This document shows positions 1 to 64,000 of a stretch of DNA of 64,000 nucleotides, in pieces. Both the position numbers and the translations under genes were made by a program. The DNA lies in assembly GCA_951406725.2 (NCBI GenBank), contig OX597814.1, forward strand, positions 166,780,001-166,844,000, in the 5' to 3' direction. The notes beneath the pieces are model-generated. The model was not told where the DNA came from, ran no database searches, and was given only the letters and a program-made list of their open reading frames with translations. The stretch comes from Octopus vulgaris (lineage: Eukaryota). Within the stretch, counting starts at the first letter, position 1, and each line of letters opens with the position of its first letter.

Positions 1-531
1 GTAGTATCTTACGAATAAACTTAAATTTAATATCTAATAATATAGAAAATTACGATAATTAGATCATTATATAAACAACGATATTTACATAAGGAGAATA
101 TTATTACTCCAAAGACTTATACAATATTAAAACTTACAATTTGAAGATCTTAAATAAATACATACTTATCTTAGCGAGGTTTAGCAATGAACTACAATTT
201 TGAATCGGAAAACGTCTTTACAGCGTTTATAAGAATACTCGTGGAATTACGTTATTAGCAAAAAAAAAAAGAATAAATTGTTGAAGAATTCATTACGCGT
301 GAGGAACCTACGTTTTATTAATGATTGTGAATGGGAAAATTATTTGTTTATCATTGTAAATAGAATGAAGTCACAAATAAAGAATAAAATCTCTCTATAC
401 TATAATATTTATTAATAAAATAACTATGATAAATGAAACTTAATACAAAATAAATTAAATGATTTAAATGATTAAAAACCACTAATTATTAAATATATTC
501 TAAATATATTCTAAATATATATATATATATA

Positions 532-632
532 TAATTAGAAAGAACCACCTTTTATCAATTCAAAATGAACAATTAGATTTAATTGCAATTTAATTGTTCA
601 TTTTGAATTGATAAAAGGTGGTTCTTTCTAAT

Positions 633-634
<2 letters not shown>
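532..634. repeat. Perfect foldback hairpin (44-bp arms, 15-nt loop) embedded in (TA)n
   Basis: 532-575 TAATTAGAAAGAACCACC...GAACAATTA is the exact reverse complement of 591-634; (TA)n on both sides. Confidence 0.9.
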
Positions 635-694
<60 letters not shown>

Positions 695-799
695 CTTGAG
701 TATGACTTTAAACTGCATCCGGTAGATAGGGTTAGCTTCGGGAGTTCCAAACTTTTGAGAAGTGAGGAACTACCTTTACGCCACTACTGTTTCCAGGTA

Positions 800-870
800 T
801 TCTTCTTCTTCTTCTTCTTCTTCTTCTTCTTCTTCTTCTTCTTCTTCTTCTTCTTCTTCTTCTTCTTCTT
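800..870. repeat. (TTC)n microsatellite
   Basis: Direct reading. Confidence 0.97.
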
Positions 871-889
871 TGTTATTTGGCGATCTTTA

Positions 890-1060
890 CTCCGGTGTCA
901 CGTAAAAAAATCACCCAATATACTCTGTAAAGTGGTTGGCGTTAGAAAAGGCATCTTGTAGAAAGCATGCCAAAGAAGACAATGGAGATTAATACAGCCC
1001 TGTGGCTCGTTGGATCCTATCAAACCGTGCTATTCATGCCAGTGTGGAAGATGACTGTTA

Positions 1061-1093
<33 letters not shown>

Positions 1094-1160
1094 GGTGGTG
1101 GTGGTGATGGTGGTGATGATGATGATGATGATGGTGACGGTGGTGGTGATGGTGATGATG
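890..1160 (+). mobile_element. 3' part of a SINE-like element with (GAT)n/(GGT)n tail
   Basis: GTGGTTGGCGTTAGAAAAGGCATC...CATGCCAGTGTGGAAG followed by a trinucleotide tail; similar tail at about 21490-21565. Confidence 0.5.
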
Positions 1161-1279
1161 AGGATATATTCTTTTATTCCTATACTTGTTTCAGTTATTT
1201 GACTGCGGCCATGGTCGAGCACTGCCAAAAGGGGTTTTAGTCGAAGAAATCAACCCCACATATATGTGTGTATGTGTGT

Positions 1280-1344
<65 letters not shown>

Positions 1345-1784
1345 GGTCGAGTCAGTGTCTTAAGTATGCTGGGTTTCACCTGTAGATATACAGAGTACTA
1401 CCAAAAGGAGAATCAAAAATCCTTCCCGAGTCATTGGAGAGAGAGAGAGAGTGGGAGAGAGAATAGGTAAGAGGGAGAAGGATGGGAGGATGAAGGGATG
1501 AACGACAGGGAAATTAAAATGAGAGAAACATTAAGATATTTGATGTTAAATAAGTTCACGTCGAATTAGCGGTTGTGCCAAAAAGGTCTCGTACCCGTCA
1601 TTTTAGTAACGAACGGGATTTTCTCCCCCGAAAATATTCATGTGGTACCAAATTTGCTGATGATGCATTTAGCAAATATTTTAACCCATATTTAAGGATA
1701 GTGTTCAACTCTGACTTTTCAATGATATATCTTGCTTTGTTTTTTTGCGTGTGTGTGTTTTTAAATTAATGCTAGTATTTAATA

Positions 1785-2362
1785 AGTCTTTCTACAATAG
1801 GCACAAAGCCTGAAATTTGGCGGGTAAGGGCTTCTCGATTATACTAATTACTGTGCTCACCTGGTACTTATTTTATCGACTCGGCGGAATTTGAACTCGT
1901 TCGATATGCCTCTAAGCATTTTATCCGGTGTGCTAACGATTCTGCCAGCTCACTCACTTTAATAGTTGTTTCAAATGTTGACACAAGGCCAGCAATTTCA
2001 GAATAGGAGATAAGTCGGTTACATCGGTTCTTATTTCATTGACCCCGATATAATGAAAGGCAAAGATGACCTCGGTGGAATTTGAACTCAGAACAGACGA
2101 AATGCCTCTAAGCATTTTGCTCGGCGTGCTAACAATTCATATTTCTTTATTACCCCCAAGGGGCTAAACATAGAGGGGACAAACAAGGACAGGCAAACGG
2201 ATTACATCGACCGCAGTGCGTAACTGGTACTTATGTAATCGACCCCGAAAGGATGAAAGGCAAAGTCGACCACGTCAGAATTTGAACTGAGAACGTAGCG
2301 GCAGACGAACTACTGCTAAGCATTTCGCCCAGCGTGCTAACGTTTCTGCCAGCTCGCCGCCT
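1785..2362 (-). mobile_element. Three adjacent SINE family B copies
   Basis: Repeated reverse complement of GGCGAGCTGGCAGAA...GTTCAAATTCC...GTCGACTTTGCCTTTCATCCTTTCGGGGTCGAT. Confidence 0.85.
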
Positions 2363-2715
2363 TTCTGACATTTAATACTGAAAGGATTTATACAACGGAA
2401 GTATTCGATAATGAAACTATTAATGCCCTTGAATCAAATCCTCGATATCCTTCCATATTTAAAGTTGCTGACTGTAAATCGACGGGAACCGTGCTCAACG
2501 GTAGTGTCAAATGGATTAATGATAGCAATAAAAAATTTAATTAAAAATTATGATACCATATTTAATTAAAATGGATAGCATTGCAATATTAATATTATTT
2601 ACAAAATAATGGAAAATTTACATGTAGCGATCATTGTACCAAATGTTCTTTTATCAAAATATTCATAAACTGCAAGTTCTCTCAAATGATTTCTCTGTTT
2701 CCTGGCGAGCGGCAT

Positions 2716-2788
2716 GATTAATTAGCTCAGTTGAGAGTGCGTTAAATCGATCACCTGAAGGTCTCTGGTTCAATCCTGAGTCTTCGAA
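2716..2788 (+). pseudogene. Degenerate tRNA-Phe-like pseudogene
   Basis: TAGCTCAGTTGAGAGTGCGTTA...AAGGTCTCTGGTTCAATCC is colinear with metazoan tRNA-Phe(GAA) as recalled (TAGCTCAGTTGGGAGAGCGTTAGACTGAAGATCTAAAGGTCCCTGGTTCGATCC); acceptor stem and anticodon arm are broken. Confidence 0.7.
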
Positions 2789-2954
2789 ATTTTATGAGGT
2801 TTCTGTATTTTTCTTAAAAGTATTACTGATTCAGATTTTTTTAGTTTGATTTATTTACCGAGTGTGATAGAAGAGTGTGTTTCACTTACAAACTGTATCT
2901 ACATATCGCAGCATAGTCATCGTTATAATAATAGCACACACACACACACACACG

Positions 2955-3013
<59 letters not shown>

Positions 3014-3128
3014 CAACAATTGAGGGTAAAATTAATTAATTATTAATCAATATCACCAAGTGTTCAGTATGCAAAGGGACCATTTAAGGCGAATTCAAAT
3101 TATTCAAATTCAATATAATGTAATAATT

Positions 3129-3176
<48 letters not shown>

Positions 3177-3259
3177 CAATTGCAGCGTCGAATGTGTTTA
3201 TAAGACATTTAAGAAACACACAAAAACCGTTAGATTCACTTCAACATTTAAATTTAATT

Positions 3260-3306
3260 TGCCAAAATATTTTCGTCGCTTTGAGACCGCGACCTGTTCA
3301 CTGACA
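3260..3306 (-). ncRNA. Minimal type I hammerhead ribozyme motif with G3-C8 swapped core
   Basis: Reverse complement reads UGUCA-GUGAACA-g-GUCGC-loop-GCGAC-GAAA-AUAU-UU-UGGCA: 5-bp stem I, 5-bp stem II, palindromic minimal stem III. Confidence 0.65.
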
Positions 3307-3505
3307 GAATTCCTTGTTGTATCTCGGAATTTTGTCAGAAGGGAAGACGGAGAAGAAAATCGCCAACGATATATACATATATATTTATATACATATATAC
3401 ATATATACATATATATACATAATTATTATTTGATGGAATAAAATCCAAACTTACAAGGAAAAAAATTCAATTTAGAAATACTAAATCAAATTTCACACAA
3501 TATAA

Positions 3506-3848
3506 TATATACATAAAGAATTAGAAAAAAAACACCTTTTATCAATTGAAAATGAACAATTAAATTACACCATCTAGAAAATTACATATAATAGAAAAAT
3601 TAAAATTAAATAACAATAAAATGTAAAGATTAAATAAATTGCAAAAAATAAAAAAATTCCAAAAACAACACGTTTTTCTACCTATTTATACGTTTTTAAT
3701 TATTATTTTTGCAATTTACTTAATCTTTACATTTTATTGTTATTTAATTTTACCCTTTCTATTATATGTAATTTTCTAGATGGTGTAATTTAATTGTTCA
3801 TTTTGAATTGATAAAAGGTGTTTTTTTTCTAATTTTTTATACATATAT
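3506..3848. mobile_element. Foldback element (about 140-bp inverted arms), longer relative of the 532-634 hairpin, in (TA)-rich flanks
   Basis: AATTAGAAAAAAAACACCTTTTATCAATT...GCAAAAAATA vs reverse complement at about 3702-3848; outer arm is a close variant of the 532-575 arm. Confidence 0.85.
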
Positions 3849-3912
3849 ATACATATATATTTATATACATATATACGTACATATATAAATATATATATAC
3901 GTATATACACAC

Positions 3913-3962
<50 letters not shown>

Positions 3963-6039
3963 CGCACACACACAAGTATATTATTAATAAAAAAATTAAT
4001 AATATTAGTGGCTATTCACAGCGTCAACTGTGCAAGCAAATTTTAAAACATTTTAATTCTCATCTCTTGCCCGATTTGTCACCATGCGTGTTCATAAAGT
4101 GAGCTCTCTGTGGCTTCCGAGGTCATTTGACTTCTATTTCTAGCTAAGCTGGTACTGTTTCAGTACCACCATATGTGTGTGTGTGTGTGTGTGTGTATTA
4201 ATCGAAGTGTACAGTATTATAAATATCCATTACATTTGATCTTATCAATCGGTTTCGTACAAGCGGGTCAACGAAGTGTTAGATAACAACCGAATAATGT
4301 AACCCTGTGCTCTTCAGAGATGGTAGTTATGGAATGAAATATGGCGACTCCTCTCTATTGTTGGAGGTGAAAAGATACGTCCAGTTTGTGATTGCTGTGA
4401 AAGAGACGACGGAACGAATCGGACAAGGTTAAGTTAAACGTTTTGTCCCTTGGCATCAGAAAACCGCTTGTAGGGGTGTTGTTGCAAGGCAACAAGAGTT
4501 TTCTAGAAAAGTGCATATGGCAAAAGTATGTATGTTTTAGGTTTGGTGTTCTTGTAGAGTTGGAATGCATGCAGTGGTACTATATATATAGCTTTTTGGC
4601 GGAGTGAATGGACGCAAATCCGTATATGCATATGTGTGTTCATTTGTGTTTTTTTTTTTTTTGTCAATTACCAGCCCTTCAACTTCGGCCCTCTCACCAC
4701 TACACCTGGGAAGCCGGCAAAGACCTTGACCAGAACATTGACGAACGCACTCACAGACACACACGCGCCATTGCACGGCGGACATCTGCCCAACATAGCC
4801 TTTCCCACCTCAAGTATAAGCCCCTTAACATATTGTACCCCTACATACACTCAATATCTACATAAATGCTCTAGAGAATTTAACCAAAGAATTTAACCAA
4901 AGCATAAGCAAAAGAAGTTTTTAAAAGTCATAATCTGGTTCTGTATTTCTTTTGTACCCATTTTTTTTTTGTTATCCCTGCCGTTTCTTTTGTTGTTTTT
5001 ATTGTTTATGCTGTCCTTCCTTAAGTCCAAGTCTATTCCAATAGTGAGACGTAAGACAGTTTATCACGAGTGGGTAAGGCCGTAAGGAGACGCACAGATT
5101 TCAATAATGAAGTTGGTTTTTAAACCTTTGAAAACTTTTCCAGTTCTCCTTCGGAAAACGAAGAATTACATTAATGTAAGCTTTATTTTGTTTTCACATT
5201 TAAAAAAAAGAGAGAAGAGAAGATATAAATTTTAGTTCACTAATATTTTGCGGGATATCTGGTATTTGTTATTTTGATAACGTCTGACCTAAGGCACGTA
5301 AATAGAGGGCTGAATGATTTGCTACGAACCCATGATTATATATATATATGCACATACATTTGTCATTCGACCGAATTTCCAGTTATCATACTTTCTTTTT
5401 TGAAGCAAAATGTATCTAAAACTACATTATTTAGGACTACATTATCATTTTCGTTTGAAGACGAATGTGTTTGATTAAAGGGCGATTTATCTACTGTTTT
5501 CAATATAGGTCTAACGACTTCGTATATGTTTCTTCATTGGCTCATAGCCTAGTTAGTTTTCTTCGTAAGTTTTAAAGAACCCTTAATGAAGTCTTATGGT
5601 GTCTATCATCCACTTTTATAACTATTGACGAGCGAATCTAGAAAACAATTTCAGTAACTTTTGTGTATAATAATCATACTTCATTCTGTTATCTACAAAG
5701 AGTGTAATGTTATATCGTGTGATGTTAACAAATAAATGTCAATTGACTCATTTAAAGCCAGTTTAGCGGAATCTAGATGGCACGATGAACAAAACATAAG
5801 TTAATAATCACGGAAAAGTTTAACATAGACTAACAATCGATTTTCCTTTGAAGACTAGATAAGAAAATATTGAATGGGCAAAATAATGATCGGCGAGAGG
5901 ATGCAAAGATCGTTGAAATCAATTTGATGACATAGCGGTATCGCGTTTTGGAAATATTAACATAGGTGTCGGTATGGCTGTATGATTGGGAGCATTGAAA
6001 GTTCGTATACAGAAATTATACAGGAGCTTGTTGTATATA

Positions 6040-6205
6040 TGTATGTATGTATGTAAGTATGCATGTATGTATGTATGTATGTATGTATGTATGTATGTAT
6101 GTATGTATGTATGTATGTATGTATGTATGTATGTATGTATGTATGTATGTATGTATGCATGTATGCATGCATGTATGTATGTATGTATGTATATATGTAT
6201 GTATG
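6040..6205. repeat. (ATGT)n microsatellite
   Basis: Direct reading. Confidence 0.95.
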
Positions 6206-6207
6206 TA

Positions 6208-6613
6208 GGCGCAAGAGTGCCTGTGTGTTAAGTAGCTTGCTTACCAATAACACGGTCCCGGGTTCAGTCCCACTGCGTGGCACCTTGGGCAAGTGTCTTC
6301 TACTATAGCCTCGGGCCGACCAAAGCCTTTTGAGTGGATTTGGTAGACTGAAACTGAAAAGAAGCCCGTCGTATATATGTATATAAGCATATGTATATAT
6401 GTGTGTGTGTGTTTGTGTGTTTGTGTTTGTCCCACCAACATCGCTTGACAACCGATGCTGGTGTGTTTATGTCCCTTGTAACTCAGCGGTTCGGCAAAAG
6501 AACCGATAGAATAAGTACTAGGCTTACAAAGAATAAATCCTGGGGTCGATTTGCTCGACTAAAGGCGGTGCTCCAGCATGGCCGCAGTCAAATGACTGAA
6601 ACAAGTAAAAGAG
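6208..6613 (+). mobile_element. SINE family A (tRNA-like head, internal microsatellite), full length
   Basis: GGCGCA..GTG.CTGTGTG.TAAG (A box), GGTTCAGTCCC (B box), CCTTGGGCAAGTG, tail GCCGCAGTCAAATGACTGAAACAAG; about 20 copies in window. Confidence 0.9.
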
Positions 6614-6860
6614 TATATATGTATGTATGTGTATGTGTGTACGTATGTGTGTATGTAGTATGCACTAATGCATGCATACATGTATACATGTACGTTTGCA
6701 TGTATGTGCATATATATATATGCATGTATATATATATATATGCATGTATGTATGTATATATGTATATATGCATATATGTGTATATATATTTATATATATG
6801 CATGCATATCTATCTATTCACACACACACGTATATATGCACACACATATAAACATACGTA

Positions 6861-7173
6861 TAACTTGAGGGTAGGAATGAATGTTACAGAAATTTAGATC
6901 ACAAGAGATCAATAAAAGATCGATCGAAGAATGTTTATAATGGTTGTGATATACATTGGTATTCTCCTGGAACATTTATGACTCCGTATTATCTTCCGAA
7001 GATGGGATGGATTGCCACTAAAATGCTGGCCACGGACTCCTTGCAGGGAATGGCACCAATTGCATATCTATTCTCGAAACAGCTGTAAGGTAATACGTGC
7101 ACATCTTCCTTATCTAGCTTTAGATTCTACCTACGTTAACCTGCCATAGCCTACCATTTCTACCCTCAAGTTA
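6861..7173 (+). mobile_element. Small element bounded by 19-bp inverted repeats, containing a hammerhead-like motif
   Basis: TAACTTGAGGGTAGGAATG (6861-6879) vs CATTTCTACCCTCAAGTTA (7155-7173), one mismatch. Confidence 0.65.
6985..7097 (+). ncRNA. Hammerhead-like motif with 10-bp stem I, U4C core and long stem II insertion
   Basis: CGUAUUAUCU-u-CCGAAGA-[stem II GGGAUGGAU/AUCUAUUCU plus insert]-GAAA-CAGCUG-UA-AGGUAAUACG. Confidence 0.6.
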
Positions 7174-7487
7174 CATCAATGCATACGTAAATGTCATAAT
7201 CTGACCTAATACCACTCGTTTACCTGTTTGTACCATTATACATGTACTTGTTTGAATGAGACGCTGCCTAAAGCTGATCTTCAGTAGATAGCTTTAAACG
7301 TCGTCGTCGTTGGCGTCCCCATCAGAGGAGAAAGGCAGTTGTATTACCCTGCATTAGTTGCAGTTCAAGCTTGAGTTTAGGTAGGAAGTCTGTTTAGCAC
7401 TAATTATATGTATGTCATCAAACATGAAACTTATACGTATGCATATATACAGACTAGTGTATATGCTTGTGTGTGTGTTTGCTTGTG

Positions 7488-7621
<134 letters not shown>

Positions 7622-8029
7622 TCTGCAATGTCGCTCCATCACGACTAAACTGGCAACACCATCAAGCCTACTTGTTGAATAAGATGATCTTTGGATACTC
7701 TGCCGAATGAAAAGCATGTCAAAGAACGTCAAAGTGTGGATAAATTGACGAGTTGATATGATTGACAAAAAGCTTCTAAAGTTTTGTTTGGCATACTATA
7801 TTTGTCTCTCAATTTAACACCTCCAGCTGGTGATTGGGTGCCTTCAGCGAAGTTCACTCTTCTCCAAGCATTTGGGCCAGTCTCCAGTTTGAGGATACCT
7901 TCCTCTTTTTCTCAGAGTCTCGAGGGCTTAATGAAGGTTCTCGATCACTGCTTTCCCGCCTAATTAAACGAAACATTTTCTTTTATTTACTTCTTTTCTT
8001 TTTTTTTCTTGTTGCGGCAGACGAAATAC

Positions 8030-8180
8030 CTAATTCTTTACTACCCGCAAGGGGCTAAACACAGAGAGGACAAACAAGGACAGACAAACGGATTAAGTCG
8101 ATTATATCGACCCTAGTGCGTAACTGGTACTTAATTTATCGACCCCGAAAGGATGAAAGGCAAAGTCGACCTCGGCGGAC
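8030..8180 (-). mobile_element. SINE family B, partial
   Basis: Matches 8590-8819. Confidence 0.85.
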
Positions 8181-8589
8181 CTATCTACCAAACTGAAAAT
8201 GAGTATTACAGAGTAAAAACAACTTACAGCTCTAAACAGCTACAGTCACGGAAAACATACGAGTATATTCATAGGCTTTTTAGCGGAATCGAGTCCAAAT
8301 TACATTCAACGAATTAAAGAGGGAAGCTTTTCCTTTTCCTGTTTTTGGTTGTTCGATCTTCCAGTACGTAAACACATTTCCGATAATTAACACTAAGCCA
8401 TTTTAAGAAAGGAAATACAAATTGGATAATTTATTCTCGATACAATATTTCTTGAAAAAATTGGGGAACGATCACGACCGCAATGCTTTTAATCATAGGT
8501 CTACTCGATCCAAGAAACCAAGTGCTAAAGAATTACAACAACAACATTCGTTTCTAGGACACCTATTGCCAACGTTAAAGCAATATACC

Positions 8590-8819
8590 TATTTCTTTAC
8601 TACCCACAAGGGGTTAAACACAGAGAGGACAAACAAGGACAGACAAACGGATTAAGTCGATTATATCGACCCCAGTGCGTAACTGGTCCTTAATTTATCG
8701 ACCGCGAAAAGATGAAAGGCAAAGTCAACCTCGGCGGAATTTGAACTCAGAACGTAGCGGCAGACAAAACACTGCTAAGCATTTCGCCCGGCGTGCTAAC
8801 GATTCTGCCAGCTCGCCGC
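8590..8819 (-). mobile_element. SINE family B, full length
   Basis: Reverse complement GCGGCGAGCTGGCAGAATCGTTAGCACGCCGGGCG...GAGTTCAAATTCC...; near-identical copies at 9198, 55927, 58043. Confidence 0.9.
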
Positions 8820-9197
8820 AGAATCTCAAAACTATGGACACATAAATTACCGCATTAACCAGTAAAACTTTGTGATGCGTATATAGCACAGTGCGTCCAT
8901 AAGAGATATAAACTCATGGTACTACAGTAATTGGGGTATCAATGATGTTTATACATTTAGTATGTTACATAGATGACTATTTTAATTTAAACACCGCCTC
9001 AATTGCATATACCGGATTTATATTCGGTCGAGCAGCTGTTCGCAACGCCAGTGAATGTTTTATTCTTTGTTTTCTACATCAGAAGCGACGAACTCCCGTC
9101 CAGATAAGTGGCTAGCTGCGAATACACATCATTGAAAAGACTCCAATCGGCCGAAATGCATCTGGTGTTCTCATTGGTGGCTGCTGGGAGAATGTAT

Positions 9198-9429
9198 CTA
9201 TTTTTTTACTACCCACAAGGGGCTAAACACAGAAGGGACAAACAAGAACAGACAAACAGATTAAGTCGATTATATCGACCCCAGTGCGTAACTGGTACTC
9301 ATTTAATCGACCCCGAAAGGATGAAAGGCAAAGTCGACCTCGGCGGAATTTGAACTCAGAACGTAACGGCAGACGAAATACCGCTAAGCATTTCGCCCGT
9401 CGTGCTAACGTTTCTGCCAGCTCACCGCC
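9198..9429 (-). mobile_element. SINE family B, full length
   Basis: As above; GCTGGGAGAATGTATC occurs on both sides (about 9183 and 9432), consistent with a target-site duplication. Confidence 0.9.
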
Positions 9430-9527
9430 CTGCTGGGAGAATGTATCGTCTCCATTTGATATTTATTGTTTTTAACACTGCACATCTATAAAATATGTTA
9501 TCTCAGGATAAATACCGCTGTAATTGG

Positions 9528-9573
<46 letters not shown>

Positions 9574-9575
<2 letters not shown>

Positions 9576-10373
9576 TAGCAGCATAGCCCGGCGTTGCCCG
9601 GGTATGTAAAAGCCCTTAGTTGGCAACGACTAATTCCAATCTAGTCCTTTCCCTCTAGGGAACGAAGGCGCATGTGTAGGTTGCAACGCCTTCTCTTCAC
9701 TCCCAAATAACTATCAAACAGCTATCGATAATTCAACCCAACCAATTCCTACCAGGAAGAAATTACATTCGAGACTTTACCCCCAACTTCTGCTAATAGC
9801 TGCTGCAGCCGCAAGTTATTCGAATACTTTTTTTGTTTACACTTTCTTTATAACTACCACCCCAAACGTTTTATCTTAAATTTTTGACGTACCCTAAGGG
9901 TCCTCGGACGCTACTTGCAAACTCTTGGTTTATTATAAACCGCTTTTGTCGTGTGCATCAAAAAACCTTTTCCATTCGTTTGTTCAGTTTGGTCACTTTT
10001 GACTTTTTCGTTGCTGTCACTCACATTGCTGCCCGCTTTTTTGCCGTTTTTGTACATTTTTATACATTTTGGGATACTTACCCCACGTGTTCCGAGAGTT
10101 AAAAAGGTCGAGTTGCGTCCCCTAGACAGTCTGTAGAAAATGTGTTACATATAAAAAGCTTAGATTCTCGACCCATGTCGAATTTATCGATTTTTTTTCA
10201 GAACTGGGGGAACTTTTCAAAATTTTCGCTGCGTTAGTTTTGAATTATGACATTGGGCTACGTGTGTGTCAAGTTTCATCAGAATCGGTTGAAAGCCGTG
10301 GTCAGGGTGAGGGTACAACCTGACAGACACACAGACACACAGACAGACAAACTGCCGTTTATATATAGAGAGA
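9574..10373 (+). mobile_element. Helentron-associated/DINE-1-like non-autonomous element
   Basis: Starts ACTAGC...CCCGGCGTTGCCCGGG hairpin; ends AAGTTTCATCAGAATCGG...(ACAG)-like repeat...TTTATATATAGAG, the HINE/DINE-1 architecture. Confidence 0.7.
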
Positions 10374-10409
10374 TGTATATATATATGTGTTTGTGTGTAC
10401 ACATATACA

Positions 10410-10581
10410 GCAGGAGCGGCTGTGTGGTAAGTAGCTTGCTTACCAATCACATGATTCCAGATTCAATCGCACCTCGTGGCACCTTGGGCAAGTGTCTTCT
10501 ACTATAGCCTTGGGCTGACCAAAGCCTTGTGAGTGGATTTGGTAGACGGAAACTGAAAGAAGCCCGTCGTATATATGTATA

Positions 10582-10631
<50 letters not shown>

Positions 10632-10835
10632 TGTGTCTGTGTTTGTCCCCCCAACATCGCTTGACAACCGATGCTGGTGTGTTTACGTCCCCGTAACTTA
10701 GCGGTTCGGCAAAAGAGACCGATGGAATAAGTACTAGGCTTCCCAAGAATAAGTCCTGGGGTCGATTTGCTCGACTAAAGGCGGTGCTCCAGCATGGTCG
10801 CAGTCAAAATGACTGGAACAAGTAAGAGTAAAGAG
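10410..10835 (+). mobile_element. SINE family A
   Basis: Matches 6208-6613. Confidence 0.9.
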
Positions 10836-10878
10836 TATACATATGCGTGTGTACATATATATACTCACAGAGGGTGGA

Positions 10879-11256
10879 GGCGCAATGGCCCGGTGGTTAG
10901 GGCAGCAGACTCGCGGTCGTAGGATCGCGGTTTCGATTCCCAGACCGGGCGTTGTGAGTGTTTATTGAGCGAAAGCACCTAAAGCTCCACGAGGCTCCGG
11001 CAGGGAATGGTGGTGATCTCTGCTGTACTCTTTCACCACAACTTTCTCTCACTCTTTCTTCCTGTTTCTGTTGTACCTGTATTTCAAAGGGCCGGCCTTG
11101 TCGCTCTCTGTGTCACGCTGAATATCCCCGAGAACTACGTTAAGGGTACACGTGTCTGTGGAGTGCTCAGCCACTTACACGTTAATTTCACGAGCAGGCT
11201 GTTCCGTTGGTCGGATCAACCGGAACCCTCGTCGTCGTAACCGACGGAGTGCTTCC
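10879..11256 (+). mobile_element. SINE family C (tRNA-derived head)
   Basis: GGCGCAATGGCCCGGTGGTTAGGGCAGCAGACTCGCGGTCG...GGTTTCGATTCCC (tRNA-Arg-like head); CACTCACAGAGG/TACTCACAGAGG on both flanks suggests a TSD. Confidence 0.85.
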
Positions 11257-11653
11257 ACTCACAGAGGAGGAGAAAGAGAACATCGTTGGAATGACATGCA
11301 ACAAAAAAGATAATAGTTATGGAAATCAAATTCTTCATTCGTGATTGTTAAATCTTTGTGATATGAAAGTTCTTTAACAAATGACTGTGAATATAGTAAA
11401 CTAAAATTAGATTAATACTTTATTCATTAAACCTAAATTACATCAATATTTGATGATATTTAATAATGTAAACTAAATTGAATTAATATTCAATTGAAGT
11501 GTGTAATTTCTCGTGAAAAAGCTAATTACTTGAAAAATAACTTCTTTTAACAGCTTTCTATAAGAGATGAAACATTGGTATAACATTAATAATCGAAAGA
11601 ACGAATAATATAAAAAGTAATTCCAACGATACTAATCATACACGTGACTTTGA

Positions 11654-11671
11654 ATAATGATAATAATAATA

Positions 11672-11730
<59 letters not shown>

Positions 11731-11744
11731 CATAATCATAATGA

Positions 11745-11812
<68 letters not shown>

Positions 11813-11869
11813 ATAACAACAATGATGATAATAATAATGATAATAATAATAATGATAATAATAATGATG

Positions 11870-11927
<58 letters not shown>

Positions 11928-11945
11928 TAATAATAATAATAATAG
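11654..11945. repeat. Compound (AAT)n(AGT)n(AAT)n microsatellite
   Basis: Direct reading. Confidence 0.97.
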
Positions 11946-13175
11946 CAAAAATACAACTTAAGCATCAACTCGCAAGAAATGTAGAATTATATGTGAAGAT
12001 ATTTTCTTTAGTTATTCTTTGATACAGGATAACTGAAAAATTTCTTCGGAAAATCAGCAAAATGTGTGAAGGAAAACTGCTTCCATAGCTTAAAACTCTT
12101 CTTCACTTCACTTCCTGGAGACTTGTAAATAAATAAATAAATAAATAAATAAATGAATGAATCTTGAATGAATGAATAATTGAGAAAAGTAAGCGGAAAT
12201 AGAAGTGAGAAATATTATTTATATTTTATTTTATTTATGTATTTTATATGATTAATTTACGTAGCATATATGGAATGAACTGGAAACAGTTAGGTGGAAA
12301 GTAAAAGATATCACTGGAGAACTGATATTACTGAAAGAAATAGTTCAATACTGCTTCTTTAAGTTAATATTAGGCGAATATTTATTCTCATTATTTCCTT
12401 CTAGTCAGTTGCCGAGCGGCAATTGTTTATCGTTTACACCATGGTTGCAATGGCTGCCTATAAAAATCTGCTGCATGATGTCGATACAGAGGGGAAATAT
12501 AGATAAGGAAAGATAAGGTATAAAAAAAATAACAAGAACAAAGAAATCCAGGATGATTTGCAGCGAGCGAGATCTTGCAGAAATGTTGCGTAGCCAGCAA
12601 AATCTGAAAAGCAGTGTTCCATATTAATAATTGAAGAAGCAAAGAAAGTATGTAATATGACGATGAGGAAGGAATTGAAAAAATGTTTCAGTAACGGAAA
12701 GTTTTCTGTGTTAATGTATTTGGTATGAGTGTATTTGGGCCCTTATTACTATATCAAATCCTCGAAATTGAAGCTGTTAGTGGCTCTAATGAAATACATC
12801 CAAGTTTTCTTGTATGGACTGGATAATATTAATATAGGCTTTCAAAATGAAACTTAATATAGTGACTCAGATTGTTATCGTTAATATCGTTCATAAAAAA
12901 AAGATACGATATGAAACATTTTGCTGTTGTTAAACAACATGTTGAATCACTATTAATAGAAGGTGGTGATATTACTAAAGAAAACGATGTTGTGAGCTCG
13001 GAGAATCATTGAAGAAAAGAAAAAAATATGTGTCGCGAAGTGATAGATAGAGGATTAATAAGGATGAGCTATGGAAAATGAAAGTGCTTCGAATCCAGTT
13101 TATTAAATATTGGCAACTCCAAAACAAAAGACTTAAGCAAGAAGGCTATATTATGGCTCTAAAATAATTTTTTTA

Positions 13176-13291
13176 ACTCTGGGTTCAGTCCCACTGCCCG
13201 AAACTTTGTGCAAATGCTTTCTACTAATAGATCCAGGTCGATTAAAGCGTTGTAAGTGAATTTGGTTGGCGGAAACCCTGTGGAAGCCCGT

Positions 13292-13323
<32 letters not shown>

Positions 13324-13690
13324 TGTATGTATGTATGTATGTATGTATGTATGTATGTATGTATGTATCTATCTATCTATCTATCTATCTATATGAGTGT
13401 GTATGTGTGTGTAAGCCTGTCGTATCTATCTATCTATCTATTTATCTATCTATTTATATACTTATTTTTCTGTCTATTTATCTAGCTCTGTGTATGTGTG
13501 TGCCTGTTTGTGTATGCATGTATACGTGTATATGTGTGCGTGTGTGTGTTTGTGTATGTGTGTGTGCTCCCTGAGAACGATAGAATAAGTATCAGACAAA
13601 AAAAGGTACTAGGGTTCATTTCTTTGACTAAAGCTCTTCAAAATAGTTCCCCCAGCATGAGCGGAAATCCATGACTGAAACAATTAAAAG
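13176..13690 (+). mobile_element. SINE family A, diverged, expanded internal microsatellite
   Basis: GGGTTCAGTCCCACTG head and CAGCATG...ATGACTGAAAC tail. Confidence 0.75.
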
Positions 13691-13962
13691 AAGTAAAAAA
13701 TGCTCAAGAGGTAAGAGATTGAACAGTTTGAATAAGCTGAATCTGAAATATACTGTTTGAAGATAATACGTAAGACATCCTTTGATGTGACTTCAAATCC
13801 CACAAGGGCCGATTATGCCTTTCCTCTTTCTGTGGTCGATAAAATTAAGTACCAGTCAGACGGTGGAATTCTTAAAATCCACTCTGCTGCTTGCCCAATT
13901 CTGGGAACTTGTAGCCTATATTACATATACTAGAATCAATATTTTGTGTACTTTCAAGAAGG

Positions 13963-14158
13963 CAAACTGGCAGAATCGTTACCACTCCGGGCATATTGCT
14001 TAGCGACATTTCGTTCGTCTTTGTGTTCTGAGTTCAAAATCCGCCGAGGTCAACTTTTGCCTTTCATTCTTTTGGGGTCCAGTTGAGCACGGGGCTCGAT
14101 GTAATCGACTGAACCCTTCTGAAATTACCGGCCTTATGCCAAAATTTGAAATCAATAT
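13963..14158 (+). mobile_element. SINE family B, diverged
   Basis: CTGGCAGAATCGTTA...CTGAGTTCAAA...GAGGTCAAC. Confidence 0.75.
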
Positions 14159-14894
14159 TTAGGGTGTCTTTATTTTGAAACGGAATATACATGCAGACAC
14201 GATTGACATTTAAAAGAGAATCAAATACATTTCTTATTCGTTTAAATGACATCTGTGTGTGCATCTGTGTCATTTAAAATACATATACTGTGTGGTTATC
14301 TTAGATAAGTAATCATAAAAGGATTTAATTAATTTGAGACATATTTTTACTTTTTGGAAATTCTTAATAAAGGAATATAATGTGGAAGTTGAATAAGCTA
14401 AGATTACAAGACAAACCTTATTGTTTGCAGACGTTGTTTAACCCCTGGTCATCTGTAATTGAGCAGCTATATGATCAAAATGTTGAAAAATGTTTCACTC
14501 ATGACGATCCTATTATTTTTTGTATCTAGGGTTACATTGTCCAATGTACTCGTCCTCTTTTCTTGATTGTTTTTAACGATAGGATATGGTTTGAGGGTGA
14601 TTCGACTGCTATTTTTAGTAGGTCGTGTGAACACGTAGAGACCCAAAAGTTCTGTTTGTTTTCACGAATTAAGGAAGGTATGAGTGCCGCTAAAAATTAT
14701 CCAAATTAAAGGAAGCTACATTTGGAGGGAATCAAAATGCACAATTGCGATTAGAGATGAGAAGATCTTGGTAGTGTGATAAAGGAAAATCATATTTTGT
14801 ATTCTAAACGATGTTCTTGTGGTGATTTTAGATGGCTTTTGTGATATTTTCTAATTTTCAAAGCCTTGTTATTTGATTGCATACTAAATAATAA

Positions 14895-15142
14895 ATGCGG
14901 CCATTTTTAAAGCCTAGCCAGGCTCATGGGTTCGGTTTCTCGGTTTCTATGGCGCATGTGTTCCCCAGCTTGGCGGGACGTCAGTCCATCGCAGCGTTAC
15001 TCATTTTTGCCAGCTGAGTGGACTGGAGCAACGTGAAATGAAGTGTTTTGCTCAAGAACACAACACGTCGCCCGGTCCAGGAATCGAAATCACAATCTTA
15101 CGATCATGATGCTGACACCCTAACCAATAAGCCACGCGCCTC
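14895..15142 (-). mobile_element. SINE family C
   Basis: Reverse complement GGCGCGTGGCTTATTGGTTAG...GTGTTCTTGAGCAAAACACTTCATTTCACGTTGCTCCAG. Confidence 0.85.
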
Positions 15143-15448
15143 CGATTGCATACTCATATAATGTAAAAATGAGCGAAAACGAACACCTTAATGGCCTTGG
15201 TGAACTCCACAAGAATTATTTAATTCCTTCATAGATGTTCAAATCAGTCAGTCAACACCACTTGACAACCGGTGTTGGTGTGCTTACGTTCCCGAAACTT
15301 AGCGTTTCAGCAAAAGAGAAAGACAAAGTAAGTAACAGGCTTTAAGAAAAATAAGTCCTGGAATCGATTCGTTTGAGTAAAGTTCTACATGACGGTGTCA
15401 GCATGACCGCAATTCAGTGACTGAAACAAGTTAAAGACAAAAGATATA

Positions 15449-15628
15449 CCGTATTTTAACGTGTATAAGGAACACTTGTGTATAAGGAACCCCCTAATTT
15501 TGGGAGCTTAAAATTTGGTAAAAATTGTTTTGTAAGTGATTATAATACTATCCATGTATAAGAAATTCCCATGTTTTTCTAAACTTAATTTTTGACAAAA
15601 AGGGCTTCTTATACACGTTAAAATACGG
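15449..15628. mobile_element. MITE with CCGTATTTTAACGTGTATAAG terminal inverted repeats (pogo/Tc2-like)
   Basis: Left TA-CCGTATTTTAACGTGTATAAG, right CTTATACACGTTAAAATACGG; perfect 21-bp TIR. Confidence 0.8.
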
Positions 15629-16041
15629 TTGTTATATAGAATCATATTATCAATGTATCCATTTTGTTATAACTAAGAATTTAATATGGGCGCTATGTAG
15701 GTGCTATTTCTAGCAAGTTCAGCGTTGACCCTTAAAAGGTGAATGAGTATGCACGATATAATGATACACAGAACGTGTATACGCGCACAATTCATTGTCA
15801 TGCACAATATTGGACTAAATTCGAAGCAACGAGGTATCGATCGAACTCAATTCTCCCATTCAACTGAAGCACTCGTCTTAAAAATGAAAGGACCTATTGA
15901 ACAGTATAATCTCAGCTTGTTATATGCGTGTGTATGCGCCTGAGTGTGTGTGTGTGTGTGTCTGAGTGCCTTTATGTGAGTGTGTGCGGGCATATGTTTA
16001 ATACGTTAGTATATCTTTTTCAATCAAACGTTACATATATA

Positions 16042-16375
16042 GACGCAGGCGTGGCTGTATGATAAGAAGTTTGCTTCCCAACCAGATGGTTCTGGGTTCA
16101 GTCCCACTGCGTAGACATTGGGCTAGTGTCTTCTACTAAAGCCACGAAAATTGATGGAAGCCCATTGTGTGTGTGTGTCCCACATCACCGATTGACAACC
16201 AGTTTTGGTACGTTTACGTCCCTATAACTTAGCGTTATTTTATCCGCAAGAGGCTAATAGAATAAGTACCAGGATTTAAACAAAAAAAGTACTAGGACCA
16301 ATTCATTCGATTAAAATTCTTAAAGTCGGTGCTCCAGCACGGCCGCAGGCAAATGACTGAAACAAATAAAAGATA
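16042..16375 (+). mobile_element. SINE family A
   Basis: Head and tail match the family. Confidence 0.85.
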
Positions 16376-16680
16376 AAATACAAAATGTTTAACCTACCAT
16401 AGCAGTTCATTTTCAATTACTTTTTGTTAAGTGTGTCGCTTTTAATCTGACTATTTTATCTATAAACTAAGTCATGTGTTTATTTCTTCTACCTGTTTCA
16501 ATTCGAAATACCTAACAGACGACTTGTCGTCTGTTTTTGGTGGTTTTCCTTGCCTGTTGATTATATTGTGAGACTTGTGTTATTGTTTTGTTAACGCGTT
16601 GACTCATTGTATTGTCTGGTTTATTGGAAGACAATTTCATTGAATCATCGTCGGCTTTGTTTAAGAATTCATATTATCAA

Positions 16681-16681
<1 letters not shown>

Positions 16682-16774
<93 letters not shown>

Positions 16775-17152
16775 GGTGGTCGTCGTGGTCGTGGTCGTGG
16801 TAGTCGTGGTCGTGGTGGTGGTCGTATGGTGGTGGTGATGGCGGTGATGGTGGTTATGGTGGTCGTGGTGGTAGTAGTAGTAGTAATAGTAGCAGCAGCA
16901 GCAGTAGCATCGTTGTTGTTATTACTGTTATAATACTAATACCAGTAAATACGTATGTATGTATGTATGTATGTATGTATGTATGTATGTATGTATGTAT
17001 GTGTATGTATGTATGTATGTATGTATGTATGTATGTATGCATGCATGCATGCATGCATGCATGTATGTATGTATGTATGTATGTATGTATGTATGTATGT
17101 ATGTATGTATGTATGTATGTATGTATGTATGTATGTATGTATGTATGTATGT
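16682..17152. repeat. Compound (ATT)n/(AGT)n/(GGT)n then (ATGT)n microsatellites
   Basis: Direct reading. Confidence 0.95.
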
Positions 17153-17153
17153 A

Positions 17154-17687
17154 CAGAGGCGTAGCCAGGTTTTAAAGCTATATACAGCGAGCACATAACA
17201 AAAAAGGCGCCGTAACACCTACCAAACAATTTTTAACTCATTTCTCTTATATTACGCGAAATATTTCATTAGTTATGATATACGTAATTGTATTCTACAT
17301 TCATTAATTTCTTGCTTCAGTAACAACGTCATTATGTGTGAAACTTACTGTGGGTGACGTGAAACAGATGAGACTCCACAGGATCGTCCAGTGTCGAGAG
17401 GCTATGATCTCAGAGTCTTTTGCTGGTTTTTTGGATGTCAATGGTTGCTAGCACATCACAGGAGATTCAGCAGACAGTTCAGAAACACGAGAGGTTGGTC
17501 AAATAAACTAATGACTCCAGAAAGTTCTCTCAAGACCACGCAATTAAATAAATGAAAAAAAAGACTCGACTTTTATCGCACAAGTGAACTAAAGAGTTAT
17601 TTATAAAAATCGTTGAAAAGGCACCAATTCTGAAAAACATACTCATAGGAAGAGGTTCTCTTTACACCCCTATTAGCTACATCATTG
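17154..17687. mobile_element. Possible old hAT-type non-autonomous element
   Basis: Ends CAGAGGCGTAGC and GCTACATCATTG form an imperfect TIR of the CAGNGGCGTAGC type. Confidence 0.4.
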
Positions 17688-17791
17688 TGCGTATATATGT
17701 ATACACACACACATACATGATACATACAGTAATGTAACTACACGTGTGCCGTTGGTGATGTCTTCTCCATCTTTGGACTTTTCTTTTCTCC

Positions 17792-17824
17792 TTTCCGACG
17801 AAGAGCTATGCTCGAAACGTCAAA
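17792..17824 (+). ncRNA. Minimal hammerhead motif (U4C variant)
   Basis: UUU-CCGACGA-a-GAGC-uau-GCUC-GAAA-CG-UC-AAA. Confidence 0.6.
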
Positions 17825-17939
17825 CTCTCTCCTTTCACCGAGCATCAAGCTAATACATTTCTTGTGCAAGTCCTCGTTTGTTGGGGGTTTTTTCGTTTTT
17901 TTTTATTTGAATTGACTGTGTTTGTGTGTTCATTGTTTC

Positions 17940-18330
17940 TTTTATCTTTTACTTGTTTCACGCATTAGACTGCGACTGTGCTGGGGCACTACGAAATTTA
18001 GTCGAACGAATCAACCCCCGTACTTTTTTTAAAGCCTGGTATTTATTCTATCGGTTCTTTTGTCGAAAAGCTAAATTACAGGGACGTAAACAAACCAACA
18101 CCAGTTGTCAGGCGGTGGTGTGGGACAAACACACACACACATACACACACACGTACAAACACACACGCACACATACGCACACACACACACACACATAAAT
18201 ATGATGAGCTTCTTTCAATTTCCGTCTAACAATTCCTCACACAAGACTTTGATCAGCCTAAGGCTACAGTAGAAGACACTTGCTCAAGGTGCCGTGCAGT
18301 AGGACTAAACCCGGAATTATGTGGCTGGAA
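17940..18330 (-). mobile_element. SINE family A, diverged
   Basis: Reverse complement match to family. Confidence 0.8.
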
Positions 18331-18955
18331 ATGCATAGATAACAGGTTGTTCTGTGTATGAATACAGCATTCAGTCGTAGTGACCTAGTTTGGGAGTCCC
18401 AGGGCTCTGAGGTTTGTGGAACCACCTCTTAGGCACTATCGTTGCTAGATCTGCTCTGACCTGGAGTAGAAACATCTGTCACGGTTATAGCTATGAGTTA
18501 AGTATCATGTTATAAAAGAAACTCCAAACACAAACCCTCACTGCCTTGTGAGTTTCTTGGGAAAGGAAAAAGCTAGACGAGTCAACCTCGATAGCAAATC
18601 AAAGAATGGAGTCCTTCAAGTGATCCAGTGCCCTCTTTGACACTGTTACGGTAATTCCAGAGTAGTTGGAGTTCTCCATCCTTATAAGGCAGTTCCCCTG
18701 GGAGAAGACCACTGCTTTGTAAAACCTACAGCTTGCTAGTCACCGCAGGCGTCTTAGCTCATGGAGCCACTGTGATTTGACGTCCAAGTCTTAAGTGTGG
18801 AATCGGATTTCGCAGGTTCACTGTCACTTTAAAACTAAGCGCAAGAAAGAGAATAAGCCCTGCAGCATCAAGGATATATTTACATAACCACTTGAGGGCC
18901 TGGCACTCTTCCTCATGATCTTCGGACATAAAGAAACTGCCATTATATATATATG

Positions 18956-19165
18956 CTTTTATTTGTTTCAGTCATTTGAATGCGGCCACGCTGGAGCACC
19001 GCCTTTAGTCGAGCAAATCGACCCCAGGACTTATTCTCTGTAAGCCTAGTACTTATTCTATCGGTCTCTTTTGCCGAATCGCTAAAATTACGGGGACGTA
19101 AACACACTAGCATCGGTTGCTAAAGACACACAAACATACACATACACATGCATATACATACTTAC

Positions 19166-19202
<37 letters not shown>

Positions 19203-19364
19203 CGACGGGCTTCTTTCAGTTTCCGTCTATTACATCCACTGACAAGGCTTTGGGAGGCCCGAGGCTATAGTAGAAGGCACTTTCCCAAGATGCCACGCAG
19301 TGGGACTGAACCCGGAACCATGTGGCTGGTAAGCAAGCTACTTACCACACAACCACTCTTGCGC
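18956..19364 (-). mobile_element. SINE family A
   Basis: Reverse complement match to family. Confidence 0.9.
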
Positions 19365-19374
19365 CTATGCCTAT

Positions 19375-19433
<59 letters not shown>

Positions 19434-19443
19434 TATATATATA

Positions 19444-20455
19444 TAAAGGGGTCAAATGCTCTTAGCTTAGACTTTTTTTTGGGTGGGGGCAACCAGATCG
19501 AACCATCTCAAGTCTAACTGCCCGAAATGGTTGTGACTTCTGGAACTTGACTGAGGAAAGAAAGCCACGAATGATCCATCTTTTTTTTTTTTTTTGTCCT
19601 TCTAGTTGTTGTTTCTCTTGTCCGCCTTTGTATCGTCTGTCTGTCCGAATGTTTTAAAGTCATCTTTTGCGTTTTTGTTCTTTATTTATATTTATATTCG
19701 TATAGCGGCATACGAACACACTTGTTCTCACCTTATAGTAGGTATGTATCTAAATTTTTTTCTGATTCTTCCTCTGCCTTTTATTCCCCCTCTCATTTTC
19801 CTTCCTTTTTCTCACTCGCCCTCTCTCACATTTCTTTTCCCTCTCTTACTTCAAGTCCCACTAATTCCCACTCGTTTATTCCCCCCCCCCCCTGTACCAT
19901 TCTCTTTGTCTCTGATTTTTTTCTAATCCTTCAATCCCGCTGCCCCCTACCCAGCTCTCCTCCTTCCACGTGACCGGTTCCGGCCAGCCACGATCTTTCT
20001 TTCTTGGCCTGACTGCCGACCGCCAACACCTCTTATGTCCATTTCCTATGTTCCTGCCCTTGGGCCTTCACTTCATACACACCAGTTCATTTTGATTCGT
20101 TCTCAGTTGAAAAATACCTGTTATTTCTTATTGTTTGTATTCGTAATTGTGTACCATGTTCTCCGTTTTTTGTTTGTTTGTTTTTTGCCTTTGTTGCCGT
20201 ACACATTCACTAGCCTTCTTACAAAGGAATCTAATGCTCTTAGCTTAAATTTTTTGCGGGGCAACCAGATCGAACCATCTCAAGTGTAACTACCCGAAAT
20301 GGTCGTGACTTCTGGAACTTGACTGAGGAAAGAAAGCCACAAATGACCCGCCTTTTTTTGCCTGTCCTTCTAACTGTTGTTTCTCTTGTCTGTCTTTGTA
20401 TCGTCTATGTTTCCGAATATTTTAATGTCCTCTACTGAGTTTTTGTTCCATTTAT
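19444..20455. repeat. About 1-kb unit with about 240-bp terminal direct repeats between two (TA)n tracts
   Basis: AATGCTCTTAGCTTA...GCAACCAGATCGAACCATCTCAAG...CTGGAACTTGACTGAGGAAAGAAAGCCAC at about 19444-19690 and 20222-20455. Confidence 0.8.
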
Positions 20456-20477
20456 ATATATATATATATATATATAG

Positions 20478-21380
20478 ACATCAACATCAAGATACACAAC
20501 CCCATCGTCACAACAGATATCTGCTACAAAAAACCGACACACACTAATATTTATATTTCTACTCCCGCCACCCATCCCACGTAAAAAGAAACATTCCATA
20601 TAGTATGGCAAGACGCATATGCAGCATAGTGGTCGACTCGCAAACACGCCAAATAAGACTAAATTAACTTTAAAAACTTCCTACTAGAACAGAAATACCC
20701 ACTCAAATTAATAGAAAATGGAATCTCAAGAGCAACGAAACTGGACATCACACAACTCAGAACTCCAAAAAAGAAAAACAAAGAAAACATCCTCCCATTC
20801 ATAAACACACAACCCTGGAGTTACCAACATGTTTGAAATTATACAATCAAACTTAACAATAGACCTACAAAGCCCCAAAATGGGAAACCTATTTAACAAA
20901 TACTGCATAAAAAAACAGTAAAAGCCAAGAGAGAAACCTGAAAAACAACTAACAAGAGTAAAATTCTCATCAGAGAATGAAACCGTATTCTTTGTGAAAG
21001 AATGTGGAGATAGTAGATGTGGGATCTGCGGTAACCCCATCTATAAATATATAGAGGAAAACAGTCAAATAAAATTTAAGAGTGGACACATTTAAAATAA
21101 ATGCAACCATGAATTGCAAGACACGAAACTTAATATATTGCATAACTTGTCCCACATGCAAGAAGAACTATATTGGTGAAACTGGCAATTCTTTATGCCA
21201 ACGAGTCAGAATTCACTGACAGGGAGAGCTACAAAAAATTCCACTAAGTAAATACTTAGAAACATGTGGAAAAGGAAGATTTAAGATCTTTCCCTTCTAT
21301 AAATGCCCAAGGAATGACACCTTCAGAAAAAACATGGAACAACACTTCATAGCAAAATTCTCACCCAAACTGAATGGCTA
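20478..21380 (+). mobile_element. Penelope-like element fragment: RT C-terminus, linker and GIY-YIG endonuclease (frameshifted)
   Basis: Translates in pieces to HPSHVKRNIPYSMARRICSIV, ECGDSRCGIC, MNCKTRNLIYCITCPTCKKNYIGETG, FKIFPFYKC...HFIAKFSPKLNG*. Confidence 0.92.
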
Positions 21381-21941
21381 AAAATATGAAAATCACATTA
21401 ACTTCCTTATAAACCCATTTGGAACCCTAAGATATATGCATATGTGTGTGTGTGTATGTATATACATAAATAGAGACATTCTTGCATCCAGATTTTCCAA
21501 CCCATACCGGCATGGGAATCAAACATTGGACAATAATGATGATGATGATGATGATGATGATGATAATAAGTCCAGACAATTTTATGAAAAAGTAACTAAT
21601 TATTCCTCATCAAAACAGACCGCCCTTAGAGTAACCACCTGGTCTTGCCATTTTCACAGACTAAGAATCAACTTGTCATCTTCTGTTGAAAGAACTGACC
21701 AACTGTATAGATATAAACACATTTTCCTTCTTTCTTTCTTCCTTCCTTTCTTTCCTTCTATTTTCCATTGACATTAAGAAAAAAACACATTTTTTCACTT
21801 TGAAAACATTTTTCTTTCAGATCCCCTGGTGTGCTGGCTGAACCAAAGTAAGCATCTGCTCCAGCCACCTACTTAAAAATATTATTTTTCTTTATCTCCT
21901 GTTCAAAACACTTCCTTTCAGATACACAGGCACACACACAT

Positions 21942-22003
<62 letters not shown>

Positions 22004-22153
22004 TCTCTCTCACTTTCTTCCTCCACTATCTCTCCATTTCTCTCCATCTTTTCTTACCCTTTACACTCCACATTACTCTTCTTTGCCCCCTCTCTCTCCA
22101 CCCAACCCATTCACTAATACTTATAAAAAGAGACAAATCCCTTCACACAATTT

Positions 22154-22195
22154 AAATCTGAAGAATCTATTAGAGTAGATGAAAATATGTGATTT
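22154..22195 (+). ncRNA. Degenerate hammerhead motif at PLE 3' end
   Basis: AAAU-CUGAAGA-AUCUA-uuagag-UAGAU-GAAA-auaugug-AUUU; cleavage-site region not canonical. Confidence 0.5.
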
Positions 22196-22490
22196 GTAAA
22201 AACATGACATGTTAATAAATATTTATAAATATTTGTATATATACAACCATCCAGATCTCTGAATACCTTATTTTTCCTTATATATATATATATAATAGAA
22301 ATATGTTACAAAAAGAAAATAGAAACTACACGTGGTTATGTAAGGGGGAAGTAAGTAAAATCAACGAAAATGCACATTGTAAATAAAAAGTAAAGGTTTT
22401 TTATGAAAAGTTAAGAAAGATATATACAATTAGATGAACTGAGGTAGGAATAAAAGTAATAAAAGTCATTATTGTAAGATTATTAAAGAG

Positions 22491-22537
22491 ATTCAAGCAT
22501 ATCGCGGTTTCGTGAGTTACTATTAATTGCTTTGAAT
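22491..22537 (-). ncRNA. Degenerate hammerhead-like motif (A3-U8, G5 mutated) at PLE 3' end
   Basis: Reverse complement AUUCAAAGCA-AUUAAUA-GUaacucAC-GAAA-ccgcga-UA-UGCUUGAAU; 9-bp bulged stem I. Confidence 0.4.
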
Positions 22538-22719
22538 GCACACCGGTTAATGAAAGGTGTCAGGTCTAATAGTTCCTGAGTAAAAAAATTATTTGTAAGG
22601 GAGGTAAGTAGTTCTGGATTTGGTGCAATTAGGTTAGATATAGAATTGTAATGTGAATGGTGTAAGGGATGTATGGGGGTTAGTGGTATTAATTGAAAGG
22701 TTAGTAGTGTTCTGTATAA

Positions 22720-23085
22720 TGTTAAGTGTTCATATTTAGTCGGGGAAGATATTTATTGATGAAAGTTGCCTCTTTATTCATTCTTTGTTGCATTGAGGTG
22801 TTCCGTGAACATTGATAGAAGGGGAAAATTTGGAAATTAGGGTTAAAATTCCTAGCACACCTTTCTATGTGTTCACTAACCTGTAACTGTCTGTATTGTA
22901 GGTGGCGGATTTGTTCTTTGTGGATAGTGGTTCTTCGACGGAGTGATATTCCTGTTTGCCCAATATAGTTGTTACCACATCATAAGCATATCATAGCATA
23001 AATTAGATTTTCCGAGGAACAGGTGAAATTTGATTTGATCTTAAATATTTCACCTTGTTTAAAGTGGAATTCTGAACCCTCCAAA
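22720..23085 (-). mobile_element. Penelope-like element fragment (GIY-YIG domain)
   Basis: Reverse complement translates QGEIFKIKSNFTCSSENLIYAMICL*CGNNYIGQTGISLRRRTTIHKEQIRH...VSEHIERC. Confidence 0.9.
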
Positions 23086-23092
23086 AGGTGGG

Positions 23093-23155
<63 letters not shown>

Positions 23156-23160
<5 letters not shown>

Positions 23161-23700
23161 GCTGAATACAAAGTAAACAACGTTTTGAAACACGATATTC
23201 ATCACAATATATTTTAACAATGCGGAAATTTTATTCATCAAAGTAAGTACCATTACAATCAACACATTTTTGCCAACAAGTAACATAAAAATCTGGAGTC
23301 CTGGAGCTGATGAACTCTTTGAAGGCATTTTCAGCATCGGTTTGATTTTTGAATTCCTACTTTCGCAGGAAACCATCAAGGTAGGGAAAAAGTGGTAGTC
23401 GGTAGGAGAAAGGTCGGGGGTATAAGCTTGGTGTGGAAGAACTTCGTAGCCAAGTTCACTCAACCTCTAGAGCGTCATTAGTGAAACGTGTGATCAAGCA
23501 TTGTCATGAAGAATGATTGAATCTCTTCTGTTGACCAGTCTGGGACAGAGGAGTAGCAGTTTTCCATTTATTTTGGCAGATTTCATGTGCAGAAATGTTT
23601 TTCCCGGGTTTCAAGGAGTTATAGTGGATGAGTCAAGCAGTACACCGCCAAACAGTCACCATAACCTTTTTGACGAACTCGGGTTTAGGGACGAGTAAAT
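23156..23700 (-). mobile_element. Mariner transposase C-terminal relic with terminal repeat
   Basis: LHDNA and ELGYEVLPHQAYTPDLSPTDYHFF (YSPDLAPSD motif); end TATTAGGCTGAATACAAAG abuts (TA)n. Confidence 0.9.
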
Positions 23701-23702
23701 TT

Positions 23703-23791
23703 CATATTGAGGAAGTGTCCTCTACTATAGAATCGGTCCAGCCAAAGTCTTGTGAGTGGATTTGGTAGACAGAAATGGAAAAAAGCCCGTC

Positions 23792-23874
<83 letters not shown>

Positions 23875-24125
23875 TGTATGTATGTATGTGTATGTATATA
23901 TTATGTGTGTGTGTCTTTCCGTCTGTGTTTGTTCCCCACTATCACTTGACAACCGATATTAGTGTGTTTACGCCCCCGTAACTTAGCGGTTCGACAAAAT
24001 AAACCGATAAAATAAGTACCAGGTTTTCAAAGAATAAGTCCTGGGATCGATTTCTTCGACTAAAAATCCCTTAAAGGCGGTGATCCCGCATGGCGGCGGT
24101 CAAATGACTGAAACAAGTAAAAGAA
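23703..24125 (+). mobile_element. SINE family A, 5' truncated
   Basis: Match to family. Confidence 0.85.
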
Positions 24126-24551
24126 TATAAGAATAAAAGGACAATAAAACAAGAACACAGTAAATCTGAAGTGAAGAGCGAATATATAGTGTGTGTGTTT
24201 ATTTGACAAAAAAAGATGACCGTCCCGATTGCACATCAAGTATCTTACAAAACAAATACATATACGTATCAACAACAATATTTGTGATTTATACTTTTTA
24301 GAAATTAGAAACATTATACGTATATATTGATCTATGTATGTCTGCATTGTATGTATATATATATTGATCTGTGTATGTATTTTCGTGTTTCCACGCAATC
24401 TCGCATACACCATGCCTTAATGAATATCTATTTATAGAAATATATAGAACAACTAGTTATAAACTTTGCTCAAGCAGACCTATGATCAAAAATATTCCAG
24501 CCTTGACCATTCCGTCTTTTTAGGTTCAGTTTTCTAGGAATACATTACTCA

Positions 24552-24943
24552 ATCTCTAAATATATAAAGCTGAAGTTGTCTGTGTATGGTAGGTTTGGTA
24601 GCCTTCAACTAACACTATCTCCTCCGAGACCCTGCGGTGCAAGTTGACCAAAATTGAGAGAATGATAGAAGAAGGCTTGCTCTTCCTTCCGTAGAAGAAA
24701 AATTTCAAATCGGACCATGTTAACACCAAAAATTATTTACATAAAAAAGGGGCTTTTTTTCTATAAAAATCCCTATTTTTTACGACTTTTTGACTGCTGT
24801 GTCGCCATTTTTCTGTGTATTTCAATCAGAAAAATGTTCACTTGAGAATAACAAGCTACATAATGCAAAATTTTTACTTTTCAAAAATTCCAATTCTAAA
24901 GGGTCGAAACAAATCCGGGCAACGCCGGGCGATACTGCTAGTA
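24552..24943 (-). mobile_element. Helentron-associated/DINE-1-like element, second subfamily
   Basis: Reverse complement starts ACTAGCAGTATCGCCCGGCGTTGCCCGGA (same terminus as 9574) and ends CTTTATATATTTAGAGAT. Confidence 0.7.
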
Positions 24944-25339
24944 TATAATAAATCTCTGAGCGAGGTATAAACAGTAGCCGCACGACATCGTGAAGTATAT
25001 TTTCCACCTAAATGTGGCTAACCCTTAAGCGTTGATGCTACTGTAGCCTGTAGCCCCAGGAAGACATCTCCAGCAGGTTATTGACACACTTTCTGTACCC
25101 TATCGTTACCATCTCCAGCCTGACGTGATACACACGGACCCGAGTTTCTTCCTCCGTTAGCTGGTAATATACTAACGAGTGATGAATCTATGTATGTCAA
25201 GGGATGCGTGAAATGGAATACTATATGTCCATACCTGTCTTCGCTAACGGCATTAATCAAATGAAATTACTCTTTAATCAGGAACCTCAACTGGTTGTGA
25301 GCTCGATTCACCATAACATATATACAAGGAAATACCAAA

Positions 25340-25735
25340 TAGGTCGTGTGTTCGATTCTCGGTGGGGCGTTGTGTCCTTGAGCAAGAAGAATTATTTCAC
25401 GTGGCCCCAGTTCACCCAGCTGCCAAAAATGAGTAGTACCTGGATTTCAAAGGGCTAGCCTAGTCACATTCTGTGTCACGCTGAATCTCACTGAGAAACG
25501 CGTGTCTGTGGAGTGCTCAGCCACTTGCATACTTTTACTTATGCTTTTTTCTTTTACTTATACTTGTTTCAGTCGTTTTGACTGTGGCCATGCTGGAGCA
25601 CCGTCTATAGTCGAGCAAATCGACACCAGGACTTATTCTTTGTAAGCCTAGTACTTATTCTATCGACCTCTTTTGCCGAACCGCTAAAATTACAGGGACG
25701 TAAACACACCAGCATTGATTGTCAAAGACACACAG

Positions 25736-25802
<67 letters not shown>

Positions 25803-26035
25803 CGACGGGCTTCTTTCAGTTTCCGTCTATCTCATCCACTGACAAGGCTTTGGTCGGCCCGAGGCTATAGTAGAAGATACTTGCCCAAGATGCCACGCAG
25901 TGGGACTGAACCCGGAACCATGTGGTTGTTAAGCAAGCTACTTACCACACAGCCACTCCTGCGCCTGTTAATTTCACGAGTTGGCTGTTCCGTTGATGGG
26001 ATCAACTGGAACTCTCGTCGTCGTAAGCGACGGAA
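25340..26035 (+). mobile_element. SINE family C interrupted by an antisense family A copy
   Basis: GTGGAGTGCTCAGCCACTTGCA at about 25530 resumes as GTTAATTTCACGAG at about 25967, contiguous in the 10879 copy. Confidence 0.8.
25556..25965 (-). mobile_element. SINE family A, nested
   Basis: Reverse complement match to family. Confidence 0.9.
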
Positions 26036-26213
26036 TATACCGAATATTAACAGTACATTAAAATAAAATGTCTGAGGTATTCACAAGAGAGTGACTGGCT
26101 TTGTTGGTTTCGAAGAATGTTGTAGGTGGGAGTGTAATGAAATATCCAGGTTCCATCCTAAAACATTAGCAGACATAGTGGTGTTGTTAAGGTTTTCGCT
26201 TTGCACCTACAGG

Positions 26214-26353
26214 GCTTCGGGTTCAGTCCCACCGTGTGGTACCTTCAGCAAACGTCGTCTACTACAACCCCAGGCCGACCAATACTTTGTGAGTGAATTT
26301 GGTAGATGGAAATTGTGTAGAAACCCATTTTATATGTGTGTGTGTTTGTACGC

Positions 26354-26412
<59 letters not shown>

Positions 26413-26620
26413 TGTGCGTATGTCTGTGTTTGTGCACCGTTTTCCACCGCTTGACAACCGGTGTCAGTTCGTTTGAGGGCTAATAACTTAGCGGTTTCGG
26501 AAAAGAAATTTAAAAACCAGAGTTGAAAAACGTAAGAACAGGAGACGATTTTTTACATCACTAAACCCTTCAAGATGGTACCCCAGCTTGGCCGCAGCCC
26601 AGTGACTGAAACAAGTAGAA
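26214..26620 (+). mobile_element. SINE family A, diverged
   Basis: Match to family. Confidence 0.8.
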
Positions 26621-27358
26621 AAACAAATCAAAAGAATTGCATTCTGATTTCACCAAGTATTGAACCTCTGATATTAAACCCGATTGCTGGGAGCTTACCT
26701 CGCCCTACACAGAAATACACTTAAAAATAATTTTTTTCTGAATTTGCTTTTATTTCCACTTTTTTTATTATATGGTAAAACAATGAAATCAGAGACAAAA
26801 ACAACTACTTAAAGCATAGAGAAAATAGAAGAGAAAATGTATATTATTTATAATCATGTGCAGCCTGGTTAGTCGGCTGGAACAGGAAGAAATGTTAGCA
26901 ATGCTGTAGATGCTATCGCAAACATCAAGGACTCATATCACAGACTGCTTCAAATATAGTTCCCAATAGATCTCTCGAGTCTCGTGTCGATAGTATGGCG
27001 ACAGGAGGCAAGTGGAGATATTAGTTAGGCATCAGTCTGTCTCTCTTTTGTTATTCTACAGTCTAGCGATTGATTTAAACATAATGCGTATCACTTCGCT
27101 GTTTGAATCTCAAAGTTATACGGCTGTTGGCAGCAGAAACGACCAAAATTTAGTATGTAGTTATTATGGTGGTTTGTATCCTTAAAGATAACATTTTGAT
27201 CAGAATGCATTTGATATAATCTGTGTACAATGAATTTCACATATATATATGTATAATACATACATATGTGTGCGTGTGCGTATGTATGTGTGTGTGTATT
27301 TATGCACACACATACATAGAAATACGCATATAGAAATATGTATACATGCATACGCTCG

Positions 27359-27389
<31 letters not shown>

Positions 27390-28114
27390 GTACTACTACA
27401 TGTGTGTACGCGGGTGATTCATATATGTGTGTAAGTGTATGCTAGAATCACTGCAGGCGCTAGTCGGTGCATGTGTGTGTGTGTCAGTGCTCGTGATCGT
27501 GTGTGTGTTTGTGTGCGCGCGCGCGGTTGTGTGTATGCGTGCATGCGCATGCGTCATTGTACGCAACCCGGCAAAGCACATATATACATTAATTTTGTTT
27601 GTTTTTGTTTTTAGACATATCTGTATGAATGTCCGTGTGGGAATAAAAAAATATATCTACCCATGGTTAGCAAAATTTGTTTTTTTTCTATGTATGATTT
27701 GTATTATTTCGCTATGTTCATTGTTCCTTATATACATGTACAGCGGGATAAATGTAAAATAATTGCTGTTTCATTATCAGCTCTTTATAAATATTTTCAA
27801 ACAGAATATAAAAATGGAAAAGAGAGAAACACACCATCGGCTTGTATCAATTTATTCATTAAACCACAACATACTTTATTTTGTTATTTTCTTTTGTTGC
27901 AGATATTTGGGCGATAAACCGAGCAGGAAATCAGTTCACCGTTTATTTATATTTTTAGTTGTGGAATCTACTTTAATAACTATGATTTGCCAACCATAAA
28001 TACATACAAATAATGTGTTTAGAGCTGTAAATAGAAAACTCGCGCGAGCGCTTGGGTGCGCATGTCTACGTTTGAGTGTGTCTATGTATGTGTGTGCGTG
28101 TGTGTGTGTATATT

Positions 28115-28166
<52 letters not shown>

Positions 28167-28218
28167 TATTTGTGTATGTGAGTTTGTGTGTGTGGGTATG
28201 TATACACACATGTGTGAA

Positions 28219-28540
28219 GGCGCGTGGCTCAGTGGTTAGTGCGTCGAGCTTACGATCGTGAGGTTGTGAGTTCGAATCCCGGACCGGGCTGCGTGTCGTG
28301 TTCTTGAGCAAGACACTTTATTTCACGTTGCTCCAGTTCACTCAGCTGTAGAAATGAGTTCCGACGTCACAGGTGGCAAGATGTATCGGCCTTTGCTTTT
28401 TCCTTGAATAACACTGGTGGCGTGGAGATGGGAGGCCGGTATGCATGGGCGACTGCTAGTCTTCCATAAACAACCTTGCCCAGACTGGGAGGGTAACTTT
28501 GTAGGTGCAATCCCACAGTCACTCATGACCGAAATGGGCC
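28219..28540 (+). mobile_element. SINE family C
   Basis: GGCGCGTGGCTCAGTGGTTAG...GAGTTCGAATCCC; homologous to 50485-50822. Confidence 0.9.
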
Positions 28541-28573
28541 TCATGTACAGACACACACACACACACACACATA

Positions 28574-28966
28574 GGCGCAGGCGTCGTAAGAAGCTTGCTT
28601 ACCAACCACATGGTTCCGGGTTCAGTCCCATTACGTGGCACCTTGGCCAAATGTCTTCTACTATAGCCTCGGGCCGACCAAAACCTTGTGAGCGGATTTG
28701 GTAAACGGAAACTGAAAGAAGCCCGTCGTATATATGTATGTATGTATTTAAGTGTCAGTGTGCCTTTGTGTCTGTGTTTTCCCCCCATCGTCACTTGACA
28801 ACCGGTGTTGGTGTGTTTACGTATCCGTAACTTAACGGTTCGGTAAAAGAAACCGATAGGGAAAGTACAAGGTTTTAAAATGTCCTGGGGTCGATTTGTT
28901 CAACTAAAGTCCTTCAAGGTGGTGCTCCAGTATGGCCGCAGTCAAATGACTGAAACAAGTAAAAGA
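28574..28966 (+). mobile_element. SINE family A
   Basis: Match to family; followed tail-to-tail by an antisense 3' half at about 28990-29180. Confidence 0.88.
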
Positions 28967-29689
28967 ATGATAGAATATATATTTATTATTCTTTTATTCT
29001 TTCACTTGTTTCAGTCATTTGACTGTAGCCATGCTGGAGCACCGCCTGCAGTTGAACAAATCGACCCCAAGACTTATTCTCTATAATTCTGGTACTTGTC
29101 CAATCGGTCTCTTTTGCGGGGATGTAAACGCACAAACATCGGTTGTCAAGCGATGGTGGAGGGACAAACACAGACACATGCACATATATATATATATCCA
29201 GAGGTGATGCTGTACGACCGTTTCAAGCGACTCCATTTAATTGAAAAATATAATCATTACATCAATTTAAACGCAGGGCTATCCTCAGCTACATAAATAA
29301 ATAAATAGAATTTTTTTTTATCAGTCGGTCACATTTGTATGATTTTACTTATATATATATGACGGGCTATTTGATAGTGTAGAAGGGAATTTGTCCTTCT
29401 TCAATTACTATTGCAAACAGCAGTAGCTTTCTTCAACCAATACGCATCGTTGATTGGTTGAAATTACCCAATTACGACAATTTTAACACAAAATAACTTC
29501 CAAAATACGAAATTTTGGCAAAAATGGTCAGAGTAAACCATGTTCTACGTGAGAAATTCAACGGGTATTCGAAGTTTAAAACTGTTTAGTTAAAAAAAAA
29601 TTAATTAAAAAATCTGTGATTCAGATGGAAAAGATCCAAGAACACATATATATCTACACACACTCACACACACACATTTAGCATACCGA

Positions 29690-30560
29690 AAGAAAAGAAA
29701 AGGACCATACATGAGTATGTTTCCCGAAGACTTAATAAAGACAGTAATACCGACATGAAGTGCAGCCGCTACATCCCATCACACTTCGAAAGCTATGCAT
29801 TTGCAATCCTAGAATAGGAGATTGCTATGAAATATCTAATAAACTAAAGAGACGATAAAGCGGTAAGGCACTTGGAGTCCCATGATGCAACCGAAAATGT
29901 CAATTATGTCACATTTCTATGGAAAATATTCACACGTGATCAGAAGCTGCCTAAAAATGTTATGGATTTACTACCTCCCAATGCGACTTGAGTTGTTGCT
30001 AAAACAATATACAATGTCATCCAAATAAATGACTACTCTGGAATAAATATAGAGAATCTCCCTGTTATTGAATATACACATAATACAATATATATTGGCG
30101 GAACATTCCCATTAGAACTTCGACCAAGTACAAACATAACAGGCCGGATGAAATTGCTTGGAATAGACAATAAAAATGTATGTACCGTCATAGAAGTCAG
30201 CTGTCCTGGTGATATGAATATCTCTTCGAAAATCAAGGAGAAAGAGAATAACAATGGACAATTACTTTGAAACCTTCAGCTTTTGTAGCAGCTTACAAAT
30301 TCACATTTATACTATTAAATAATTGTTGACTTCATTTTGTGAGTAAACACCCTAAGTGAGAATATGGAAAAGCCAGGGTCTTCAAAAAGACCAAGTCAAC
30401 CAGCTAACAAATACATTGCAAATACACGCTGTAAGCGGATTGTAAGCAGAACATAAAATTATGTAAGACTTTTCTGAAATTCAAAACGTGACATTGCTTT
30501 ATCTAGATTTTATTGGTGAAGCCTTGTATCTTTATTAGAAACCAGCTCTCTTCCTCACAG
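29690..30560 (+). mobile_element. 3' relic of RLE-type non-LTR retrotransposon (R4/Dong-like)
   Basis: Pieces translate SHFESYAFAILE*EIAMKYL, SCLKM..YYLPMR, VVAKTIYNVI, YWRNIPIRTSTKYKHNRPD, VCTVIEVSCPGDMNISSKIKEKE: zinc-knuckle region plus PD-(D/E)xK restriction-like endonuclease. Confidence 0.8.
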
Positions 30561-30789
30561 GAATACTTCAAATAATTAATAACAGAAGGAAACTCATGAA
30601 GGTTGCAACTCAATTTTTGAACAAAGCCCTCCCTCGATTATGTTCTTAAACATGAACAGCACAGGACACAGATTTGTTTTTTCAGTGACTTACACTCTTT
30701 TGCACATTTTTGACAATAATGGACGCCTCCTGTTGTAGGTGTTCAGATACTTAACACCACAAACGTTGGCACATGCTTTCAATCCATCA

Positions 30790-31440
30790 TGAGAATCGTT
30801 AAAGCATCGGACAAATAACCCTTTCGATAGTTTGTCTCTTTAAATTTTATATTCCAATTTTTCTGCGACCAACTTTGCATTTTATCTTTTCAGGATCGAT
30901 AAAATAAAGTACCAGTCGACTACTGGAGTCAACATAGTTGGCCAACCCGTCTTCCACAAAATTTCAGACCTTTCGTCTATATTGAGGTCAAATTTTGGTA
31001 CAAGGCTAGCAATTTTGGAGGAAGGGGCTAGTCGATTACATCAATCCCAGTGCATAACTGGTACTTATTTAATCGACTCCGAAAGGATGAAAGGCAAAGT
31101 CGACCGCGACGGAATTTGAACTTAGAATGTGAAGACGGATGAAATACCGCTAAGCATTTTGTCCAGCGTGCTAATGATTCTGCCAGCTCGCCGTTTTGCC
31201 TTTCGTCAATACTAGAAGTAATACTTATGAGAGCAGAGGATTGGCAGAATTGATAGAGCATTGTAAAATCTGGCTTGCGGTATTTGTACAGCGTTCTGAG
31301 TTCAAATCCCATCGTGGTCAACTACGTCTTTCATCTGTCCAGGTTTGGTAAGATATACTATCAGTCAAGTACTGGAATTGGTATTATCGACTAACCTCCT
31401 TCCCCTCAAAACTTCTTGTCTAATGCCTAAATCAGAAACT
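30790..31440. mobile_element. Cluster of three diverged family B SINEs (+,-,+)
   Basis: GATAAAATAAAGTACCAG, GAAAGGATGAAAGGCAAAGTCGACC and CTGAGTTCAAATCCC motifs. Confidence 0.75.
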
Positions 31441-31845
31441 ATTGTTGCTATTGTTAGTGAAGATCACATTTAATTACACGCTACACACAATATTGGTTTC
31501 TTACATAAGCAGAGATCAGTAAATTTATTGAAGACGGTATATTAATGATGCCGGTGGTGTTAACTAAAATGCGAAAGACAAGGATGATTGCGATGATGTT
31601 GGCCTTGCTAGTTGCATTGGAGTACACTATTTTCTTTCTTTAGACACCAGTATCAGAGTATTGGTTATTCTATTGATCCCCAGATAGATTAATTTTGGCA
31701 TATGGTTCTTCTAGAGTTACAGAGCGAGAGAGTCTCTTTGAGTCTGCCTGGCGTCCAAGAAATAGCAAGCAATCTACCTCAATCTAAAATCTTCTATCTT
31801 AAAACAAAGACATTATTTACATTTGTCCTCATCTCGTTTGTTGTT

Positions 31846-31891
31846 AACACAACGTTTCGGCCGATATACTCTCCAGCCTTCATCAGGTGTT
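31846..31891 (-). ncRNA. Minimal type I hammerhead ribozyme (canonical core)
   Basis: Reverse complement AACAC-CUGAUGA-a-GGCUG-loop-CGGCC-GAAA-CG-UU-GUGUU. Confidence 0.8.
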
Positions 31892-31989
31892 TTGGGAATA
31901 TTTCGAACCTGGGTTCCCATTCCCAAGTTATTTTTCGATGTTATTATTATTCAGGTCACTGCCTGGAATCGAACTCGAAATCCATTATG

Positions 31990-32212
31990 GAGTGAATTTT
32001 AGGGCTTATAAATCTAATATTTTCCCATCCTTCCTTAATACTGATTCTCATATGCTATTCATATCTGCACTCGGTCTGCTTAGGAGATTGTTGTGTCCTA
32101 GCATATGTGCTACTTCTTTTAGTTTTCGTATTTTCCAGTGGTGCTTTCTGTCTATTATTTTAAGCATAACAATCTCCTAAGCAAACCGAGTGCAGATATG
32201 AACAGCATATGG
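31990..32212 (-). mobile_element. PLE GIY-YIG C-terminal tail with local inverted duplication
   Basis: Reverse complement translates IIDRKHHWKIRKLKEVAHMLGHNNLLSRPSADMNSI; about 32045-32092 is inverted at about 32165-32212. Confidence 0.7.
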
Positions 32213-33794
32213 GAACTGGTAACAAATATTTAGTGTATCATGCGGTAGTGTTTTGTTACAATGAATAGTGTTTAAAGGGTGTTTTTTTTTATTTTGCTAC
32301 TATTATGGCCCTACTGAAGGATTCTTTATGCCGGTATCTAGGCTGCGTGCAGATGATGCATGGTTGGGGAAAGTTAGGAAGGTCACGTTACTAGTATGAA
32401 AGTGGGTGTTGGTCGGTATGTAGGTCGTTGATGTATAGAACAAAGTTTGTGAAAGACAAAACCAAAACCTGGAGATCAGAATTTATTGAAAGTGGAACGG
32501 GAAAGAAGACCATCAACACACGCTGCAATGGTACCATGAGATATGAAACTACCGATCCAAGAGTTAATGGATGGTGCCGGTGGGCTTAATGTTTTAACAA
32601 TTCTACAGAAAGACTGATGTCCTTATATCAGTAAACTCGTAAGTTCATTTCTGCCCACAGCTCCTGGGTTTTCCATTGTCATTTAAGACTTCCAATCTAC
32701 TGGTAACGGGCCGCTTAAGCATAGATTCTCTAACTCCATAACCCCTACCTCTTTGTTCTTCTAGTCAATGAGACTCTACGAAGATTGTTAGCTTTGCTAT
32801 AAGTAACGGCTAAATTTCATTTAAACCACACCCTACCATCTTCATAAAGAAAAAAAAAAGCATTGGTTAATATAAGCCACGTACGGAAAAGATGGGAGTG
32901 GGTATGATTGAAAAGTGTTTGGCCCTATGTCTATTTATATGACCCTTTGATCAGATTTAATCATGCGTTCCGTTGATCAGGCTAAATCAGCACATAAAAA
33001 AAGAGGCGAAAACAACGCCTGACTGGTTCAGTCAGAAGAAAATCATCATAACTCTAAGACTAAAGAAAGGGAATGGCTAACACTAAAAACTACAGATCTA
33101 TAACCTGGCTTCTTGCTGTTTACAAAACCTTAACTGCAATAATATTGTAATGAATACACTTCTCAAACAAAAAAAAAAGGGGATAAAAATATGCTTTTAG
33201 AATAGTAAAAAGGATCCTGCAAAGGCTCCTCCTGTTGAAAAGAGCAACTAATAATCAACTAAACCGAAGCCGAAGACTATAGAAAAAGAAAGAACAGTTT
33301 GAGCATGTTTATCAAGGCTGATGCAGTGATGTCCAACCAAAACATTAGTTGGCCAATTTTTGCAAGAAAAACGTGGGCCGCGAGCGAATTGGTGTTGAGA
33401 TTCAGACGCATTCGTAGAAAATGCTCCAACAGTAACTGTTTCGTCTTTTCCCTAGACTAAGTGTACATAAGTCTTCTTTTATTTTTATTTTAAAAGGACG
33501 GTAATGCGTGGTTTGACGGAGACTTGGCTGATATATCAAGTAGGTTGCACGACAACCTAGGGACCCTCACTGACTCAAAGTCCTTAATTTTACAGGAGCG
33601 TCACAGCATGTACCGATCTTTATATATTTACCCCTATATGGACCGAAGCATTTGAAAATTAAGTTTACAGTGATTGAAAATTAAGTATACAGTATACAGT
33701 GATTGAATCTTGTTCTATTGTATACATTATCTATTCGTTCATAAGCAATCTCGAATGAAAGAGTTTTGTGATCATCAATAGGTCGACAGCTCAC

Positions 33795-33963
33795 CGACAT
33801 GTATCCTTTTAGAAAGGTCTGACCACTTCCACTTCTGTGGTGTTCGACACCATGACAGTCGCGTTATGCGCAAAAGCCCCAGTCCGAAAGAGATGCCCCT
33901 CAACAGTTGTAGATGCTGCTGCATGGCTTGAGACTCAGCTTGTACAGAATTGAGACAGGACAT
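33795..33963 (-). other. Candidate exon (169 nt, one open frame) of an unidentified gene
   Basis: Acceptor gtttgttctctcag, donor G|gtgagc, GC-richer non-repetitive island; MSCLNSVQAESQAMQQHLQLLRGISFGLGLLRITRLSWCRTPQKWKWSDLSKRIHV; no protein recognised. Confidence 0.35.
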
Positions 33964-34315
33964 CTGAGAGAACAAACGCGTGATACGAAACGGTTTCTAA
34001 AGTAGCCGTTTACTCTGACAATTAAGCAGAGGTTGTAGTACATTGCTGCAATGCTACCTCTGAAAACAAGATCAAAATCGACAAACCATTTTGTATGCCA
34101 GTTTAACTATTAAATGTATATATTATTAATCTACCCACTTGATAAAATATTTTGGTTAACTCCAACATCAGAATAAAGCAGTGAGGTCTATGTCAGCCAT
34201 AGATAAAACAAAGCAAAAGTAAAGCAGTAGTTGAATTATTTGCAGTTACCAAGGATAAATATTACGTTAGACAATACTGAAATATTACTTTTTTTCATTA
34301 TTTCATGATTATAAG

Positions 34316-35152
34316 ACGGTGAGCAGGTAGAGTCATTAGCAGGCTGGGCTGAGTGCTTAGCGGCATTTCGTCTGTCTTAACTTTCTGAGTTCAAATTCTA
34401 CGGAGGTCGACTTTGCCTTTCATCCATTCATGGTCATTAAAATAACTATCAGTTGAGCACTGGGGTCGATGTTATCGACTTACCCCGCCCCCCGAAATTG
34501 CTGATCTTGTGCCAATATTTGAAACTATTATTTCGTGTTTATAAGGCGGCGAGCTGGCAAATCCGTTAGCACGCTGAGCAAAATGCTTGGCAGCGTTTCG
34601 CCTGTTTTTACGTCCTGAGTTCAAATTCCGCTGTGTTCGACGTTTATCCTGTCGGGGTCGATGAAATAAGTGCCAATCAAGTACTGGGATCGACGTAATC
34701 ATCTAGCCCCCTTCCCTCAAAATTCCAGGCCTTGTGTCTATATAAGAAAGGATTATTTCGTGTTTATTAGGCTGTGCGTTGGCAGAATTACCGGAACATC
34801 GGAAAAAATACCTTGCGATATTTCTTCCAGCTCTTTACATTCTCACTTCAAATTCTGCCAAGGCTCATTGAATAAACTACCCGTCAAATACTGGGATTCT
34901 TGGTATTGACTAATCTCCTCCCCTTAAATTTGCTCTCCTTGTGTCTAAATCAGAAACCCTTACTTCGAGTTTATAGGGCGTTAGATTGGCAGAAATGTTA
35001 GAGAATTGGACAAAATATTTTGCGGTACTTGCTCTGGTGTAATTCATTCTGAGTTCAAGTCCAGCCGAGGTCGACATTAATCTTCCTTTCCACCGTTTGA
35101 TGGTTTCGAAGGTCTGAAATAATTCCAGACCTTGTACCTGTGTTAGAAACAA
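34316..35152 (+). mobile_element. Four head-to-tail family B SINE copies
   Basis: Heads at about 34316, 34545, 34770, 34976, each (T)GGCAG(A)A...TTCAAA.T. Confidence 0.8.
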
Positions 35153-35323
35153 TTATTTCATTTATATATTATTAAACTAGTCTTAACTCCGGTTTGTTGA
35201 TATTTAAAAGAATATGATCCTGTAAACTGGATAAATTGTTTTAAAAAGATGCTGATATTTTACAGTTGGTTCAACAATGTTGATTTATTCGGAATTCTTA
35301 CAGTCAAACAATTCAGAAGAGGA

Positions 35324-35380
<57 letters not shown>

Positions 35381-35863
35381 TCTCTCTGTATATATATATA
35401 AATATATATAACATGATGTCTATATTCATTCTTAAATCGATTGAAAGTGAATATGTCATTTACAGTTGGATTTCGTCTTCAGAGAACACCTCCCTTCAGA
35501 TGAAGTATGTTGACAACAATAAAAGCAATTCAGAGACGTCAGTGAACTCTGAAATACCAATGTTTTGGCATAATTGTGCCTCTTTAGTTAGAGACACCAC
35601 TTCGAATTTTGAATCTAAACAAGAACAATCGTTCTTATTTAAAGCATCCAACACTTTTGCGCTACTGATTTGAAATTTAATTAATTTAGGGTAATTATGT
35701 AAACCTGGACAACATTTTGAAAAATAGTATGGTTTCTTAGAAAATTTCAAAAACGTAAGAGTAAAATTTTTTAAGATGATATTTATAGGTGTGTGTGCTT
35801 AGCAGACATAAGCATATTCTTGTTTCGAACAATCGTTCTAATAATCTAATCTGAAATGATGTC

Positions 35864-35916
35864 TTTGACTGAAGAGGCACAATCATGCCGAAACAGATGC
35901 AATTGCTTGTCTCAAA
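35864..35916 (+). ncRNA. Canonical type I hammerhead ribozyme
   Basis: UUUGA-CUGAAGA-GGCA-caauca-UGCC-GAAA-CAGAUGCAAUUGCUUG-UC|UCAAA; all core residues present, GUC cleavage site after 35911. Confidence 0.88.
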
Positions 35917-36512
35917 ATATATTATAATGCAGTGTAGTTTCACTTAAAATTGTTCTGTTAACTGGGGTCTGATGCAATAGTAGACTTGCTGAAGTGAATA
36001 AAAAAAAATAAAATAAAAACCAAAAAACGTAAAAGGCAATATTTACCCCAACATATATCTATTAAGTTGAACTTATCCTTGTCATCATCATCGTCGTCAT
36101 CATGAAGCCAATTGAGCCGTAAAAAAAAGACAGTAATGTACTGGAGTTTAATAAGAAATTATTTATATTTGAAACCAACCAAAAAGTCCCTGCTACTAGA
36201 AATAATTGCAAAAGCTCTCTCAAATTTACAATGTTAGGAAGAAAAAAGGAAAAAAAAAAAAAGAAAAATATTTACTGAAGGGGCACTGTTTGTATTATCC
36301 CTAAAAGTAAAACAGCACAGTCGTGATTAGAATGTGTTCATGATCAAGATTAACCAGACACAAAACAGCAACAATTATAAAAATAAAACGAATAACGTTA
36401 ACAACGACGACAACTTCAGCGTTGACGTAGACAAAAACAACAGCAAATTACAGTATTTAGCCACGGCCTTCTACACTCTTTTGCTTATTCCAACAAGCGG
36501 GTAAGTACCTAT

Positions 36513-36882
36513 ACTCTTTTACTTGTTTCAGTCATTTGACTGCGGCCATGCTGGAGCACCGCCTTTAATCGAGCAACTCGACACCGGAACTTATTCTTTT
36601 GTAAGCCCAGTACTTATTCTATCGGTCTCTTTTGCCGAACCGCTAAGTTACGGGGACATAAACACCATCATCAGTTGTCAGCCAATGCTAGAGGGACAAA
36701 CACAGACACACAAACACACACACGCATACATATATATATATATATACATATATACGACGGGCTTCTTTCAGTTTCCGTCTACCAAATCCACTCACAAGGC
36801 TTTGGTCGGCTCGAGGCTATAGTAGAAGACACTTGCCCATGGTGCCACGCAGTGAGACTGAACCCAGAACCATGTGGTTGGT
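36513..36882 (-). mobile_element. SINE family A
   Basis: Reverse complement match to family. Confidence 0.9.
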
Positions 36883-37116
36883 AGGCGCTGGTGAACCGTT
36901 ATATATATTTTTAAAAAATTGCCTGTAAAGCAGACATGGTAACCGCTACAGCAACAGTATATTCTGAATTGAAAACCAGCCAACTTCGACTTCGACTTTC
37001 ATCCCTCTGGAGACTATATTAGTTGTTATTGTTGGTGTTGTTTAGCCGCAGGTCAACGCTAATCGATAGAGTAGACGTACGATCAAAAGCGTCTTAGCGT
37101 TTCTTGACTCCGTTAG

Positions 37117-37527
37117 TCTTTTCAGTTGTTGGACTGCGAACATGCTGGAGCATCGCCTTGTAGGGCTAGTCAAACAAATCGACTCCAGCACTTATTTTAA
37201 GTTTGGTATTTATTCTGTTAGTCTCTTTTGCCAAACCCCTAAATTATAGAGACGTAAATGAACCAAAAACGGGTTGCCAAGCTGTGAAGAGACAAGCAAA
37301 CACACGCACATAAACATACATAGATGCACATACACATATACATGTGTGTATATATGCGCGCGTGTGTGTGCGCGCGCACACTAAGGCCTTCTGCATAGTT
37401 TCCGCCTATCAAACAAGGCATTCTTCGGCCGGCGCTACTGTGACGGACACTTCCCCAAGGTATCACGCTTTGAGACTGAACTCGTAACTACGTAGTTGCG
37501 AAGCGAATTTCTTAATACTGCCATGCC
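37117..37527 (-). mobile_element. SINE family A, diverged
   Basis: Reverse complement match to family. Confidence 0.75.
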
Positions 37528-37828
37528 TTCACCTATGACCATATTTTTAACACCCACGCATAATGTAGCAAGCACCACTTAATCCAAAGTGTCCATACTG
37601 TTTTTTGTTTTTTTAGATTGCTGGATTCCATTTGAAGTAGATTTAGCGACTATTTCTTACAGGCCGGGCGACAACTTAGAGATTCATTCGTTGGCTGATA
37701 ATAAAAGATATACTGATACTTTACTAGAGACAGTTTTAATTGACTCTACTGCTCCTCTGTGCACATGTTAGTTTGTGCAAAAGATAAACAGATATATTTA
37801 TCAGCATCTTCATAAATGTAATCATTAC

Positions 37829-37888
<60 letters not shown>

Positions 37889-38144
37889 TAGAAGTAGCAG
37901 CAACAGCAGGGGTGGCGGCAATAAAAGTCACAGCTATAGCAGTGTTAATGGTATGACATCTATGTGCTAGGGAAGTTATTAATCAATTATTGATATATAT
38001 ATAGAAATGATATAAAAAAAATTTATAAGCCAAGAAGATGGAATGAACAGACTTTAATTGTAAAACACAACAATCGTTTCTGTACAGTGTTAGCAGTTGT
38101 TAATCATGTGGTTGGGAAACAAACTACTTACCACGCCTACGCCT

Positions 38145-38204
<60 letters not shown>

Positions 38205-38217
38205 ACATGTCTTTAGT

Positions 38218-38324
38218 GGTGAATTAAGGCTACCATTGGTTTCATGTTAAGAAAAGTAGGAAAATATCCAACAATTTTTATTTATCCACCAATACAGTGT
38301 TGAGCACTCATTTCATCGTTCTAC

Positions 38325-38363
<39 letters not shown>

Positions 38364-38423
38364 CATGTATGTATGTATGTATACACACACACATACACAC
38401 ACATATATACATGTATGTATGTG

Positions 38424-38466
<43 letters not shown>

Positions 38467-38501
38467 ACACACACACATACACACACATATATACATGTAT
38501 G

Positions 38502-38548
<47 letters not shown>

Positions 38549-38995
38549 TAATATAGACTGGCGTGTGCAATGTTTTACCAAAAAGAAAAACTATAATTGT
38601 CACTAAGTATGAATAGGGTATTAGAACACACACATTGCTAGAAATAAGAGTTAAAAAGCACTAATGTTGTTAAACCACATCATTGTATACATATGTACTG
38701 ACAGGGACTGTAAGCGCCCGAAATCACATACATAAATATCGAACAATGAGAATGAGTGCTGAACACTGCATTGGTGGATAAAGATTCATTTGTGTATTAA
38801 GAGTATCGTTGGAAAATATCTCAACAGTTCTTCAAGCTGATCACGTAGAAAAATTGGTGTTCGTCTCCATTTTGGATTAAAACAAGAAAAACTCCAAAAT
38901 ATTGGAGATGAACACAAAATTCTCTATGCGATCGGCTTGAAGAATTGTAAAGATATTTTCTTAACGTGAAACCAATGGTAGTCTTAATACACAAA
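38218..38995. mobile_element. Imperfect foldback element with internal microsatellite duplication and degenerate hammerhead
   Basis: TTAAGGCTACCATTGGTTTCATGTTAAGAAAA and TTTATCCACCAATACAGTGTTGAGCACTCATT are inverted at about 38955-38990 and 38750-38783. Confidence 0.7.
38692..38734 (+). ncRNA. Degenerate hammerhead relic
   Basis: UAUGUA-CUGACA-GGG-loop-CCC-GAAA-ucaca-UACAUA; one core base missing, U16.1 lost. Confidence 0.45.
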
Positions 38996-38999
38996 TAAA

Positions 39000-39068
<69 letters not shown>

Positions 39069-39165
39069 AATAATACGGGTGAAAAATTGAATATTAATTT
39101 GATTAATATCCATTTTAAACCAGTGGTCTAGCATATTTAAAAATCTGAAATTTCAGAAAAATTAT

Positions 39166-39436
39166 ATTACACACATATAAAAGGGTTGACCTGTAAGTGG
39201 ACATCCATTATGCTAGAAGAAGATCCGCTATGGTCTAATCGCTAAGAAAGGAATGTTCTCAAGAAAATTTAGCAAAACGCCAGAACGTAAGCGAGCAAGA
39301 CAAATGAAAAGATACAAAATACAGATTAATCACAAACGTTTTGAGAACATTCCTTTCTTAGTGGTTAGACCATAGCGGATCTTTTTCTAGCATAATGGAT
39401 GTCCACTTACAGGTCACCCTTTTTATATGTATGTAA
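39166..39436. repeat. Foldback (about 95-bp arms) between (TA)n tracts
   Basis: GACCTGTAAGTGGACATCCATTATGCTAGAA...GAAAGGAATGTTCTCAA vs reverse complement at about 39340-39436. Confidence 0.88.
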
Positions 39437-39470
39437 TATATATATATATATAATAGAATATTTATGAAAG

Positions 39471-39620
39471 GGCGTAACCATGGGTTTAGGGTTTTCGGTT
39501 CATAATCTTAAAGTCGCGAATTCATGAATTCAACTTCTGGACTGATTGGCGCACTGTGTCCTTGAGCAAAGTACTTCATTTCGTGTTGCTCTAGGATATT
39601 CAGCTGAAAATGAACACCAG
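39471..39620 (+). mobile_element. SINE family C, diverged 5' part
   Basis: GTGTCCTTGAGCAAAGTACTTCATTTCGTGTTGCTC. Confidence 0.65.
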
Positions 39621-39979
39621 TCGGTTGCTGGCGCAGCACTTTCTTCCTCCATTTTTGTGTGATATCCTATATATATTTCGCTGGGTCAAGAGTGAGAGGC
39701 CCTAGAGTGTGTTCATGTCTGCTCACGACTTACAGAAGTATCTAACAATTAGCATAGCACATGTTACCAAGACTCACACGCGAATTACGAATGACCGCTA
39801 CGATACGATAGTTTGAGTCAACATGAGGATATTATCAAGCCATTTGATAATACCTCATGCAGATTCAAACGATCGTAGTAATAAGTCTTAAATAAGGGAA
39901 TTTAAATCTGTATCACACATTTAGTAAAACTGAAAGAAGTCTACAGCGATTCAACCAAATTCGATAAAAATGAAATAAC

Positions 39980-40035
39980 ACGTACATACACACATACAAA
40001 CATGCAGACATACGCGCGCGCACGCACACGCACAT

Positions 40036-40094
<59 letters not shown>

Positions 40095-40160
40095 TATACA
40101 TACATGTTCCTATGAATTTGTCGCTCCAGGTATATTCATAATACATGCATACATATATAG

Positions 40161-40234
<74 letters not shown>

Positions 40235-40251
40235 ATATATATATATGTATG

Positions 40252-40283
<32 letters not shown>

Positions 40284-40316
40284 TATATACATACATACAA
40301 ACATTACATACCTACT

Positions 40317-40356
<40 letters not shown>

Positions 40357-40400
40357 TACATACATGCATATATATATATACATATACGTGTGTGTGTGTG
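39980..40400. repeat. Compound (TA)n/(CA)n microsatellite
   Basis: Direct reading. Confidence 0.93.
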
Positions 40401-40781
40401 TTACACATTTGCGTGTTTCACTGTGCAGCTTCATATTTCTCTCTGAACCCGAATACCACAGCAGGTAAGCCAAGATTGGCACCACACTTCTTTACTCAAA
40501 CTGTTAGTCTACGTGAGTAAATAGATACGCAAAAGAGGGACGGAGTAAGGCAGCCGTTCTGACAAACAGACAGGGACAAAGACATACAGATAATATGCAA
40601 AAGATACAGACAAGAATATAAGCAAATAAATAACTTTATATTTATTTTGGAAACATTGCTGTATAGTTTTTTTTTTTATATTTCAATTTTTCGCTCTCTC
40701 TCTCGCTCATACCCTTTTCTGTTTATTAGTCCATTTCCCCCTATTTCTCTTTCTCCTCATCTCACTCTCTTCATTGTCTAC

Positions 40782-40941
<160 letters not shown>

Positions 40942-41638
40942 ATCTCTAGGTATTCGCTTGAGTTGTCTATTACCAAATGCAATTTTTCATTTTAAAAATC
41001 AGTCATTTTATGACAATGATATTTAAAAAATGTTTTTGTATCGATATCTACTCAAAATCCATTAATGGCTTTTTTACCCCCACCTTTCTACTCTGCTTCC
41101 AATTGTAAATATGAATGCTGCTTTCATAGAAATAAAATAGTTGTTAGCCTGAACATGTTCGAAATATGCTATAACAAAAAAAAAATTAAGGAAAATATCT
41201 GGAGAGAGAGAGACCCGACGCCGTCACTCAGATATCACAGAATGCATGTATGTCTATTGTTGTGTACAATTGCGTAACGACTGTTGTGAAAAAGCAGAAT
41301 TTAGGACTTCTGTATCCATAAGAAAAGGGAAACAATGAAATTAGACGTTATACATGTTTGGGTGAGCGTACTTGCATGCTCGATCTTTTCCAACTTCACC
41401 TTCCAAGTCCAACCAACATTAATGGCGCCGTGATTTCTCACAAAGAAATTGATCTTCATTTGAAAACTTCTCCATGTTGTTCTTCGATTTAAGTGAAAGC
41501 CAGAGGAAGTTCATTAATAGAGAAGATTTGATAGACAGAAACACTGATAAGAGAGGAAATAGATAACCGAATAGATCGCGTAAAATCGAGTTAGGTTCAC
41601 GAACTGACAGATATGAAGACACTAACAAAAGGAACAGC

Positions 41639-41642
<4 letters not shown>

Positions 41643-41715
<73 letters not shown>

Positions 41716-41794
41716 AGAGAGGGAGAGAGAGAAAGGATGAGAGTGCGAGAGAAAGTGAAAGAGAGAAAGAGAAAAAGAGAAAGAAATAGGGAGG

Positions 41795-41825
<31 letters not shown>

Positions 41826-41826
41826 C
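41643..41826. repeat. (GA)n polypurine tract
   Basis: Direct reading. Confidence 0.95.
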
Positions 41827-43693
41827 TGCTAGAACAGAGGCAACCAACCGTATCTCCAAATGGAATGATTTTGACATAGGAGTACCACTACATGCAGTTG
41901 TGGCAAAGTTATTTCTTTGTAACAAACAATAAAGATAACAAAAGGCATGGTAGACTTGATATAACTGCCACAGTAGGGTTGAGAAGTACAGGAGAGGTTA
42001 TCTAGCAGAAGGGAGACGTGCCAACTTGGTAGCTCGACCTACTAGAGATAGCAGCAAAATCTCCCTCAACTCTACTGTCTTAGCAAATAAAGAGGGACGG
42101 TGCGGAATGTCACATCCGACAAGGTAGTCAGATATATATATATATATATATATAATACGACAAGATTGTCACGGCTGTAATTCCTTTGATCATAGATTTG
42201 CCCATCAGGTCTAACAATAACAACTGCAACTACGACCACAACCACTACCATCACCAGCGGCAGCAGTAACAGCAGAAGCACTAGCACCAGTACTACCACC
42301 TGAAACAAACTCTCAGTCACTGACACTCAGCTGGATAGTGTCATTTTGCGCATCGGTGTTTCCTTGAGGCTTGACCTCCGGATCTGCGAGTCTCCTAAAT
42401 TCTGCTCCGGATTCACTGTGGAGACTTTTGGCCTCTACCCATTGTCATGTCATTTAATGCAGACCGCCTTCCACGCTATACTGATCTCAATGAAATCACA
42501 GATTATGGCTTAGACACTGCAGGTTTCCCTTCTCAGCTCGAGCCTGCGGGGTTCGACCGAGGAAGCAGAAAAAAGGTCGGACGACAAGTCAATTATCCTG
42601 TTCTGCGGTTGTAGGTCTCTCATCTGGGATGCTGCATGCTGCGACACATTCTCCAGTGACAATAGGTGGGTTCGGCTGCCAGCCCAGGCTTCGCTACTCG
42701 TCAAGCCGAGAAAGGCAAATTGCTAAAGTATCGGCCACTCTCAGACAGATGTGATGGAGCCTGTAGCAGTGAAGACCTCTGACGTTCTTAGTCCCCGGCC
42801 TACATCCCTGCTCACTGCAAGTCCGACCTCAGTGAGTCAGAGTGGCTGTTCCAATACGTCTCCTTCGCCATCCACCGGGTAAACACCTTTTCCATTTTGT
42901 CTGCCGGGACCATTAGGCGGATTGACAAGTTTTATGTCTGTTAAATATAATGTCTTTTAGCTCAACATTCCATCCTTACAAGCATATCTAACTACTGACA
43001 GCAACAGTAGAAGCAACTGAAGTTCATTGTTGAAGAACACAATTTCTTGATATTAAATTTACCTCCCTTAGAGCTGTCATTCATGAATTCTGTAGAATCT
43101 TTAAATTACCAACTCTTCTGTTCCCCGTCAAAATGGCTCCTGGAAAGTTTTAGGGTTCATTAATGAGTTTAGGATGCCTAAAAGTGTATGTATGTGCTAA
43201 ATGAGAGTGCGCATATATCTTAATATATGTAATCCCTAAATCGAATGACTAATCGATTGACAAAAAACTATTTATTGAATGATGACAACGACGACAACGA
43301 TGATGATGTCGATGACAATGACGACGACGGCGATGATGATGATGATGATGATGGCCGCAGTCCAATGACTGAAACAAATAAAAAGAAGAAAGCATAATAT
43401 ACTAACAATGAGGATGATGTTGGATCCTCTGTCGGTATAGACGATGAGCATATGTGACACACCATATGACTTAAAAACATGCAATGTATATCAAGTATGT
43501 GTGCGATAATCATAGTAATGAACATACAGTTGAATATCTGAAGTGTTAAAAGAAGACCTAGAAAACAACTACATGTGGTTCCCTCCGGTTATGGTCATTA
43601 ATACAAAGGAGATTACCATCCTTTCACAACACGGGGCAGTATACCATAATTAAACATCCACAGTCGTACAAAGAAAACACTAAGCAATGTTTA

Positions 43694-43830
43694 TTCCGCC
43701 GAGGTCGACTTTGCCCTTCATCTTTTTGAGATCGATAAAATAAGTACCAGTTAAGCACTGGAGTCGATGAAATCGACTAGCCCCATACCCTGGAATTACT
43801 GGCTTTGTGCCAAAATTTGAAACGAATATT
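43694..43830 (+). mobile_element. SINE family B, 3' part
   Basis: TTCCGCCGAGGTCGACTTTGCCC...TAAGTACCAG. Confidence 0.8.
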
Positions 43831-44069
43831 CTGACTTCATTTCTAGATGATATTTAGATAGAAATTAAGTTATACGAGTCACTTGTAAACGTCAAAGGCA
43901 CAAAGAAATGCATAAACTTTCATGAAGACAACGAATGCTCACATGGATACAAAATGCCTGTTTGTAGTGGAATTTAGATTTTCTCATACAAAGACAAAAT
44001 TAGATAAAGGAATCTACAGAATAAAACAAGCACTAATCAATAACGAGTATTTAATAAGCTTATTGGACA

Positions 44070-44290
44070 ATGATTTCTAATTTAGGCACAAAGCCAGCAA
44101 TTTTGAGAGGAATGGTTTGTCGATATTCCGATCCCAGTTCTTGCATGATACTTTATTTCAAAGCCCCTTACTCCATCGGATAGATGAAAGGCCAAATTTA
44201 TCTCGACAGGATTAGAACCAAAGATGTAAAGAGCCAGAAAAATATCGCTTTAATGTCTGACGCTTTAATGATTCTGCCAGCTAGCTATCC
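44070..44290 (-). mobile_element. SINE family B, diverged
   Basis: GATGAAAGGC...GATTCTGCCAGCT. Confidence 0.65.
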
Positions 44291-45059
44291 TTCAAGTTAT
44301 GGAACAATGCAAACAGATAGAATACAATGAATAGATAAGACATCAGACATCTTACATTATTTACATACTACAAATATAATGATATAATGTACTATATAAA
44401 TCAAATCCGCATTAACTATAGAATAAATGAACTTATATAATAAAAAAAAACTCATTATACATTGCTTAAAATGCGTAACACCAAACTATGAAATAAAATG
44501 AATGATACCCTACAAAATCAAAATGTAATTTTCTCAGTAACAAACTCAACGTATGTAAACCAGCGAATAAACTACCAAAGACTACTACGACCTACAAATT
44601 TGATCGCAAATGAGAAAGTTGTAAACTATATGACTTCAGCTGTTATAGAACCCATATAAAAACGACACTCTCCCATCGACTCAGGTTGCATTTACAATAA
44701 GAGGTATTTGTAATGTGCTACACCACAGAGCATAAAAGAAAACCAGATAAGAAAACATTAGTGGTCAACTTACCTATGCACTGCAGAATTACCTAGAAAA
44801 ACATACGATTAATGATGGATGATAAACTCATAACACAGCAAAATGCTAACATAAGAATGCAGACAATATACATTTGTTACAAAAGAAAAATTATAATAAA
44901 TATATACAATGAATAGCACCAACGTGTACACTGATCGCACAGGCCCTGCCTACTATAAAGAGAAAGTAACACAAGCCAACATCAGTTCAACCTAAAGATT
45001 ATTATGAGAGTTTTGGAGACATTGGTGATGGATTCAAGAACTCAATTATTTCAAAGTGC

Positions 45060-45327
45060 AAAGAACTCGTGCCAACGTGCAAGAATCCACAGGCAACATA
45101 TTCGACAAGAGGAATTACGCAATATTTCATTAAGTAAGCATGTGGAAATATGCAGCGACGGAAAATTCAAAATTTTTCCCTTTTACAAATGTGCTCGGGA
45201 CGATCCGCAAAACCGAAAAGCAATGGAACTACATTTCATCAAAATATTCTCTCCAAAATTGAATGTTTGAAAGAAAAGCGGAAACAGTACATTTTGTATT
45301 CTACATATAGCTCAAATATCGGAAATT

Positions 45328-45358
<31 letters not shown>

Positions 45359-45490
45359 TTAAATTTTTAATTTGCAAATATGCTAATGTTTTTTCATGCA
45401 GAACTAAATTTCATCAAAAAATTCTCTCCAAAATTGAATGCTTGAAAGAAAAGGGGAGTCAGTACATTTTGTATTCTAAATATAATTCAA
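45060..45490 (+). mobile_element. PLE GIY-YIG C-terminus with short 3' duplication
   Basis: ORF 45004-45270 ends CQRARIHRQHIRQEELRNISLSKHVEICSDGKFKIFPFYKC...FSPKLNV, homologous to 21190-21380; last about 90 bp repeated at about 45400-45490. Confidence 0.88.
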
Positions 45491-45660
45491 AGAGGAGAAA
45501 AAAGAAAGAAAGACGAAAAAAGAAGGAAAGAGACTTTCAGTGACAACCATACTGCACCTGTTTTTTGTTTTTTTTAAGAGGTCACCATTTCAATAGAATG
45601 GTAAATGACTAAATAAATAAATGGTGAATAAGAAGGGGATCCCCCTTCTCTCTCTCCCTC

Positions 45661-45742
<82 letters not shown>

Positions 45743-45998
45743 AGCCTATCTACTATCTACCTACTTATATTTCTATCTATCCATCTCCATTGTCAATGGA
45801 ACCTCACCCCAAAAAACAAAAACATCGTTCTCTTCTTCTAAACAAAACCCCCCAAAACATCTGTTTTATATAAATAAACAAGCTGTTTGTACATTCACAA
45901 AATTTTATTTGACAAGTTCGAGGAACAACTAAAATCCAAACCACTATTAGGGATAAACTTCGAAGGGAATGAAAAATAAGAACATTTACCATCTATCT

Positions 45999-46067
45999 CC
46001 TGGACCATTGTTTCAGACTCTTTTTAGCAAATAAAATAATTTGCTAGGTGAAGTCTTCATCAACAGG
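45999..46067 (-). ncRNA. Hammerhead motif (U3 variant), copy 1
   Basis: Reverse complement CCUG-UUGAUGA-AGACU...AGUCU-GAAA-CAAUGG-UC-CAGG. Confidence 0.7.
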
Positions 46068-46255
46068 TACGCCTAGATTAAACATATAAGTACGAGGCAA
46101 TCCAGCATGTGCCCCGTGCTTATACATTATAATTTTTCAAATTCACCGCACAAGCGCAGTTTTTTGTCGGCAGCAAATAAAATAATGCCGGTGTTATGTA
46201 TAAGCACGGAGCACATGCTGGATTACCTCATACTTATATGTTTAATCTAGGCGTA

Positions 46256-46325
46256 CCTGTTGATGAAGACTTCGCCTAGCAAATTATTTTATTTGCTAAA
46301 AAAAGTCTGAAACCATTGGTCCAGG
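46256..46325 (+). ncRNA. Hammerhead motif (U3 variant), copy 2
   Basis: CCUG-UUGAUGA-AGACUU-[UAGCAAAU/AUUUGCUA]-AAGUCU-GAAA-CCAUUGG-UC|CAGG. Confidence 0.75.
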
Positions 46326-46673
46326 AGATAGATGGTAAATGTTTTTATTGTTCATTCTAGCGTGCAAGGAATCCTATGACGGATACCTCTTATGTGTTTA
46401 AATGTACACTGTATTTATATGCATAATATATAGTCTATTGGCAAATTTATTAACATGCTAGGCCAATGGTAGTAAAAATTTCTAAAATTTTTTATTACCC
46501 TGATATTATTAATTATTGATAATTTTTTCTGAAACTTTTCGAAGAAACGCCGGCATTATTTTATTAGCTGCCGACAAAAAACTGCGCTTGTGCGGTGAAT
46601 TTGAAAAATTATAATGTATAAGCACGGGGCACATGCTGGATTGCCTCGTACTTATATGTTTAATCTAGACGTA

Positions 46674-46742
46674 CTTGTTGATGAAGACTTCGCCTAGCAA
46701 ATTATTTTATTTGCTAAAAAAAGTCTGAAACCATGGTCCAGG
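46674..46742 (+). ncRNA. Hammerhead motif (U3 variant), copy 3
   Basis: CUUG-UUGAUGA-AGACUU...AAGUCU-GAAA-CCAUGG-UC|CAGG; palindromic stem III ACCAUGGU. Confidence 0.75.
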
Positions 46743-46842
46743 AGATAGATGGTAAATGTTTTTATTTTTCATTCACTTCGAAGTTTATCCCTAATAGTGG
46801 TTTGGATTTTAGCTGTTCATTCTAGCGTGCAAGGAATCCTAT

Positions 46843-46997
46843 ATCTCTTGCTGAACCGCTAGCTTACGTAAACAAAACAATAGCGGTTGTGGAGGACAAA
46901 CACCTACACAAATACTTACACACACACACACACACACACATACACACACACAGCGATACATACATACACACATATACATATATATAATTATTATTAT

Positions 46998-47028
<31 letters not shown>

Positions 47029-47180
47029 TTATCATAGGCTTCTTTCAGTTTCCGTCTACCAAATCCACTCACAAGGCTTTGGTCGGCCCGGGGCTATAGT
47101 GGAAGATATTTGCCTCAGGTATTATGCAGTGGAATTGAATTCGAAATCATGAGGTTGGCAGGCAAACTTCTTAACTGTAC
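46843..47180 (-). mobile_element. SINE family A
   Basis: Reverse complement match to family. Confidence 0.8.
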
Positions 47181-47965
47181 AGTCACATCTCACAATTTTA
47201 AGCTCGAGTTACATCGAAGTTAACTGCAAATAACCGTATTGCTCTGTGTCAAATGCATTCACATCCCTTGGTTGTAATAAATGGTTTGTGTTCAAGCCAA
47301 AAGAACGAAATCTATATTTGAGTGGTCTGAGAGAGAGGGAGAGGGAGGAACAGAGAGGAGGTGGGCAGAGAGAGGGGAAGATAGGGAAAAGAGAGGAATG
47401 GGAGAGAAAAGAGTGAGAGAGAAATGTTTAGTTTGGTGGTGTGAATTTAAGAGATAAAAGAACGGAGAAAAGACTGATCGTTTTATATTGTATTTGAAAA
47501 CGCATATATGTATGCCTCTGCATATATGTAATGTAAGTATATATATATATATGTGTGCTTGTGTATGTGTTTGTGTGTGTGTGTGTGTGTATGAATGCAC
47601 GTTTTCTTTTTATTTATTAGAATTCTTCCTAGAGTGATTATGCTGTTTTCCAACAAAGAAACAAAAAAAAGATCGCTGGAATTTGGATAGCAACAATGAT
47701 AAGTGTTTCATGTTGAACTATAGAACAACCGTGCATATTTTACAGTTCCACTCACAGATTGTATCTATAAAGGACGTGTTAGCCAGTCTCTTTCTTGGCT
47801 TGAAAATTGCAGTTATTTCCAGATTGTCACTTAGATATTTACTAACGTAACCAAAAAACACCAATAATTATTGGTATAAATGAGAATTCATAATCAGGGT
47901 AGAAAAACTGCAAATTTCGACGTAGTTGTCCATAAATATGAGTTTTGGACGATTAACTCTATAAC

Positions 47966-48458
47966 TATGTATGTATGTATGTATGTATGTATGTATGTAT
48001 GTATGTATGTATGTATGTATGTATGTATGTATGCATGAATGTATGTAAGTATGTAAGTATGTATGCGTGCATGTATGTATGTATCCATGCGTGTATGCAT
48101 GAATGTATGTATGCATGTATGTATGTATGCATGTATGTATGTATGCATGCATGTATGTATGTATGTATGTATGTATGTATGTATGTATGCATGTATGTAT
48201 GTATGCATGTATGTATGTATGCATGCATGTATGTATGTATTATGTATGTATGCATGCATGCATGAAAGTATGCATGTACGTATGTATGCATGCATGAATG
48301 TATGTATGTATGTATGCATACATGTATGAATGTATGTATGTATGTATGCATGCATGCATGTATGTATGTATGCATGTATGTATGTATGCATGCATGTATG
48401 CATGTATGTATGTATGCATGCATGTATATAGGTATGCATGTATGTATGCATGCATGTA
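47966..48458. repeat. (ATGT)/(ATGC) mosaic microsatellite, about 490 bp
   Basis: Direct reading. Confidence 0.95.
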
Positions 48459-48474
48459 CGTAAGAGAGATTATG

Positions 48475-48684
48475 TACGAAAGAATGCTGAAAAGATCCTG
48501 GCTTTGGGTAAAAAAAAAATACCGCAGGATCAGTTAGTTATGATTTTATTTAACATATTCCCACCTCAGATTCACACACTTATTGCAACGGTCCTACAGT
48601 TTTCCTAAGCCCTGTAAAAGAACTCGGCCAGCTAGGCCTTTTGCGATACCCTTAAAGCCAGGAACTTTTCAGCAACCCTTCGTG
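48475..48684. mobile_element. Mariner-derived MITE
   Basis: TACGAAAGAATGCTGAAAAGATCCTGGCTTT vs AAAGCCAGGAACTTTTCAGCAACCCTTCG; about 30-bp TIR of the TACGAGGG mariner type. Confidence 0.8.
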
Positions 48685-49702
48685 TGTGTGTGTGTGTGTG
48701 AGTGTTCTTCTCCTCTTTTTAATTTAGAATATAATTTGACTGACAACCTGCTTGGTAGCAAGGTTGTGAAAGAAAGTATCTTGTTTTAAGCATCATCCTT
48801 CAAATCTTAAGGCCATGCAGATATCTAAATCGTGATCATTTGTAGCATATGAATTAAGGATTTGTATTCTCTCCTCAAGATCCTAAGTTCAGCCATATTT
48901 GATATAGGCGGGTTGGTATGTATTCTGTTCTTCCAATAATAAAAGGTATGAAGCCAAAAGCGTGTCTCGGGTACTAGATTTGCAAACTCCTTATCAATGG
49001 TCCATAAATGTTCTCTCCTGTATTTTTCTAATTACATTGGTGTCCAGAAGACAGCTGATTTCAACTACAGAGCATATCTTTCCTTTGCGGTCCCACACAG
49101 CAATATCTGTGAATGTATGTATGTATGTATGTACGTATATATGTATGCATGTATGTATGTATGTATGCATGTTTGTATGTGTATATGTATGCATGCATGT
49201 ATACATGTTAGGTCACATGTAATGCTATTGGTAACATGCTAGGTCACATGTAATGCTACTGGTAACATGTGACTCATTACAACCTGTCGCATGGTCAGAT
49301 CATCGGTGTTTAAGCCGGCAACCCTACCGAGCTTGCTTGGCAAAGAGGATGATTTTTATTGGGTACCTGCAGAACGAAAGTCAAAATCTGTGAAAGGGCG
49401 AATGAACTCAGAAGTGTCAATGGCGATTTAACAAATGGGAGTGAGAGAACCCTAATCTTAGTTTAGACATTTCTCTTGGCTCTCCTATTCAGAAATAACA
49501 CACGCCTCATTGCGAAGCCGGAAATCTTGCTCTTGCTTGTTTCTAGACTACTTGGCTTTCGAGGTGAGTGTTTTAGTAGTGTTGTCCAAGTTGTTATTGA
49601 CTAAATTCCAGCAAAGAAATTACTAACTGCCAGTCTTTAACATCTAGAGGATAATTTGTCAGTGATGGTCATAGTCGTCTACGGGCTGACAGCAACCATT
49701 TG

Positions 49703-49724
49703 TGCATGTATGTATGTGTGTATG

Positions 49725-49758
<34 letters not shown>

Positions 49759-50080
49759 TGTATGTATGTATGTATGTATGTATGTATATATGTATGTATG
49801 TATCTGTACAAATATGTATATATGTCTGTACGTCTGTATGTAAGTATGTATGTACGTATTATGTATGTATGTTTGTATCTGTACAAATGTGTGTACGTCT
49901 GTATGTTTGTCTGTATGTACGTACTATGTATGCATGTAGCTGTATAAATGTGCCTATGTGTGTATGTCTGTATGTACATGTATGTATGTATGTATGTATG
50001 TATGTATGTATGTATGTATGTATGTATGTATGTATGTATGTATGTATGTATGTATGTATGTATGTATGTATGTATACATG
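49703..50080. repeat. (ATGT)n-derived microsatellite
   Basis: Direct reading. Confidence 0.93.
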
Positions 50081-50484
50081 TGTGTGCTCGCACATGCGCA
50101 TTCGGAAGTTTGAAAGAAGGCAAGGGTGGAGTGAGTTAGCGTGAGTAAATGTGTGCTTGTGTAATGTGTCCAGATGTGCTTTTTTTGATGAGATTATGTT
50201 TCCATTTATCTTCATTGTATGATTTCCATTTCGTTTGTTGATAAAATATTTTATTATTTGAAGTCTATTAGAAAAAAATATTAACCAGATGCACAAAGAC
50301 TAAAGATTACGGTTCCATTCTTCTTTTCTTTTAGTTTTATCTCCACGCTTTTCTTTCTGGGTAATCCGTTTGTACATTGATTTGTTATATATGCTTCACA
50401 ATTTCATTAAGCTTCGCCATCTGAGTGTTATACTTTATATTTTTTATAAAACTTACTGTATTACAAAAATATAGAGAATAGTGA

Positions 50485-50822
50485 AGGTGCATGGCTCAGT
50501 GGTTAGAGCGTCGGGCTCACAATCATGAGGTAGTGAGTTAGTTTCTCGGACCGGGTTGTGTGTTGTGTTCTTGAGCAAGACACTTCATTTCACTTTGCTC
50601 CAGTTCACTCAGCTGTAGAAATGAGTTGCGACGTCGCTGGTGCCAAGCTGTATCGGCCTTTGCCTTTCCCTTGGATAACATTGGTGGCGTGAAGAGTAGA
50701 GATTTGCATACATGGGCGACTGCTAGTCTTCAATAAACAACCTTAACCGGGCTTGTGCTTCGGAGAGTAACTTTCTAGGTGCAGTCCCACGGTCATTCAT
50801 GACCGAAGGGCGTCTTTACCCT
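50485..50822 (+). mobile_element. SINE family C
   Basis: Homologous to 28219-28540. Confidence 0.88.
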
Positions 50823-51045
50823 TTTTTACTGTATTACAATTAGGAAGTAGCCACCACACCTTCAGAAAGAGCAAAGGCAAATTGTTGTAGCAAGAGATGT
50901 AGTAGTATATATATATATATATATATATATACGAATATAAACAAGAAGGGTAGTAATATTATTTACTACCAGGTGCCCAGCACAAAAGACGAATTAGTCA
51001 TAAGACAAAATATTATTCATATAGAAAAATATTATTCATGTAGTA

Positions 51046-51297
<252 letters not shown>

Positions 51298-51695
51298 CAT
51301 GCGTATGCATGTTATTTGTTTCAGTCGGATTGCGGCCATGCTGGAGCAAAGTCTTGAAGAGTTTCGTATGGTACTTATTCATGCGTATTTCCTTTGGTAA
51401 ACCGCTAGACTTACGGGGACGTATACAAACCAACATCTGTTGTTAAGCAGTGGGAGAGGAGAAGTCTCCTTGATTAGTAGTAGTAGCAGCTTCCAGCCAC
51501 ACGGTCCAAAAGATTCTCCTTTTCTAACGCATCTGGTGTCGCTGTCTTGCCGATCTCACTTCACGAGACCCACCCTAACCAATAGCAGCTCACTTTACAA
51601 TATTCCTCCTATTGGTAATCTGAGCTTGGACGAGCTTGGTTTCTATTACAAAGGCTACGAAACATTAAGTCGCACGAAGCCGAATCAAACTATTT

Positions 51696-51862
<167 letters not shown>

Positions 51863-51899
51863 TAGCTGAACCCTTGAAAAATTCACGGAAAACAAAAAC

Positions 51900-52040
51900 A
51901 TGTACGTTCTGAGTTCAAGTTCTGCCGAGGTCGACTTTGTCTTTTGTCCTTTCGGGGTCGATAAATTAAGTATCAGTTGTGTACTGGGGTCGATCTAATC
52001 AACTGGCCCACTCCCCACAAAAATTTCAGGCCTAGAAAAG
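51900..52040 (+). mobile_element. SINE family B, partial
   Basis: Match to family. Confidence 0.8.
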
Positions 52041-52214
52041 TATATTGTGACAGTTACAGAAAATAGAAAGTAATGTAACACCAATGACTATATAATCCAA
52101 CCAAAATATCTCAGTTACACAAACATAAGCGGAATTACAATTTAACTTTAAAATACATCGTACATATTTCAAAGAAACTTTTTGGTTTAGTGATACAGAA
52201 CGTTTTTCTGGTAT

Positions 52215-52972
52215 TCTTTTATTCTTTTGCTTGTTTCAGTCATTTGACGGTGGCCATCCTGGAGCAACACACTTTAGTCGAAGAAGTTGATCCCTGGACT
52301 TATTCAGGGTGCTTATTCTATCAGTCTCCTCAGCTGAACAGCTAAATTACAGGGATGCAAACGCACCAACATCCGTTGTCAAGCAATGGTGGTGGTGGGA
52401 CGGACATAGACACAAACGCACACACACACATACATACATACATGTCCCGTTTCTTTGTTTTTTTCGTTGTTCGAAAAAAAAAGTTTCGTTTCTCATTGTG
52501 TTTAACGTTTTTTTTTAGGTCCTGTACCCATATATGCATGTATATATACATATATATGGAGGTATACTCTTTTACTCTTTTACTCGTTTCAGTCATTTGA
52601 CTGTGGCCATGCTGGAGCACCGCCTTTAGTCGAGCAAATCGACCCCGGGAATTATTCTTTGTAAGCCCAGTACTTATTCTATCGTCTCTTTTGCCGAACC
52701 GCTAAGTGACGGGGACGTAAACACACCAGCATCGGTTGTCAAGCAATGCTAGGGGGGGCGGACACAGACACACAAACCCATACACACACATTCATACATA
52801 TATATACATATATACGACAGGCTTCTTTCAGTTTCCGTCTACCAAATCCACTCACAAGGCATTGGTCGACCTGGGGCTATAGCAGAAGACACTTGCCCAA
52901 GATGCCACGCAGTGGGACTGAACCCGGAACCATGTGGTTAGTTAGCAAGCTACTTACCACACAGCCACTCCT
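52215..52972 (-). mobile_element. Two family A SINE copies (3' half at about 52215-52430, full at about 52566-52972)
   Basis: Reverse complement match to family. Confidence 0.88.
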
Positions 52973-53036
52973 ATGTATGGACATATATATATGTACATAT
53001 GCATATATTTATATATTTTTACTATCATATATATAT

Positions 53037-53323
53037 ATTGATAAAAACGGTAAGACAACAAAAGAATGAGAGAGACCTCGATATTATGTAAATAGAGGAA
53101 TTTTAGAGGAATGTTGAGACGTGTGCGGGTATGCGCGTATATAGGCGTGTGTGTGCGTGCATACGGGTATGTGCGTATATGGACGTGGTTTACTCTTTGC
53201 TTATTTTTATACTCCCTTATACCCTTTTTCTATATTGTTACCCTTAACCCTGTGTTTTCTTGTGCTTGTGCGTATATAGACGTGTGTATGAACTTTTTTG
53301 GTGCGCGCGCGCGCGCGTGTGTT

Positions 53324-53361
<38 letters not shown>

Positions 53362-53609
53362 GCGAATGGTGCGGGTGAGGTTGTGATAACATGGACGTTA
53401 TCAAAGAAGACGAACATAAAAAAAAAACAAGGACGGGTCATTCGAAGTTTTCTATCCTCAGTCAAGAACCGGATCATCCTCGCAATTTCGGTGAATTTCC
53501 ACCTCGGCATCCGAAACTCGGAGTTTTATCATGGCTACCAATAAATTCCTCTATTTACATAATATCGAGGTCTCTTTCATTCTTTTGCTGTCTTACCATT
53601 TTTATCAAT
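53037..53609. mobile_element. Foldback element with about 67-bp inverted termini, flanked by (TA)n
   Basis: ATTGATAAAAACGGTAAGACA...GACCTCGATATTATGTAAATAGAGGAATTT vs reverse complement at 53543-53609. Confidence 0.85.
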
Positions 53610-53842
53610 TTATATATATATATATGGTGTATACGAAAAGTATGTCTGTGTGTGTATATAATTTCATTCATTTTTCATTAATGTCTGCCATTGGATTGGA
53701 ATTATGCCGGGACATCATGTTTATACTTTTAAAATATTTACCTGGCCTCAGTACTGAAACCTGATATTAATAATCGTATGAGCCTAGTGTATGTTGCTTC
53801 AAGGAGCATGTATATGTAAACATATATCTGTGTGTGTTTGTG

Positions 53843-53908
<66 letters not shown>

Positions 53909-54201
53909 TTAGCATGGTCATTGAGAAACTATTTTAATTATTTTGTTTTTATATTATTCTCTTAACCATCCTCAATTGCTTGTTCCAGCTTCTGAAGATA
54001 ATTCAATTTTGCTTGTTAAATTTTGACACTCGTGTAAACCACACTTCGATATTTTTTCTTAATATTTAGATTTCTCTCTTTACTTTTATTTTCGTGCATT
54101 TTTTTGTCAATTTCAACGCGTTAATATTTAGTGTGTTATAGCTTCTGTTTATATACATACATACATAAATGTGTGCATATGTGTGTGTGTAGATATATAT
54201 A

Positions 54202-54570
54202 GGCGCAGGAGTGGCTGTGTGGTAAGTAGCTTGCTTACCAACCACATGGTTCCGGGTTCAGTCCCACTGCGTGGCATCTTGGGCAAGTGTCTTCTGCTAT
54301 AGCCTCGGGCCGACCAATGCCTTGTGAGTGGATTTAGTAGACGGAAACTGAAAGAAGCCTGTCGTATATATGTATATATATATGTATGTATGTGTGTGTA
54401 TGTGTTTGTGTGTCTGTGTTTGTCCCCCTAGCATTGCTTGACAACCGATGCTGGTGTGTTTATGTCCCCGTCACTTAGCGGCTCGGCAAAAAGAGACCGA
54501 TAGAATAAGTACTGGGCTCGACTAAAGGCGGTGCTCCAGCATGGCCGCAGTCAAATGACTGAAACAAGTA
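54202..54570 (+). mobile_element. SINE family A
   Basis: Match to family. Confidence 0.92.
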
Positions 54571-54580
54571 ATAAAAAAAA

Positions 54581-54642
<62 letters not shown>

Positions 54643-55347
54643 GGAACACAGTGTATGACTGACCTCATATTTCAGTTATCAAGGTAACAAAAAGTATATA
54701 CACCAGTATAAAAACAAGGAGAGGAACGGAACAAGTAAGAAAAAGAGGAGTGCTAGACAAGCAACCCTCACCACAACCTGCCAAGTTATAGAAATCTGAC
54801 CAAAAGAAGAAAGTGTATGGAAAAACAGTAAGTGAACACGTGTTATTTCAAATGCAAACAGGATTTATTATTTTCTTAAATGGTTTGTATAGAAAAGATA
54901 TATCGAAATTTGATGTTTTTCACCGTACAGCTTAAAAGATAATTAAGATTCGTCCTGCGGCACGCACACACTCAATCATATACACATACATATATATATA
55001 TATATTTGTATATGTGTATGTGTGCATATGCAACAGAGACTTCCTTGCTTTTACTTCATTTCTCACCAATTCCAATAAAATATTCAGTATTTACTCCCGT
55101 TTCTGGCCGTCTCCAGTGTAAATTATGTGTGTAAAATATTCTTGCTAATGATTATCAAGTTTTAGAAAGTTTCAACATGAAATTCTTTTAAAAAGCACGA
55201 TAAAAAATATTACAATATTTTCTAAAAAAAATAGTGTTAAAGAGAAAATTGTAAGTAAGAAAGAAAGGAAGAAAAGAAGGAAGGTAAGGAGGAAGAAAGA
55301 AGATTGATTTACGTCGATGCACAAAACTAGTAATTTCTCTTGAGATT

Positions 55348-55821
55348 ACACTGTGTAACACGGTTTTTGTCCTTGGGTAGCAACAGTTATTTCCTGTTTG
55401 CTTACCTCTAGAAAGTATGAAAAATGGTCCTTCAAACTTTGCTTCTGCTACATTTATTTAAACCTCAAAGAATCCTACTCGACACATGGCTATGATGTTC
55501 CCCCACTACTCCTGCTCATAGTCAGAAATGCACATATTTTTAGCCACTAAGAGGCATGCTCAAGTGGTTAAAGTCAAGCAATTGGCAAACATGTCTGTTG
55601 TATTGAGCAGAATATTTCTGCTTCGGGCAGCTGAGCGCTGAATATATCTGACTGTAATGTAAAATAGGTTAGTTTCAAAACATTGATGTCCAGGTCACAA
55701 AAACAAAGTTTGAAGGGAATAATAGTTATTTCCTTTGATTTCTAGATAGAAGCAAATAGGAAATAACACTTTCTGACCAAAAATAAAAACAAAAAAATAA
55801 GAAAAATTTTATTACACAGTA
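55348..55821. mobile_element. TIR element (Tc1/MITE-like) carrying a segment shared with 61540-61680
   Basis: TACACTGTGTAA...GTTATTTCCTGTTTGCTT...TCTAGAAA vs TTTCTAGA...AAGCAAATAGGAAATAAC...TTACACAGTA. Confidence 0.6.
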
Positions 55822-55926
55822 TTATTGAATGCAATGGCTTGGCTTCAAATCAACAAAATGAATTTGTCGAAATCGAGGTACACGTGTCTTGTATGATGAG
55901 AGTAGAAAATATTAAACAAAGAAGAC

Positions 55927-56338
55927 AGCGAGCTGGCAGAAACGTTAGCGCGCCGGGCGAAATGCTTAGCAGTATTTCGTCTGCCGTTATATTCTGAGTT
56001 CAAATTCCGCCGAGGTCGACTTTGCCTTTCATCCTTTCAGGGTCGATTAAATAAGTACCAGTTACGCACTGGGGTCGATGTAATCGACTTAATCCGTTTG
56101 TCTGTCCTTGTTTGTCCTCTCTGTGTTTAGCCCCTTGTGGGTAGTAAAGAAATAAGTATTTCGTCTGCCGTTACGTTATGAGTTCAAATTCCGCCGAGGT
56201 CGACTTTGCCTTTCATCCTTTCGGGGTCGATAAATTAAGTACCAGTTACGCACTGGGGTCGATGTAGTCGACTTAATCCCTTTTTCTGTCTTCGTGTATT
56301 CCTTCTATGTTTAGCCCCTTGTGAGCAATAAAGAAATA
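55927..56338 (+). mobile_element. Family B SINE tandem dimer
   Basis: GTATTTCGTCTGCCGTTA...TAAAGAAATAAG repeated twice. Confidence 0.92.
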
Positions 56339-57869
56339 AGAAAATATTAAACAATTTGATTTTCCGGTTGAACGGTAGGATTCTTTAAATCGAGTATTTA
56401 CCCAGTCTCATTGAACACGTGTAAGTGTATAATATCTTAAAGACCAGAATCGTTCTCACTTCCAATATCTCGAAGTTATAATAAAGGCTTTAATAAAAAT
56501 CTAACTTAATTATAATGAGCAGAACTTACCAGCGACACTACAACTCCGTTACTGGTGGTCAATTTACGACTAAACTTCTCAAAGTCGCCACAGATGATAG
56601 GCCTAACAATTTCTAACAAATCTCTTGGTGGTTCCAGAAATATAAACATTGCTAAAACTATATTCCATAAACTGTTTTTTTTCTTTGTAGAATCAGACAA
56701 TTCTCCAGCTTCTCTTAATAGCTCACTCTCAGAAATGCTCAAGTGAAGTGCAACCCAGATTAAAGCACTACTCACATATCTGGGACAATGCCAGAAGTAC
56801 ATACATAGCCGAAACAGCATTCCTCGCGGTTACAGATTTACAGACGTACTGTTCACATTTTATTTATTTATATTTTGCCTTTGTTTCATTTACCGCTACA
56901 ATAGCTTCCGATTGTGTATGATAGTCTGCTATATATCACCTCTATCCTGACTTACACAATGCACCCATGTTTAATCTTCCTCACGATCCTTCATCCAAAA
57001 ATTATTACTAAACATTTTGATCCTTTCTTCTTATCAAATTTTACCAAGGTCTTTTTTTTACAAATAACTCAAAATCGCTGGAAATGCCAGATCTCACGAT
57101 TTCTGATGATATTCCATAGCAACCTCACATATATCATATTGACAAAACTTTATTCAAATATCAGGCTTTCTCCCCAGGAAAAAAAAAACTTCAGCTTTAA
57201 TCAATTAGTGACCTACTCTACAATACTCAAGTAAAATTTTCTGTACAGTGTTGCTAAATTATCTAGGACCATAAACGAACACGCTTTTGCATTTCTGTTT
57301 TTGTCTCAAGTTCTTCAGCAGTTACTATAGTAGACACCACTCCTCTGAACTGTAGGAAGTAGGATATCACTTCTACACTGGGTTATCTGATCCATCCTCC
57401 TTTACGTTCTCCTAATTGTGTCTTACTCGTCAAACACCGTACAAAATCGTTGCCCACTAATTCGTCCAAATAAATAAATGTAACAATATGAAATGCACTG
57501 AGATTGTAATATTTGAATAAAGGAGTAATTCCAGAAACTTCAGTCACAATAAATTGTAATTTAACACATAAATTTACTAATGTTTGCGATGCACATAAAT
57601 TTGCAAATAAGTATTGTTCATCGGCTTAAAAACGAAACAATTCTGGAATTACTTAGAAATGCACAAAGTCACATATTTGGAGTTAGATAGAATCCGATAA
57701 AAACTTCCTCCTTAATTCACTGCTAATGACTTTATAGACTCCTAAAAAAATCAATCGCAAAGCTGGTTTCAGTCAGGTTTGAACAACGGACGTAATTAAG
57801 TACCACAAGGTATTTTGTTAGGCGCTCATAATGATTTTACCACCCCCACCGTCATTGTAGTCACTTATA

Positions 57870-58270
57870 AGGGCTTCAAATTTTTGCACAACGCCAAGGA
57901 AAGGGATTACATCGACCGCTGGGTTCAGCTGGTACTTATTTATTGACCCCACCGAAAGGATGAAAAGCAAAGTCAACTCCCGCAGAACGTTAAGAGCAGG
58001 AAGAACTATCGCTAAACATTTCATCCGACGCATTAACGATTCTTATTTCTTTACTGCCCACAAGGGGCTAAACATAGAGGGGACAAACAAGGACAGACAA
58101 ACGGATTAAGTCGATTACATCGACCCCAGTGCGTAACTGGTACTTTATTTATCGACCCCGAAAGGATGAAATGCAAAGTCGACCTCGACGGAATTTGAAC
58201 TCAGAACGTAGCGGCAGACGAAATACCGCTAAGCATTTCGCCCGGCGTGCTAACGATTCTTCCACCTCGC
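57870..58270 (-). mobile_element. Two family B SINE copies
   Basis: Reverse complement match to family. Confidence 0.88.
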
Positions 58271-59149
58271 TCCATTTTCGCAATTGCTTATAATATTAGA
58301 GTTTTTATTGCTAGCATTGTTGTTATTCTTTTTGGTTGTGATATTGCTCAACATTTTACCTTCTGTATTCCATTTTTTTAATATTCTGCCATTAGCTTCT
58401 GCCATTATTTCATATTTTCTTTCCTGTGTCAACTGACTATTACATAAGTCTGTCGTTTTCCTTGAGTCTTCCAACCATATTTACTTGTATGTATTTATTT
58501 ATTATTTTTATTGGTGATTTATTTTCAAAGTGATTTCATTGACATTTAAAGCAGTTTGACCTGTACAAACTAGACAGAGGCGCTGAAGAGAATTTTGTAA
58601 ATAAACAATAAAAATGTTTGTTCTTTACTGAAACACTAAGAAATTATTCTGCGAATCCTAAGTTACCACTACCATAATTCAACAAAAAAGAAAAGACAGA
58701 AAAGAAAGTAAACTTATTCAAACATGAATACTTTTATTTAAAGGGAACTGAGACGTGAGGAAGAAAAGTGAAGGAAGCTAGGAGGAAAAAAAGTGAAGTA
58801 TGTACAATGAATAGGTTTAGATGAGATTTTAGGTTTAGGTTAATCTAATAGAGCAAGAACAGCTGTAGTTGCAAAAGAAGAGGTAGAGGGAGTTTAAAGT
58901 TTAGTATGTAGTTTAGAATATATATGTTTTTAAACATTTCACGTTCATGTTGAAGTGTCAGAAATTATTGTCTTATCTCCAAAGGAAAGTCAAAAGCTAT
59001 GGAAGGATGTTTCGACTCTCATTGTCCAAGTTTATTCATCGTGATTGATCATCAAAGATCGTTAGGTTTAACATTTAACATCTGAAGTGCGTATGGAAAT
59101 TTTAGTTGTGAGTATTTTAAATATAACACAAAAAATATATATTGGTTTA

Positions 59150-60130
59150 ATCTGGATATCGGTGTACTTAGCAAAAATATTTTAGAAAAATATATTCCTT
59201 TTTAGTTAAAAAATTAAGGCTCAATTAAACCTGGAAAGGTTTAGTTCTATTAATAACAAGAAGTGCACTAAGTTTATCCAGTTCAACATTTGTAGTTACT
59301 ATTCCTCTAATAAGCCAATTATACTCAACAAAGCACTCTGGTTTGCATACAACAAAGCAGGTCTCACCCGGGATGAAATTAATGTGGTGTTAGCTGCTAG
59401 AAAATAGATCATTAAATTTGAAAATAAGCTATGGATCCGTAAAGATACGCCTGACAGTTTTGATGTTACGATGGGAAGTTCTAACTCAGCACTATTGGCT
59501 GATTTGGTTGGTATATATATATATATATCATTTATGAGATGGCTGACCAATTCCCAAACATCGATGGAGATTTATATGGTGATGATTGTCTGCGCTACTT
59601 TCAAAATATTTCTAGCCAAAAATTACAAATAGGTTGGTTAATTTTTTTCGAAACATGGTCTTAAACATTATTTTCGATGATGATATAACTAAAGCCAACT
59701 TTTTGGATATTACCCTTAACTTATATAATGATTCATATTTTCCATATCATAAATCCTCAACTAATTTAAAATATATTAGCTCTTTCAGTAATCATCCAAA
59801 GGCTATTACAAGGAATTTAGTTGGAAATATTTCACTTAGACTTTGTAGATTATCAGCTAATGTTAATATCTTCAACGATAAAGCTGAATTTTATAACTCT
59901 GCCTTACTTAAAGCAGGCTATAAAGAAAAAATACCTATATTAACCCCATTGACAATAATTCTGCTTCTATTAATCAGGACATGAAAACACGTCATAACGG
60001 TAATAACAATATAAATTTTAGTTCGAATAACACTAAATCGAGAAATGTTAATTTGCAGCGTAAGGGAGATAACCGTTCTTTATATCCCTTTATACGTAAT
60101 AGAAATAAGTCTAGGACTTTTACAGACTTA
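59150..60130 (+). mobile_element. PLE reverse transcriptase relic (lineage 1)
   Basis: DIGVLSKNILEK; LWIRKDTPDSFDVTMGS...ADLVGIYI; DLYGDDCL; NFLDITLNL...SNHPKAITRNL. Confidence 0.85.
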
Positions 60131-60194
60131 ATAAGAAGGTGTGTCCTGGTAAAACTATATGGCTGATCATTCCATTTATAAGTCCATTTATAAG

Positions 60195-61363
60195 TGCTTG
60201 AAATTCTTAGAAATCAGTCTTTATCGTAAGGTACTAGAAAAATACGGCAACCCATTCTCCCTTTACATAGAAAATAACTGGAAGAGGTATCTGGATGACT
60301 GTTTCATTCTTTGGCATGGAAGTATAGAGAGACTGAAAGAATTTCAAGCACTTATAATGGACTTGACGTAAACATTCAATTCACGATGGAATATAACTAT
60401 CAACAACTTCCTTTCCTCGACATCCTCATTAAGAAATCTAACAACGAAATAGAAACAGATATATACTATAAGCCCACGGACTCCAAGCAATATGTACCGT
60501 TCAACTCATGCCACTCCAGACACACTATAATGAATATCCCTTTCAACCTAGCAAAAAGGATTTGTACTATAGTTTCTAATACAAGCACCAGGGACACAGG
60601 ACTACATGAACTTAAGGATACACTCATTACTAGGGACTACCCACTATCACTAATATACGCTTTCAACGTGCCCTACAACTTAACATCCACGAACTCAGGC
60701 ATCCCAAATTAAAGAAGGATTTACTACCAAAAGCCCTACCATACATCTCCACACACAATTCTCTTAACAATGAAGCCTTCGACACCATCCTCCAGTACAT
60801 TCCCCTACTAAAAGGGTACTACAGAATGAATTTAATCCTCCAAACGCACACCATCATAAAGAGCAAAAGACAGCCCAAATCTATGAAAAATCTCCTAACA
60901 CAAGCCCAAGTACGCTCGACAACAACAGCGAAACTGTCAGTAAAAAAATGCGGAAGATCTAACTGTGGTATATGCGTCAACCTAATTGAGGATAAGAGTT
61001 CTCTTTCAAGCAGGGTCAACGTTTTACAGTGAAAAGCAACATCACATGTGCTTCGGAGAACCTGATATATGTATTAACTTGTTCTGGGTGTCGAGAGCAA
61101 TATATAGGCCAAACCAAAAATAGTCTACGTTAAAGGATGGCTCTACATAGATCCCAGATCAAGATTCGGAAATACGGAAAAATAGCATTCAGCGAATATT
61201 TGCGCCAATACCATACAACCCAAGCTTCAGAATTTTCCCATCTATCAATTCAGGGATGATGTAACCTGTAGTCAACGCATTAGTTAAGAGTCATACTTTA
61301 TCACAAAATATAAACCCCTTTTGAATGCGTCCACCACAAAGGACACTATTACAAAGGCCTTAG
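60195..61363 (+). mobile_element. PLE RT plus GIY-YIG relic (lineage 2)
   Basis: WKRYLDDCFILW; IQFTME...LPFLDILI...IYYKPTDSKQY; KCGRSNCGIC; NLIYVLTCSGCREQYIGQTK. Confidence 0.93.
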
Positions 61364-61539
61364 AATAATACCCACGCAAATATCTAAAACGATATATTCA
61401 GAACAGTCATTACTCATGAATTTATTCAGAACAATTCCAATCACTACTTCTCCAGCCACAATGGGTCACTTTTAAGTCACTTGACCATTTAAGAGGAATC
61501 CACCAACATCCTTACTACTGTCATACCAAAGTCTCCCTC

Positions 61540-61760
61540 TCAACACATGGCTATGATGCTCCCTCACTACCTTTGCTCCTGATCAGAGATGCACATATCG
61601 TCAGCCACTAAGGAACGTGCTCAACTGGTTAAGGTCAAACAATTGACCAGCAAATCTGTGGTATTGAGCAGAATATTTGCTGTAGCCCATCTTTTACACC
61701 AAGACAAAACAATGTACATGTTAACACTTCCAATCAGTTAAGATCAGAAGCCATGAGAGC
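61540..61760. repeat. Interspersed repeat (second copy at about 55480-55620), followed by (TTA)n to about 61915
   Basis: ACACATGGCTATGATG...ATGCACATAT...AGCCACTAAG...GTATTGAGCAGAATATTT shared. Confidence 0.75.
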
Positions 61761-61771
61761 TACGTCAGGGC

Positions 61772-61900
<129 letters not shown>

Positions 61901-62896
61901 CATCATCATTATTATGTTTATGTTTCACAAACTGTACGAGGTAACATGAAGGAAACTTGACTGCTAATTCTAGCACGTGGTGTAACCATATTGAGGCTGC
62001 GGCTCGTTGGCTCTTGGCTAGTTACAGTCTTGGAAATTGGTGAAAAATTGATCGAGTCTGCAAACAAACTAACCTATTCTGCAATGAAACAGCTACCTAC
62101 TCCTTCCATCATCTCCCAACATAGAAAACCACGTAATTATTGTTTAGCACCAGATCAACCCTATTAAGCCAACTCATGACCACAAGCAATCCGGTTATGA
62201 CCACTTCGTCTTTTTCCCAAGCTAATAAACAGAAAACTGTATTATTCAATGTCTTTCTTCCATTAAGACAACAGATTGTAATCTGGTTGCGATTATTACC
62301 GTGTCGCTTGACCGTATGTATATAGGTTCTTTTGTTGATGTGAAGAGCTACAACATAAGTGCATGATGGTGGACCAGGGTCTTTGGAACCCATAGTCGGT
62401 CATTCAGTACGGAAGCAGGGTGTTGATTTAAGACAGAAAAGAACGTGGTCTCTATCATTTGAAGTGGTTTTTTATCGAGCTTGGAGTTTTGAAGGAGATA
62501 GCAGGAGCATTGCCAAGACGAGTGGCTTTTGAAGTTATTGTTTAGCACCGTAGCACCAGGTGAACTTTTGACCGAGTCAACATATCGTAACTTATCGCAC
62601 TCGACAACTTTGTACACATGGTGGTTTAAGAATTTGAAACTGAGAAGGTATTTGTAGTAAGTTCAGAGTGAAAAATTGAAAGAAAGGAAGAAACAAACAA
62701 AGAAAGAAGGAAGGAAAGAAGGAAGAAAGGAAGGAAGGATCTAGTTTTTTCATTCGCAAAATATGCTTTTTTTAAAAGGAAGTAAAAAATCTGAAAATCG
62801 GTTATAATAATGTAGCATTCCAGTCTCATTGCTTTGAAGGTATGATGTTGTAGAGAAAAAAAATGGAGAAAAAAGTTGCAAATCTTAATGAAATAA

Positions 62897-63041
62897 AGTA
62901 GCTTGCTTACCAGCCACATGGTTCCGGGTTCAGTCCCACAGCGTGGCACGTTGGGCAAGTGTCTTCTGCTATAGCCTCGGGCCGACCAAAGCCTTATGAG
63001 TGGATTTGGTAGACGAAAACTGAAAAAAGTCCGTCGTATAT

Positions 63042-63109
<68 letters not shown>

Positions 63110-63300
63110 TGCGTGTCTGTCTTTGTCCCCCCAACATCGCTTGACAACCGATGCTGATTCTTTTACGTCCCCGTCACTTAGCGGCTCTACAAGAGAGAGC
63201 GATAGAATAAGTACTAGGCTTACAAAGGATAAGTCCCGGAGGTCGATTTTCTCGACTAAAGGCAGTACCCCAGCATGGCCGCAGTGAAATGACTGAAATA
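62897..63300 (+). mobile_element. SINE family A
   Basis: Match to family. Confidence 0.9.
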
Positions 63301-63328
63301 AAAAAATCAAAAAAATATAAGTGTGTGT

Positions 63329-63359
<31 letters not shown>

Positions 63360-64000
63360 AAAAGGGGGGGGGGCATCTGTCATCAAAACTCCAAAGTTGA
63401 GTAACGTTTTCATGCTTGGATTTGTAAACTACGATAAGAATAACACTGGTCAACAAAGAATTTGTCCCAAGGAAAAGAACACCTGTATCTTATACGCTTT
63501 TTGCCTGTAGAATTCAAAAATAATGTCAAATTATCTGTATTTCTCTCTTCCACGATATCCCACTCAGTTCCTGTTACGTGGGCTAAATTTCAGTTAAGCT
63601 GTTGAAATGTGAAGCTAACGGTTTAAGAAATACTCCTAATTTAAATTTTTATGAACAGAATTAACCTAGTGAAATTATAAATCCAGCTATCTGAGTCAAT
63701 GAGTCCTAAAAATATTTGAAATGAAAAATACGTTAAAAATACTAACACACAGAAGCACAGAAAAATATGTAATATACTAACACACAGAAAAATTAAAACA
63801 AAACATGTGGGTGAAAAGAATCACGTGGTGCGAAGAATGGACTCCTTTGATTACTATTTTATTCTGGAGGGCCCCATAACCATTTGATGTTTAAAAACTA
63901 ATTTTATAGATGCTTCTTTCAAAATTCCTATTTTGTTTTTCACACATTAACTTGTGTAGGTTGAATATGTAAAATGTTAGAGAAAGAAACCCAGCTGTTT

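What the first reader, a model, noticed from the sequence alone, without database searches (positions are those of the whole stretch)
45925..46842. Inverted plus tandem triple of a U3-variant hammerhead unit; predicted 417-nt cleavage product
Downstream of a GIY-YIG tail, a unit occurs once antisense and twice sense. All three copies share the UUGAUGA core (so U3 predates the duplication), an extended stem II and a short stem III before GUC|CAGG. The sense cleavage sites at 46321 and 46738 are 417 nt apart. Known: tandem minimal HHRs can dimerise via a palindromic stem III and release monomers that circularise (retrozymes), and inverted pLTRs are typical of PLE insertions. The inverted copy would also form a long dsRNA, a potential ADAR substrate (inference).
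Basis: partly seen in the sequence, partly recalled or inferred. Interest (0 to 1): 0.75.

Follow-up and report, generated by a model that had tools for sequence, protein, structure and literature searches.

The report
Retrozyme spreading with a weakened hammerhead
This is one aged copy of a common non-coding jumping repeat that carries a self-cutting RNA motif and is likely pasted in by Penelope-type enzymes; the locus itself is ordinary, but its subfamily spread by the hundreds with core changes predicted to weaken cutting, which hints that cutting may not be needed for spread.

Summary
The three hammerhead-like copies are real and the 417-nt spacing is right, but little is special to this locus. 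It is one insertion of a ~465-nt non-coding repeat with over 1,000 dispersed copies. 417 is 465 minus a private 48-nt deletion. A head-to-head inverted partner is the family norm (66 of 86 loci). The upstream GIY-YIG tail belongs to a separate Neptune-like family. Family insertions carry the Penelope-like (PLE) footprint: two fixed 3' ends (about +141 and +243 from the cut site) running into microsatellites, one of each in 24 of 27 classifiable inverted pairs. U3 is a subfamily trait (310 exact U3 hits against 191 C3). It keeps G8, so it is an uncompensated wobble, not the known U3-A8 swap. Most U3 copies also lack the pair that closes stem II (58 of 74, against 2 of 24 C3 copies). A 417-nt product is unlikely: the cores are weak, the stem III palindromes no longer match, and copy 3 is predicted to be locked in a 273-bp duplex. 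Cleavage, circles and editing are untested. This scan noted similar retrozyme families (U3-A8 cores) on other DNA before.

The parts
45070..45920 (+). 5'-truncated fragment of a separate Neptune-like PLE: last 66 codons of GIY-YIG (stop 45268-45270) and 3' UTR with an internal 90-nt repeat and (TCTA)n; cut about 70-110 nt short of its usual 3' ends. Neighbour, not part of the hammerhead unit.
45921..46195 (-). Inverted arm of the insertion (partial monomer); 3' end points left and stops about +82 from its cut site, short of the family's fixed ends
45988..46081 (-). Hammerhead-like copy 1: core UUGAUGA at 46063-46057, stem III ACAAUGGU (palindrome broken), predicted cut 46003|46002
46196..46842 (+). 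Sense arm: 5'-truncated partial monomer followed seamlessly by a 465-nt monomer (46378-46842); stops at +104
46243..46337 (+). Hammerhead-like copy 2: core 46260-46266, stem III ACCAUUGGU (1-nt insertion), predicted cut 46321|46322
46349..46357 (+). Junction of a locus-private 48-nt deletion at a TTCATTC-type microhomology; turns 465 into 417
46391..46420 (+). Family 3'-end site 1 (about +141 from an undeleted cut site); read through here; the 21-mer has 1,142 exact genome hits
46498..46520 (+). Family 3'-end site 2 (about +243); read through here
46661..46754 (+). Hammerhead-like copy 3: core 46678-46684, G.U in stem I, perfect palindrome ACCAUGGU, predicted cut 46738|46739
46843..46977 (+). 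Decayed tail of an unrelated SINE-like repeat and (CA)n; 72% like window 10716-10569 (the SINE label is recalled)

Best explanation
The locus is one decayed insertion of a ~465-nt non-coding, hammerhead-bearing repeat (an animal non-LTR retrozyme) that a Penelope-like reverse transcriptase-endonuclease likely pasted in from a more-than-unit or circular RNA. Shown by sequence: seamless head-to-tail monomers without an ORF, dispersed copies, two fixed 3' ends about 141 and 243 nt past the cut site that run into microsatellites, and head-to-head arms that usually pair one end of each kind. Inferred: the enzyme nicks AT-rich DNA, primes both target strands on the RNA, one at each internal start, and the two 5'-truncated cDNAs join in the middle. 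That gives the inverted-plus-tandem triple in one event. The three copies then decayed independently (4-5%), including the 48-nt deletion. The U3.G8 core was inherited from the source subfamily. Cleavage at this locus is predicted to be weak or absent, and the adjacent GIY-YIG tail is an unrelated neighbour.
For: Family size: 2,029 first-look candidates; 1,142 exact hits of a 21-mer, control 0. Period: 24 same-strand pairs at 400-478 nt, median 465 (most were picked by a pattern that demands 453-478). Head-to-head partner in 66 of 86 loci chosen only by the 3' motif. 3' ends cluster at about +133-160 and +233-248, mostly into microsatellites; of 131 motif copies, 65 continue, 61 run into microsatellite, 5 other. 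Mixed ends in 24 of 27 classifiable inverted pairs, 13.5 expected, P=2e-5; 29 more pairs had an unclassified arm. No PLE ORF was continuous with the unit in the loci screened. Neighbouring monomers share subfamily markers: no C3/U3 mix in 11 pairs with both cores readable. Stem II shows two-sided changes in 5 of 6 basal pairs across 21 hand-picked copies. The window copies share no private change over 161 nt. PLE features as published: PMC8557442, PMC11167929, PMC4209133.
Against: No autonomous partner was found, so the enzyme is inferred from footprints. Both arms here stop short of the fixed ends (+82, +104) and no microsatellite flanks them, so later deletions or a target deletion must be assumed. 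No run of three hammerheads was seen in 160 loci; steep 5' truncation explains this, but it gives no positive sign of rolling-circle copying. The covariation set was hand-picked and related, pairs with two-sided change reached 29 of 500 shuffles, and stems I and III showed no two-sided change. Rfam does not call a hammerhead. Cleavage and circles are untested.
Confidence: 0.78

Rival explanations
1. The unit is the pLTR/3' UTR of an unseen autonomous PLE, and all copies are 5'-truncated tails of that element rather than an independent retrozyme.
For: The hammerhead looks like PLE types: long stem II, 4-bp stem I, small palindromic stem III (PMC4209133). Retrozymes and pLTRs are reported to be related (Li et al. 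2026). Only about 200 of over 1,000 loci were read.
Against: Copies that extend 5' run into another monomer at ~465-nt period, not into a GIY-YIG tail; copies that extend past +243 run on into the monomer, not into an ORF. The PLE fragments near units that I aligned belong to several different families and are set off by microsatellite or SINE-like DNA.
Confidence: 0.12
2. One reading: this locus is an active source that self-cleaves twice and releases a 417-nt RNA that circularises.
For: Both sense copies keep all core letters except C3, keep A10.1-U11.1 and a GUC site. Copy 2 and copy 3 stems III can still pair (-7.4 kcal/mol). PLE protein assists cleavage in PAc (PMC11167929).
Against: U3.G8 wobble; G.U in stem I of copy 3; mismatched palindromes (-7.4 against -11.2). 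The hammerhead fold lies 4.6-6.2 kcal/mol above the minimum for each isolated copy, and is not formed in the folded sense pair. With the inverted arm, copy 3 is fully paired to copy 1. The deleted junction has no exact match elsewhere, so the 417 form left no detected offspring. Only 1 of 9 predicted Xenopus dimers cleaved in vitro (Li et al. 2026).
Confidence: 0.1
3. The hammerhead unit is the pLTR of the Neptune-like element just upstream.
For: It abuts that element's 3' UTR at 45920/45921.
Against: 0 of 29 other copies of the GIY-YIG tail carry the unit within the 1.5-kb flanks; 16 3' ends inspected continue with their own tail and then mostly microsatellite or unrelated DNA; 0 of 28 unit loci carry the tail. 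The adjoining arm is antisense.
Confidence: 0.03
4. The triplication is a misassembly.
For: No listed contig spans the whole stretch; none shown bridges the left junction or the deletion (table cut).
Against: The copies differ by 4-5%. The same layout occurs at most family loci. A contig of run X2 bridges the right junction (46807-46905, 1 difference); an 89-nt contig of run X4 matches exactly across the inversion joint, with 29 nt on the left, just under the tool's 31-nt rule.
Confidence: 0.02

Closest known systems
Metazoan non-LTR retrozymes (Cervera and de la Pena 2020, PMC7229834: passages and section 14 read; Li et al. 2026, bioRxiv 10.64898/2026.07.22.740005: parts 1-3 of 5 read, abstract to discussion)
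   Same: Non-coding head-to-tail monomer with one type I hammerhead, dispersed monomers and dimers, co-existing with PLEs; mussel units are 350-390 bp.
   Different: 465-nt unit (above the 170-400 nt of the 2020 paper, within the 51-972 bp of the 2026 one); long two-part stem II; majority subfamilies carry U3.G8, often with an A.A mismatch closing stem II; no long arrays seen; circles not shown.
[quoted passage not shown]
   Same: Short stem I, enlarged stem II, small palindromic stem III suited to dimer folding; pairs on opposite strands 100-700 bp apart are described there.
   Different: The variant described there is compensated U3-A8; here G8 stays (55 of 58 U3 copies). The conserved G10.1-C11.1 pair is replaced by A-U or A.A. 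No ORF is linked.
PLE insertion footprint: partial tandem, inverted 5'-truncated copy, tail, microsatellite bias (Craig et al. 2021, PMC8557442: passages); PAc internal reverse-transcription starts (Frangieh et al. 2024, PMC11167929: main text)
   Same: Inverted plus tandem layout, two internal 3' ends downstream of the hammerhead, AT-rich targets.
   Different: The two ends are ~100 nt apart, not 30-40; they are paired one per arm; the element is non-coding.

Membership tests
Type I hammerhead ribozyme | Core C3UGANGA...GAAA...UH with the C3-G8 (or compensated) pair | tested here: not met
   All three copies have U3 with G8; the other core letters are present; sister subfamilies have C3.
Type I hammerhead ribozyme | Three helices around the core, open at stem I | tested here: met
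   Stems can be drawn in all copies; 91.5% of cells paired in 21 copies, two-sided changes only in stem II. Not the minimum-energy fold.
Type I hammerhead ribozyme | G10.1-C11.1 closing pair of stem II | tested here: not met
   A-U in the window; A.A in 60 of the first 100 genome hits with C or U at 3 (hand tally); G-C or G-U in divergent copies L132, L111.
Type I hammerhead ribozyme | Match to an Rfam hammerhead model | tested here: not met
   No hammerhead family among 131 matches at E<=1.
Type I hammerhead ribozyme | Self-cleavage | not testable with these tools
   Needs an in vitro assay.
Non-LTR retrozyme | Non-coding tandem monomer with one type I hammerhead motif per unit | tested here: met
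   ~465-nt period, no ORF; the motif is a variant.
Non-LTR retrozyme | Dispersed multi-copy family | tested here: met
   1,142 exact 21-mer hits; 250 hits spanning both core halves.
Non-LTR retrozyme | Expressed as monomeric circular RNA | tested here: inconclusive
   No run on record as RNA; contigs cannot show circles.
PLE-mobilised element | Partial tandem with inverted 5'-truncated copy, fixed internal 3' ends, microsatellite targets | tested here: met
   Family level. At this locus the layout is met but both ends are short.
pLTR of an autonomous PLE | Continuity with an RT + GIY-YIG ORF | tested here: not met
   None in about 200 loci; not exhaustive.
Neptune-clade PLE (upstream neighbour) | C-terminal GIY-YIG with a CX2-5CXXC linker after RT | tested here: inconclusive
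   Other copies show RT, a CX4CX2C-type linker and GIY-YIG; no tree against reference clades was built.

The most novel reading that the evidence does not exclude
A retrozyme lineage amplified to hundreds of copies after its hammerhead lost both the 3-8 Watson-Crick pair and the pair closing stem II, while neighbouring monomers stayed homogenised. Either the ribozyme is dispensable and tandem units are regenerated by the PLE enzyme itself (template jumps between two fixed starts), or PLE protein rescues a core that is dead alone. The genome would then hold a natural allelic series (C3/A-U, U3/A-U, U3/A.A) that tests what the hammerhead does in the PLE cycle.
Probability: 0.3. Interest if true: 0.62.

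Novelty: new variant of a known kind. Interest (0 to 1): 0.36.

Why it matters
The locus is ordinary. The family bears on an open question: whether hammerheads help PLE-type elements move or only ride along (raised in PMC8557442; cleavage was not needed for insertion in vitro in PMC11167929). Sister subfamilies with canonical and doubly altered cores, both amplified, allow a direct comparison. The one-end-per-arm pattern gives a genomic readout of how a PLE enzyme may prime both target strands. I found no paper on U3.G8 retrozyme families or octopus retrozymes; supplements of the retrozyme papers were not seen and could hold such cases.

Tried and rejected
Rfam scan: no hammerhead, only repeat-driven miRNA hits. 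Single-copy folds: z -1.1 to -1.9, unremarkable. Pile-up of 5' ends at the cut site, expected if cleaved linear RNA were the template: 11 of 130 segments start at -2..+10 against 5.5 expected (P=0.026, post hoc; only 2 at -1..+1), and 56 pass the site by more than 20 nt; too weak to use (one search was a first version with mis-registered rows). Search for a master array: 16 exact tandem pairs genome-wide, none adjacent; longest run 2 hammerheads. Search for the autonomous partner beside units: unrelated PLE families only. Sequencing runs: no RNA holder listed. Four runs guessed to be RNA hold family-like contigs, two of monomer size (472 and 463 nt) with go-back joints, but tandem DNA gives the same and RNA status is a guess. 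A-to-I editing cannot be read from contigs of a multi-copy repeat. The tree on 161 nt separates the C3/A7 subfamily but is otherwise star-like and does not order C3 and U3. Relative age: U3 groups are 94-96% and C3 groups 91-93% identical to their own majority, but U3 loci were picked by similarity to the window. Kinetic data for U3.G8 were not found: three papers were not held. That C3U slows cleavage is recalled, not read. A natural U3/G8 core is mentioned for a halophile variant that also has a 2-nt insertion (PMC7151607, passage; PMC3088659, section 8 and passages). Whether the locus lies in a host gene was not checked.

Full report
Observation. The window holds an antisense copy (45921-46195) joined head-to-head to a sense arm (46196-46842) with two hammerhead-like motifs. 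All three have UUGAUGA, a two-part stem II and GUC|CAGG; the sense sites are 417 nt apart. The motif is not chance (0 in 30 shuffles), though Rfam does not call it. Stem III differs in each copy and only copy 3 is a perfect palindrome; copy 3 also has a G.U in stem I.

It is a family. The genome (G000, 2.8 Gb; octopus-like by size and repeats, which is inference) gave 2,029 candidates for the unit and 1,142 exact hits for a 21-mer near its 3' end. Same-strand hammerheads lie 400-478 nt apart, median 465, in 24 pairs (most were selected by a pattern demanding 453-478; four further pairs at 570-859 were separate arms or insertions). Copy 2 lacks 48 nt that copy 3 has, which gives 417. That junction matched exactly only here; one 2-mismatch hit elsewhere is a different sequence. 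The three window copies are 95-96% identical to each other and share no private change over 161 nt. This fits one insertion of near-identical units followed by independent decay.

The GIY-YIG tail is a neighbour. 45070-45920 belongs to a family with RT, a CX4CX2C-type linker and C-terminal GIY-YIG, i.e. Neptune-like. Its 3' UTR runs to 45920 and, in other copies, about 70-110 nt further to its own ends. None of 29 other copies has the unit within 1.5 kb, and none of 28 unit loci has the tail. PLE fragments near other units belong to several families and are set off by microsatellite or SINE-like DNA, as expected from shared targets.

Insertion footprint. In 86 loci picked only by the 3' motif, 66 have a head-to-head inverted partner. 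3' ends cluster near +141 and +243 from the cut site and mostly run into (TA)n or similar. Following a lead from earlier scan notes, I tested whether the two arms use different ends: 24 of 27 classifiable pairs are mixed, 13.5 expected, P=2e-5; 29 pairs had an unclassified arm. Inverted partial tandems, tails and microsatellite bias are the published PLE signature (PMC8557442). PAc starts reverse transcription at two internal sites, extends both strands and is predicted to be a dimer (PMC11167929). The simplest model is priming of both target strands, one at each start, with the truncated cDNAs joined centrally (inference). At this locus both arms end early (+82, +104) against truncated neighbours; later deletion or a target deletion is assumed, not shown.

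Template. Monomers join seamlessly and neighbours share subfamily markers: no C3/U3 mix in 11 pairs with both cores readable, though position 7 differed in one. This needs a homogenising step, such as a circle or a template jump. 5' ends do not pile sharply at the cut site, and 56 of 130 segments pass it by more than 20 nt, so cleaved linear monomer is not the main template. No trimers were seen. Circle and uncleaved dimer cannot be told apart here.

The core variant. Exact 15-mers: 310 U3 (control 15) and 191 C3 (control 3). G8 is kept in 55 of 58 U3 copies, so this is a wobble, unlike the U3-A8 swap of PMC4209133 and PMC3088659. In the first 100 of 250 hits spanning both core halves, by hand tally: U3 with A11.1 58, U3 with U11.1 16, C3 with U11.1 22, C3 with A11.1 2, other 2 (Fisher P about 9e-10, inflated by shared descent). 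With A10.1, A11.1 leaves stem II unclosed. The window copies are the U3/U11.1 type. Divergent subfamilies show two-sided changes in stem II, so the structure was under selection at some time. The order of C3 and U3 is not resolved by my tree; C3 as ancestral rests on the hammerhead consensus and on the divergent copies being C3.

The 417-nt product. The hammerhead fold is 4.6-6.2 kcal/mol above the minimum for each copy. The copy 2/copy 3 stem III duplex is -7.4 kcal/mol against -11.2 for two intact palindromes. In a transcript that includes the inverted arm, copy 3 pairs entirely with copy 1 (longest helix 102 bp). PLE-type hammerheads cleave poorly in vitro even when intact (PMC4209133; 1 of 9 dimers in Li et al. 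2026), though protein can assist. I put a released 417-nt RNA at about 10%. The duplex would be a generic ADAR substrate if transcribed; nothing here tests that.

Assembly. The copies differ, the layout is common, run X2 bridges the right junction and run X4 matches exactly over the inversion joint with 29 nt on one side. Misassembly is unlikely.

Verdict. A known kind of element (non-LTR retrozyme with PLE footprint) at an ordinary, decayed locus. What is new, as far as seven searches show, is a subfamily that amplified with an uncompensated U3.G8 core and mostly without the stem II closing pair. This is testable but unproven. Interest 0.36.

Noticed in passing
window 31886 (minus strand); similar at L060: A compact canonical minimal hammerhead (CUGAUGA, 6-bp stem II, GAAACG-UU site) of a different repeat family.
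   Followed up: no
window 20500-21375 (+), 22731-23090 (-), 60195-61260 (+): Three more decayed PLE fragments (RT and/or GIY-YIG) from different Neptune-like families.
   Followed up: partly
window 45070-45920 and L032-L060: The Neptune-like family has a long 3' UTR with internal repeats and built-in microsatellites, and two 3' ends about 35 nt apart; my descriptor found no hammerhead in this UTR.
   Followed up: partly
L041 near 3050 (+), L058 near 64 (+): Two other hammerhead families with long stem II and palindromic stem III (CAAUUG, CGUACG).
   Followed up: no
L111, L115, L132, L133, L134: Divergent subfamilies of the same unit (69-80% identity) keep the 3' motif; some have GUA sites, a CCAAUUGG palindrome or G-C closing pairs.
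   Followed up: partly
window 46312-46321: The 1-nt insertion in copy 2 stem III reproduces the state of the C3/A7 subfamily: recurrent insertion or conversion.
   Followed up: no
window 51061-51164: A near-perfect ~100-nt hairpin, probably a small inverted-repeat element.
   Followed up: no
L116, L117, L200; L016, L017; L072: The same unit insertion recurs with its flanks, i.e. segmental duplicates.
   Followed up: no
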